From Nemertoderma westbladi (lineage: Eukaryota > Animalia > Xenacoelomorpha): a DNA stretch of 64,000 nt. The stretch lies in NCBI GenBank assembly GCA_032718475.1, contig JAUCBJ010009103.1, positions 260,733-324,732 of the forward strand, in the 5' to 3' direction. Both the position numbers and the translations under genes were made by a program. Below, in pieces: positions 1-64,000 of the stretch (positions within the stretch are counted from its first letter, which is position 1; the number at the start of each line of letters is the position of its first letter). The notes beneath the pieces were generated by a model. That model saw only the letters and a program-made list of their open reading frames with translations, had not been told where the DNA came from and searched no databases.

Positions 1-60
1 GGTCTTAAATGAGAGTCTTACAAATTCGAACGTCAACGAACAAATTCGACGGTTACTGTT

Positions 61-160
61 CCACCTTGGTGTAGTGGTTGCATTGAATTCACATCGCCCG
101 TATGTCATGGGTTCGATCCCTGCATGAACCAGGGCAGTTTTCGTTCGGTCAGCAATAGGC
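61..160 (+). mobile_element. tRNA-derived SINE-like head
   Basis: A-box-like TGGTGTAGTGG and B-box GGTTCGATCCC, followed by GGCAGTTTTCGTT, which recurs after the B-box at ~60560. No convincing cloverleaf. Confidence 0.5.
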
Positions 161-429
161 CTAACGCAAAATGCAGTATTATTGCCTAGCAACCAATTCA
201 TGGCTACCATATGGTTTTCACTTTGAGACATTTCGCCCTCTAGCGGCAGACTGGGGAACTTCAGACTACTCTGTGACTCTGCAAAAAAGATAGCCCATAT
301 TGTAATAGATACCGATTGGGGGGTCAAAATTAAGTAATAATTTATCTAAATAAGCCTCAAACATCTTGCCTCATGGCTCGCCCCTTAGAACTCTTAAGCA
401 ATATAACTTCATAGTTTTGCGGATTGTAA

Positions 430-608
430 ACAACAAAGCTAGAGAAGATGTTAATAATATTTTTCAGACATGCTCCCATGGGCATGACAGGTTGTCTGTC
501 ATGCTTATAATGGCCATTGGTGAGACATCCGCTACTGGGTGTGGGTTCGCAGGGGATCGGCCTCCGCTTTGCAGGACATTGCTTTCGCCGTGAGGACCAG
601 CCAGTGGC
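430..608 (+). mobile_element. LINE (RTE-like) 3' ORF fragment, left half
   Basis: Encodes RLRFAGHCFRREDQPV, a typical LINE RT C-terminal motif. Colinear with the intact minus-strand copy at ~18795-19000 and continues at ~2047. Confidence 0.65.
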
Positions 609-2046
609 TCATTCCAAAGTAAAGTACGGGACATTCGTACACAATTTTGAACTTTGATTGCCTGTACAATGTTATCCACAGCACATATGTGCACAAAATT
701 GTGCTTGGATTAAACTTTCGAATATCAGCTTTGATTTCGCGAAGCTTATGGCGGGACTTAGTCACTTTTGAGAAAACACCAGCTTGTCCAATTAAGGTAA
801 AGTACGGATTCGTACGAAATGGTTTTTTTTATTTTATGATTTCAATTCTAAAATTTAGCGAATTGTGCGCAGGTACGGTGTTGAGTTGATGTTTAGGATA
901 AAGCTGTATTATTAAGCTTAAATAAAAATATAAATATCAGACGAATTGCTGCATTGCTAATTTTTTACAGTGTGGTTTGTGTGGTAAAGTATGGGACATT
1001 GTTAAGTAAAGTACGGGACCTGTACGAATTTCATGGTCAAAATGGTCTCTTACACTTAACCTAACAGTAATTTCTGGATAATTAGTGATAATAAAGTGCA
1101 ACTAAGTATTTCCAACCAAGATATGGATACAAAATGTGGGGCGGCCCACAAATTGACCCGAAGTCTTAGCATACAGTATGGGTGCTCTTGAGGAGTTGTA
1201 TGTCATCTGTCTAATTTTTGATCGCTAATACTGTATAACTCGGTCATTTTTAGATGAAATTAAACCAAACCTGGTACGTATGAAGTCTGTCAATAGTTTG
1301 GAAAGAATCTGAAGTTTAAGGAATCAAAGGTCACATATCAGACAGTCTGTCTGTTGGTACCGATAGTTTCAAAATTTTGATAAAAACCGAAATAAGTCCG
1401 CCAATTAGTGATGAAATATAACCAAACTTGGTACACGTAGTCTGAAAAAAGTTTAGAAATTATTTCAATTTCTCTGAAAATGTATCAATTACTGTACTTA
1501 CCGATCTTCTTATCTGCTAAAAAACTAAATTTTTTGTAATTTGTTGTAAAGTACGGGACTTTACATGCATAAACTCAAATATTAGTTAACTGAGGAATGA
1601 TTCTTAGTTCAAATACATAGTACGTCTATGCTTCCCACTACTATCACCCTAAAGCATTATAACACTCCTGCCCTCCAGGTTTCATATACTGTATTACATT
1701 AATACAGTGCACTAATGTAATCGCCATTATAATGGTAAAGTATGGGACAATTTTCAATTGGCCGTCATGATGTTTCTGAGGGAGTAGATTATGAAACTAC
1801 AGGTAATTGTTTCTTAAGATGACGCAACACAAACGTGCTTTGCATTCCACTGGGTGATTGGGCTTAGTTAGACTACTTCTCTGTGTATAAATTAAAAATT
1901 TCACTATTTTTTGGTAAAGTATGGGACTTTACATGCATAAACCCAAAGATTTCTTGACTGAGGAATGATTCTTAGTTCAAATATAGACTCCTATTCTTAC
2001 GGCCGACTATGACCTTAGAGTATTATGCATTAAAGATTATGCACTG
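609..2046. mobile_element. Non-coding insertion splitting the LINE fragment (probable non-autonomous DNA transposon remnant)
   Basis: LINE sequence CCAGTG|CATAATC is split here. GTAAAGTA(C/T)GGGAC recurs about 7 times, with an internal duplication (~1547-1620 vs ~1914-1990). Confidence 0.5.
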
Positions 2047-2215
2047 GTGCATAATCTTTTGCTTTTTTCAGCCTCATGGAGCGAATAAGCATGGTGGACA
2101 GCCCATGACTTTCTTGAGGCGCATCATAAAGGACACTGGCCTAGAAGATGCGGATGATCTAGCAAATGTCATGGGTGATAGAGAGTTGTGGCGGCCCAAT
2201 TTTGTCGACAAGCCG
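2047..2215 (+). mobile_element. LINE (RTE-like) 3' end, right half
   Basis: Encodes QPHGANKHGGQPMTFLRRIIKDTGLEDADDLANVMGDRELWR; reverse complement of ~18800-18955. Confidence 0.7.
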
Positions 2216-2547
2216 GCACAGCATTCTTAAAAATGCAGCATGGCGATCATAGTAGAAGTCACAGGGGATTGATAATCAAAACGGGTTTTGGAACTACCGC
2301 TACCATGAAGGGATGTAAGATTTTTAGTAAAACTTTGGATGCAAAGTAAAGATGACATTCTTTACAAACACGCTCTCTAATTTTACCAAATGGAAGGGCA
2401 TTAGAGGTCGTAAGGTAAGATTTTAATGGTTATCATTGGAAGGGGTAATAGTTTAATAGTAAACACGTTAATAGTATATACGTTTAATAGTATGCAAGTA
2501 TACACACTATGTATTTAATATACAGTAATTTTATCGGAAACTTATAA

Positions 2548-2671
2548 TGTGACGTCACGATATTGCGGACACCCGCCCTCCCCCTCGTCACAAATCGTCA
2601 CGAAATACCAACCCACCCCCCCCCCCCCCCCCCCTATGTCCAGAGTGCCGTCATTTATGGATGGCCCCTTA
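2548..2671. mobile_element. MITE end (PIF/Harbinger-like)
   Basis: Reverse complement reads TAAGGGGCCATCCATAAATGAC with nearby TGTGACGTCAC, a terminus style common in invertebrate MITEs. Partner end not found. Confidence 0.35.
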
Positions 2672-4080
2672 TAATTATTTCAAACTTTAAAGTTCATATA
2701 CAGTATATATCATATTTGATCACTCTATTATATACATTTATTTTCTTAATATTGCGTTGCTAATTTAGACTTAGAATCTGTTGTATTGCCGATCAATTAA
2801 TTGTGTAATTTACTGCGTACATTAATTTCTACTGTAATTCTAAAATAATTACCGGTAATTGAATTACGTGTATTAATTAATATTCCGTTATTACCATTAC
2901 AATACCTAAACGGTGGCAGTGATCACTAGCACCTCGGTGCTACTCGCTGTCTCCATCCATCTTAATTCTTCTTCATACAGTATTTTTATGTTGAATCAAT
3001 TAAGTTGATGTATTAATGGAAAATAAATTTAATTGATTGATTGCAGGGGCAGCCGGCAGGCCTACTAAACTCAAACTGTAATACAACACTTAGTTAGACC
3101 TACTGCTGCTGTACTGAAGAAACTTAACTGCAGTTAAAGACCAGACACACTGACACAAGATAACATAACAGTCAGACAGTATCATATGGCAGTATGGTTC
3201 AGTTCAGCCAGACTGCAGACAGCCTGACAGCGGTGTACTTTAGTCAGTACATCTGTAGATCAGTAGATGCTGTAATGCAAACTACTGCACTAAGCACTAG
3301 GCCTACTGCCAGACTGCAACTGAAACTATATTGCTGCATATATGGCATTGGAGCATGCCAATTGCTGAATTGTGGAGTGCATGGTATGACTGTATTATGG
3401 TGGTGGCAAAAATACCGGTACTTCTGTACTTTTTGCTTTTATTTAAGCCAGCAAGCATCTCAATGTGCTGCAGGCTGATAGGCAGATTACAGGGATAGGC
3501 CTATCAGCCTATACTCAGATACTAGTCAGCTAGTACTGTCAGACTGTAGTAGTACTAGTACAGTAGTACTGCTGTACTGTAGTTGTACCGGTAGTACTGT
3601 ACCCTACCACCTACTACCGGTACCTGGGTACTCTGAAATAATTGTTAAAGCAGTTCACCTTCGTGGGCAGGTGGGGCCTTCTTGCAACACGGCAACACCA
3701 AACACCTGAACACGCACTGACAGACTGACGTTTGAAGGTTTCCTGGTTTCTTGTACCGGTAGGGGCTACGGCTAGGGCCTACAATAATACCCAAATACTG
3801 CTGCACTCTCAGACCTGCAGACTGTAGGCCTATCTCTGTATCTGCCTATGTATTAGAAGACAATTTGCGGAAATCTGTATTACATATAGGCAGGCAGGTA
3901 GGCCTATTACTGTATTACGATACCGGTTGCCGGTAGCCACTGACAGACTGGATAGTAGGCCTAGTGTCTGACTGTAATACAGTAATAGCCTAATACAGTA
4001 GCCTAGGCCTAATACTGTCTGACTGTAATAATATACAGATATAACCTTCATACCGGTGCCGCTATAATATAGTAATAATA

Positions 4081-4461
4081 ATGTCGTCCTCGTCAAGATT
4101 GAAGACTCGAGAACTTCGAGGAAAGAAGAAAGAGGAGCTAATGAAACAATTGGATGAGCAGAAGCAAGAGTTGTCGCAGTTACGGGTAGCCAAGGTAACG
4201 GGTGGGGCCGCCAGCAAACTCTCCAAGATCCGAGTAGTGCGTAAAAACATCGCGAGGATTTTCACAATAGCTCACCAAACGCAGAAGGAGAATCTCCGAC
4301 TCTACTACAAGAATAAGAAGTTTACCCCCAAAGATCTCCGTCCGAAGAAGACTCGAGCAATGCGGCGAGCGCTTACGAAACACGAGCTGAGTCTCCGAAC
4401 TTGCAAACAACAGAGACACAGCGCCCAGACCAAGATGAGGAAGTTCGCGTTGAAGGAATAA
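4081..4461 (+). CDS. RPL35: 60S ribosomal protein L35 (uL29), intronless CDS
   Basis: 126 aa with [14 protein letters not shown]...[26 protein letters not shown]...[16 protein letters not shown]; AATAAA at ~4569. Confidence 0.97.
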
Positions 4462-5676
4462 CCTACTCGAACCGCTTGTTTTATTTAACAAACAAATAGA
4501 TAGGCAGAGCAGATGAGTAAGGGGTTGTTTAATAATAATTCGCGAATAATATACGGATTCTTGTTCCAAATAAAACCTAATTATTAAAAAAAAAATACAT
4601 TTCATTGGCCATAGGGCTGTGGGGTTTTCGCTGGGACGTTTGGCAACGGCTTCTGAAACATCTGTTGTGACATCAATTCCACATATTACACCATTCACAT
4701 ACACAATGATGTTAAAGACAAATAGAAAATAACGTTTTCCGTATAATCTTCCTATATACTTCTTTAATCAATTTTTAAGCGAAAAATGTCGTTATCTTTT
4801 TTTTCCATTTTTTTATACCGCTGTACCGGGAATATGATCCTTCGAAATATATGTAATATATATATATATTACTTCTCATTCCCTCCTGTGAGTTATACAT
4901 TGAAACCTTAAACCAAATCATCTTTCAAGTTTAGTCAATTACAGTTAGTTCTATAAGTAAATAGCTCAATACTTATATAAATTGATATGATGTTGCTTAG
5001 TTCAAAAGGATGGGGGGGGGGGGGTGTGGTGAAAATTATAGATAAAACCGTTAGTACTGGTAATTAATTGTTAGTAGGTTAGGAAACAAACATACCGGTT
5101 TTTTGCCGGAATATATTTCAGACTATATATTTTTCTACAATAGGTTTGCACAAAAATGCTGTACCTTTACACGGCAGCTCATAGTAAGGGATGGATTTTC
5201 GGGCCCGTGGCGCCACGCCATTACATCATTACCATTACACCATTTCAAACAAAGCCATGTATGTAAAAAAAGAAATGTAAATGTGGTCACAGCACACAGA
5301 ATGAATTTCTGGTTATTGGGTTTAAAAATTAAAAGTATTTAAGTATATATTTTTATTAATAAATAATATTAACTTCAAAATAGGGAAAACAAGGAAATAT
5401 ATTATTTGAAGTACGGTAATAATAATTATTTATACCATGGAAATGAGATGGTGCTTTACTTTAACTCCACCTCGAATGTTTAATTTTAAACATGAGCGAG
5501 CGTGTTAGGTTATACAGTACATAATATACAGGAACACGATGCCCCGGAATATGGTGTCGTGAATGTGGTGCATTTATTATATAGAATGAGTTGTAGAAAA
5601 ATTTGGGGGAGGCGGCATGTCAATGAATAGGGTTGGTGCGCGAAAAATGTGTTGGGCTAGAAACAAATGAATAAAT

Positions 5677-5808
5677 GGTAAGAAGGTGCCCTGAATTGAG
5701 TGGCGGGTGTTTTTTGTAAAAACACGAGAGAAACAAATGGATAAGGGGTAAGAAGGTGCCCTGAATTGAGTGGCGGGGGCCGGGATGTGTTTTTTGTAAA
5801 AACACGAG
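5677..5808. repeat. Two-copy direct repeat
   Basis: GGTAAGAAGGTGCCCTGAATTGAGTGGCGGG and TGTTTTTTGTAAAAACACGAG each occur twice. Confidence 0.7.
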
Positions 5809-6529
5809 GAAACGGTCGAAATGGCGGGTTTAAGTAAGCGTGGGAAGCTAATTTTGAAAATCGGCTATGATTGGCTGCTACATATTTGACGTCATTAAGC
5901 AGTGCTCTGATAATTTTTATCTTGGTTTCTATATGGAGAGAGATTTTCGATCGATTCAAATTTCAAATACACGTTAAATCTCAATCATTTCACACGCGTC
6001 TTTTGACACTAAAATTAATTAAATTCATAAAGGGGAAGATTTATAAAATGTTGTAATGCGGAATGCCCAGGGTGGCATATTCGCCTAGCGTAATTGTAAT
6101 TTCATTACACATTACATTAGGCCTATTTATTACATCTCATAAGTATACCAGAATACCAATGATACTATAACAATGTACAGTGGGTGGTTTTAATGTAAAT
6201 GTATACTTAAATAGGTGCTCATTAACTTCTGCTACGAACTCACGTCCCTGATCTGGCATCACGATCTCCGGTTCCGCCACCCCGTAGCGAGTCATCAATT
6301 CGTACAGAAATTCCGCAACGCGAGTCTATTCCAGGAACAGCCTTGGCTTCGGGCCATTTAGTAAAGTAGTCAGTACATGTCATTATATACGCATTTCCCT
6401 TCAGCGTCAATGGTAGCGGCCCTATTAAAACTATTCCAATTCGAGACCAAGTCTGGCTCTTAACTTGAATTGAATTAAGAGTTCGATTTCCGTTTAGTCA
6501 TACAATTATAGCCCACGAATGCCCATATA

Positions 6530-6564
<35 letters not shown>

Positions 6565-6689
6565 GGGACGACTGGACGCAATAAAAATTCATCCCTCTCC
6601 AGGGAAAATTCGACGCAAATAACAGCTGATTATTCTCAAAAATAAAACTGTAACCTGTTCTATTGTAGATAAGCTTTAAGCATTGTAAA

Positions 6690-7717
6690 TAAGCTTTCTC
6701 TTAGTGCAGTGGGTGTTCAAAAGCACCGAATGCAGACTGGACAGACTGATGAGGTTCTGATTAAGGACATGGGGGGCGGTTGGCGACTCGCCCTCGCTTC
6801 AGCAGATGATAGTGGCAATGGTGGAATTGGTCTATTTATGAATCCAACTGCACATGCAGCATTGGACAAAATAGAAATCTCTAACCGCATCATCTGTTGC
6901 CACTTCTCATGTTCTGGAAGACTGGCTAAGAAGTTTCCTAAGGTGGTTCTGATTGTGTGCTACTCTCCAACTAGTGTTGCCCCTGTAGAGGAGGTGGAAA
7001 ATTTCTACCACAATCTACAAGCAGCTACTGATGGAGTGGATTAGCATACATTATTAACATTCCTGGGAGACTTTAATGCAAGTCTGCATCAATCACCTAC
7101 ATCACCCTGGGTCTATAGCAATAGTGTTAACCGAAATTCCATCCATCTTCAGGATTTGATCTCTGGAAATGGATTGTTTTCGGATGGAACCCAGATCAAG
7201 AAGCGAACTGGAAAGCTATGGACTCATAGTGAACCCAGTGGTCATAAGTCCCAGATAGACCATATTCTGTTTCGTAGGAAATACAGGAGCTCTATACAAG
7301 ACTGTAATGCATTTACACTACGACCCTTCTCCAGTGATCACCGCCTTATTGTGGCCAAGGTAAGACTTAGTCTGCGTGCTAGCAGAACAACGAAATCTGC
7401 CTTGCCGCGGCATGACTGGTCCTCTCAGTTGCAACAGCCAAGTGTGAGATCCAGCTTCACACTACAGCTGAGCAACAGGTATGAGGTTCTTGCCTCTAAG
7501 GCGGCAGATCAATGTGAGGGCTATACTGCCTTCACAGAGGCAGTTAAGTTAGCAGCTGCAGAAACAGTTCCTGTATACCCTCGAAACAGGAAACGGGCCC
7601 CCTGGACTAACAACAAAATTCAGAAGTGCCGAAATGACCTCTACAAGGCGCCGAAAGAGTCCCGACTCACACAGACTACAGCGGTCAAGAATGCAGTTAA
7701 GGCTGCATCTAGGTCCC
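6690..7717 (+). pseudogene. LINE (RTE-like) apurinic endonuclease domain, decayed and cut by an LTR insertion
   Basis: GGIGLFM, CYSPT, LGDFNA (after an in-frame stop at 7042), SQIDHIL and SSDHRL motifs. Confidence 0.88.
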
Positions 7718-8946
7718 TGTTCGAGCTTTTAGACCTTTAGCAGTTTAACCTGCCAATTTTAGGTGTCTTTTTGTATATCAATTATTTAATGTACTGAAGG
7801 TACATCAGCCGAAGCCAGCCTGTGCGCGACCATTCACCCACAGTTAAGGGAGACTGGATTCGGATGCTTTGATAGTGATTGCAGTGTAGACCTACTGTAT
7901 TATTCGATTGATCGTTAATATATAATCTCTGACAATATATTTACTTTCGGGGAAATATTAACAGTTCCTTTAGGACGTGGCGCTTTAAGTATAAAACAGA
8001 GTTATGACTTATACTAATCACAACTGGATGGCTACTGAGTTTCGTAAAAGGCGCATTCTTTAGGAGATGCTTTATTAACCTTCACACTACTTCACACGAC
8101 TATTCACACTACTGCGCACTGATCTGCCGACCGTCACTGAATTTGATCATATATAAGGAGGATCGCAACTGACACATGTAGGGATTATGAAATAGCATTC
8201 AATTCACACAAAAACCACTATAATGTAAGTCGCAGTTGCTACCGGTAAACCTGTTCCTCTAACCTTTAGTAATCAAAGAGATTGAGGGTTTTATGATTAT
8301 TCATCGGTATTCTCCAAATATATCAGCAATATATACCAACATAACACAGTAACACCAATTAATAACAGAATCAAATAATGCGGTGAACAGTCAGTATGTG
8401 TAGTTGAATCGCGTTGCGTAGTGCCGCGGTGTGGCGATTCAGATATGAAGTATGATTCAGCAATGATTCAGTAGTTGAATTGCGTTGCGTAGTGCCGCGG
8501 TGTGGCGGTGTGCTGCGTTAATAGTTTTACGTTCCTTTAATCAAAGCCATCTGATGTTTCTGAGGTTTAGGTCAAAGTCTGAAACTTCCACAGAAGTACA
8601 GAAGAATCCTAAGCCGGTGTTCTGGGCTTAGAAAAGATACACACTGACTGAATTGCGTGGGTTTCTGTAGAGCACTGTCCAACACAAAGTGAAAATCGCT
8701 CTGATTGGCTGAGCCGAACAAAGAACAAAGAGAGATTCAGGTTCCGCGTTGGCAGTAAATCAGCTGACAGATTGCGTCATCTGAGTCATCTTCTAGAGTA
8801 TTAAGCGAATTGCGGCAGAATGGCTAGTTATGTCCACTAAAGCATGCATACAGACATAACGGGTAAAAATGGCTTATGTCCGCTAAAAGCACCTACACAG
8901 TACATTGCGGAGAAAATGACTGGTTATATCCGCAAAAGCTTTTACA
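7718..8946 (-). repeat. 3' LTR of element 1 (1229 bp)
   Basis: TGTTCGAGCTTTTAGACC...CGCAAAAGCTTTTACA, matching 13433-14035 plus 17471-18010. Confidence 0.92.
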
Positions 8947-9024
8947 CCGCTCCCAGAAAATGGGATTTAATTCTATAAAATATAAAAAATCACAGTTTCT
9001 AAAATATAAAAATACTCTAAACAG

Positions 9025-10434
9025 TTAGTCCTTCTTACGCGAACGGCGTTTACGCAGTTTTTTGAGGCTAGCAAGAGTCCTTTTCTCTTTGGGGCGAGCC
9101 ACTTTACTAGGAGGGCTATAACTCCTGGGTGAAGGGTGCAATACAATTGCATCGGAAGGTTTAGAATGACGGTCAGTGTATCTGCCGGTCGAGGTATTCG
9201 GTTGATCGGTATCAACCTCAGTGGAACGAGGTCGAACAACCTTCAGAGCGCATTTTAAGACAGCAGCTCTTACTGGTTCCTGACGGGCCGTTTGCACGAG
9301 AGCGGTAGGTGGACCGTGTGCAGTGAGAAATTTCCCCGGTTTGATGGTTCTTTCCAACTCGCGTTCTCGGGCTCTATCGGAATCGATATGCTTCTCCTCA
9401 AGCTGATTTTCCTCCGCTTGTCGTTGAAAGCATTCGTCCAAAACTCTTGCAGAAAGTAGAGTCGTCCAAGTTCGATATCTTCCTAGAGATTCTGGATTTC
9501 CCGATCGAACTGAGATAAAGCTAATTCGTTTACCGCTTGGACTTGCTGCTGCAATTTACGTTTCTCTGAACAATCGTAGGTTCCTTTTCCGATCTTTTGA
9601 CGAATAGTGTCCAACGCGTTTCGTACAACTCTCTCCTCCACCTCGGTGACAGGTTGTATCGGGTTAAACAGGGACGATTATACGGTTGAATGGCGATATT
9701 AGGTGTCCGCGTCCCAATCCGGCTAGGTAAGATGGGCGAATATCTAGGGAGCCCACAACCGGAGTGCCACCGACTAATTGTTCGGGTAACACTAGATCTT
9801 TGAACAGTGAGTAAGCTCAGGAGGATCCGTGATACTATTAGGATCAAGAGTCTGAGGTCTCACCAGGGAATGAGGAGGCCTGACCGAGTATTCCGGAACT
9901 CTGATCATAGGTTTATTTAAGGATCGTTTGAGTCGGGCGAGCGTAGGTGATACGTCGAACAAGTTTCGCTCGAAACTCCCGTAAATATATCGAGTAAAAC
10001 TGTGTTTAGCGCAACGTCTCCGCAGGTGTTTGTCTTTCCGTTTGTTGTTGGTTGGGTCTAGGGCATTCATCGTAATAATACCAAAGACGCACCATCTTGT
10101 AGGGGAAACGCGGGTGATCTTTCTTCAGTTTTACAATGTTTCTCTCAAGAATTCCAAATATACGTTGGAGTCACTGCGTTTATCCGGTTCTTTTAACGTC
10201 TTCTCTTTCGAGTCGATTTCGAATAGAATTTTCGCATTCGATTCTCAGTTTATCGTTCCGACTCCACTGGGTATGATATTTAAATAGGACCATTTCCCTT
10301 TCGGTGTCGACATCGTCCGTATCGTGTAAATCGATAGGATGACCAGTAGTTAAGAAGTCCATATGCGTACCATTACGATGCGTATAGCGAGATTTTCTAT
10401 AGTCCAATTCACGCGTGAGCTGTTCCTTTGACAT
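9025..10434 (-). pseudogene. Decayed 3' accessory ORF of element 1, unknown function
   Basis: Series of frameshifted minus-strand ORF pieces with charged, coiled-coil-like content just upstream of the PPT. Confidence 0.45.
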
Positions 10435-11041
10435 TGGCGGTTCGATCTAACGGCCATCGTCCTCCATAGTGGGTGGACTAGCGTCGCCGCGTATTAAACT
10501 ATTAAACTATCAACAAACGCTTGCAATGGTAGGGTATATCGCTCCCTGATACTAAGATCATCTTCTATCAACTCAGACATAGCTGTTATATGAGTTTATC
10601 AATATTATAATTAATTATAATTAGGCTAGCGGGCGTCGCTGCCTACCCCTCACGGCCTCCGGACAGCGCAAGATCCTCAGCGCTGATGTACTGTCGCCGC
10701 TGTGTCTATCGCCAACATAGTAGCTACACAACGACAACAACAACCAGCGCGAGTCACTCCACTGTCCGTCCCAAGGGCTTAGATTTACTTCAGGTTCTTA
10801 CTGCAGGGTTAGGGCTACTTTCACAACTGCGACTCGCTACTGTAAACACACTTTAGTAGTAACATTCACCTATAAACGCACAAATTCCACACAACTGTCA
10901 CAAATTGTACACATTCGGGCCATGTGTCCGTTAGTCAAGTGCCTTCCAGAATGCCACGTTATTATTATGTATCCCTGGATACTAGCAGTGCGCTATTTAT
11001 GCCGTATTCTATTCAATGGGGCAAGCCTTTTTATTTTTCTT

Positions 11042-11800
11042 CTAACTCACTTCTAATTCTACAGGGGCTGTTTTACTGGGCATAGTTAGTTTAGTACCGT
11101 GCAAAGGGGATTTAGAGTTAGGATCTGGAAGTACAGGTGTCTCTATCACAGAGGGGGTGACTTCGAAAGCAGGCTTAATTATTTCAGGATCATCCACTAT
11201 AGTAGGGAGTCTGTCTACTCCAATAATATGGTCTGTGGATTCAGGATTACCTAAGTCTACACTAGCCAGTTGCCCTCTCAACGCAGGAGGTAACGTCCGC
11301 TTGAACGTCCGTCTACGTCCGCTTGGACGAGATTTATTACCTCTACCTTCGGGATCTCTTATATCACCTTCATCGGGGGAGGCAAATCCCTGTCTTCTGG
11401 TTTGTTTCTTCAAGTAATCTTGTTTCGCCTGAAGGTTTTCCAGCTCTAGTTGGGTAGTCGCTTCAGACGCCTTCCGTTCTGCTTCAGCCACTGCCGCTTT
11501 CCTTTCAGATTCTGCCGCGGCCGCTGACCTTCGGTCTTCTATTTGCCGTTTCTTTAATTGTTCCTCTTGTTCCATTGCCATGGGGACCTTAATAGGCCTA
11601 CGGTGCTGTACTAGCCTAGGGTCTGACACTACTACTGTAGGGATGACCTTTCTTACAGTAGGAGGGGACTTGGACTTTGGTCTGGGATGTTCTATACTTT
11701 GATCTTGGTCACAGATCCTTTCAAGATACTGTCCAAGTCTAAGACTCATTCTAACACCTTCAAAAAGACTATCTGACAGTGCCCATTTTGTGTCAGACAT
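11042..11800 (-). CDS. Truncated Gag N-terminal-like ORF of element 1
   Basis: 252 aa, first ORF after the 5' LTR leader, with an E/R/A-rich coiled coil like Bel/Pao Gag N-termini. Confidence 0.5.
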   Translation of the reverse strand: MSDTKWALSDSLFEGVRMSLRLGQYLERICDQDQSIEHPRPKSKSPPTVRKVIPTVVVSDPRLVQHRRPIKVPMAMEQEEQLKKRQIEDRRSAAAAESERKAAVAEAERKASEATTQLELENLQAKQDYLKKQTRRQGFASPDEGDIRDPEGRGNKSRPSGRRRTFKRTLPPALRGQLASVDLGNPESTDHIIGVDRLPTIVDDPEIIKPAFEVTPSVIETPVLPDPNSKSPLHGTKLTMPSKTAPVELEVS

Positions 11801-14035
11801 GTTTGATTGTACAGTTGAATGCCTACTACTATAACGACAGTTAAAGCAAGTCTAGTAATTCAGTATCCACTGAAAGCCTAGTAATTAATTACCGATACTG
11901 TTACTCAGTGTAACGTGATATATATATAATATATTAGAATACCGGTATACACTTATAGTATATATATAAGTATTATTACAGACTAGGGTTTGTCACAGAA
12001 TACCGGTATATAATTTCAGCATAAATATATATAAATATATAATAAGCCTACCGTGAATACCGGTATACAGCTATAATGGGTTAATGTATAACGGTATAAT
12101 GGGTTTTGACAATATTTGAAATAAATGTTATTATTTCTGGAAAGGAAGCTGAACGCTCTCAGTGAAGTGCTACTTGTTGGACACTAAAACAAATAATTCT
12201 ACTTGACTAAGTTACTTATTACTACAAACTACGTACAATTACGGGGTGAGATTACAATCTCTAAATAAACACAAAAATTACATGTACAAATTTTAGGGTA
12301 ATTTTACAGGAAATCTACAAACCAGCCTAACAAGGGGTTAGAATTTCTGGTTATTACAAACAGACAGGAAACTACGGTATTTGAATTTAATAAAGCAGTA
12401 GTAAATATATTGCGTTGTCTAGATAAGAAAATACCACCATCTGACGACTTATAGTCTCTTGCTTTACAGCTCTATAAGTACTACGTTATGTACCCGGAGT
12501 GTTCCTACCTAGAAGTTAATTACCGCAGCCAACCAGAGCTAACGTGCCTATTAACCACTTTACAACACAAATATACTGCCTACATACTAATTACCTTCGG
12601 AAAGCACTGTACACTAAACCCTAAATTAGGTACAAGTACTTATACAATAAATAACCAGCAGTTAAATATACTTGTACAGCTAAAAGAACCACGGTATCTG
12701 CTGGAGTGACTAGAGCATAAAATCACCAGTCTTTACCTATGCCAAACAGCCCTGATATAGTACCGGGGTTAATTTAACTATAACGGTATGTATAACAAGC
12801 ACAATTACTGTAGGAATTAACTTGGGGATTTATGTAGGTTGCGAATAATCGCATAAACTCTGAATAATAAATATTATGCTACCCATGCAGACTACACAAA
12901 CAAAATACAAACCAAATGCTGGCAGACTACTGCCAAGCCTAAATAAACTACAGTATATGCAGACTCCGAAATGGTTAGTTAGTATGCGTTCTAACCGAGT
13001 AGTACGACTTATTCCTTCGGAGGGGATTTACCTTACAACACTGGATGCCCCCACCTTCCTAACTAGCACTTTATCGGACAGACACTCTACACACACTGCA
13101 ATCTCTTCAGACCTAACAACAGCCAGACAACAATCCAGCCTACAAATTATTTATACAATCTGAGCAGGCTTACACGCCTTCTGCAGTTCTGCTCAATATT
13201 ACACTTACAGATAAATAAAACTGACAGAGATAAGTAAACCATACAAAGGAATAAGGGATGATCATCCCTAATCCCCTAACAGCCTACAATATACAATATA
13301 TCACAATCGAACTAATACTGGTACCCGCAAGTACCGGTTCCGGTGGTTAGGTAGTTAGGCCTACAGGTTACCGTCCGACAGGTACATTCGAATTTATTTG
13401 CCTACGTGCAATCAAGAGTTTAAAACTATTAATGTTCGCGCTTTTAGACCTTTAGCAGTTTAACCTGCCAATTTTAGGTGTCTTTTTGTATATCAATCAT
13501 TTAATGTATTGAAGGTACATCAGCCGAAGCCAGCCTGTGCGCGACCATTCACCCACAGTTAAGGGAGACTGGATTCGGATGCTTTGATAGTGATTGCAGT
13601 GTAGACCTACTGTATTATTCGATTGATTGTTAATATATAATCTCTGACAATATATTTACTTTCGGGGAAATATTAACAGTTCCTTTAGGACGTGGCACTT
13701 TAAGTATAAAACAGAGTTATGACTTATACTAATCACAACTGGATGGCTACTGAGTTTCGTAAAAAGCGCATTCTTTAGGAGATGCTTTATTAACCTTCAC
13801 ACTAGTTCACACTACTGCGCACTGATCTGCCGACTGTCACTGAATTTGATCATATATAAGGAGGATCGCAACTGACACATGTAGGGATTATGAAATAGCA
13901 TTCAATTCACACAAAAACCACTATAATGTAAGTCGCAGTTGCTACCGGTAAACCTATTCCTCTAACCTTTAGTAATCAAAGAGATTGAGGGTTTTATGAT
14001 TATTCATCGGTATTCTCCAAATATATCAGCAATAT

Positions 14036-17000
14036 CCCAGTCAAAAATCCACATGCGATACGCATGCGGGTGACGCACCAAAACCGCCTGCGGAGCGCAT
14101 GCGTGTATGTCCGGTCGAAAAAGTGCGATATGCATGCGGACCGTAAGCGTGTCCGCATGCGGACCACATGTGTGTCCGAATGCAGTCTGCATGCGGACCG
14201 CAAGCGTGTCCACATGCGGACAACAAGCGTGTCCATATGCAGAACTACAAATATCCACACGCAAAACCCTTACCACACAGGTCCATGCCCATTACGCACT
14301 CCTACTGCCAATTTGCGTCGAGTTACATCTTAAAAAGGTCGCATATATTATATATAGTCTAATATATGTCTGGTCATTTCTCAGTCGGTCTGTTTGGTAA
14401 AACACCACTGTATGAATGTCATACATACAGTGTATCAACATGCACTTGTTACGTTTTATAGGATGAAGGGCCTTATGCAATTGTAAATATTGTGCAGCTC
14501 GAAGGCTGACTAAGTCTAACGTTTTGACTAATAACTCGAGTTTAAAAAAAGATGAGAAAGCTGCTTGCAGATTTGAAATCTCTATTAAATTCGGCGCATG
14601 CACACGATAGGATTGGAAATTTGTTTGACAATTTCCAAACTAGGGGGGTGCTGTGCTACATTCCCACCCCCACCCCCAGTGTTGAGTGTTCCTTGGCGCT
14701 GAACTTGATTGGTTGGGAAGGCCGCAAATTGCCGCTAAAGATGTCCAAATGAAATTTTGAATAATAATTCAAGCACAGAGTGATACATTAACACTTCGCA
14801 CCATATTGTATTGGGTCTAAACTCTACACCGACAACCATTATTAAAGCGAATTAATAATGTTATTTATTAATTGAGGGAAAGGTTACAGTAGAAGGTTAT
14901 TCTAAAAAAACAATAAACGAGAGTCACAAACTCCGGTTACATTTTCATATTTGCTGTTGTCGGCTGTCGGATATCGGCGTAGTGCTTAAACCCTACCATA
15001 TTGTAGTTTGTTAGAGAGCGTTATATACCTGTTAATGAATCAAAGCCAACACCTCAAATGTGCAGTAATAATCTGAACTCAAAATGAGCTATCGAGCTAT
15101 CGACACAAATTCCACCTGGACGAAGAAATAATGAAGTTAATGGGAATCGAATATCGAGTACAATGGCAATATCTTATAACCAAAACAGTAACAGGTCTTT
15201 CAATTATTGCTCGTTATAAAAACAAGTTACAAACAAAAATGTTACAAAATAGTTTTATTAGAATTAGGAACTTGAAAAAAATACTCAAAACAAAACATTT
15301 TTATTTTAACCTTATTTAATCAGAACTGTACACTCGAATTCGCTTTCGTCGCTTGATCATGTATTTTTTAGATATTAGTGTAATCTTTCTTTTCCTTCCC
15401 TTAATAATTTCCTCGACGCCTCCGTCATCACGTCCTCCCTCTCCAGCCTCCGTCTGAGCGCCACCACTACGTCCTCCCTCTCCAGCCTCCTTCTGGGCGC
15501 CTCCACTTCGTCCTCCCTCTCCAGTCGGATTCCTGGAACCACACTCAGTGCTACGCGACACGAAGCTGTGTGCAGGTCTGTGTCACCAACGTACGCCAGT
15601 ATGTATTCGTGCACTAGTTTGTACATAAAGTCGTCGTTTTTGAATATTGTTTTCAGTAGGGTTGCGAGGTGACAGTCTGGAAGTATCCGGGCCGGATGCC
15701 GTTCGTCCATGGGGTCCGGATCGAGTTTGTAGAATTCCTCTCTGCCTCTGTCAGTCTGTAGCGGTTTCGAGGTGTTTAGCTATGTTTTATAGGAGCGTAG
15801 CGTGGCGATTTCGAACGGCATTCTGGCCTTCAGACCAGTTGTGCAATATATCCAGAACTTCCCTAACAGGGTCGTACGTACGTGGATGAGTTTCTAGTGG
15901 TGGGCATATTGCTGTATATTGATTTATCATGTTTATAGAATAGTTATCATGAATACCAGAATACTGTAGTAGCTAACAACAAGGCCTACGTCAGTACGTT
16001 ACCGTTACAATGCATTACAAAAATTCCATCTCCATTCAATCTCAAATCAAGTTCCAGGAATTCCAGTCTGGCCTACCGGTAGGTAGCGGTACCGCACCGC
16101 GCTACCGGCAGACCGGGTACAGGGTAGGCCTATTTTATTTTTTGCATGTTAGTTTTACCTTTTTAGGCCCTACTGGTTTACACAGTTACAGGTTTACCCT
16201 ACGTCTGTACGTCCTGACGTCAGACTGTGGCAGACCAGCCCAGCAGCATGGCGCCTGGCAGCACAGACTGGCAGTGGCAGAGCAGCCAGCCACCCAGCCA
16301 TGGGCAGATTGGCGCAAGTTGTACTGTTGTAGCTGTAGGCCTAAATGCTGCGCCGAAAGTGTACAGCGTACCGATAGCCAGAAAGCAGATGGGCGTGCCT
16401 ACATGAAAACTTTTCGAAAGGGAACTGCATACTGCTGTACTGCAGTACTGGTAAATTTGACCTAGCTCAGAAGCTAGAGATAAAATAGCTGACAGCCTGA
16501 TTTTCCCGCCAAAACCATGATTTGTGTAGAAGACAACCAAATCCTTAATTTAAATATCCTGAATTTCCATTGGCAGATAGGCTAATTACGATTTTTCTTA
16601 GAAGTGAAGGAGGCTGCTCCTGTGTTGATTTATTATGGTGCAGGTTAACTGGTTAACAGGTAGTTCGTTAAGATATCTCTATCTAGTCACTAATAATATA
16701 TGCAGCTACAGTACTGTATCTCCAGTAACTACAGTAAGCAAATGTGAGGCAACAGGATGCAGGTTTGTTGAGTGCTATGTTCTTAATCACGGTATAGGCG
16801 CCGATCTTCTTTTAGAATATAAGTATTCGGTTCAGAATAACGTCATACAAGAGGCTGACTGAATTATAAAATTTAATTACGCATCCAATCCTTGCGTGTC
16901 GCAGGAACTATTCCGTAATTCAATTTCGAACAAAAATTAATAAAACGAAATAAATGATATTTAATAATAATTATGGTAGATTTATGATATTAAGGTGAAT

Positions 17001-17470
17001 TATATCACTTTTTAAAATTTATAAAAATTTGAATCACGCATCCAATTTTCCATAGCATCTACCGTTATTTCTATTTTAAATTATAGAAATGGCACCATAC
17101 AATTAATTTAAATTATAACCAACAAAAGGTCTAAGCTATTTAATAGATTAAATCACCTGTACAAAACATCATATCATAAACACTTAATTCTTAATTAGCA
17201 CAATTATGAACACCAACGGATTGGATCACGCATCCAATCCGCGCGTATCGCATGCACAAGTCCGCACTTCAATATTTCACCTAAATTAATAAAATGCAAT
17301 AAATGACCTTATATTTGAATAATTATGGTAGATTCATGATTTTAACATGAATTATATCATTTTTTAAAATTTCTAAAAAATGTTTAAAATTTATAAATAA
17401 TTGAATTCCGCATCCAATCCACATCCCGCATGCCCTACTCATGTGGATCGCATGCGTCTTTTTGACTGGG
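14036..17470. mobile_element. Non-autonomous TIR DNA transposon (CACTA/CMC-like, Pack-type)
   Basis: TIRs CCCAGTCAAAAA..CATGCGAT; 2 extra bp (AT) relative to the empty site in the other LTR; subterminal GCATGCGGAC and CGCATCCAATCC repeats; no transposase. Confidence 0.85.
15528..15907 (-). pseudogene. DCAF1: Captured 5' coding fragment of DCAF1/VprBP (Mahjong)
   Basis: EEFYKLDPDPMDERHPARILPDCHLATLLKTIFKNDDFMYKLV...LHTASCRVALSVVPGI matches my recollection of the DCAF1 N-terminus (DPDPFDDRHP...LFKNDDFM...NTAACRLL..MPG). One stop and two small insertions. Confidence 0.85.
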
Positions 17471-18794
17471 ATATACCAACATAACACCAAGTAATAACAG
17501 AATCAAATAATGCGGTGAACAGTCAGTATGTGTTACATGAAGTATGATTCAGCAATGATTCAGTAGTTGAATTGTTAATACAGTAGTTTTACGTTCTTTT
17601 AATCAAAGCCATCTGATGTTTCTGATGTTTAGGTCAAAGTCTGAAACTTCCACAGAAGTACAGAAGAATCCTAAGCCGGTGTTCTGGGCTTAGAAAAGAT
17701 ACACACTGACTGAATTGCGTGGGTTTCTGTAGGCACTGTCCAACACAAAGTGAAAATCGCTCTGATTGGCTGAGCTGAACAAAGAACAAAGAGAGATTCA
17801 GGTTCCGCGTTGGCAGTAAATCAGCTGACAGATTGCGTCATCTGAGTCATCTTTTAGAGTATTAAGCGAATTGCGGCAGAATGGCTAGTTATGTCCGCTA
17901 AAGCACGCATACAGACATAACGGGTAAAAATGGCTTGTCATGTCCGCTAAAAGCACCTACACGGTACATTGCGGAGAAAATGACTGGTTATTTCCGCAAA
18001 AGCTTTTACAGTCCCTGAACATTTGTAATAGCCCCCCGCCCCGACAAAAAATATTTTATTGTAATAATACACAATGTTTGTTATGCCAATGTGACATACT
18101 TTATGAACGCCCCCCAAGGGAAAATATTATTTATTACAGTACCAGAAGGAAAAATAATACTAATTACAGTACCAGAAGGGAAAATAATACTAATTAAAGA
18201 ACCAGCTTAAACTAAAAAGTAGACTATCGCTAACCTATTCTCATAAGAAACATTTAATAACCATATACAACTGATTAAATTCAAACTAGTCAGGAGTTTT
18301 TTTTATAAGATCTGTTGTTCAATAAGACTGAGAGGTACTTAAATTTCACTTAAAACCATTATCATCTCTCAATAAAATAACAGAAAACTCGAGCAAAGTG
18401 AGCAGAATCCCCCCCCCCCCCCCCCCCCCAAACAGCCAACCATGTATAGGTATGGAGAATAATATGTGAGTAAATATGTAAGGTTGGAGAATAACCGCGC
18501 TGTAACTGGTGTAATATTAATTGACGGAGACACCTTTTTTAAACGCTTGTAGCTAAAGAATGAAAGTAAAAATAAAAATTATGTATCTCTATTTCAAATT
18601 TCATGCAATCTCATTCAGATTTGTAAAAAAAAATTGGTGGTCCGGTACCTGAATAAATAAGACACTGCACGCTCAGGGTACGGTACGAGATCTTACAGTC
18701 TAACGTCAGTATAGTACTACTGCACTACTAATACAACGATCGGCATGCTGCATTATATACTGTATATGTTACATATATATTAAGAATGATGTGC

Positions 18795-19320
18795 CGACGT
18801 GTCGACAAAATTGCGCCGCCACAACTCCCCATCACTTCTTTGCTAGATCATCCGCATCTTCAAGGCCGGTGTCCTTTAAGATGTCTCTCAAGAAAGTCAA
18901 TGGCTATCCATCATGCTTATTCACTCCATGAGGCCGCCAAAGCACAAGATTATGCACTGGCTGGTCCCCAAGGCGAAATCAATGTCCTGCAAAGCGGAGG
19001 CGGCTTTGTTCTAGTGTCAAGCTTGGGGAAACCAATGAGACACATCCAATATTATACGGTATAGTGTCTGGTTGGAGATATGTTCATTGTACTTGACACA
19101 GTGAACCCGGCGTAGAATTCTTGTGAAAGAGTGCATCCAGAGATTTTGTGTCCTCAGCAGCTCATCAGCCCATGCCATGTCCTCCCATGCCTTTCCCTTT
19201 ACGTATTCGTAGGTCCTCACCTGACTTCCGGATCCATGATCCCAGGTTACAGAAGTCGTCCACATGCTCAAGCATAACATTCTATGAGCTTATGCTCATC
19301 GGGTCAGAGACTTGCTGAGG
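18795..19320 (-). mobile_element. LINE (RTE-like) 3' fragment
   Basis: FTRILRRVHCVKYNEHISNQTLY and LRFAGH motifs; homologous to 430-608 and 2047-2215. Confidence 0.75.
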
Positions 19321-19332
19321 GTGACTACAAAA

Positions 19333-19732
19333 CAAAGACCCAAGACACAAATAATAAAGACCTGCATATTGTAACATGTGTTATCTTTCGTTTATTGTTT
19401 TGGTTCCCCCAACACGCCTCTGGTAAGCAGCTCCTTTACTTACTAAACCCGATCATTTAATTGGAAATGGCACCAAACGCTCTATGGCAATAGGACCTAA
19501 CGCTCTTTGGGACCTATGCTATACAAAACAAAGAGGTAAAGTAGTCCCAAAGAGCGTTAGGTCCCAAAGAGCATTAGGTCCCATGCCATAGAACGCTTAG
19601 GACCCTTTGCATTTAAAGGAGCAGAGGTTAGTAAAGGAGCAGGTTACAGAGGCGTGTTGGGGAACAAAAACAATAAACGAAAGTTAACATGTGTTTTGTA
19701 CAGGTCTTTATTACAGTATTATTTTGGTCTTT
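19333..19732. repeat. ~400-bp imperfect foldback (MITE-like) upstream of NDUFA10
   Basis: CTTTCGTTTATTGTTTTGGTTCCCCAACACGCCTCTG pairs with CAGAGGCGTGTTGGGGAACAAAAACAATAAACGAAAG; inner GGACCTAACGCTCTTTGGGAC pairs with GTCCCAAAGAGCGTTAGGTCC. Confidence 0.8.
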
Positions 19733-19918
19733 GGTCATCAGTACACCAGTACATCAGTACACTCAACAGCCCAAAGTTCAGAAGTACAGTACTCTGGCAG
19801 TCTGGTACTGTCAGACTGTAGTCCAGTAGTCAGTCTGCAGTCTACAGGTCTAGTCAGTAGGCCTACTGCAGTACTGGTACCTACTGCAGTACTGACTGTA
19901 GATTTTGATATATTCTGA

Positions 19919-20298
19919 ATGGCTGCGTTAGTGAGCCTTCCGCGACAATCTATCTTCTTGGGATGCGGCCGTCGGCGACGGATTCCCGCACTTCCTCCGG
20001 CTCATAAACTCTCCACCGCTGCGGTAAGAGCCGCTGCTATACAGGAGGGCGATCTACGTAAAGGTCGCGAGATTATACATCATGAGTTCGATCCCCAAGA
20101 AGAGGCAGAGTTGGCGAAGTATTTCCCGAACGAGGCGGACTTGAAGAGACCGACTCTGCGGCAGTGGATCCAGCATCCCATCGAGAGTTTTACCTCCATC
20201 TGCATGGACGTCGGTCCCCACATGGATAATCGATTCTCACATGTGTGGTACAATCTAACTTTGGATAAAATGCAAAACAGATGGGATTTCTGGACGAG
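19919..20298 (+). CDS. NDUFA10: NADH dehydrogenase 1 alpha subcomplex 10, exon 1
   Basis: Arg/Ser/Leu-rich mitochondrial-presequence-like start; ends AG|GTTGGA in phase 2 and joins exon 2 in frame (WDFWTR-MIVFDGN). Confidence 0.8.
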
Positions 20299-22821
20299 GT
20301 TGGATAATTTACATTTTCTACCTAACTGCCTAGGCCTTATACAGGTTATACAGTTAGAGGCTATCTATTGTTTGTTCGTTCTGTCGTTTCGTTTGTAGAC
20401 AAAATTTGAAATTCGCAATTTTATGTGCCGGTACCGTTGTACTGGCTGACTGGTGTAGTTCTAACAGATAATTTTCACCATCCGTGCAAAATCACTCCCA
20501 GGTTAAAATTCCCTAGTCAGCTAGCAGGCTAGTGTATTCTCACTCCCGGGCAGCCGGGGTCTGGGGGTGAATTTTCCTTAGTACAGTTAGTAGTAGTGTA
20601 GTTTGTCTGTAGTGTATTTTTTTACCCCCTCGGCCCTCCAGTGAAAACTCACCCCTGCTTTTATCAATTTTCACTCTCTGTCTGTGTAAAAACCATCCCC
20701 GGTTTAATTTCCCTAGCTGCCTAGTCAGCTAGTGCAGTAGTCTATTCTCACTGCCGGTGCCCGGTGTATCAGCATTCAGCACGTAAATTACCTACCTTAC
20801 TTAATAAATAGATAGATACACATTAGCACCTTTCGAGCAGCCGTGACTTAAATGTAGTAACTTTAGATACTGTACCGGTACGGCCTTTCGCGCAGCACAT
20901 GAGTTCAATGAAATAAATATACAGTAATGTATATAAAAGACTGATTCAATTTATTTATTCTCGAATCTCCTGTGGCCTTGTACCGGTACAGTATTAGATG
21001 GCACAGGCACACTAGAAGTAACTAGAAGGCTTATATCGTATTTAAATTAATAATGAAATTTAAAATATCGTGGGGGTTAAGAATACACTGAGGGGGGTTA
21101 AATTTCACTAAAAAATCACCCAGAGTACGGGCTGTTACACCGGCTGTCCGATTTATTAATATTTTATTTATTATTTTGGTTAGAGTTAGTTGGTGGTTGG
21201 TGAAGTTTGCACTCTAGTTAGAGCAGAGCAACCTAGACTAGAACATATTATATTAAAATGATACCAGTAGTAGGCCTAGAGGATATGGTCCGATCCTTTT
21301 TACCTTTTTATCGTCTAAGTAGCCTACACTGCTGATAATGCCATACAATGTATAGTATATGCCAGATCATGCATCTAATCTACCACATTTTCATTGTGTC
21401 CCTTCACCAATTCACACTTCACGAGTCATAACTGTGTATAAATACCAGATAAATTGCTATTGTCGTGTTTAAAAGATAGCTGAAGCTGTTGCTTATTTAT
21501 TTTGTCACATTTTGTATTTTACTACATAATATTAGGTACCGTAATCACAACGGCTATTTTACCATATAACGCACCTTCTATGCATTGATGATTCTGCTGG
21601 GTATAGTCAATCTCATAACTATACTAAAATCAATTTGAATAAAAAAAAAGTGATCACAAATGAATATAACATTTTGGCTCAATAGCCAGAGGCCAGATAC
21701 TCATGAAATGGCTGAATAGATTAATTAAAATTACAGAATTGTTTAAATTGGTTTAATTTATGCTAAGAAAAAAGTTATTAGGCCTACTTAACTTATTAAT
21801 ATTATTCGTTTCAATCTCGAAGTCGTAATTAGACTACCTACGAGGAGATATATACCGAGATAAGTCCCACTTAAGGAGAAAATTGCGATTTATAACAATT
21901 TTGACATGGGTAATTTTGTAATAACGACCTAGTTGCTAAGGCCTTTCAGGAGCGCATAATTCGAAGATAAGGCCTAGCGACTGCAGGCCTAGCGACTGCA
22001 TGAAACAACATGTCATAAAAATAAACTTCCTTAGAAACTGATGTAGTTCATAGAAACGGGTAGTTACAGTTCATATTCTAACCTCTGGTAAAATTAAGGG
22101 GAAAGGGGCAGGTTACAGTGGTGGAGTTTTCGAACCAAAACAATAAACGAAACTAGATTTATTAATCAACGGAAATAAGCAGGTTACGATGGCGGTGTTT
22201 TCGAACCAAAACAATAAACGATTTCTCAATAACATAGGTCACAGTCTTATTTTTGAAACACGAAAATACCAGAGGTGCGGAGATAAGAACTGTAACTTAA
22301 GCGGGTCATTACTTCAAAGTTGCCCAAGGTGTGAAAGTGCATAAAACACATTCTTATGTTAAGAGGGACCCATAGACACCGAAGCATCCAAGAAATCTAA
22401 TCCGTTCAAAAATTTCGGTTGGGTAAAAGCTGCCGTATTATAAAACATGTTTTGCCAACTAAGATAACTTCTGAAACAATTTGCAGATTATACATTCATA
22501 CGGCATTTATTTATTTATTTAGTTTTTATTTATTTATTTAGTACTTTTTTAGTACTTTGTTATTTTTTATACTAGATGTATAGTTATAAAGATACAAACC
22601 ATGGGGAAGGAAATATTTCTGGATGGGCATAGTGAATTGAATAGAATCGGATTACTTTTGTACTTATCAACAATAATAAATGTAATTAGATTCGCCATTG
22701 TCCATAATTAGCAGTATTATTTATTATCCTTTAAAAGTAACAGATCATTGGAATATTATTTGAGTTTAAATAATAATAGACTCATTAAATATTACAGTTA
22801 TTATCTATGTTTACCGTTTAG

Positions 22822-22942
22822 GATGATTGTTTTTGATGGAAATATTGGCTGCGGTAAATCGACAATAGCGAAGGAAGTTGCCCAAAAGTACGGGTTGAAA
22901 TACTACCCAGAGCCTGATCTCTACTACTGGGAAAGGAGGCAG
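22822..22942 (+). CDS. NDUFA10: NDUFA10 exon 2 (dNK-fold P-loop)
   Basis: TTTAG| acceptor; MIVFDGNIGCGKSTIAKEVAQKYGLKYYPE; donor CAG|GTTAGT, phase 0. Confidence 0.92.
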
Positions 22943-25900
22943 GTTAGTTGGGCAAAAGTAGGGGTTGAAATACTACCCAGATCCAAATCTGTACTACTGG
23001 GAAAGGAGGCAGGTTAGTTGGGCAAAAGTAGGGGTTGAAATACTACCCAGATCCAAATCTGTACTACTGGGAAAGGAGGCAGGTTAGTTGGGCAAAAGTA
23101 GGGGTTGAAATACTACCCAGATCCAAATCTGTACTACTGGGAAAGGAGGCAGGTTAGTTGGGCAAAAGTAGGGGTTGAAATACTACCCAGATCCAGATCT
23201 GGGAAAGTTGGCAGGTTAGTTGGGCAAAAGTACGGGTTGAAATACTACCCAGATCCAAATCTGTACTACTGGGAAAGGAGGCAGGTTAGTTGGGCAAAAG
23301 TAGGGGTTGAAATACTACCCAGATCCAAATCTGTGCTACTGGGAAAGGAGGCAGTTTAGTTGGGCAAAAGTAGGGGTTGAAATACTACTCAGATCCAAAT
23401 CTGTACTACTGGGAAAGGAGGTAGGTTTGGCAAAAGTAAGGGTTGAAATACTACCCAGATCCAAATCTGTACTACTGGGAAAGGAGGCAGGTTAGTTGGG
23501 CAAAAGTAGGGGTTGAAATACTACCCAGATCCAAATCTGTACTACTGGGAAAGGAGGCAGGTTAGTTGGGCAAAAGTAGGGGTTGAAATACTACCCAGAT
23601 CCAAATCTGTACTACTGGGAAAGGAGGCAGTTTAGTTGGGCAAAAGTAGGGGTTGAAATACTACCCAGATCCAAATCTATACTACTGGGAAAGGAGGTAG
23701 GTTAGTTGGGCAAAAGTAGGGGTTGAAATACTACCCAGATCCTAATCTGTACTACTGGGAAAGGAGGCAGGTTAGTTGGGCAAAAGTAGGGGTTGAAATA
23801 CTACCCAGATTCAAATCTGTACTACTGGGAAAGGAGGCAGGTTAGTTGGGCAAAAGTAGGGGTTGAAATACTACCCAGATCCAGATCTGGGAAAGTTGGC
23901 AGGTTAGTTGGGCAAAAGTACGGGTTGAAATACTACCCAGATCCAAATCTGTACTACTGGGAAAGGAGGCAGCTTAGTTGGGCAAAAGTAGGGGTTGAAA
24001 TACTACCCAGATCCAAATCTGTACTACTGGGAAAGGAGGCAGGTTAGTTGGGCAAAAGTAGGGGTTGAAATACTACCCAGATCCAGATCTGGGAAAGTTG
24101 GCAGGTTAGTTGGGCAAAAGTACGGGTTGAAATACTACCCAGATCCAAATCTGTACTACTGGGAAAGGAGGCACGTTAGTTGGGCAAAAGTAGGGGTTGA
24201 AATACTACCCAGATCCATATCTGTACTACTGGGAAAGGAGGTAGGTTAGTTGGGCAAAAGTAGGGGTTGAAATACTACCCAGATCCAAATCTGTACTACT
24301 GGGAAAGGAGGCAGGTTAGTTGGGCAAAAGTAGGGGTTGAAATACTACCCAGATCCAGATCTGGGAAAGTTGGCAGGTTAGTTGGGCAAAAGTACGGGTT
24401 GAAATACTACCCAGATCCAAATCTATACTACTGGGAAAGGAGGCAGGTTAGTTGGGCAAAAGTAGGGGTTGAAATACTACCCAGATCCAGATCTGGGAAA
24501 GTTGGCAGGTTAGTTGGGCAAAAGTACGGGTTGAAATACTACCCAGATCCAAATCTATACTACTGGGAAAGGAGGCACGTTAGTTGGGCAAAAGTAGGGG
24601 TTGAAATACTACCCAGATCCATATCTGTACTACTGGGAAAGGAGGTAGGTTAGTTGGGCAAAAGTACGGGTTGAAATACTACCCAGATCCAAATCTGTAC
24701 TACTGGGAAAGGAGGCAGCTTAGTTGGGCAAAAGTAGGGGTTGAAATACTACCCAGATCCAAATCTGTACTACTGGGAAAGGAGGCAGGTTAGTTGGGCA
24801 AAAGTAGGGGTTGAAATACTACCCAGATCCAGATCTGGGAAAGTTGGCAGGTTAGTTGGGCAAAAGTACGGGTTGAAATACTACCCAGATCCAAATCTGT
24901 ACTACTGGGAAAGGAGGCACGTTAGTTGGGCAAAAGTAGGGGTTGAAATACTACCCAGATCCATATCTGTACTACTGGGAAAGGAGGTAGGTTAGTTGGG
25001 CAAAAGTAGGGGTTGAAATACTACCCAGATCCAAATCTGTACTACTGAGAAAGGAGGCACGTTAGTTGGGCAAAAGTAGGGGTTGAAATACTACCCAGAT
25101 CCATATCTGTACTACTGGGAAAGGAGCTAGGTTAGTTGGGCAAAAGTAGGGGTTGAAATACTACCCAGACCCAGATCTGTACTACTGAGAAAGGAGGCAC
25201 GTTAGTTGGGCAAAAGTAGGGGTTGAAATACTACCCAGATCCAAATCTGTACTACTGGGAAAGGAGGTAGGTTAGTTGGGCAAAAGTAGGGGTTGAAATA
25301 CTACCCAGATCCAAATCTGTACTACTGAGAAAGGAGGCAGGTTAGTTGGGCAAAAGTACGGGTTGAAATACTACCCAGATCCAAATCTATACTACTGGGA
25401 AAGGAAACAGGTTAGTTGGGCAAAAGTAGGGGTTGAAATACTACTCAGATCCAAATCTGTACTACTGGGAAAGGAGGCACGTTAGTTGGGCAAAAGTAGG
25501 GGTTGAAATACTACCCAGATCCAAATCTGTACTACTGGGAAAGGAGGTAGGTTAGTTGGGCAAAAGTAGGGGTTGAAATACTACCCAGATCCAAATCTGT
25601 ACTACTGAGAAAGGAGGCAGGTTAGTTGGGCAAAAGTAGGGGTTGAAATACTACCCAGATCCAGATCTCTACTACTGGGAAAGGAGGCAGGTTAGTTGAG
25701 CAAAAGTAGGGGTTGAAATACTACCCAGATCCAAATCTGTGCTACCGGTACTGGGGAAGGAGGCAGGTTAGTTGGGCAAAAGTAGGGGTTGAAATACTAC
25801 CCAGATCCAAATCTGTACTACTGAGAAAGGAGGCACGTTAGTTGGGCAAAAGTAGGGGTTGAAATACTACCCAGATCCAAATCTGTACTACTGGGAAAGG

Positions 25901-28900
25901 AGGTAGGTTAGTTGGGCAAAAGTAGGGGTTGAAATACTACCCAGATCCAAATCTGTACTACTGAGAAAGGAGGCAGGTTAGTTGGGCAAAAGTACGGGTT
26001 GAAATACTACCCAGATCCAAATCTATACTACTGGGAAAGGAAACAGGTTAGTTGGGCAAAAGTAGGGGTTGAAATACTACTCAGATCCAAATCTGTACTA
26101 CTGGGAAAGGAGGCACGTTAGTTGGGCAAAAGTAGGGGTTGAAATACTACCCAGATCCAAATCTGTACTACTGGGAAAGGAGGTAGGTTAGTTGGGCAAA
26201 AGTAGGGGTTGAAATACTACCCAGATCCAAATCTGTACTACTGGGAAAGGAGGCACGTTAGTTGGGCAAAAGTAGGGGTTGAAATACTACCCAGATCCAA
26301 ATCTGTACTACTGGGAAAGGAGGCACGTTAGTTGGGCAAAAGTAGGGGTTGAAATACTACCCAGATCCAAATCTGTACTACTGGGAAAGGAGGTAGGTTA
26401 GTTGGGCAAAAGTAGGGGTTGAAATACTACCCAGATCCAAATCTGTACTACTGAGAAAGGAGGCAGGTTAGTTGGGCAAAAGTAGGGGTTGAAATACTAC
26501 CCAGATCCAGATCTCTACTACTGGGAAAGGAGGCAGGTTAGTTGAGCAAAAGTAGGGGTTGAAATACTACCCAGATCCAAATCTGTGCTACCGGTACTGG
26601 GGAAGGAGGCAGGTTAGTTGGGCAAAAGTAGGGGTTGAAATACTACCCAGATCCAAATCTGTACTACTGAGAAAGGAGGCACGTTAGTTGGGCAAAAGTA
26701 GGGGTTGAAATACTACCCAGATCCAAATCTGTACTACTGGGAAAGGAGGTAGGTTAGTTGGGCAAAAGTAGGGGTTGAAATACTACCCAGATCCAAATCT
26801 GTACTACTGAGAAAGGAGGCAGGTTAGTTGGGCAAAAGTACGGGTTGAAATACTACCCAGATCCAAATCTATACTACTGGGAAAGGAAACAGGTTAGTTG
26901 GGCAAAAGTAGGGGTTGAAATACTACTCAGATCCAAATCTGTACTACTGGGAAAGGAGGCACGTTAGTTGGGCAAAAGTAGGGGTTGAAATACTACCCAG
27001 ATCCAAATCTGTACTACTGGGAAAGGAGGTAGGTTAGTTGGGCAAAAGTAGGGGTTGAAATACTACCCAGATCCAAATCTGTACTACTGGGAAAGGAGGC
27101 ACGTTAGTTGGGCAAAAGTAGGGGTTGAAATACTACCCAGATCCAAATCTGTACTACTGGGAAAGGAGGTAGGTTAGTTGGGCAAAAGTAGGGGTTGAAA
27201 TACTACCCAGATCCAAATCTGTACTACTGAGAAAGGAGGCAGGTTAGTTGGGCAAAAGTACGGGTTGAAATACTACCCAGATCCAAATCTATACTACTGG
27301 GAAAGGAAACAGGTTAGTTGGGCAAAAGTAGGGGTTGAAATACTACTCAGATCCAAATCTGTACTACTGGGAAAGGAGGCACGTTAGTTGGGCAAAAGTA
27401 GGGGTTGAAATACTACCCAGATCCAAATCTGTACTACTGGGAAAGGAGGTAGGTTAGTTGGGCAAAAGTAGGGGTTGAAATACTACCCAGATCCAAATCT
27501 GTACTACTGAGAAAGGAGGCAGGTTAGTTGGGCAAAAGTAGGGGTTGAAATACTACCCAGATCCAGATCTCTACTACTGGGAAAGGAGGCAGGTTAGTTG
27601 GGCAAAAGTAGGGGTTGAAATACTACCCAGATCCAAATCTGTGCTACCGGTACTGGGAAAGGAGGCAGGTTAGTTGGGCAAAAGTAGGGGTTGAAATACT
27701 ACCCAGATCCAGATCTGTACTAACTACTGGGAATGGAGGCAGGTTAGTTGGGCAAAAGTAGGGGTTGAAATACTACCCAGATCCTAATCTGTACTACTGG
27801 GAAAGGAGGCAGGTTAGTTGGGCAAAAGTTGGGGTTGAAATACTACCCAGATCCAAATCTGTGCTACTGGGAAAGGAGGCAGGTTAGTTGGGCAAAAGTA
27901 GGGGTTGAAATACTACCCAGATCCAGATCTGGGAAAGTTGGCAGGTTAGTTGGGCAAAAGTACGGGTTGAAATACTACCCAGATCCAAATCTGTACTACT
28001 GGGAAAGGAGGCACGTTAGTTGGGCAAAAGTAGGGGTTGAAATACTACCCAGATCCATATCTGTACTACTGGGAAAGGAGGTAGGTTAGTTGGGCAAAAG
28101 TACGGGTTGAAATACTACCCAGATCCAAATCTGTACTACTGGGAAAGGAGGCAGCTTAGTTGGGCAAAAGTAGGGGTTGAAATACTACCCAGATCCAAAT
28201 CTGTACTACTGGGAAAGGAGGCAGGTTAGTTGGGCAAAAGTAGGGGTTGAAATACTACCCAGATCCAGATCTGGGAAAGTTGGCAGGTTAGTTGGGCAAA
28301 AGTACGGGTTGAAATACTACCCAGATCCAAATCTGTACTACTGGGAAAGGAGGCACGTTAGTTGGGCAAAAGTAGGGGTTGAAATACTACCCAGATCCAT
28401 ATCTGTACTACTGGGAAAGGAGGTAGGTTAGTTGGGCAAAAGTAGGGGTTGAAATACTACCCAGATCCAAATCTGTACTACTGAGAAAGGAGGCACGTTA
28501 GTTGGGCAAAAGTAGGGGTTGAAATACTACCCAGATCCATATCTGTACTACTGGGAAAGGAGCTAGGTTAGTTGGGCAAAAGTAGGGGTTGAAATACTAC
28601 CCAGACCCAGATCTGTACTACTGAGAAAGGAGGCACGTTAGTTGGGCAAAAGTAGGGGTTGAAATACTACCCAGATCCAAATCTGTACTACTGGGAAAGG
28701 AGGTAGGTTAGTTGGGCAAAAGTAGGGGTTGAAATACTACCCAGATCCAAATCTGTACTACTGAGAAAGGAGGCAGGTTAGTTGGGCAAAAGTACGGGTT
28801 GAAATACTACCCAGATCCAAATCTATACTACTGGGAAAGGAAACAGGTTAGTTGGGCAAAAGTAGGGGTTGAAATACTACTCAGATCCAAATCTGTACTA

Positions 28901-31900
28901 CTGGGAAAGGAGGCACGTTAGTTGGGCAAAAGTAGGGGTTGAAATACTACCCAGATCCAAATCTGTACTACTGGGAAAGGAGGTAGGTTAGTTGGGCAAA
29001 AGTAGGGGTTGAAATACTACCCAGATCCAAATCTGTACTACTGAGAAAGGAGGCAGGTTAGTTGGGCAAAAGTAGGGGTTGAAATACTACCCAGATCCAG
29101 ATCTCTACTACTGGGAAAGGAGGCAGGTTAGTTGAGCAAAAGTAGGGGTTGAAATACTACCCAGATCCAAATCTGTGCTACCGGTACTGGGGAAGGAGGC
29201 AGGTTAGTTGGGCAAAAGTAGGGGTTGAAATACTACCCAGATCCAAATCTGTACTACTGAGAAAGGAGGCACGTTAGTTGGGCAAAAGTAGGGGTTGAAA
29301 TACTACCCAGATCCAAATCTGTACTACTGGGAAAGGAGGTAGGTTAGTTGGGCAAAAGTAGGGGTTGAAATACTACCCAGATCCAAATCTGTACTACTGA
29401 GAAAGGAGGCAGGTTAGTTGGGCAAAAGTACGGGTTGAAATACTACCCAGATCCAAATCTATACTACTGGGAAAGGAAACAGGTTAGTTGGGCAAAAGTA
29501 GGGGTTGAAATACTACTCAGATCCAAATCTGTACTACTGGGAAAGGAGGCACGTTAGTTGGGCAAAAGTAGGGGTTGAAATACTACCCAGATCCAAATCT
29601 GTACTACTGGGAAAGGAGGTAGGTTAGTTGGGCAAAAGTAGGGGTTGAAATACTACCCAGATCCAAATCTGTACTACTGGGAAAGGAGGCACGTTAGTTG
29701 GGCAAAAGTAGGGGTTGAAATACTACCCAGATCCAAATCTGTACTACTGGGAAAGGAGGCACGTTAGTTGGGCAAAAGTAGGGGTTGAAATACTACCCAG
29801 ATCCAAATCTGTACTACTGGGAAAGGAGGTAGGTTAGTTGGGCAAAAGTAGGGGTTGAAATACTACCCAGATCCAAATCTGTACTACTGAGAAAGGAGGC
29901 AGGTTAGTTGGGCAAAAGTAGGGGTTGAAATACTACCCAGATCCAGATCTCTACTACTGGGAAAGGAGGCAGGTTAGTTGAGCAAAAGTAGGGGTTGAAA
30001 TACTACCCAGATCCAAATCTGTGCTACCGGTACTGGGGAAGGAGGCAGGTTAGTTGGGCAAAAGTAGGGGTTGAAATACTACCCAGATCCAAATCTGTAC
30101 TACTGAGAAAGGAGGCACGTTAGTTGGGCAAAAGTAGGGGTTGAAATACTACCCAGATCCAAATCTGTACTACTGGGAAAGGAGGTAGGTTAGTTGGGCA
30201 AAAGTAGGGGTTGAAATACTACCCAGATCCAAATCTGTACTACTGAGAAAGGAGGCAGGTTAGTTGGGCAAAAGTACGGGTTGAAATACTACCCAGATCC
30301 AAATCTATACTACTGGGAAAGGAAACAGGTTAGTTGGGCAAAAGTAGGGGTTGAAATACTACTCAGATCCAAATCTGTACAACTGGGAAAGGAGGCACGT
30401 TAGTTGGGCAAAAGTAGGGGTTGAAATACTACCCAGATCCAAATCTGTACTACTGGGAAAGGAGGTAGGTTAGTTGGGCAAAAGTAGGGGTTGAAATACT
30501 ACCCAGATCCAAATCTGTACTACTGGGAAAGGAGGCACGTTAGTTGGGCAAAAGTAGGGGTTGAAATACTACCCAGATCCAAATCTGTACTACTGGGAAA
30601 GGAGGTAGGTTAGTTGGGCAAAAGTAGGGGTTGAAATACTACCCAGATCCAAATCTGTACTACTGAGAAAGGAGGCAGGTTAGTTGGGCAAAAGTACGGG
30701 TTGAAATACTACCCAGATCCAAATCTATACTACTGGGAAAGGAAACAGGTTAGTTGGGCAAAAGTAGGGGTTGAAATACTACTCAGATCCAAATCTGTAC
30801 TACTGGGAAAGGAGGCACGTTAGTTGGGCAAAAGTAGGGGTTGAAATACTACCCAGATCCAAATCTGTACTACTGGGAAAGGAGGTAGGTTAGTTGGGCA
30901 AAAGTAGGGGTTGAAATACTACCCAGATCCAAATCTGTACTACTGGGAAAGGAGGCAGGTTAGTTGGGCAAAAGTAGGGGTTGAAATACTACCCAGATCC
31001 AAATCTGTACTACTGGGAAAGGAGGCACGTTAGTTGGGCAAAAGTAGGGGTTGAAATACTACCCAGATCCAAATCTGTACTACTGGGAAAGGAGGTAGGT
31101 TAGTTGGGCAAAAGTAGGGGTTGAAATACTACCCAGATCCAAATCTGTACTACTGGGAAAGGAGGCAGGTTAGTTGGGCAAAAGTAGGGGTTGAAATACT
31201 ACCCAGATCCAGATCTGTACTACTGGGAAAGGAGGCAGGTTAGTTGGGCAAAAGTAGGGGTTGAAATACTACCCAGATCCAAATCTGTGCTACCGGTACT
31301 GGGGAAGGAGGCAGGTTAGTTGGGCAAAAGTAGGGGTTGAAATACTACCCAGATCCAAATCTGTACTACTGAGAAAGGAGGCACGTTAGTTGGGCAAAAG
31401 TAGGGGTTGAAATACTACCCAGATCCAAATCTGTACTACTGGGAAAGGAGGTAGGTTAGTTGGGCAAAAGTAGGGGTTGAAATACTACCCAGATCCAAAT
31501 CTGTACTACTGAGAAAGGAGGCAGGTTAGTTGGGCAAAAGTACGGGTTGAAATACTACCCAGATCCAAATCTATACTACTGGGAAAGGAAACAGGTTAGT
31601 TGGGCAAAAGTAGGGGTTGAAATACTACTCAGATCCAAATCTGTACTACTGGGAAAGGAGGCACGTTAGTTGGGCAAAAGTAGGGGTTGAAATACTACCC
31701 AGATCCAAATCTGTACTACTGGGAAAGGAGGTAGGTTAGTTGGGCAAAAGTAGGGGTTGAAATACTACCCAGATCCAAATCTGTACTACTGAGAAAGGAG
31801 GCAGGTTAGTTGGGCAAAAGTAGGGGTTGAAATACTACCCAGATCCAGATCTCTACTACTGGGAAAGGAGGCAGGTTAGTTGGGCAAAAGTAGGGGTTGA

Positions 31901-32518
31901 AATACTACCCAGATCCAAATCTGTGCTACTGGGAAAGGAGGTAGGTTAGTTGGGCAAAAGTAGGGGTTGAAATACTACCCAGATCCAAATCTGTACTACT
32001 GAGAAAGGAGGCAGGTTAGTTGGGCAAAAGTAGGGGTTGAAATACTACCCAGATCCAGATCTCTACTACTGGGAAAGGAAACAGGTTAGTTGGGCAAAAG
32101 TAGGGGTTGAAATACTACTCAGATCCAAATCTGTACTACTGGGAAAGGAGGCACGTTAGTTGGGCAAAAGTAGGGGTTGAAATACTACCCAGATCCAAAT
32201 CTGTACTACTGGGAAAGGAGGTAGGTTAGTTGGGCAAAAGTAGGGGTTGAAATACTACCCAGATCCAAATCTGTACTACTGAGAAAGGAGGCAGGTTAGT
32301 TGGGCAAAAGTAGGGGTTGAAATACTACCCAGATCCAGATCTCTACTACTGGGAAAGGAGGCAGGTTAGTTGGGCAAAAGTAGGGGTTGAAATACTACCC
32401 AGATCCAAATCTGTGCTACCGGTACTGGGAAAGGAGGCAGGTTAGTTGGGCAAAAGTAGGGGTTGAAATACTACCCAGATCCAGATCTGGGAAAGTTGGC
32501 AGGTTAGTTGGGCAAAAG
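22876..32518 (+). repeat. 70-bp exon/donor-derived satellite, left arm (~138 units)
   Basis: Unit AGTTGGGCAAAAGTAGGGGTTGAAATACTACCCAGATCCAAATCTGTACTACTGGGAAAGGAGGCAGGTT, with 62- and 76-bp variants. Confidence 0.98.
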
Positions 32519-33065
32519 TGTTAGCTTATTCAATCCCGCTAACACCCCATAAAAGTTAAGCCGATAAGCAATATTGGGGGCCACGAGATTGGGTAATCAC
32601 CAACTCGTGTCACCCCAATAAAATGGAAAGGAGAAACACAATGAGGGTCAGGGGCCAAACCCCTAACCCAGAGAGAACAGGTGGAGTGAACGGGAACACT
32701 CCAAAGGGCGCCAACAAGGGTATCAACCAATCAGAGGGGGGAAAGGCATCGATTAGGTAGAGTAACAAGGCCAACCCGTGCAATATAGCCAGTTGGCAGT
32801 AATCATTTCATTCAGTTATCTCAGTATCATATTGGTGCTAGTTAGGTTAGTTAGTTTAGCTAGGGAAGGACCGAGACTTTAATTACCGTATCCCGCCTTC
32901 CGTATACGACAACATTATCCATATCTATGCTTATATCTATATACCCGTACAACCGATTATTATATACGACGAACGACACGAACTCTTTTTACCTTTCATA
33001 CACACGGCGGGGACGCGTGAACTAAACAACCGGATAAACCGGGATCCTTCCTGGATCCCGTCACA
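32519..33065 (+). repeat. 5' LTR
   Basis: TGTTAGCTTA...CCCGTCACA; CCAAT (~32727) and Inr-like TCAGTT (~32813). About 2 substitutions vs the 3' LTR by eye. Confidence 0.97.
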
Positions 33066-33163
33066 GTAATTAAATCCGTCGGTGGCACAGTAATTAAAAC
33101 TCAGAGCTGCCGCCCTAGCTAGCTAAACCCAGCGACTACCAGCCACCAATCGAACCAACCGAG

Positions 33164-36100
33164 ATGAGTCAGTCGGGAGAGACGACGCCGACGCGGACCC
33201 CGGACGAAGAATTAACGATCCGCGAGGCCGCAACCAGGCGGTACAGGCCCACAACGCCGGACCCATCGGTAACGGGTCATCCGGCAGCTCAGGATGAGGG
33301 GGGCCGCCTGGAACCCGAGGTCGAGCCGAGAGAAGGAGAGAGCGAGACGGAGGGAGACAGAGACGAGTCGACACGAGACGCGGGTCGACGTACTGATGTC
33401 GCCGGCCAGCCACAGGCCGAAGGCGACGAGCGGCCCACCGAAACGGCGACGGTGGGGCTGACGGTACGACGCCGGACCCGAAGAGACGGAGGAGATGTCG
33501 GTACCGATGTCGCCGGCCAGCCACAGGCCGAGGGCGACGAGCAGCCCACCGAAACGGCGACGGTGGGGCCGACGGTACGACGCCGGACCCGGAGAGATGG
33601 AAGAGAGGTCGGCGACGAGGATGTCGGGGTTTCTGATCGACTTCGACGGGCCTACAACGCGACCCGGAGACTATTAGAGGAGGCCAGAGGAGGGGCGACG
33701 ATAGACAAGGTAAAACTAAAGAAAGGACTAGGTGAGTCGAATAGACACTTTTATTATCTAATGCGCTTCGGGCAAAGAGAACTGGCCAAGGAGAGAGCGA
33801 GAGGGGTTGCCGAGGAACTGTATGACTTATGGCGGTATAGGGGTATGGAACCTAGCGTAGTGTACGTAGGGCCGTACTTAGTCGATGCCCGGGGAGTAAA
33901 ATTAGTGGGTTGGGAGAGACCTGAGGAGGACGAATCCGAGGTTAACCCCGAGGATTCGGCCTCGTCGGTCGGAGGAAGTTCCGGGAGGCGGGGGAAAGTC
34001 AGTAGGTCGGGAAGGCGGAGGGAGTCCGTTACAACCGATAAGTCTGCTACATCCTCCGTAAAAGAAAGACGGGTGAGAGAGATAAATGCCACGTACCGTC
34101 TCGATTTAATAGAGCGAGGTCAAAGGGAAGTAGGTAGACGGTTAGAGGAGGGGAGAGTGCTGTTAGAGAGGGAAATGGCGTTGATTAAGGAAACCGGAGA
34201 GAGGGCCGAAAGGGCCGCGAGAAGCCTTAGGGAGTGTGAGGAAGTAGGGAGGAAGGAACAAGAAGAGCGCGAGGCGAGAGAGAAAAATGAGCGCAAAGAG
34301 CGTGAGGCGGAACGTAGGGAACGTGAGGCGAAAGAGGAAAACGAGTGCAAAGAGCGCGAGGAGAGAGAGGAAAACGAGCGCAGAGAGCGTGAGGCGAGAC
34401 AAAGGGAGGGGGCTAGAAGAGAGTTGGAATTGGCCGAACGGGACGCACGGGAGTGTAAGGAGAGAATGGCAAGGAAGGAGTGTGAGCAAAAGGAACTAGA
34501 GAAACGTCAAGGTGAGCTTACAGGGTACAAAGCTATACACACGCGCGAACGGGAATTGGCACGAATAGGGGCGTCTGAGAGTGGGGCTAGCTCGAGTATT
34601 TTCGAGGAGCCAGGGGCCGTGGATACATTTATTAATACCCCACTTACAGGGACCGCACGACAGACCCAAGACTGGTGTGACCGTACGGGCGGGGGGGGGG
34701 GGGGGGGGGGTAATAATAATGCTATAGTAGACGTCATTAATATTAATAGTACCGTATTGGATAACCCTAATCCTTTTATTGCAGCAAATAATACTTTACC
34801 TAGTAGCAGTGATTTAAATTTAAATACAAATAATAATTTCAATTTAAATGTGCAAAATAATCCGAATAATAATTTAAATTTAGAAAACAATAATAATTCA
34901 AATAATTTAAGTAATGATCCAAGCCCGAATTTACAAAATAATTCAAATGATTTTGGTTCAAACGAACAAATTAATTCCGTTTCCAATGTGGGTGCTATTA
35001 ACGTGAACACGTCGGGCGTGTATGGCCAGGCAGATGGGGGCCTGGTAGGCCATATAATTGGTAGGCCGGAAGTGGCGGGATTGAGCCAACCCAGAGAGGG
35101 CCTGGTAGGCCACGTAGTTGGTAGGCAGGGAGCGGCTGGGTTGGGTAGACCCAGTGAGGGCCTGGTAGGCCACGTAGTTGATAGGCAGGGAGTGGCTGGG
35201 TTGGGTAGACCCAGCGAGGGCCTGGTAGGCCACGTAGTTGGTAGGCAGGGGGTAGAGGGCCTGGTAGGCCACGCAATAGCAGAGGGAGAGGCGGGGGTGA
35301 ATAGACCCGACCGCGGTAGGGTTGACGTGTCGACGAGAGAGGGATGTGGTAGCGGGATGAGAGATAGCGAAGTTAGATGTGGCGAGTGGGGGGGGGCTAC
35401 AAGAGCCCCACAACAGCGAGTTAGCGGCGAAAGGGGGGGGGGGGCAGAGAGTGCTCCGCAGCCGTCAGCGGATAATGCGCGGGCCGAAATAGGTAAACCG
35501 CAACACCCGGCGACGGAGAGTAATAGGGGGATTGCGAGTATCCCCAACGGCGTGCGACCGAGCAGAGAGAGACAGGTTGACGTCGTGAGAGGGCGGACGA
35601 AGCGTCGAGCCCGATCAGAAGAGGGAAGAAGAACAGTGGGGTTTAACCGGGAGGTCGACGAGAGATCTCACGAGCGGGAATACTACACTGAAAGGAGAAG
35701 AAGAGAAGACAGTAGTAAAAGTATCGCCGCGAATGATAGAAGAGCGAGGACGGATAGCGAGCCGTCGGTAGTCGAGATGAGAACGGAGAGTCAGTGGGGT
35801 CGGACTCCGGGAGATTGCCGTCGCACCGGAGAGATGCGACCTGGTGAGGTGCATTACGCGCCGATGGAGGGGTACGCGATATACCGGTACGAAGATGAGA
35901 ACAGTAGAGAGGGGGGGTCGAAGAGAAACTTTCCGACGGAATATACCTACCAATCGAGAGTACGGTAGCCACGGGGAGGACTATTTGAGAAGAATAAACT
36001 TCGATCCCGAGCGACACATGCAGACTGTAGGACATACTGTAGGCCTTACTGCACATACCATAGGCCATACTGAGAGAGGCAATGTAGGCGATAGGATAGC

Positions 36101-36323
36101 GCGGACAACAGGATTAAACCCGGAAGTCGCGGAATACATACCGGCGAGTAGGCCAGAAGCTGATAGGCCTATACCGGTACCAGCACAGCAGTATGACTAC
36201 AGCATGCAGGGACATAACATATACCCAGGGGAGGGGGGAATTATTGCGGATAGGTGTATGGGCCCCAATATATTAACATCAACCCCAGTACCAAACATAC
36301 CGGTGGGGGGGGGGACAGGGTGA
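33164..36323 (+). CDS. Long low-complexity Gag N-terminal region (frameshifted at G runs)
   Basis: 934-aa ORF plus 159-aa continuation; 40-aa duplication, E/R coiled coil, Asn-rich tract, 20-aa GLVGHVV repeats. Confidence 0.7.
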
Positions 36324-36381
36324 CATTCCCCCATCACAATATCAACAATATACCCCGATAGGAGCAAGAACAACGAGACCC

Positions 36382-38394
36382 TTGGATGAAAATAGGTCGT
36401 GTGACACAGAACTATGGAGGGGGCCACTACCCCCGATGACATACCCAAGTCAAAGAAAATCAAGAAATAGGACGGACGAACCGCGCCAGACAGGAGAAAC
36501 TATACAGCACCCATCGAATCCATTGGAAGCGCAGGCGATGGGGATGGCCACGTTGATCGATGCGTTGAAAACGAGGATCGAGTTACCACCCGTGGAACCA
36601 TTCAAGTTCGATGGGAGTAGGCCGGAAGAATATCTACAGTTTCGGCGCATGTATAGTAACGAAATACTAACAAAAAACTTGACGCAGGCGGAGTGCCTAA
36701 AGTATCTGCAAGTATACACGGGAGGCCCAGCATACGATATCGTGAGGCAATATCAAGGAATAGAGGGCGGCTTCACGACAGCATGGCGGGCACTGGACAG
36801 GGAATACGGGCACCCGGCCAAGATCATCAGACAGACACTGAGAGGCATAACATCGGGTGGCCTACAGGATAATCCCGTTAGCATTAAGACGTTCGCTAAC
36901 AAAGTCGAAAAGGCGCTAATCGTGCTGAAGACGCTAGACGCGCCATACGAGCTCAACGCGTCCAATAACATCACCACGATAGCGCAGGCACTACCGAACT
37001 GGCTGCGCAACAAGTGGAGGAAGATCGCTTTCTCCATTCGAGACAAGAAGGGTGCGGAACCGGGTTTAGAAGAAATGTCAAGCTTCTTAAACTACGAGGC
37101 TGAACTAATAACTGACCCAGTCTATAGCGAAGATAGCCTGGGAAAGGGACCGAAGACGGATTACCATAGACCGAAACCAGAGCACAATACATCAAACGCA
37201 TTACCGAGGCTCAGGCAATCATTGCCATATGCAGCGACGCAGGGGACTGCAAGTCCACAGCTAGCCGAAGATAAGACAACACCATGGAACGGACAGGGAA
37301 ACAATAACAACACGAATAAATATAACCCCAGTACGTCCAGTAGGCCGAATCCAAACAATAAGAATAGTAGGGACTTTGGTACAAACGCAGCTGCGATACG
37401 CAATGCGCTGTATAAGGAGGGCTACGACCCAAAGAGCAAATGCCAGCTACACGCAAATGCGCTTCATCAAACCATGAACTGCAGGTACTGGCAGGCGCTA
37501 CCTAGGCAAGATCAGATAGATTATGCGTTGAGCAATAAAATCTGCTCGCGATGTGTGATGAGTGGACATAGAGCAAGGGAATGCAAGGAGAAGCCGGTCA
37601 AGTTTGGTCAAAGGAGAGGCCAAACGATGGCGACGAGCACAGTAGGGGCGAAGAAGAGAGGAACGGTGTTACTTGGAGTAGTACCCGTGCGAGTGATTGG
37701 GGAAGGCAATCGATCAGTAACAACACTAATGCTGGTTGATAGTGGAGCTGCCTTCACATTAGTCGAGGAATGGGTGGCCGAAGAGATAGGATTGAGAACG
37801 AGGCCAAGCAGAATGGCGGTAACAACCATCTCTAGCAAAGATGAGATCCTGGAGATGAGAACAGGACGGTGCGCAATTGCAGCAGTGGCACCGGGATGCG
37901 ACTATGGGGCAACCATCGACCCCATCCAAGTGATAGAGTCAATTAATATCAATGCCAGGCGGCCAACCAACATCGAGGTCGAGCAATATAAATTCCTGGA
38001 CGACATTGACTTCTCAATCCCAGACGTGGACGTTAGGAAGGTATCCATCATAGTAGGAATGGATTGCCCAACGGCCCACGAAAGAATGCAAACGGTCTTC
38101 GGCGAAGACAAGCAGTGTGACCCGGTGGCGATATTAACACCATTCGGGTGGACGCTGAGTGGCCCAATCAAGACCAAGATACCATTTAGGATGTCGGAGA
38201 CATCAGGATGCATGTTCGCGGGAACAATGCAGGAAATGGGTGATGAGGGAGCAGAGGAGCAGCTTAAAAGACTGCTCAGACAAGATTTCGAGGGACTGAA
38301 AGAGACCGGGGTCAGGACCTCGGTAGAAGACAAGCAGGCTTTACAAAGCGTGGAGGAATCGATGACAGTGCGACTGAGGGGCGGTATACTATAG
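36382..38394 (+). CDS. Bel/Pao Gag core, zinc knuckle and aspartic protease
   Basis: PFKFDG..EEYLQF...LKYLQVYTGG...AWRALDREYG (DUF1759-like), CSRCVMSGHRAREC, LVDSGA, TPFGWTLSGP. Confidence 0.92.
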   Translation: MDENRSCDTELWRGPLPPMTYPSQRKSRNRTDEPRQTGETIQHPSNPLEAQAMGMATLIDALKTRIELPPVEPFKFDGSRPEEYLQFRRMYSNEILTKNLTQAECLKYLQVYTGGPAYDIVRQYQGIEGGFTTAWRALDREYGHPAKIIRQTLRGITSGGLQDNPVSIKTFANKVEKALIVLKTLDAPYELNASNNITTIAQALPNWLRNKWRKIAFSIRDKKGAEPGLEEMSSFLNYEAELITDPVYSEDSLGKGPKTDYHRPKPEHNTSNALPRLRQSLPYAATQGTASPQLAEDKTTPWNGQGNNNNTNKYNPSTSSRPNPNNKNSRDFGTNAAAIRNALYKEGYDPKSKCQLHANALHQTMNCRYWQALPRQDQIDYALSNKICSRCVMSGHRARECKEKPVKFGQRRGQTMATSTVGAKKRGTVLLGVVPVRVIGEGNRSVTTLMLVDSGAAFTLVEEWVAEEIGLRTRPSRMAVTTISSKDEILEMRTGRCAIAAVAPGCDYGATIDPIQVIESININARRPTNIEVEQYKFLDDIDFSIPDVDVRKVSIIVGMDCPTAHERMQTVFGEDKQCDPVAILTPFGWTLSGPIKTKIPFRMSETSGCMFAGTMQEMGDEGAEEQLKRLLRQDFEGLKETGVRTSVEDKQALQSVEESMTVRLRGGIL

Positions 38395-38396
38395 GA

Positions 38397-41300
38397 ATGG
38401 TATGGAAATTACCGAAGATACCACTGCCCGATAATAGAGGGATGGTACTCACGAGACTCCGCAAGCTGAAACAAACACTAAAACGGAGCCCCGAGAAGAA
38501 TGAGTACATCCACAGAACGATTAAGAAGTACGTCGAGAAAGGATGGGCCGTGGAGTTACCGGTCGACGAACCGAACACGGACAGGACATATTACCTGCCA
38601 CTCCACGTGGCTTTAGACCCAAAGAAAGGTAAACTGCGGATGGTAGTTGACGCATCGGCAAAGACCAACGGAAAATGCTTAAACGACTACCTGTTAGAAG
38701 GCCCAAACATATACAACTCGGGCATAGAGGTGCTACTTAGATTTAGAAATGGGAAACACGCCTTCACGTGTGACATAGAAGGCATGTTCAACCAAGTCCG
38801 TGTAACGGAGGAAGATAGCGACAGTCAACGCTTCTTATGGTATAACGGCGAGGAAGAACCGTCGATAATACCGGCATATAAGATGGTAGTACAAAACATG
38901 GGAGCCAAGTCGTCTTCATTTACGACGACTATGGCAGTGAGAGATACAGTGAAAGGGAAGGAAGATAGATACAGCACTAGGGCCGTCGATATGATTCGAC
39001 ACGGCTTCTACGTAGACGACGGAATGGAGTCTGGAAATACGGTTAAGGAGATACTGGACACGGGGCGCGAGGTTCGCGACATCCTAAAAAGATCCGGCTT
39101 TAACCTGACCAAATTCCAATCCAGTTCGGAAGAATTTATCAAGGCGATAGAGGACAAGAGGCCAGAATCGACCATGGATAATCCCACAACAGCCAAAGGG
39201 CAGGACATGGCGAATAAGAGAACAGAATCTCAACAGAAGGCATTGGGAATCGTGTGGAACAGAGAGACAGACGAACTGAAGTATCAGCTGAGCCAGGAGG
39301 GCGCAGACATCCACACGAAGAGGGGCTATGTATCGTATATAGCAAGGATATACGATCCCCTAGGCCTAGCATCCCCATTATTAGTCACGGGGAAACAGAT
39401 ACTCAAGAGAGTATACAAATTGAAGGATGAGTGGGACGTAGAGGTACCAGAGGAAATCAAGAAACAGTGGAGTAAGTGGACAGGAGACTTGGAGAAGATG
39501 GGAACATACAACATGCCACGAGTGTATTTCCCGGATGGGAACATGACGAATCTGGACCTACACATGTTCTCCGATGCGTCGTTGGAGGCGTACGGAGCGG
39601 CACTCTACTTAGTACAACGAGAGGGGGCTCATAAGCCCAGACTAGCCTTTAGCAAAGCAAAGTCAACGCCGCCAGATTCAGCATCAGTCCCCAAGTTAGA
39701 ATTGACAGCTGCGAGACTAGGAGTTAGAGCCACAGCCTACCTAGTGGATACTATTCCCAACATAGTGGAGACACACTACTGGACGGACTCCATGGTAGTG
39801 CTTGGTTGGCTACATAACGAAAGGACGAGATACCCAATATTCGTCGCAAATAGAGTGGACGAAATAAGGGCGACCACAGAACTGGAAAGGTGGCACTACT
39901 GCCCAACGGACGAGAACCCAGCGGACTTGTTGTCGAGGGGCGTGGTACGCCACACTTTCTTGATGAAGGAAGTATTGTGGCAACATGGGCCACAATTTCT
40001 GAGCGATAAGGAGGCCTGGCCGCCGATGAGAAAGGTGGACCCGGGCTCAGAAGTAGTGTCAGAGGGAGAAGAGGGAGATTCAGAGGGAGAAGAGATATAC
40101 TCCCAGATGGTGAGGGAGATTAGGGACGTGCAACCAAGACGAGAACTGTGCGATAACCCGACGGATAAACTCCTCAGCTACAGTTCTAGTTGGTATAAGA
40201 CCAAGAAACTAGTGGCGTACTGGAGAGCCTTCGGGAATTTCCTCGCGGGAGTTGGCAAAGACAAGATCAGGACATCCATAGATCTGGAAGGAGCGGCCAA
40301 GGCAGTCATCCGCTATGAACAACGGAAGAACTATGGCGACGAGGTAGAACGCGTCGGAAACCAACAGCACCTCCGACGGGACAGCGAGCTGATCACGCTG
40401 TCGCCACAACTTAATGACGACGGGATTCTAGTAATGAATTCTAGGGTGGGATACAACAACAGCATAATCGTACCACCGAAACCCATCATCATTCCAACAG
40501 GATCGCCAATAGTTCACCAGATTATCTGGGACTCCCATAAGTCGATATTGCACGGGGGCACCAACCAAACCCTCACCGAGATAAGGTGGACCTTTTGGGT
40601 CAAACAGTTGAGGAAGAAGGTAAAAGCGGTGGTGGGGCAGTGCCAGACCTGCCGACGAGCGAAGAAGGAGCGAGCCATACAAGAGATGGCGCCACTACCA
40701 GCGAGTAGAGTAAGACAGCACGACCCGCCATTTACGCATTGCGGTGTGGACATGTTCGGGCCAATAAAGATCAAGGTGATGCGGCACACGGAGAAGCGCT
40801 ACGGTATAATCTTCGTATGTAACAACACGCGGGCGGTAGGGATAGAACTCGCCCAAGATGCAACCGCATCAGCATTCATTAATGCCTTAGAAAGGTTTAG
40901 AGAACGCAAAGGTGGGACGATCGCAGTGATATACAGCGACAACGGCACCAACTTTGTGGGCGCACAGAATGAGATGGCAGAAGCCTTGGACATCTTGGAA
41001 GGGGAGGAAGTCAGGGCGGCCATGAGACAACGACAAGTAAAGTGGGAAAGAAGGACGCCGTATGCACCACATACACTAGGATGCGTCGAGAGACTGGTGG
41101 GCAGTTCAAAGCGTCTAATGACGAAGCTAATGAACACCCACATGGTCACTGAGGACGTCCTGAGAACAGTATTGGCGAAGTGTGAGGGTATCATTAATAG
41201 CAGACCGCTATATCCGGAGAATGATGACCCTGAGTCACTAGACGTGCTGACGCCTAGCCATTTTCTAATGGAAAGGCCAGCTACCATCGATATGCGGGGT

Positions 41301-41645
41301 GTAGATCCAGACGACATACACTCCCGCCAGAGTTGGAAAGTCGCTAAAGCAATAAGCGCCGAGTATTGGAGGAGGTGGGTCGAAGAATACCTGCCCACGC
41401 TCCATAAAAGAAGCAAGTGGAGGAAGCCGAATAGGGAGTTAAGAGAGGGAGATCTCGTAATCGTTACGGATGATACTATCATCAACAACCAATGGCGGTT
41501 GGCGAGAGTTGTAGGCACTTACTCCGACAAGGACGGAAGAGTCCGATCGGTAGAAGTGCGGATAGGTGGTAAGATAGGTGCGAAGGACAGAAAAACCTAC
41601 AGGAGAGCTGTAGGGAAATGCTGTCTGTTAGAAGGGGCACCTTAG
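38397..41645 (+). CDS. Bel/Pao Pol: RT, RNase H, integrase
   Basis: YYLPLH, LRMVVDAS, DIEGMFNQV, FYVDD, IYDPLG, MFSDAS, PKLEL, NPADLLSRG, HHCC finger, GVDMFGP/SDNGTNF/VERLV, WRRWVEEYL. Confidence 0.97.
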   Translation: MVWKLPKIPLPDNRGMVLTRLRKLKQTLKRSPEKNEYIHRTIKKYVEKGWAVELPVDEPNTDRTYYLPLHVALDPKKGKLRMVVDASAKTNGKCLNDYLLEGPNIYNSGIEVLLRFRNGKHAFTCDIEGMFNQVRVTEEDSDSQRFLWYNGEEEPSIIPAYKMVVQNMGAKSSSFTTTMAVRDTVKGKEDRYSTRAVDMIRHGFYVDDGMESGNTVKEILDTGREVRDILKRSGFNLTKFQSSSEEFIKAIEDKRPESTMDNPTTAKGQDMANKRTESQQKALGIVWNRETDELKYQLSQEGADIHTKRGYVSYIARIYDPLGLASPLLVTGKQILKRVYKLKDEWDVEVPEEIKKQWSKWTGDLEKMGTYNMPRVYFPDGNMTNLDLHMFSDASLEAYGAALYLVQREGAHKPRLAFSKAKSTPPDSASVPKLELTAARLGVRATAYLVDTIPNIVETHYWTDSMVVLGWLHNERTRYPIFVANRVDEIRATTELERWHYCPTDENPADLLSRGVVRHTFLMKEVLWQHGPQFLSDKEAWPPMRKVDPGSEVVSEGEEGDSEGEEIYSQMVREIRDVQPRRELCDNPTDKLLSYSSSWYKTKKLVAYWRAFGNFLAGVGKDKIRTSIDLEGAAKAVIRYEQRKNYGDEVERVGNQQHLRRDSELITLSPQLNDDGILVMNSRVGYNNSIIVPPKPIIIPTGSPIVHQIIWDSHKSILHGGTNQTLTEIRWTFWVKQLRKKVKAVVGQCQTCRRAKKERAIQEMAPLPASRVRQHDPPFTHCGVDMFGPIKIKVMRHTEKRYGIIFVCNNTRAVGIELAQDATASAFINALERFRERKGGTIAVIYSDNGTNFVGAQNEMAEALDILEGEEVRAAMRQRQVKWERRTPYAPHTLGCVERLVGSSKRLMTKLMNTHMVTEDVLRTVLAKCEGIINSRPLYPENDDPESLDVLTPSHFLMERPATIDMRGVDPDDIHSRQSWKVAKAISAEYWRRWVEEYLPTLHKRSKWRKPNRELREGDLVIVTDDTIINNQWRLARVVGTYSDKDGRVRSVEVRIGGKIGAKDRKTYRRAVGKCCLLEGAP

Positions 41646-41799
41646 TGGAGTTAGAGAAGAGTTTAGTCGTCCAAGCTTTGGACTGAGGGGGGTGGGATTG
41701 AGGGCGAGACGCCCTTCCCACACATAAAAAGTAAAATAAAAAATAAAAATAAAATAATAGTACATAGTAGGTATGCAGTTAGTAGGCAGAAGTTAGTCA

Positions 41800-42335
41800 G
41801 TAAGAAGGTACGTAGTACCTAGAGTTAGTTAGTTAAGAGGTACGTAGTACCTAGAGTTAGTTAGTTAAGAGGTACGTAGTACCTAGAGTTAGTTAGTTAA
41901 GAGGTACGTAGTACCTAGAGTTAGTTAGTTAAGAGGTACGTAGTACCTAGAGTTAGTTAGTTAAGAGGTACGTAGTACCTAGAGTTAGTTAGTTAGTTAG
42001 GAGGTACGTAGTACCGCTAGTTAGGAGAGAGTTAGAAGGTACGTAGTACCGTTAGTTAGAGAAGAGTTAGAGGGTACGTAGTACCGTTAGTTAGAGAGTT
42101 AGAGGGTACGTAGTACCGTTAGTTAGAGAAGAGTTAGAGGGTACGTAGTACCGTTAGTTAGAGAGTTAGAGGGTACGTAGTACCGTTAGTTAGAGAAGAG
42201 TTAGAGGGTACATAGTACCGTTAGTTAGAGAGTTAGAGGGTACGTAGTACCGCTAGTTAGAGAGTTAGAGGGTACGTAGTACCGTTAGTTAGAGAAGAGT
42301 TAGAGGGTACGTAGTACCGTTAGTTAGAGAGAGAG
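41800..42335 (+). repeat. 16-copy ~32-38 bp tandem repeat between pol and ORF3
   Basis: Core GGTACGTAGTACC separated by (GTTA)n/GA-rich spacers. Confidence 0.92.
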
Positions 42336-42835
42336 AGAGTAAGAGGTAGAAGGGTATATAAGATATAGATATTAGTTAGCAGTTAGTAGCGAGAGGGGGG
42401 CATATGAGTACAGTTGGGTAAATCGTGTGGCCACGCGACGCACACTGCTGTACTGCACAGGCCCACAGAGTAGGCCAGAATGTGGATTAGAGAATAGAAT
42501 AATCCATAGGCAATAGTAAGTAGTAGGACAGTAGAATTAAAATTATACTAAAAATAAATAGATATATAAAAATAAATAGAATAGGGCTGAAAGTTACAAA
42601 TTATGGCAACACTAGGAAAGTTATTCTGGAACATAATAAAAGTAACGGACAGAAATCGAAATTAGGGTGTATTTACTAGCTTCAGAATTAATTAGTAATA
42701 ATTTAGGCTAAAAGGGCGCAGTTAAGTAAGGAATAGGCCATTATCGGACCGTACAGAACATCTTAAGATACATCACTCATCTGTATTGCGCCTTGGTAAG
42801 GCACCACCTTACAGGTGAGCGAGTGAGTGTTCGGA

Positions 42836-45373
42836 ATGGCGAGCAAATTGATCAGAAAGAGAAAGGCGGAGTTAGGAGGAAAGGAGATACTGGTGGATTT
42901 CACCGAGAGGCATCCGGAAGAGAAGACGAGAGGATACTACGAGAGGTTGGAAAGGGGTCACGCGGCACGAGCGCTGCAGGATCACTTCCGGGAGATGCAC
43001 GAACAGCGGCTGGTCGGGACGCCGTCGCTGGACAACGCGATCTTCCAACACTTCCACTACGTGGTGAAAGGGGACGAGGCGAAGTTCGGGATTCGGAAGT
43101 ACCCGAGGGAATCACCGAGGAAGGACTGGAAGAGATTCATAGAGTCCGTCAACAGGGGAGGATATATGATCCTAGACGACGAGGGAACCGTGGAAGACGA
43201 GGCGGGTTCGAGACGAGGATCGGCGGGGTCGGCCAGGACCATACTCCTACATTTGGCCGCGCCAAATGGGGACATCTTCTTATTCGATCTAGGAACGTAT
43301 GGGAAGAAGGACGGGCCGAAATTAAACCGGTTGCCGAAAGCGGTACAAGTCTTGGTAAGAGAGAAGTCGACGACGAAAGTAGGATCGGCGATTCGCGAGG
43401 ATGCGGAGAGAATCATCGGTCCGGACGCCACCAACCTCCTGGATATGCAGAAGGTCTTTATGGCTATGACGGCACCGGATGGGTTGGGGGTAGTCGAAAA
43501 CACAGGCCAATGCGGGGCGGTGGCAATGGGCCAACTATTGGGGCTCGTGTGCCACAAACCGATGGACTGGGGGAAGTTCAGGGAAGAATACGGAGCAGAA
43601 CTAGCGAACTCGCTAAAGTGGGGAGCGAGACCGGGAAAGCAAGAGGTATATCAATTCCGCAGAGGAGCGATAAAGGTATATCAGAAGCGATATATCCTGC
43701 AGGAAGACTGGATGATGATAAGTTTGCTTAACTTATTTATGACCGTGGTTATCGAGAGGGAACCAGCGGCATTTCTGTTATCGGGATCACCCCTAAGCTA
43801 CAGGAGAGCCTTTAAAATGGCCTTCGACGGTCTGGTAGACCACCCGGGGCTGAAGGGCGAGTCGGTGTACTACAACAGCCGACATCTGGAAGACGGGGAG
43901 ACAGATACGCCGTATCAGAGATGGGAGCAGCTAGAAACGGATAGACGAGAAGCAAAGCGACTGGAAGAAGTCGCTAGACGGGAGAGGATAGAAGCAGAGG
44001 AGAGGGAGGAGGAGGCCAGGACGCAGAGTTACGGCTTCGAGGAACAGGCAGGCTTAGACGAACTTCATTGGACTTCGTCAGGGAGTTCGGGGGAGTCTCT
44101 AGGGCGAGAACTGGGATGGACGGTGGGATCACCGAAACAGTCGACGTCGGGGTTGCAAGAGATGCCCATACCAGCGGGCGCCGAAGGCGACCAACCGCCA
44201 AGGAAGTTAAGGGAACTAGAGGGATGGAGAGCTACGGGCGAGAGCCAAGGCGGGAAGGGACATAGTGGATCCATCGGGATACCGGGGTTGGAGCCACTGC
44301 CAGAGGAGGAGGAGGACGACGACGAGTTCGGAGGGGTGCCGCCCATCGAGAGGATTGGCCACTCGGACACGGACTGGGTTGGCGGGAGGGTGGTGACGGC
44401 CAGTGGGGCGAGGGCCTTCTGGAACAGATCCGGCAAGCAGACCTGGGTGCACGAGGAGCCGGCGATGGATTTCGCGGGGAGCACTATCAGGTTGGGCGAG
44501 CAACCGGGGACGGCACCACGGATAGTATTCGGGGAGACGATGCCCGAGAGGGGCGGAGAGATCGACGTAGACAGGGACACCAACGTGGAGAAGTTCGCCT
44601 ACCAGCGACTCCACAGACCGCGGAGATCGCTTGGGACGAAAGACGACGTGGGGCGGGAGACATTGGTACTCGGTTGCGACTACTGTGGGAGACAGACCCA
44701 CCAGGAAAGGAGCTGCTTGTACCGGTTCCAAAAGGGAACCTTTTGTCTCTACTGCCGAGAGCCGAGCCACAGGATGGGGGCGTGTCCACGGTTGCATAAC
44801 CGATGTCCAAAGTGCAACTTTCGGGGACACTACGGACGCCAGTGCGACTGGATGGACGACGAAGAGAAGTTCAGAAGATTCGAGGAGTGGGCCGACGTCG
44901 GGGCCATGACGCGCCAGCGCATGAAGGCCCAGGAGTTTAAGTGGGGTTTCTTCCTTATCAATCAGGAGGCTCACATGGAAATCATAAAGCGGAGGCTACC
45001 GTTTACCTATCAAGAGGTAGCAACGGCGGCGTCGTATGCCGGAGTGATGAACACACAAAGATATTTGGACAGGTGGACGCCACAGAACCGAGGGGAGTTT
45101 AGGGATTTCTTGGCGGAGCACGTGCCGCGAGCAATGAAGATGATCCTATGGGACGCCACCAGATGGAGACAACAGGGCCACTCTGAGGGGCCACTGGCGA
45201 AGCGATATCGGGCACTAATAACACCAGCGCCCAAGGAGCCAACAACCGGAATCAGCAGGGAGGTGGCGGCGAAAGTCCGAAAGCAGAAAGCGGATCCCAG
45301 AGGAGCGGTGGTAACCAAGAAACGACCCAGGGAAGAGGACGCCAGGGGGAACTATCCCCAGAGGAACAGATAG
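42836..45373 (+). CDS. Retrotransposon ORF3: DEDDy 3'-5' exonuclease-like domain plus three CCHC zinc knuckles
   Basis: ILDDEG (ExoI), LLHLAAPNGDIFLFDL, LPKAVQVLVREKSTTKVGSAIREDAERI (ExoII), LLDMQ, KWGARP, QKRYILQED (ExoIII-like); three CX2CX4HX4C at 44675-44845. First ATG at 42836. Confidence 0.8.
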   Translation: MASKLIRKRKAELGGKEILVDFTERHPEEKTRGYYERLERGHAARALQDHFREMHEQRLVGTPSLDNAIFQHFHYVVKGDEAKFGIRKYPRESPRKDWKRFIESVNRGGYMILDDEGTVEDEAGSRRGSAGSARTILLHLAAPNGDIFLFDLGTYGKKDGPKLNRLPKAVQVLVREKSTTKVGSAIREDAERIIGPDATNLLDMQKVFMAMTAPDGLGVVENTGQCGAVAMGQLLGLVCHKPMDWGKFREEYGAELANSLKWGARPGKQEVYQFRRGAIKVYQKRYILQEDWMMISLLNLFMTVVIEREPAAFLLSGSPLSYRRAFKMAFDGLVDHPGLKGESVYYNSRHLEDGETDTPYQRWEQLETDRREAKRLEEVARRERIEAEEREEEARTQSYGFEEQAGLDELHWTSSGSSGESLGRELGWTVGSPKQSTSGLQEMPIPAGAEGDQPPRKLRELEGWRATGESQGGKGHSGSIGIPGLEPLPEEEEDDDEFGGVPPIERIGHSDTDWVGGRVVTASGARAFWNRSGKQTWVHEEPAMDFAGSTIRLGEQPGTAPRIVFGETMPERGGEIDVDRDTNVEKFAYQRLHRPRRSLGTKDDVGRETLVLGCDYCGRQTHQERSCLYRFQKGTFCLYCREPSHRMGACPRLHNRCPKCNFRGHYGRQCDWMDDEEKFRRFEEWADVGAMTRQRMKAQEFKWGFFLINQEAHMEIIKRRLPFTYQEVATAASYAGVMNTQRYLDRWTPQNRGEFRDFLAEHVPRAMKMILWDATRWRQQGHSEGPLAKRYRALITPAPKEPTTGISREVAAKVRKQKADPRGAVVTKKRPREEDARGNYPQRNR

Positions 45374-46092
45374 GTTCCCAGGGCCGGGGGAGAGAAACTG
45401 AGACTTGGACGTGGTACGCCTGGAAGGCGCCGCGTGGGACGTACGAACTATTAAGTACAAATTAAGCTGATGCAAATAATTAAATAAGTGCAATTATATG
45501 TACGTACGTAGTGATCAGTAGTTTAGCAATAAAATATACGTTCGGAGTAAGTACTATAGTCATACAACCTTTCTCAATTAGCTACTGGGACTGGGGGGAT
45601 AACTGACTATGGCACTATGGACGAGACACCAGACGATTTCACACTTCTTGAGTGCGACGGCACAAGAGGGGGGGGGGGGAGATTCGTCAGAAGGGATGAG
45701 GTAGTCGAAGTGGGGTTGAGGGACGGAGTAATAGTGCGAAGTGCGGAGAGAGTGCGGACGCAATTCTAGTGTGGGGGGGGGGGGGAGAATAAGAGGCTGA
45801 GTGAGGGACGAGGAGGTCCGAGGGTATGAGAGAGTTAGGGTGAGAGTGGAGAAGAGATAGGGCGAAAGTGTTGGGGAAACAAAAGTCGCGTGAGAGGTGA
45901 GCGCGATCGGCCCGACATGGGACGCCAGGCATACAGGGTAGCGTTATCATACCCATAGGGAGCGGCCTGGAAAGCCGGCTCCGAGAGAAAATAATTCCAC
46001 CCCACACCCGATACTAGATCGGGATCCAGCGGGATTGTAGCGCACTTAAGGTGGATGCTATCTTCTCACCGGGAAGATAGCATGGGGGGGAG

Positions 46093-46639
46093 TGTTAGCT
46101 TATTCAATCCCGCTAACACCCCATAAAAGTTAAGCCGATAAGCAATATTGGGGGCCACGAGATTGGGTAATCACCAACTCGTGTCACCCCAATAAAATGG
46201 AAAGGAGAAACACAATGAGGGTCAGGGGCCAAACCCCTAACCCAGAGAGAACAGGTGGAGTGAACGGGAACACTCCAAAGGGCGCCAACAAGGGTATCAA
46301 CCAATCAGAGGGGGGAAAGGCATCGATTAGGTAGAGTCACAAGGCCAACCCGTGCAATATAGCCAGTTGGCAGTAATCATTTCATTCAGTTATCTCAGTA
46401 TCATATTGGTGCTAGTTAGGTTAGTTAGTTTAGCTAGGGAAGGACCGGGACTTTAATTACCGTATCCCGCCTTCCGTATACGACAACATTATCCATATCT
46501 ATGCTTATATCTATATACCCGTACAACCGATTATTATATACGACGAACGACACGAACTCTTTTTACCTTTCATACACACGGCGGGGACGCGTGAACTAAA
46601 CAACCGGATAAACCGGGATCCTTCCTGGATCCCGTCACA
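46093..46639 (+). repeat. 3' LTR
   Basis: Near-identical to 32519-33065; preceded by GGGGGGGAG PPT. Confidence 0.97.
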
Positions 46640-46644
46640 AAAAG

Positions 46645-49600
46645 TACGGGTTGAAATACTACCCAGATCCAAATCTGTACTACTGAGAAAGGAGGCAGGT
46701 TAGTTGGGCAAAAGTAGGGGTTGAAATACTACCCAGATCCAGATCTGGGAAAGTTGGCAGGTTAGTTGGGCAAAAGTACGGGTTGAAATACTACCCAGAT
46801 CCAAATCTGTACTACTGGGAAAGGAGGCAGGTTAGTTGGGCAAAAGTAGGGGTTGAAATACAACCCAGATCCAAATCTGTGCTACTGGGAAAGGAGGCAG
46901 GTTAGTTGGGCAAAAGTAGGGGTTGAAATACTACCCAGATCCAAATCTGTACTACTGGGAAAGGAGGCAGGTTAGTTGGGCAAAAGTAGGGGTTGAAATA
47001 CTACCCAGATCCAAATCTGTACTACTGGGAAAGGAGGCAGGTTAGTTGGGCAAAAGTAGGGGTTGAAATACTACCCAGATTCAAATCTGTACTACTGGGA
47101 AAGGAGGCAGGTTAGTTGGGCAAAAGTAGGGGTTGAAATACTACCCAGATCCAGATCTGGGAAAGTTGGCAGGTTAGTTGGGCAAAAGTACGGGTTGAAA
47201 TACTACCCAGATCCAAATCTGTACTACTGGGAAAGGAGGCAGCTTAGTTGGGCAAAAGTAGGGATTGAAATACTACTCAGATCCAAATCTGTACTACTGG
47301 GAAAGGAGTCACGTTAGTTGGGCAAAAGTAGGGGTTGAAATGCTACCCAGATCCATATCTGTACTACTGGGGAAGGAGGCAGGTTAGATGGGCAAAAGTA
47401 GGGGTTGAAATACTACCCAGATCCAAATCTGTACTACTGAGAAAGGAGGCACGTTAGTTGGGCAAAAGTAGGGGTTGAAATACTACCCAGATCCAAATCT
47501 GTACTACTGGGAAAGGAGGTAGGTTGTTGGGCAAAAGTAGGGGTTGAAATACTACCCAGATCCAAATCTGTACTACTGAGAAAGGAGGCAGGTTAGTTGG
47601 GCAAAAGTAGGGGTTGAAATACTACCCAGATCCAGATCTCTACTACTGGGAAAGGAGGCAGGTTAGTTGGGCAAAAGTAGGGGTTGAAATACTACCCAGA
47701 TCCAAATCTGTACTACTGGGAAAGGAGGCAGGTTAGTTGGGCAAAAGTAGGGGTTGAAATACTACCCAGATCCAGATCTGGGAAAGTTGGCAGGTTAGTT
47801 GGGCAAAAGTACGGGTTGAAATACTACCCAGATCCAAATCTGTACTACTGGGAAAGGAGGCAGGTTGGTTGGGCAAAAGTAGGGGTTGAAATACAACCCA
47901 GATCCAAATCTGTGCTACTGGGAAAGGAGGCAGGTTAGTTGGGCAAAAGTAGGGGTTGAAATACTACCCAGATCCAAATCTGTACTACTGGGAAAGGAGG
48001 CAGGTTAGTTGGGCAAAAGTAGGGGTTGAAATACTACCCAGATCCAAATCTGTGCTACTGGGAAAGGAGGCAGGTTAGTTGGGCAAAAGTAGGGGTTGAA
48101 ATACTATCCAGATCTGGGAAAGTTGGCAGGTTAGTTGGGCAAAAGTACGGGTTGAAATACTACCCAGATCCAAATCTGTACTACTGGGAAAGGAGGCAGG
48201 TTAGTTGGGCAAAAGTTGGGGTTGAAATACTACCCAGATCCACATCTGTGCTACTGGGAAAGGAGGCAGGTTAGTTGGGCAAAAGTAGGGGTTGAAATAC
48301 TACCCAGATCCAGATCTGGGAAAGTTGGCAGGTTAGTTGGGCAAAAGTACGGGTTGAAATACTACCCAGATCCAAATCTGTACTACTGGGAAAGGAGGCA
48401 GGTTAGTTGGGCAAAAGTAGGGGTTGAACTACTACCCAGATCCAGATCTGTACTAACTACTGGGAATGGAGGCAGGTTAGTTGGGCAAAAGTAGGGGTTG
48501 AAATACTACCCAGATCCTAATCTGTACTACTGGGAAAAGAGGCAGGTTAGTTGGGTAAAAGTAGGGGTTGAAATACTACCCAGACCCAAATCTGTACTAC
48601 TGGGAAAGGAGGCAGGTTTGTTGGGCAAAAGTAGGGGTTGAAATACTACCCAGATCCAAATCTGTACTACTGGGAAAGGAGGCAGGTTAGTTGGGTAAAA
48701 GTAGGGGTTGAAATACTACCCAGATCCAAATCTGTACTACTGGGAAAGGAGGCAGGTTAGTTGGGCAAAAGTAGGGGTTGAAATGCTACCCAGACCAAGA
48801 TCTGTACTACTGGGAAAGGAGGCAGCTTTGGCAAAAGTAGGGGTTGAAATGCTACCCAGATCCAGATCTGTACTACTGGGAAATACAAATAAGGCAGGTT
48901 AGTTGGGCAAAAGTAGGGGTTGAAATACTACCCAGATCCAGATCTCTACTACTGGGAAAGGAGGCAGGTTAGTTGGGCAAAAGTAGGGGTTGAAATACTA
49001 CCCAGATCCAAATCTGTACTACTGGGAAAGGAGGCAGGTTAGTTGGGCAAAAGTAGGGGTTGAAATACTACCCAGATCCAGATCTGGGAAAGTTGGCAGG
49101 TTAGTTGGGCAAAAGTACGGGTTGAAATACTACCCAGATCCAAATCTGTACTACTGGGAAAGGAGGCAGGTTGGTTGGGCAAAAGTAGGGGTTGAAATAC
49201 AACCCAGATCCAAATCTGTGCTACTGGGAAAGGAGGCAGGTTAGTTGGGCAAAAGTAGGGGTTGAAATACTACCCAGATCCAAATCTGTACTACTGGGAA
49301 AGGAGGCAGGTTAGTTGGGCAAAAGTAGGGGTTGAAATACTACCCAGATCCAAATCTGTGCTACTGGGAAAGGAGGCAGGTTAGTTGGGCAAAAGTAGGG
49401 GTTGAAATACTACCCAGATCCAGATCTGGGAAAGTTGGCAGGTTAGTTGGGCAAAAGTACGGGTTGAAATACTACCCAGATCCAAATCTGTACTACTGGG
49501 AAAGGAGGCAGGTTAGTTGGGCAAAAGTTGGGGTTGAAATACTACCCAGATCCACATCTGTGCTACTGGGAAAGGAGGCAGGTTAGTTGGGCAAAAGTAG

Positions 49601-52600
49601 GGGTTGAAATACTACCCAGATCCAGATCTGGGAAAGTTGGCAGGTTAGTTGGGCAAAAGTACGGGTTGAAATACTACCCAGATCCAAATCTGTACTACTG
49701 GGAAAGGAGGCAGGTTAGTTGGGCAAAAGTAGGGGTTGAAATACTACCCAGATCCAGATCTGTACTAACTACTGGGAATGGAGGCAGGTTAGTTGGGCAA
49801 AAGTAGGGGTTGAAATACTACCCAGATCCTAATCTGTACTACTGGGAAAAGAGGCAGGTTAGTTGGGTAAAAGTAGGGGTTGAAATACTACCCAGACCCA
49901 AATCTGTACTACTGGGAAAGGAGGCAGGTTTGTTGGGCAAAAGTAGGGGTTGAAATACTACCCAGATCCAAATCTGTACTACTGGGAAAGGAGGCAGGTT
50001 AGTTGGGTAAAAGTAGGGGTTGAAATACTACCCAGATCCAAATCTGTACTACTGGGAAAGGAGGCAGGTTAGTTGGGCAAAAGTAGGGGTTGAAATGCTA
50101 CCCAGACCAAGATCTGTACTACTGGGAAAGGAGGCAGCTTTGGCAAAAGTAGGGGTTGAAATGCTACCCAGATCCAGATCTGTACTACTGGGAAAGGAGG
50201 CAGGTTAGTTGGGCAAAAGTAGGGGTTGAAATACTACCCAGATCCAGATCTGGGAAAGTTGGCAGGTTAGTTGGGCAAAAGTACGGGTTGAAATACTACC
50301 CAGATCCAAATCTGTACTACTGGGAAAGGAGGCAGGTTGGTTGGGCAAAAGTAGGGGTTGAAATACAACCCAGATCCAAATCTGTGCTACTGGGAAAGGA
50401 GGCAGGTTAGTTGGGCAAAAGTAGGGGTTGAAATACTACCCAGATCCAAATCTGTACTACTGGGAAAGGAGGCAGGTTAGTTGGGCAAAAGTAGGGGTTG
50501 AAATACTACCCAGATCCAAATCTGTGCTACTGGGAAAGGAGGCAGGTTAGTTGGGCAAAAGTAGGGGTTGAAATACTACCCAGATCCAGATCTGGGAAAG
50601 TTGGCAGGTTAGTTGGGCAAAAGTACGGGTTGAAATACTACCCAGATCCAAATCTGTACTACTGGGAAAGGAGGCAGGTTAGTTGGGCAAAAGTTGGGGT
50701 TGAAATACTACCCAGATCCACATCTGTGCTACTGGGAAAGGAGGCAGGTTAGTTGGGCAAAAGTAGGGGTTGAAATACTACCCAGATCCAGATCTGGGAA
50801 AGTTGGCAGGTTAGTTGGGCAAAAGTACGGGTTGAAATACTACCCAGATCCAAATCTGTACTACTGGGAAAGGAGGCAGGTTAGTTGGGCAAAAGTAGGG
50901 GTTGAAATACTACCCAGATCCAGATCTGTACTAACTACTGGGAATGGAGGCAGGTTAGTTGGGCAAAAGTAGGGGTTGAAATACTACCCAGATCCTAATC
51001 TGTACTACTGGGAAAAGAGGCAGGTTAGTTGGGTAAAAGTAGGGGTTGAAATACTACCCAGACCCAAATCTGTACTACTGGGAAAGGAGGCAGGTTTGTT
51101 GGGCAAAAGTAGGGGTTGAAATACTACCCAGATCCAAATCTGTACTACTGGGAAAGGAGGCAGGTTAGTTGGGTAAAAGTAGGGGTTGAAATACTACCCA
51201 GATCCAAATCTGTACTACTGGGAAAGGAGGCAGGTTAGTTGGGCAAAAGTAGGGGTTGAAATGCTACCCAGACCAAGATCTGTACTACTGGGAAAGGAGG
51301 CAGCTTTGGCAAAAGTAGGGGTTGAAATGCTACCCAGATCCAGATCTGTACTACTGGGAAATACAAATAAGGCAGGTTAGTTGGGCAAAAGTAGGGGTTG
51401 AAATGCTACCCAGATCCAGATCTGTACTACTGAGAAAGGAGGCAGGTTAGTTGGGCAAAAGTAGGGGTTGAAATGCTACCCAGATCCAGATCTGGGAAAG
51501 TTGGCAGGTTAGTTGGGCAAAAGTACGGGTTGAAATACTACCCAGATCCAAATCTGTACTACTGGGAAAGGAGGTAGGTTAGTTGGGCAAAAGTAGGGTT
51601 TGAAATACTACCCAGATCCAAATCTGTACTACTGAGAAAGGAGGCACGTTAGTTGGGCAAAAGTAGGGGTTGAAATACTACCCAGATCCAAATCTGTACT
51701 ACTGGGAAAGGAGGTAGGTTAGTTGGGCAAAAGTAGGGGTTGAAATACTACCCAGATCCAAATCTGTACTACTGAGAAAGGAGGCAGGTTAGTTGGGCAA
51801 AAGTACGGGTTGAAATACTACCCAGATCCAAATCTATACTACTGGGAAAGGAAACAGGTTAGTTGGGCAAAAGTAGGGGTTGAAATACTACTCAGATCCA
51901 AATCTGTACTACTGGGAAAGGAGGCACGTTAGTTGGGCAAAAGTAGGGGTTGAAATACTACCCAGATCCAAATCTGTACTACTGGGAAAGGAGGTAGGTT
52001 AGTTGGGCAAAAGTAGGGGTTGAAATACTACCCAGATCCAAATCTGTACTACTGAGAAAGGAGGCAGGTTAGTTGGGCAAAAGTAGGGGTTGAAATACTA
52101 CCCAGATCCAGATCTCTACTACTGGGAAAGGAGGCAGGTTAGTTGGGCAAAAGTAGGAGTTGAAATACTACCCAGATCCAAATCTGTGCTACTGGGAAAG
52201 GAGGCAGGTTAGTTGGGCAAAAGTAGGGGTTGAAATACTACCCAGATCCAGATCTGTACTAACTACTGGGAATGGAGGCAGGTTAGTTGGGCAAAAGTAG
52301 GGGTTGAAATACTACCCAGATCCTAATCTGTACTACTGGGAAAGGAGGCAGGTTAGTTGGGCAAAAGTTGGGGTTGAAATACTACCCAGATCCAAATCTG
52401 TGCTACTGGGAAAGGAGGCAGGTTAGTTGGGCAAAAGTAGGGGTTGAAATACTACCCAGATCCAGATCTGGGAAAGTTGGCAGGTTAGTTGGGCAAAAGT
52501 ACGGGTTGAAATACTACCCAGATCCAAATCTGTACTACTGGGAAAGGAGGCAGGTTAGTTGGGCAAAAGTAGGGGTTGAAATACTACCCAGATCCAAATC

Positions 52601-55600
52601 TGTGCTACTGGGAAAGGAGGCAGGTTAGTTGGACAAAAGTAGGGGTTGAAATACTACCCAGATCCAGATCTGGGAAAGTTGGCAGGTTAGTTGGGCAAAA
52701 GTAGGGGTTGAAATACTACCCAGATCCAAATCTGTACTACTGGGAAAGGAGGCAGGTTAGTTGGGCAAAAGTAGGGGTTGAAATACTACCCAGATCCAGA
52801 TCTGTACTAACTACTGGGAATGGAGGCAGGTTAGTTGGGCAAAAGTAGGGGTTGAAATACTACCCAGATCCAGATCTGGGAAAGTTGGCAGGTTAGTTGG
52901 GCAAAAGTACGGGTTGAAATACTACCCAGATCCTAATCTGTACTACTGGGAAAGGAGGCAGGTTAGTTGGGTAAAAGTAGGGGTTGAAATACTACCCAGA
53001 TTCAAATCTGTACTACTGGGAATGGAGGCAGGTTAGTTGGGCAAAAGTAGGGGTTGAAATACTACCCAGATCCTAATCTGTACTACTGGGAAAGGAGGCA
53101 GGTTAGTTGGGTAAAAGTAGGGGTTGAAATACTACCCAGACCCAAATCTTTACTACTGGGAAAGGAGGCAGGTTTGTTGGGTAAAAGTAGGGGTTGAAAT
53201 ACTACTCAGATCCAAATCTATACTACTGGGAAAGGAAACAGGTTAGTTGGGCAAAAGTAGGGGTTGAAATACTACCCAGATCCAAATCTGTACTACTGGG
53301 AAAGGAGGCAGGTTAGTTGGGCAAAAGTAGGGGTTGAAATGCTACCCAGACCCAGATCTGTACTACTGGGAAAGGAGGCAGGTTTGGCAAAAGTAGGGGT
53401 TGAAATGCTACCCAGATCCAGATCTGTACTACTGGGAAATACAAATAAGGCAGGTTAGTTGGGCAAAAGTAGGGGTTGAAATGCTACCCAGATCCAGATC
53501 TGTACTACTGAGAAAGGAGGCAGGTTAGTTGGGCAAAAGTAGGGGTTGAAATGCTATCCAGATCTGTACTACTGAGAAAGGAGGCAGGTTAGTTGGGCAA
53601 AAGTAGGGGTTGAAATGCTACCCAGATCCAGATCTGTACTACTGAGAAAGGAGGCAGGTTAGTTGGGCAAAAGTAGGGGTTGAAATGCTACCCAGATCCA
53701 AATCTGTACTACTGGGAAAGGAGGCAGGTTAGTTGGGCAAAAGTACGGGTTGAAATACTACCCAGATCCAAATCTGTACTACTGGGAAAGGAGGCAGGTT
53801 AGTTGGGCAAAAGTAGGGGTTGAAATACTACCCAGATCCAGATCTGTACTAACTACTGGGAATGGAGGCAGGTTAGTTGGGCAAAAGTAGGGGTTGAAAT
53901 ACTACCCAGATCCTAATCTGTACTACTGGGAAAAGAGGCAGGTTAGTTGGGTAAAAGTAGGGGTTGAAATACTACCCAGACCCAAATCTGTACTACTGGG
54001 AAAGGAGGCAGGTTTGTTGGGCAAAAGTAGGGGTTGAAATACTACCCAGATCCAAATCTGTACTACTGGGAAAGGAGGCAGGTTAGTTGGGTAAAAGTAG
54101 GGGTTGAAATACTACCCAGATCCAAATCTGTACTACTGGGAAAGGAGGCAGGTTAGTTGGGCAAAAGTAGGGGTTGAAATGCTACCCAGACCAAGATCTG
54201 TACTACTGGGAAAGGAGGCAGCTTTGGCAAAAGTAGGGGTTGAAATGCTACCCAGATCCAGATCTGTACTACTGGGAAATACAAATAAGGCAGGTTAGTT
54301 GGGCAAAAGTAGGGGTTGAAATGCTACCCAGATCCAGATCTGTACTACTGAGAAAGGAGGCAGGTTAGTTGGGCAAAAGTAGGGGTTGAAATGCTACCCA
54401 GATCCAGATCTGGGAAAGTTGGCAGGTTAGTTGGGCAAAAGTACGGGTTGAAATACTACCCAGATCCAAATCTGTACTACTGGGAAAGGAGGTAGGTTAG
54501 TTGGGCAAAAGTAGGGTTTGAAATACTACCCAGATCCAAATCTGTACTACTGAGAAAGGAGGCACGTTAGTTGGGCAAAAGTAGGGGTTGAAATACTACC
54601 CAGATCCAAATCTGTACTACTGGGAAAGGAGGTAGGTTAGTTGGGCAAAAGTAGGGGTTGAAATACTACCCAGATCCAAATCTGTACTACTGAGAAAGGA
54701 GGCAGGTTAGTTGGGCAAAAGTACGGGTTGAAATACTACCCAGATCCAAATCTATACTACTGGGAAAGGAAACAGGTTAGTTGGGCAAAAGTAGGGGTTG
54801 AAATACTACTCAGATCCAAATCTGTACTACTGGGAAAGGAGGCACGTTAGTTGGGCAAAAGTAGGGGTTGAAATACTACCCAGATCCAAATCTGTACTAC
54901 TGGGAAAGGAGGTAGGTTAGTTGGGCAAAAGTAGGGGTTGAAATACTACCCAGATCCAAATCTGTACTACTGAGAAAGGAGGCAGGTTAGTTGGGCAAAA
55001 GTAGGGGTTGAAATACTACCCAGATCCAGATCTCTACTACTGGGAAAGGAGGCAGGTTAGTTGGGCAAAAGTAGGAGTTGAAATACTACCCAGATCCAAA
55101 TCTGTGCTACTGGGAAAGGAGGCAGGTTAGTTGGGCAAAAGTAGGGGTTGAAATACTACCCAGATCCAGATCTGTACTAACTACTGGGAATGGAGGCAGG
55201 TTAGTTGGGCAAAAGTAGGGGTTGAAATACTACCCAGATCCTAATCTGTACTACTGGGAAAGGAGGCAGGTTAGTTGGGCAAAAGTTGGGGTTGAAATAC
55301 TACCCAGATCCAAATCTGTGCTACTGGGAAAGGAGGCAGGTTAGTTGGGCAAAAGTAGGGGTTGAAATACTACCCAGATCCAGATCTGGGAAAGTTGGCA
55401 GGTTAGTTGGGCAAAAGTACGGGTTGAAATACTACCCAGATCCAAATCTGTACTACTGGGAAAGGAGGCAGGTTAGTTGGGCAAAAGTAGGGGTTGAAAT
55501 ACTACCCAGATCCAAATCTGTGCTACTGGGAAAGGAGGCAGGTTAGTTGGACAAAAGTAGGGGTTGAAATACTACCCAGATCCAGATCTGGGAAAGTTGG

Positions 55601-56863
55601 CAGGTTAGTTGGGCAAAAGTAGGGGTTGAAATACTACCCAGATCCAAATCTGTACTACTGGGAAAGGAGGCAGGTTAGTTGGGCAAAAGTAGGGGTTGAA
55701 ATACTACCCAGATCCAGATCTGTACTAACTACTGGGAATGGAGGCAGGTTAGTTGGGCAAAAGTAGGGGTTGAAATACTACCCAGATCCAGATCTGGGAA
55801 AGTTGGCAGGTTAGTTGGGCAAAAGTACGGGTTGAAATACTACCCAGATCCTAATCTGTACTACTGGGAAAGGAGGCAGGTTAGTTGGGTAAAAGTAGGG
55901 GTTGAAATACTACCCAGATTCAAATCTGTACTACTGGGAATGGAGGCAGGTTAGTTGGGCAAAAGTAGGGGTTGAAATACTACCCAGATCCTAATCTGTA
56001 CTACTGGGAAAGGAGGCAGGTTAGTTGGGTAAAAGTAGGGGTTGAAATACTACCCAGACCCAAATCTTTACTACTGGGAAAGGAGGCAGGTTTGTTGGGT
56101 AAAAGTAGGGGTTGAAATACTACTCAGATCCAAATCTATACTACTGGGAAAGGAAACAGGTTAGTTGGGCAAAAGTAGGGGTTGAAATACTACCCAGATC
56201 CAAATCTGTACTACTGGGAAAGGAGGCAGGTTAGTTGGGCAAAAGTAGGGGTTGAAATGCTACCCAGACCCAGATCTGTACTACTGGGAAAGGAGGCAGG
56301 TTTGGCAAAAGTAGGGGTTGAAATGCTACCCAGATCCAGATCTGTACTACTGGGAAATACAAATAAGGCAGGTTAGTTGGGCAAAAGTAGGGGTTGAAAT
56401 GCTACCCAGATCCAGATCTGTACTACTGAGAAAGGAGGCAGGTTAGTTGGGCAAAAGTAGGGGTTGAAATGCTATCCAGATCTGTACTACTGAGAAAGGA
56501 GGCAGGTTAGTTGGGCAAAAGTAGGGGTTGAAATGCTACCCAGATCCAGATCTGTACTACTGAGAAAGGAGGCAGGTTAGTTGGGCAAAAGTAGGGGTTG
56601 AAATGCTACCCAGATCCAAATCTGTACTACTGGGAAAGGAGGCAGGTTAGTTGGGCAAAAGTAGGGGTTGAAATGCTACCCAGATCCAAATCTGTACTAC
56701 TGGGAAAGGAGGTAGGTTAGTTGGGCAAAAGTAGGGGTTGAAATACTACCCAGATCCAAATCTGTACTACTGGGAAAGGAGGCAGGTTAGTTGGGCAAAA
56801 GTAGGGGTTGAAATACTACCCAGATCCAGATCTGTACTACTGGGAAAGGAGGCAGGTTAGTTG
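46645..56863 (+). repeat. 70-bp exon/donor-derived satellite, right arm (~146 units)
   Basis: Same unit as the left arm; last copy runs into unique intron sequence CAG|GTTAGTTGATTGAC. Confidence 0.98.
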
Positions 56864-57551
56864 ATTGACTGTTGATTAACTAATACTTATCAGCTGACCG
56901 GTAGCCGGCCTATGCAGTATAGTAACTTTAACATGTAATTATTGTTTATGTTGTCTAAATATTCCAAGATATTTGGAGGCATTAATATTTGATAACAACG
57001 AATTGTTTGTTCTTCACATCAGTATTGGTGAAGTGTGGATGAGCTATATTATTTTGTAGGTGTAGCCTTAACTTGGTAGAATATTCATACGTTATTCATG
57101 ATCAAAATTACCCCAAAGTCAGCAGTTTATGGTGTATAGTGTAATGCAGTCAGTCAGTCATGAAATGAAAAATGGTGTTGCCTACATCTAGGTAGGTGCG
57201 CGTGTAGTGTGAATGTAGGTAGTACCATAGATATTAATGTAATTTATGTGCCAACTTGCAGTAACACGGTTGTCAATCAGGACGTAACGGTACTCTCCAT
57301 GGTACAATGCGGTACACCAGCATGCAGGGCAGGCCCACACATGTTATGAAATATGAAAATTTGATATTGTCTCATATACGGTGACTGTCCCGCACTATAA
57401 CTCACCAATTCTATAGGTAACGACACAGTTGCGCTGATGGCATACTCTCGGGCTTGAAAACCACTCGCAATATTACGTAGTATGTGATATTGTTACTGTT
57501 TGTTACAATCATATCGGTTTATTCCCCAAATATGTTTATCTCTCCCTCCAG

Positions 57552-58391
57552 GGTTGGAAACCAGCAGAAACCGGTAGTGTCACCTCCACCATACTGCAGC
57601 ACACCTGCGGCGGCGCTTCCCTCGACAAATTCTACCAAGACCCAAGAAACAAAGGGGGACACAGTTTTCGGTACCAGTGGCTCATCCTTCGCCAACGATT
57701 ACTCCAGTATCTAGACGCCCTTGAGTGGATGCTGGCAACCGGACAGGGTGTCGTTCTAGAACGATCCATATTCTCCGACTGGGTGTTCTTCGAGGCCGCC
57801 AAACGGTGCGGTTACTACGGCGACAGGGCTCGCGAGCTCACAGACTTTTACTACTTGACTCGTCGCGCTTTCAACCACGAAGTCATATTCCCCCACACTA
57901 TGGTCTACCTCGATCTGCCCCCTGAGCAGTGCTACGAACGGGTGATGTCGAGGGGGAAGAAATACGAGAAACTTATAGAGCTGCAGTACCTCAAAGAGTT
58001 AGATGATGTTTATAAGAATACTTTTATTGAACGATTGAAGCCCCATGTTAACATGTTGGAGTTCGATGTATCAGAAGGTGGAGATAAGATTCGAGATATC
58101 GGGTTTGCGCTTGAAGACATCGATTGGGAGTCCAAACATTACCTTCACAAAGGTTTCGAGTTTCCCTTCCAGAGTCAGTTGAAGATGATGAGGCATTACG
58201 TGTCGCACAAGACGTTGCAGCTCCAGAAGTTGGATCTCCCGGGATACAATGTGCCGGAGATAGCGTGTCGCGCTGACATTAACCTGGAAGATGCCGAACA
58301 CGATGTTGCTAAGAAACATCCCGAGTACTGGTTCGATAAAGAACTCGTAGACTTGCGGGATCCGAACTGTTGGAAGAAAATGTTTTGGTAG
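57552..58391 (+). CDS. NDUFA10: NDUFA10 exon 3 (terminal); spliced product 446 aa
   Basis: Pyrimidine tract TCTCCCTCCAG|; SLDKFYQDPR...QRLLQYLDALEWMLATGQGVVLERSIFSDWVF...PHTMVYLDLP. Confidence 0.95.
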   Translation, partial: GWKPAETGSVTSTILQHTCGGASLDKFYQDPRNKGGHSFRYQWLILRQRLLQYLDALEWMLATGQGVVLERSIFSDWVFFEAAKRCGYYGDRARELTDFYYLTRRAFNHEVIFPHTMVYLDLPPEQCYERVMSRGKKYEKLIELQYLKELDDVYKNTFIERLKPHVNMLEFDVSEGGDKIRDIGFALEDIDWESKHYLHKGFEFPFQSQLKMMRHYVSHKTLQLQKLDLPGYNVPEIACRADINLEDAEHDVAKKHPEYWFDKELVDLRDPNCWKKMFW

Positions 58392-58632
58392 TCGTTTTTT
58401 AATTTATACTTTATTAGTTATATAAAAAAAGGATGTCGTTTGTTTTTTAGGTATATATGCCCTAACTATATTGTTATTACATATTGTAGTTCGATTATAG
58501 TAAATCATTATTTTATAAAAATATTATTTGCAAGAAGTTAAATTTAAGTGCAGGGGAGGGGGTGGGGGGGGGGGGGTCTCCTATGAACTTCCCTTTCAGT
58601 GCTGAAGCTCCCTTCTCTGTCTGGGAATTTCA

Positions 58633-59572
58633 CGAGGGCTGGGCCCACTGGGTGGTACAGGACCTGTGTGAGTCTCCATCAAAACGAGGGCTGGGCCCAC
58701 TGGGTGGTACAGGACCTGTGTGAGTCCCCAACCGATCGAGGGCTGGGCCCACTGGGTGGTACAGGACCTGTGTGAGTCCCCAACCGATCGAGGGCTAGGC
58801 CCACTGGGTGGTACAGGACCTGTGTGAGTCCCCAACCGATCGAGGGCTGGGCCCACTGGGTGGTACAGGACCTGTGTGAGTCCCAAACCGATCGGGGGCT
58901 GGGCCCACTGGGTGGTACAGAACCTGTGTGAGTCCCCAACCGATCGAGGGCTGGGCCCACTGGGTGGTACAGGACCTGTGTGAGTCTCTAACCGATCGAG
59001 GGATGGGTCCACTGGGTGGTACAGGACCTGTGTGAGTCCCCAACCGATCGAATGCTAGGCCCACTGGGTGGTACAGGACCTGTGTGAGTCCCCAACCGAT
59101 CGAGGGCTGGGCCCACTGGGTGGTACAGGACCTGTGTGAGTCCCCAACCGATCGAGGGCTAGGCCCACTGGGTGGTACAGGACCTGTGTGAGTCCCCAAC
59201 CGATCGAGGGCTAGGCCCATTGGGTGGTAAAGGACCTGTGTGAGTCTCTAACCGATCGAGGGCTAGGCCCACTGGGTGGTACAGGACCTGTGTGAGTCCC
59301 CAACCGATCGAGGGCTGGGCCCATTGGGTGGTACAGGACCTGTGTGAGTCCCCAACCGATCGAGGGCTGGGCCCACTGGGTGGTACAGGACCTGTGTGAG
59401 TCCCCAACTGATCGAGGGCTGGGCCCACTGGGTGGTACAGGACCTGTGTGAGTCCCCAACCGATCGAGGGCTAGGCCCACTGGGTTGCACAGGACATGTG
59501 TGAGTCTCTAACCGATCGAGGACTAGGTCCACTGGGTGGTAGACCTGCAGGACCTGTCTGTATATGAGTCCC
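58633..59572. repeat. 52-bp minisatellite (~18 copies)
   Basis: CGAGGGCTGGGCCCACTGGGTGGTACAGGACCTGTGTGAGTCCCCAACCGAT. Confidence 0.95.
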
Positions 59573-59699
59573 CAGATAAATCAGTTAGATTTGAGGGACA
59601 TTATTGTTCAAAAATTTGCGTGAAACTGTTTTACAGTATGATCGATTACAATGCGCAGTTAAATGATGTTTAGAAATCTTAACAGCCTCATTATTCAAT

Positions 59700-60190
59700 T
59701 AATTCAACTCTTTTGGACGGATCCATCATGGATGTCCTTATTTCTCACGCGTGTTTGTTTGCTTGATTTTCCATAGCTCTGCAGGAGTTTCATCTAATCC
59801 ACTCGCTTTATGATTGGACATGCTTTTAATGCTTCTTTGGAGTTCGGCCGGTGTGAAGTCCCCTGTTTCTATAGGTACAGCAGCGTCTTGTCATATATTT
59901 TCCTTGTAGGGCTGACCTATGTTTGACTATGTTTGGTAGCTGCCCAAGCATGTTGCTGAAGTGATCTTTCAATTTCCCAACACGTTCTTCAGGACTATCA
60001 GCATTGAGGCGCCCCTTAGCATAACTTTTCCGACCAGATATCTCATTTACAGTTTGCCAGGTAAGTCTTGATTGTGGCTGTATGTGAGCAGTTGTAATTT
60101 CTTCAATCATGTCGTCTATGGAGCTCTCATGGCTGATGTTGTAGACCAATTTAAGATCTTCCTTAGATTTCTCAACCTTATTGATATTTT
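59700..60190 (-). mobile_element. LINE fragment (EN-RT linker)
   Basis: TWQTVNEISGRK...NADSPEERVGKLKDHFSNMLG. Confidence 0.65.
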
Positions 60191-60199
60191 TTTTTGGTT

Positions 60200-60290
60200 T
60201 CGAAACGAAATTGCGACAACTATGGAGAATCGGGAAGCCTGGAAGGATCTCATTTCCACTGTCCGAGTTCGCTCGACCTAGTAGTAGTAG
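60200..60290 (+). mobile_element. LINE 3' terminus with (TAG)n tail
   Basis: EIATTMENREAWKDLISTVRVRST* followed by TAGTAGTAG. Confidence 0.6.
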
Positions 60291-60454
60291 TTCGGTTGTT
60301 GGTTGTTCGATTTTTACTTTGTAGGCTATCTTAAGATCTTCTATCTTACAAGTAACCCCTGGAGGGAATGTTTTAAGCCTCGTTATAGATGTAGGCTATA
60401 TGTAGTTTTGTTGAAGGGAAGAAGGGGACCGTCAAAATCTTGTTGTGGTGATTT

Positions 60455-60590
60455 ATCTCAGTTAGCTACTCGGTAAAGCGTCGGCCTATGGTTAGGATGA
60501 TGTGAAAGTACTGGGTTCGATCCGCGATCAGGTCTTTCTTAAAATTAGAATTCAAGTTGAGGCAGTTTCGTTTCCAGTCAGTTTGCTGGC
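60455..60590 (+). mobile_element. tRNA-derived SINE-like copy
   Basis: TAGCTACTCGGTA A-box-like, GGTTCGATCC B-box, and a GGCAGTTTCG motif shared with 61-160. Confidence 0.45.
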
Positions 60591-61769
60591 TTTTATTGAA
60601 AATAATCGTTACCGCAGCGCGCAATCTTATGGGATGGGTTGAATAACAGAATGGGCGTGAATTGTAATTTGTATTTTAAAACTTTTACTGTGATGATTTT
60701 AAAATGCCACATCACGTGGTCGTGGTTCGAATAATAGAAGCATTTGGTACATTACCAACAATAAACCATAAATAAGTGCCTGGGAGAAGTTATAATGGTC
60801 GGCTATTGCTGTAATCATTCATCATCCAACATATTCCACATAAGTATGTACAGTATGTACAGTACACAGCAAGGCACTAAATCATTAAATTATGCAGCAC
60901 ACCTTGGCGTACAGACAGAGACTGACAGAGCCGGTGAATGCATATACATTATAGCATGTTAGGCCCCTCCAGTAGGAGCCTATTCAACAACAAATTTAAA
61001 TGTTCCCATTACTGATTGGTTGGTGTTTGTTCTATAAGGATGTGGGAGTGTTGAATGACTGATTCCATTTCACATAATATAACGGTTTGGGATTGGTTGC
61101 GAGTGGTATAATGCAGTTCTAGTTTTATTGTATTGCACCTTGGGAAGCCAATTTGTGTAAAATGGCCCCTGCCACTAAATCAGCCGATGTTATTTATAAA
61201 CTCTCTGTATAAAATATATTCTGTCAGTATTTAACGAAACATTATTATTATTATTAGACTGTACAGGTAGTCTAATGGTGCAATCAAATCGTTTGTGATA
61301 TACAGTATTTTCATCAAAATTACATATGGATACTCTAATGATCATCATAGAGTTATGAATATTTTTTTTAATTTCATATGGTTATCAATATGCGAAAGTA
61401 CGAGTTTTTTGTTGTGTTAAAGTTTAAGGGGCTCACGAAATACATACATCCCTTTTTGAATAATATAACAGATTTTCAAAAGTTTTAATATTTAATTTTG
61501 TTCTCCGTTTGTTTACTTTAAATTTTACGAGATAAAGGAGTCTAAGAGTTGTAAGATATACAATTTTCGAGATCAGTTATTTAGCAAGATATGATCGTCA
61601 GTTAAAAACGACATGGTGCAGTGGTACAGTAGGTTTAATTTTGGTTACTATGATTTGGATAATTATTACAGATACACTATACAGCTCAGATAAGCTAAAC
61701 GTTTAATAAATTTAGGGCAGCCACGCGCAGTGGAGGAGATATTTATAACTATTTACATACTTGTGTGTA

Positions 61770-61872
61770 AAGTAGCACTTTACAGTGTGATGATCCGAGT
61801 GGCTTTGTTACACGAACGAACGTGAGTGAGTGAAAATAAGGCCACGAGGATCAGAACACTGTAAAGTACTTT
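61770..61872. repeat. ~100-bp imperfect palindrome
   Basis: CTTTACAGTGT..GATCC..GTGGC pairs with GCCAC..GGATC..ACACTGTAAAG. Confidence 0.7.
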
Positions 61873-62200
61873 GCATTTATGTAGTTTTATTCCAAAATTA
61901 AATTAATTTTAGTAATGAAATATATTTTTATTACGTGTTTATTTCATTCCGAGACAATGTCTAAATACCTATCAGTACAAACATAATAAATTACTGCACA
62001 AAGTATAGGTTACTGAAATACATATATTTCAACTAATGAGATACAACGATTGTTTGACTACCCATAATAAGCATTGAATTACCTATATATCCTATTGTAA
62101 AAGTTTCAGCCTACGTTAATATTGCCTAAACGCTAAACCTCGGCTGCAATGGACGCCTTGGTAAATAGGAATAGGTTTTTGGTATTTAATACTAAAAGTA

Positions 62201-63003
62201 TGGAAGGGTTTACTGTGGAAGATCACCCATGGTGGTGAACAGGCATTCCTTTAGGAAACAGAGTGGAAGGGTTTACTGTGGAAGATCACCCATGGTGGTG
62301 AACAGGCATTCCTTTAGGAAACAGAGTGGAAGGGTTTACTGTGGAAGATCACCCATGGTGGTGAACAGGCATTCCTTTAGGAAACAGAGTGGAGGGGTTG
62401 GTGAACAGGCATTCCTTTAGGAAACAGAGTGGAAGGGTTTACTGTGGAAGATCACCCATGGAGGTGTACAGGCATTCCTTTAGGAAACAGAGTGGAAGGG
62501 TTTACTGTGGAAGATCACCCATGGTGGTGAACAGGCATTCCTTTAGGAAACAGAGTGGAAGGGTTTACTGTGGAAGATCACCCTTGGTGGTGAACAGGCA
62601 TTCCTTTAGGAAACAGAGTGGAAGGGTTTACTGTGGAAGATCACCCATGGTGGTGAACAGGCATTCCTTTAGGAAACAGAGTGGAAGGGTTTACTGTATA
62701 AGATTACCCATGGTGGTGAACAGCCATTCCTTTAGGAAACAGAGTGGAGGGGTTGGTGAACAGGCATTCCTTTAGGAAACAGAGTGGAAGGGTTTACTGT
62801 GGAAGATCACCCATGGAGGTGTACAGGCATTCCTTTAGGAAACAGAGTGGAAGGGTTTACTGTGGAAGATCACCCATGGTGGTGAACAGGCATTCCTTTA
62901 GGAAACAGAGTGGAAGGGTTTACTGTGGAAGATCACCCTTGGTGGTGAACAGGCATTCCTTTAGGAAACAGAGTGGAAGGGTATACTGTGGAAGATCACC
63001 CAT
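62201..63003. repeat. 63-bp minisatellite (~13 units, two 42-bp variants)
   Basis: TGGAAGGGTTTACTGTGGAAGATCACCCATGGTGGTGAACAGGCATTCCTTTAGGAAACAGAG; variant pattern duplicated at ~355-bp spacing. Confidence 0.95.
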
Positions 63004-64000
63004 CATGGTTGTAGAACTGGCATTAACGAGCTTAACGAGCCTGAAAGATTCTCCCATTCAATACAAAAAGTATACCACATAGGAATCTGTGGTGCTGTAA
63101 TTGTGTGTGGTACTACTGGGGACGCAACAGATACTGAAATTCAAACGAACAAACGTCTTAAAATCTGTTATACGCTATTTCTTTTTCCTAACGATGTATT
63201 TTTCTTCAGCATCAAGTATGTATAATCTTGCTTCTCTGATTTGATTCTCTAGGTGGGATAAATATTTCTCCATTTGACGCAACACCGCCGCGGCCGCTAT
63301 GAGGGAGGTGAATACCGCGGCCGCTCCTAAAGCCGCAGGCCATCGCTAACTATATAGGTTAACTTGGGATTCTGGGGGACTTTTCGATGAAGGAACTGAC
63401 CAAATTTTTTTATTTTCTCACCAGGGGAGCGGCTCGGAATTCTAAGATATTAGCAACTCTAACATTATTAAATCTAACCCTTCGACGGACATGGCGGACA
63501 AAAAACCGTCATTTTTTCGACAATTTTAAAATTTTTTTGAAAGGCGCTCTACAGTGGCTCGAAAAAACCCTAGGTTATTGCTTAGCCGACGCCGGGATAC
63601 GATAGAAGGGATTAATTAGTGAATTCGTTTTTTTTTTCAAAAAAGATTACCACGCCTTTTTTCCGAAAATGTCCGTCAAATTTGAAAAAACGGACAAAAT
63701 GACTTTGCGGGATCCGCTATAACTCGGCTAATGTTAATCGTACGGGGACGAAAGTAACGCGGTTGGAAAGGGGAATAGTGGTACTACCTTCGTATCGAAT
63801 GGGGGTAAGATATTTATTAAAATTTCGGGTGGAAAAGGGGCTGTAAATTTGTACGTTTTTGTCCGTCTTTTTTGGAAAACTTATTTCCGAAATGTTTAAT
63901 TCGACAACGCGGGTAGGAATCCACTAATTCTTTTATGAAACTCGTAGAAGACCATTGGGGCTACTTTCCTATCGAATGGGGGTACAAAGAATATGTCGGC

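Follow-up and report, generated by a model that had tools for sequence, protein, structure and literature searches.

An LTR retrotransposon of the Bel/Pao superfamily in the genome of Nemertoderma westbladi carries, directly after its 5' LTR, a primer-binding site (PBS) complementary to a segment of that same LTR. This self-complementary PBS, which lacks the usual TGG of a tRNA site, is a real feature of the element. That the primer derives from the element itself, taken over all variants of the idea, appears probable. The variant we prefer, with a probability of roughly 0.55, is modeled on Tf1: the primer would be a ~73-nt fragment from the 5' end of the RNA, cut after position 32886 of the window (the whole stretch of 64,000 nucleotides analyzed here). 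Bel/Pao is one of the three large LTR superfamilies in animals. If the reading is correct, a large branch of it would be independent of host tRNA, using a primer that is internal, unlike the first bases of the RNA, and that in many families is formed via splicing of the LTR. It would also explain elements annotated as lacking a PBS, offer a quick diagnostic for classification and predict the RNA 3' end at one defined base. Self-priming has been demonstrated in Tf1 and predicted in a few other lineages; for Bel/Pao, no report of it turned up in the literature searched.

The element and its primer-binding site

The self-match lies at the 5' end of an LTR retrotransposon of 14.1 kb (32519-46639), the parts of which are as follows:

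32514..32518 (+): left copy of a 5-bp target-site duplication, with the right copy at 46640-46644
32519..33065 (+): 5' LTR of 547 bp, TG...CA, differing from the 3' LTR at 2 positions
32782-32788 (+): TATA-like box, by reading of the sequence
32878..32886 (+): candidate 3' end of the self-primer, ending in AC
33066..33074 (+): PBS, directly abutting the LTR (offset 0)
33090..33098 (+): repeat of the PBS 9-mer, rarely used in longer folds (probability 0.02)
33164..35968 (+): ORF1, 934 aa, located 5' of gag and without a Pfam family
36277..38394 (+): gag-protease frame with DUF1759 and aspartyl protease
38268..41645 (+): pol, with RT (YVDD), Pao RNase H region (PF05380), integrase and DUF5641
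42836..45373 (+): ORF3, 845 aa, with an exonuclease-like domain at ~43170-43710 and a zinc-knuckle region at ~44675-44830
46075..46092 (+): polypurine tract
46093..46639 (+): 3' LTR of 547 bp, with the primer segment repeated at 46452-46460

The Pfam domains, namely DUF1759, aspartyl protease, Peptidase_A17, the integrase zinc finger and DUF5641, place the element in Bel/Pao; PF03564, PF05380 (E 1.5e-40), PF17921 and PF18701 are all above the Pfam cut-off, and the order is PR-RT-RH-IN. It likewise has the structural traits of Bel/Pao (Belpaoviridae), with TG...CA LTRs, a polypurine tract and a 5-bp target-site duplication. In this copy the reading frame changes from gag-protease to pol near 38.3-38.4 kb, and pol contains acidic motifs that are presumably those of an RNase H. 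The closest of 378 homologs with E<=1e-50 are 35-36% identical, which indicates a divergent lineage. The two differences between the LTRs, together with the 5-bp duplication, point to a young insertion, the site of which is an array of a 70-bp satellite. In Logan contigs from four DNA runs (at most three samples) all 30 bins of the element are covered with many variants, as expected for a multi-copy family. ORF1 is of low complexity with internal repeats of 111, 33 and 60 bp, which is unusual for Bel/Pao, and a 32/67-bp tandem array occupies 41799-42335 between pol and ORF3.

An earlier note on this DNA had described a PBS pairing with the LTR, and all its coordinates hold upon a recheck of the sequence and the LTRs. 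The segment 33066-33074 is an exact 9-nt reverse complement of 32878-32886 and of its 3' LTR counterpart 46452-46460, and the proposed second site is present as a 13-nt repeat at 33086-33098. As had also been claimed, no TGG adjoins the LTR: the first is at offset 17 (33083), as against offsets of 2-7 in 7/7 TGG-type relatives drawn from the best 80 of 621 stretches (see below). This offset and the variability of the TGG among family copies rule it out as a tRNA site. No tRNA genes were found in the window. The suggestion that pairing extends to an ACCGA stands in part: 32870-32874 can pair with 33079-33083, but the extension is not exceptional, with 11/19 swapped controls being as good. It is available to the 5' LTR, while the 3' LTR differs at 46448, and a minor family variant disrupts it.

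Of 20,000 dinucleotide shuffles, 0.67% gave a match of at least 9 nt with the offset fixed at 0, and 2.1% did so when offsets 0-3 were allowed; among 870 cross-element pairs, 34 attained 9 nt at offsets 0-9 (57/870 with loose donors). The match is above chance and modest on its own (shuffle p 0.007-0.02), so that the comparative data carry the case. The core duplex here is the weakest of 21, at -5.0 kcal/mol versus -7.9 to -16.2. The segment ends 179 nt before the LTR end, and the predicted transcription start lies 64 nt upstream of the segment.

Within the family, variants were counted at a threshold of 10% or more. Among the variants listed, the variable positions number 1/57 in 32845-32901, 26/150 in 32902-33051, 0/25 in 33052-33076 and 10/21 in 33077-33097. 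The PBS itself (33066-33074) has no variant of at least 10% among those listed, and the sole listed variant in the primer segment is 32882 A>G, which accounts for 64-100% of the depth and still pairs with the PBS through G-U. At 33022 the family has C, T or G, and ATTAAA makes up 22-28% of the depth at this site. In family alignments the LTR ends are much deeper than the leader; for instance, aligned depth in run X1 falls from 43,439 to 2,767 (~15-fold) immediately after the 9-mer. This excess may come from solo LTRs or other subfamilies.

Covariation of the PBS with the LTR among relatives

A metagenome scan by pol alignment yielded 69 loci from the best 80 of 621 confirmed stretches. We scanned the 50 with upstream sequence and scored 29, of which 22 have a non-TGG and 7 a TGG-type PBS. 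The 21 dropped loci were 7 near-duplicates, those with too little LTR (L014, L053, L054 and L033) and 10 for which the LTR end could not be placed. Searches of viral contigs gave 0 loci and 1 weak locus.

The earlier note had proposed looking across families for covariation between the PBS and the LTR segment, and such covariation is evident. Among these relatives, from the best 80 of 621 stretches, the PBS matches its own LTR over 10-15 nt in 19/22 non-TGG loci with strict donors, and in 20/22 when the 3' LTR copy of L060 is used, each match being element-specific. The two remaining loci (L026 and L016) both have incomplete LTRs. Only 10/870 cross pairs reach 10 nt with strict donors and 18/870 with loose donors. 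In the TGG-type loci of the same sample the self match is 4-7 nt in 7/7, with none at 10-15 nt. Since the match or the PBS pattern was already visible when the LTR end was placed at 17 non-TGG loci, two controls matter. Where the end came from a comparison of both LTRs, 5/5 loci match, over 15, 11, 10, 11 and 12 nt; when equal freedom in the LTR end was granted, 10 nt were reached by 32/300 cross versus 15/15 self pairs.

In 12 of the 20 self-matching relatives, again from the best 80 of 621 stretches, the match requires removal of a GT-AG intron from the LTR, and it is direct in the other 8. These introns, predicted from DNA, span 71-426 nt, and the downstream exon contributes 4-7 nt of the match. 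The 3' end of the match is AC (17) or AT (3) in 20/20 relatives and AC here, a property that the search did not require, and the match lies 46-222 nt from the LTR end in the relatives as compared with 179 nt here. The LTR copies at L020:145-326 and L020:6924-7103, which are 88% alike and perhaps belong to different insertions, differ by such an intron: the acceptor precedes the shared part in the 5' copy and the 3' copy has the joined form.

An LTR intron that would lengthen the match in the present element was sought and rejected, the best GT-AG pair giving -12.3 versus -13.3 kcal/mol unspliced with either allele. With the majority allele at 32882, a YAG arises exactly 4 nt ahead of the primer end, which corresponds to the splice acceptor position in the intron-bearing relatives (4-7 nt); no donor here improves the match. 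Judging from its position, the YAG at 32882-32886 is a possible relic of a splice acceptor. Just upstream of the primer segment, the 8-mer at 32864-32871 matches, in reverse complement, the beginning of the TGGTCC-type PBS in L022, L032 and L038; this resemblance might go back to a captured tRNA end, and chance could also produce it.

In a tree of 33 rows picked from 83, constructed without an outside outgroup or a named reference element, one branch splits the self-type from the TGG-type loci with a support of 98, and 0/500 shuffles were as clustered. Our element falls on the self-type side of this split (SH-aLRT 94, below the tool's star threshold; FastTree 0.98), and the 7 relatives with a TGGTCC-type PBS, from the best 80 of 621 stretches, lie across it. 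It groups with 5 insect proteins as its sisters (SH-aLRT 99; Aphis, Ostrinia, Parnassius, Megalopta and Halictus), next to the marine self-type clade, and forms a long branch (1.36) outside the core of that clade; these sisters were compared at the protein level. Going by PMC3118150 and PMC2774666, these groups may correspond to Pao and Sinbad/Dan.

These data bear on whether the 9-nt, AT-rich match in this element might be a coincidence unconnected to the pattern of the other lineage. Such a coincidence is very improbable indeed: the rate at which foreign pairs attain 9 nt and the long branch of the element leave some room for it, but the offset of 0, the AC end, a distance to the LTR end within the range of the relatives, conservation in the family and the long duplex between R and the leader (below) all speak against it.

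RNA folding and the source of the primer

The TATA-like box at 32782-32788 and the Inr-like TCAGTT at 32812-32817 are presumably promoter motifs, with a predicted +1 at 32814. Relative to this start, the following features are relevant to the folding of the RNA:

32814..32877 (+): 5' part of R, collinearly complementary to the leader at 33079-33167 and reaching the ORF1 ATG
32887..32897 (+): helix strand directly after the proposed cut, pairing with 33006-33015
33020..33026 (+): alternative pairing partner of the primer segment within the LTR; the candidate poly(A) signal 33021-33026 overlaps it
33040..33060 (+): 8-bp hairpin adjoining the LTR end

The duplex of 32814-32886 with the leader has a predicted energy of -49.3 versus -30.6 +/- 4.2 kcal/mol, with 0/1000 shuffles as good; the shuffled segment had included the 9-nt core, and without it the alignment between R and the leader still has a p of 0.005. 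The stretch of U3 just upstream shows no pairing signal with the continuation of the leader, 272/1000 shuffles being as good. The predicted start is thus the boundary of the complementarity, which leaves out U3; this is consistent with the 5' copy of R being the primer. The helix 32887-32897/33006-33015 has pair probabilities of 0.73-0.97 and 0/19 swapped controls are as stable; among the variants listed, neither strand has one of at least 10%. Those in the hairpin 33040-33060 sit in the loop (33048, 33051), leaving the stem free of them. A second helix beyond the core as a clade-wide feature was considered and set aside, as there is a tendency only, the relatives ranking from 0 to 18 of 19 and not uniformly.

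Accommodating these predictions, the mechanism we favor would proceed as follows. The 5' end of the RNA, starting at the predicted position 32814, would fold onto the PBS and the leader. The ~73-nt primer would then be released by a cut after 32886; going by the Tf1 precedent, the RNase H of the element is the likely enzyme. The predicted junction would comprise the PBS helix, the helix 32887-32897/33006-33015 and the hairpin 33040-33060, and would be anchored by the pairing of the first ~70 nt with the leader; a cut predicted at a junction with a conserved helix and a terminal hairpin is as described for Tf1. The strong-stop DNA would measure only 179 nt, spanning the distance between the cut and the end of the LTR, and the 3' LTR would serve as template for the remaining R. 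Many relatives would build their primer by splicing out the LTR intron, with this element representing the intron-less form of the system. The LTR intron would survive in those relatives because the 3' copy of R templates it, the spliced 5' piece being consumed as primer.

The same covariation would be accounted for by a primer acting in trans, namely a short LTR transcript, processed to end at 32886, that anneals to the PBS. Its source might be the 5' LTR, a solo LTR or the other RNA of a dimer, and in the intron-bearing families it would be spliced. Genomic RNA could then retain the LTR intron, the greater family depth over the LTR ends than over the leader would agree with it, and a 73-nt piece is the size of a tRNA. 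Nevertheless, it requires the same precise 3' cut and an additional packaging step, and the cis fold forms unaided with the allele of this copy; hence, we consider it unlikely, with an outside chance of being correct.

The folding depends on that allele. The probability of the PBS helix is 0.77 with the allele of this copy and 0.01 with the majority allele at 32882, the latter figure being approximate as it places one allele on the background of this copy; in folds of shorter fragments the probability ranges from 0.05 to 0.98. According to the models, a helix inside the LTR, with 33020-33026 as partner, probably explains the loss (-4.8, as opposed to -5.5 for the PBS). For this helix, the unphased allele shares of 32882 and 33022 look roughly compensatory. 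The majority-allele result may mean that a switch is resolved inside the particle, or that the role is structural only.

The latter points to a further alternative, in which the pairing is a structural switch controlling packaging, translation or poly(A) addition, and priming falls to an RNA of the host, for example an internal fragment of a tRNA. The preference of the majority allele for a helix over the candidate poly(A) signal and the predicted pairing of the RNA 5' end over the ORF1 ATG are in keeping with it, and half-tRNA primers occur in Ty1/copia elements according to the available text of PMC6317226. We nonetheless judge it rather improbable: the PBS letters vary by family and yet fit their own LTR, often across a splice junction, and the matches have the exact position and polarity of a primer. 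Host tRNAs would presumably not vary in this way, and none of the 3 Rfam matches along the element (E 1.5-3.9) is credible.

The ORF1 ATG region (33161-33167) is predicted to pair with the first transcript bases 32816-32822 at a probability of 0.83-1.0, a possible switch between translation and priming if the fold holds. An imperfect second copy of the PBS occurs in the LTR 50-95 nt before its end in L020, L030, L049, L052, L060 and L006, and is possibly a decoy or a switch. As a general feature, an LTR-internal PBS copy was rejected, with 6/21 at p<=0.05, this copy's allele not being among them.

ORF3 and comparison with known systems

The earlier note had coupled self-priming to an exonuclease: the 3' copy of R would pair with the PBS and ORF3 would trim the poly(A) end of the RNA back to the duplex. 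Its reading of ORF3 as 3'-5' exonuclease-like agrees with language-model features, by which residues 60-330 resemble PF01612 exonucleases (24/30 Atlas matches, score 0.93), with 171 features shared and PF01612 present on 50% of the members of that Atlas cluster. Alignment and structure provide no confirmation: searches of Pfam, PDB, the library and other alignment-based searches found no ORF3 homologs, and a fold search gave no match with models that were poor (single-sequence, pLDDT 32 and 39). By eye, D-x-E, D and Y-x3-E/D motifs are presumably those of the DEDDy ExoI/II/III pattern. ORF3 depth in the family is about equal to that of pol in the Logan contigs, and in silico the pairing of the 3' copy of R is just as good (-50.2 kcal/mol).

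The coupling itself does not hold up. In 20/20 self-matching relatives, from the best 80 of 621 stretches, only 81-544 nt separate the end of pol from the 3' LTR, versus 4448 nt here, leaving no room for ORF3, and a search for ORF3 in 70 loci gave no match. Self-matching is thus independent of ORF3, contrary to the proposed co-occurrence. The primer segment had also been placed near the RNA 3' end, but a poly(A)-signal candidate lies 134 nt downstream of it here, behind the conserved helix, and AATAAA or ATTAAA occurs 6-87 nt downstream of the match in 15/20 relatives from the best 80 of 621 stretches; the segment is therefore probably not near that end. These candidates, and a complementarity that leaves out U3, argue against priming from a trimmed RNA 3' end. 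From its position in the sequence, the segment probably lies inside R, at both RNA ends and away from the poly(A) site. Bdelloid LTR elements provide a parallel without such a coupling: the available text of PMC5408684 describes a DEDDy-type ORF3 after pol in Juno and Vesta, and mentions neither the PBS nor self-priming. These elements share the position of an exonuclease-like ORF3 with ours but belong to different LTR lineages, and homolog searches found no sequence link between the ORF3 proteins. Overall, the exonuclease-coupled version, the more exotic one, is unsupported by the data and very unlikely, and ORF3 probably serves as an accessory gene with no part in priming.

The system we propose most closely resembles Tf1. 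In the available text of PMC7175516 and PMC4600332, the PBS of Tf1 is complementary to its own R RNA and RNase H cuts after nucleotide 11; a title cited in PMC7175516 adds that a U5 stem-loop is needed. Elements of the Tf1/sushi group (Tf1/Tf2/Tj1) have, as here, a PBS complementary to their own LTR/R RNA and no tRNA site. However, they are Ty3/Gypsy chromoviruses, whereas the present element is Bel/Pao by Pfam and the tree; the Tf1 primer is the first 11 nt, whereas the segment here ends ~73 nt after the predicted start; and in 12/20 of the Bel/Pao relatives the match spans an LTR intron. Self-priming has further been predicted from PBS-LTR complementarity in Tcn1 (Ty3/Gypsy) and in TAR/Houba/Osr-1 (Ty1/Copia) of plants, and thus arose in more than one superfamily, according to the portions available of PMC6317226; these are other superfamilies and hosts, and those portions show no splice-junction primer. 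Within Bel/Pao, Achilles has a tRNA-Tyr PBS (PMC4580426, in the part available). Such tRNA-primed elements share the superfamily, domain order and 5-bp target-site duplication with ours, in which the TGG at the usual offset is replaced by the self match. The C. elegans Bel/Pao element Cer7 reportedly carries its own tRNA-like primer, for which our literature search gave no confirmation. The accessible text of PMC554778, PMC3118150, PMC6238403, PMC8556966 and PMC2774666 contains no statement on the Bel/Pao PBS that we could find, and that of PMC3601003, PMC8220671 and PMC3630058 nothing on Bel/Pao self-priming. More generally, we found no report of self-priming or of LTR-intron primers in Bel/Pao in the literature searched, to which subscription papers, repeat-database notes and supplements mostly did not belong.

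Taken together, a slight balance of probability lies with the following joint reading. An entire branch of Bel/Pao would have given up tRNA priming in favor of a primer that is internal, encoded by the element itself and fixed at its 3' end as AC/AT, and in many of its families splicing would gate reverse transcription. The system would extend beyond the marine intron-bearing clade, to a position next to insect elements, where the first 73 nt would form a tRNA-sized primer under a switch extending over both the poly(A) signal and the first start codon.

Outside the element, the surrounding 70-bp satellite amounts to ~20 kb within 22876-56863, which the insertion interrupts. Elsewhere in the window, 4045-4461 is an uninterrupted frame of the ribosomal protein L29/L35 family, 7045-7740 is a fragment of a LINE-type endonuclease, and 57438-58391 is a 317-aa open frame with a deoxynucleoside-kinase domain that is NDUFA10-like and 40-42% identical to two vertebrate matches.
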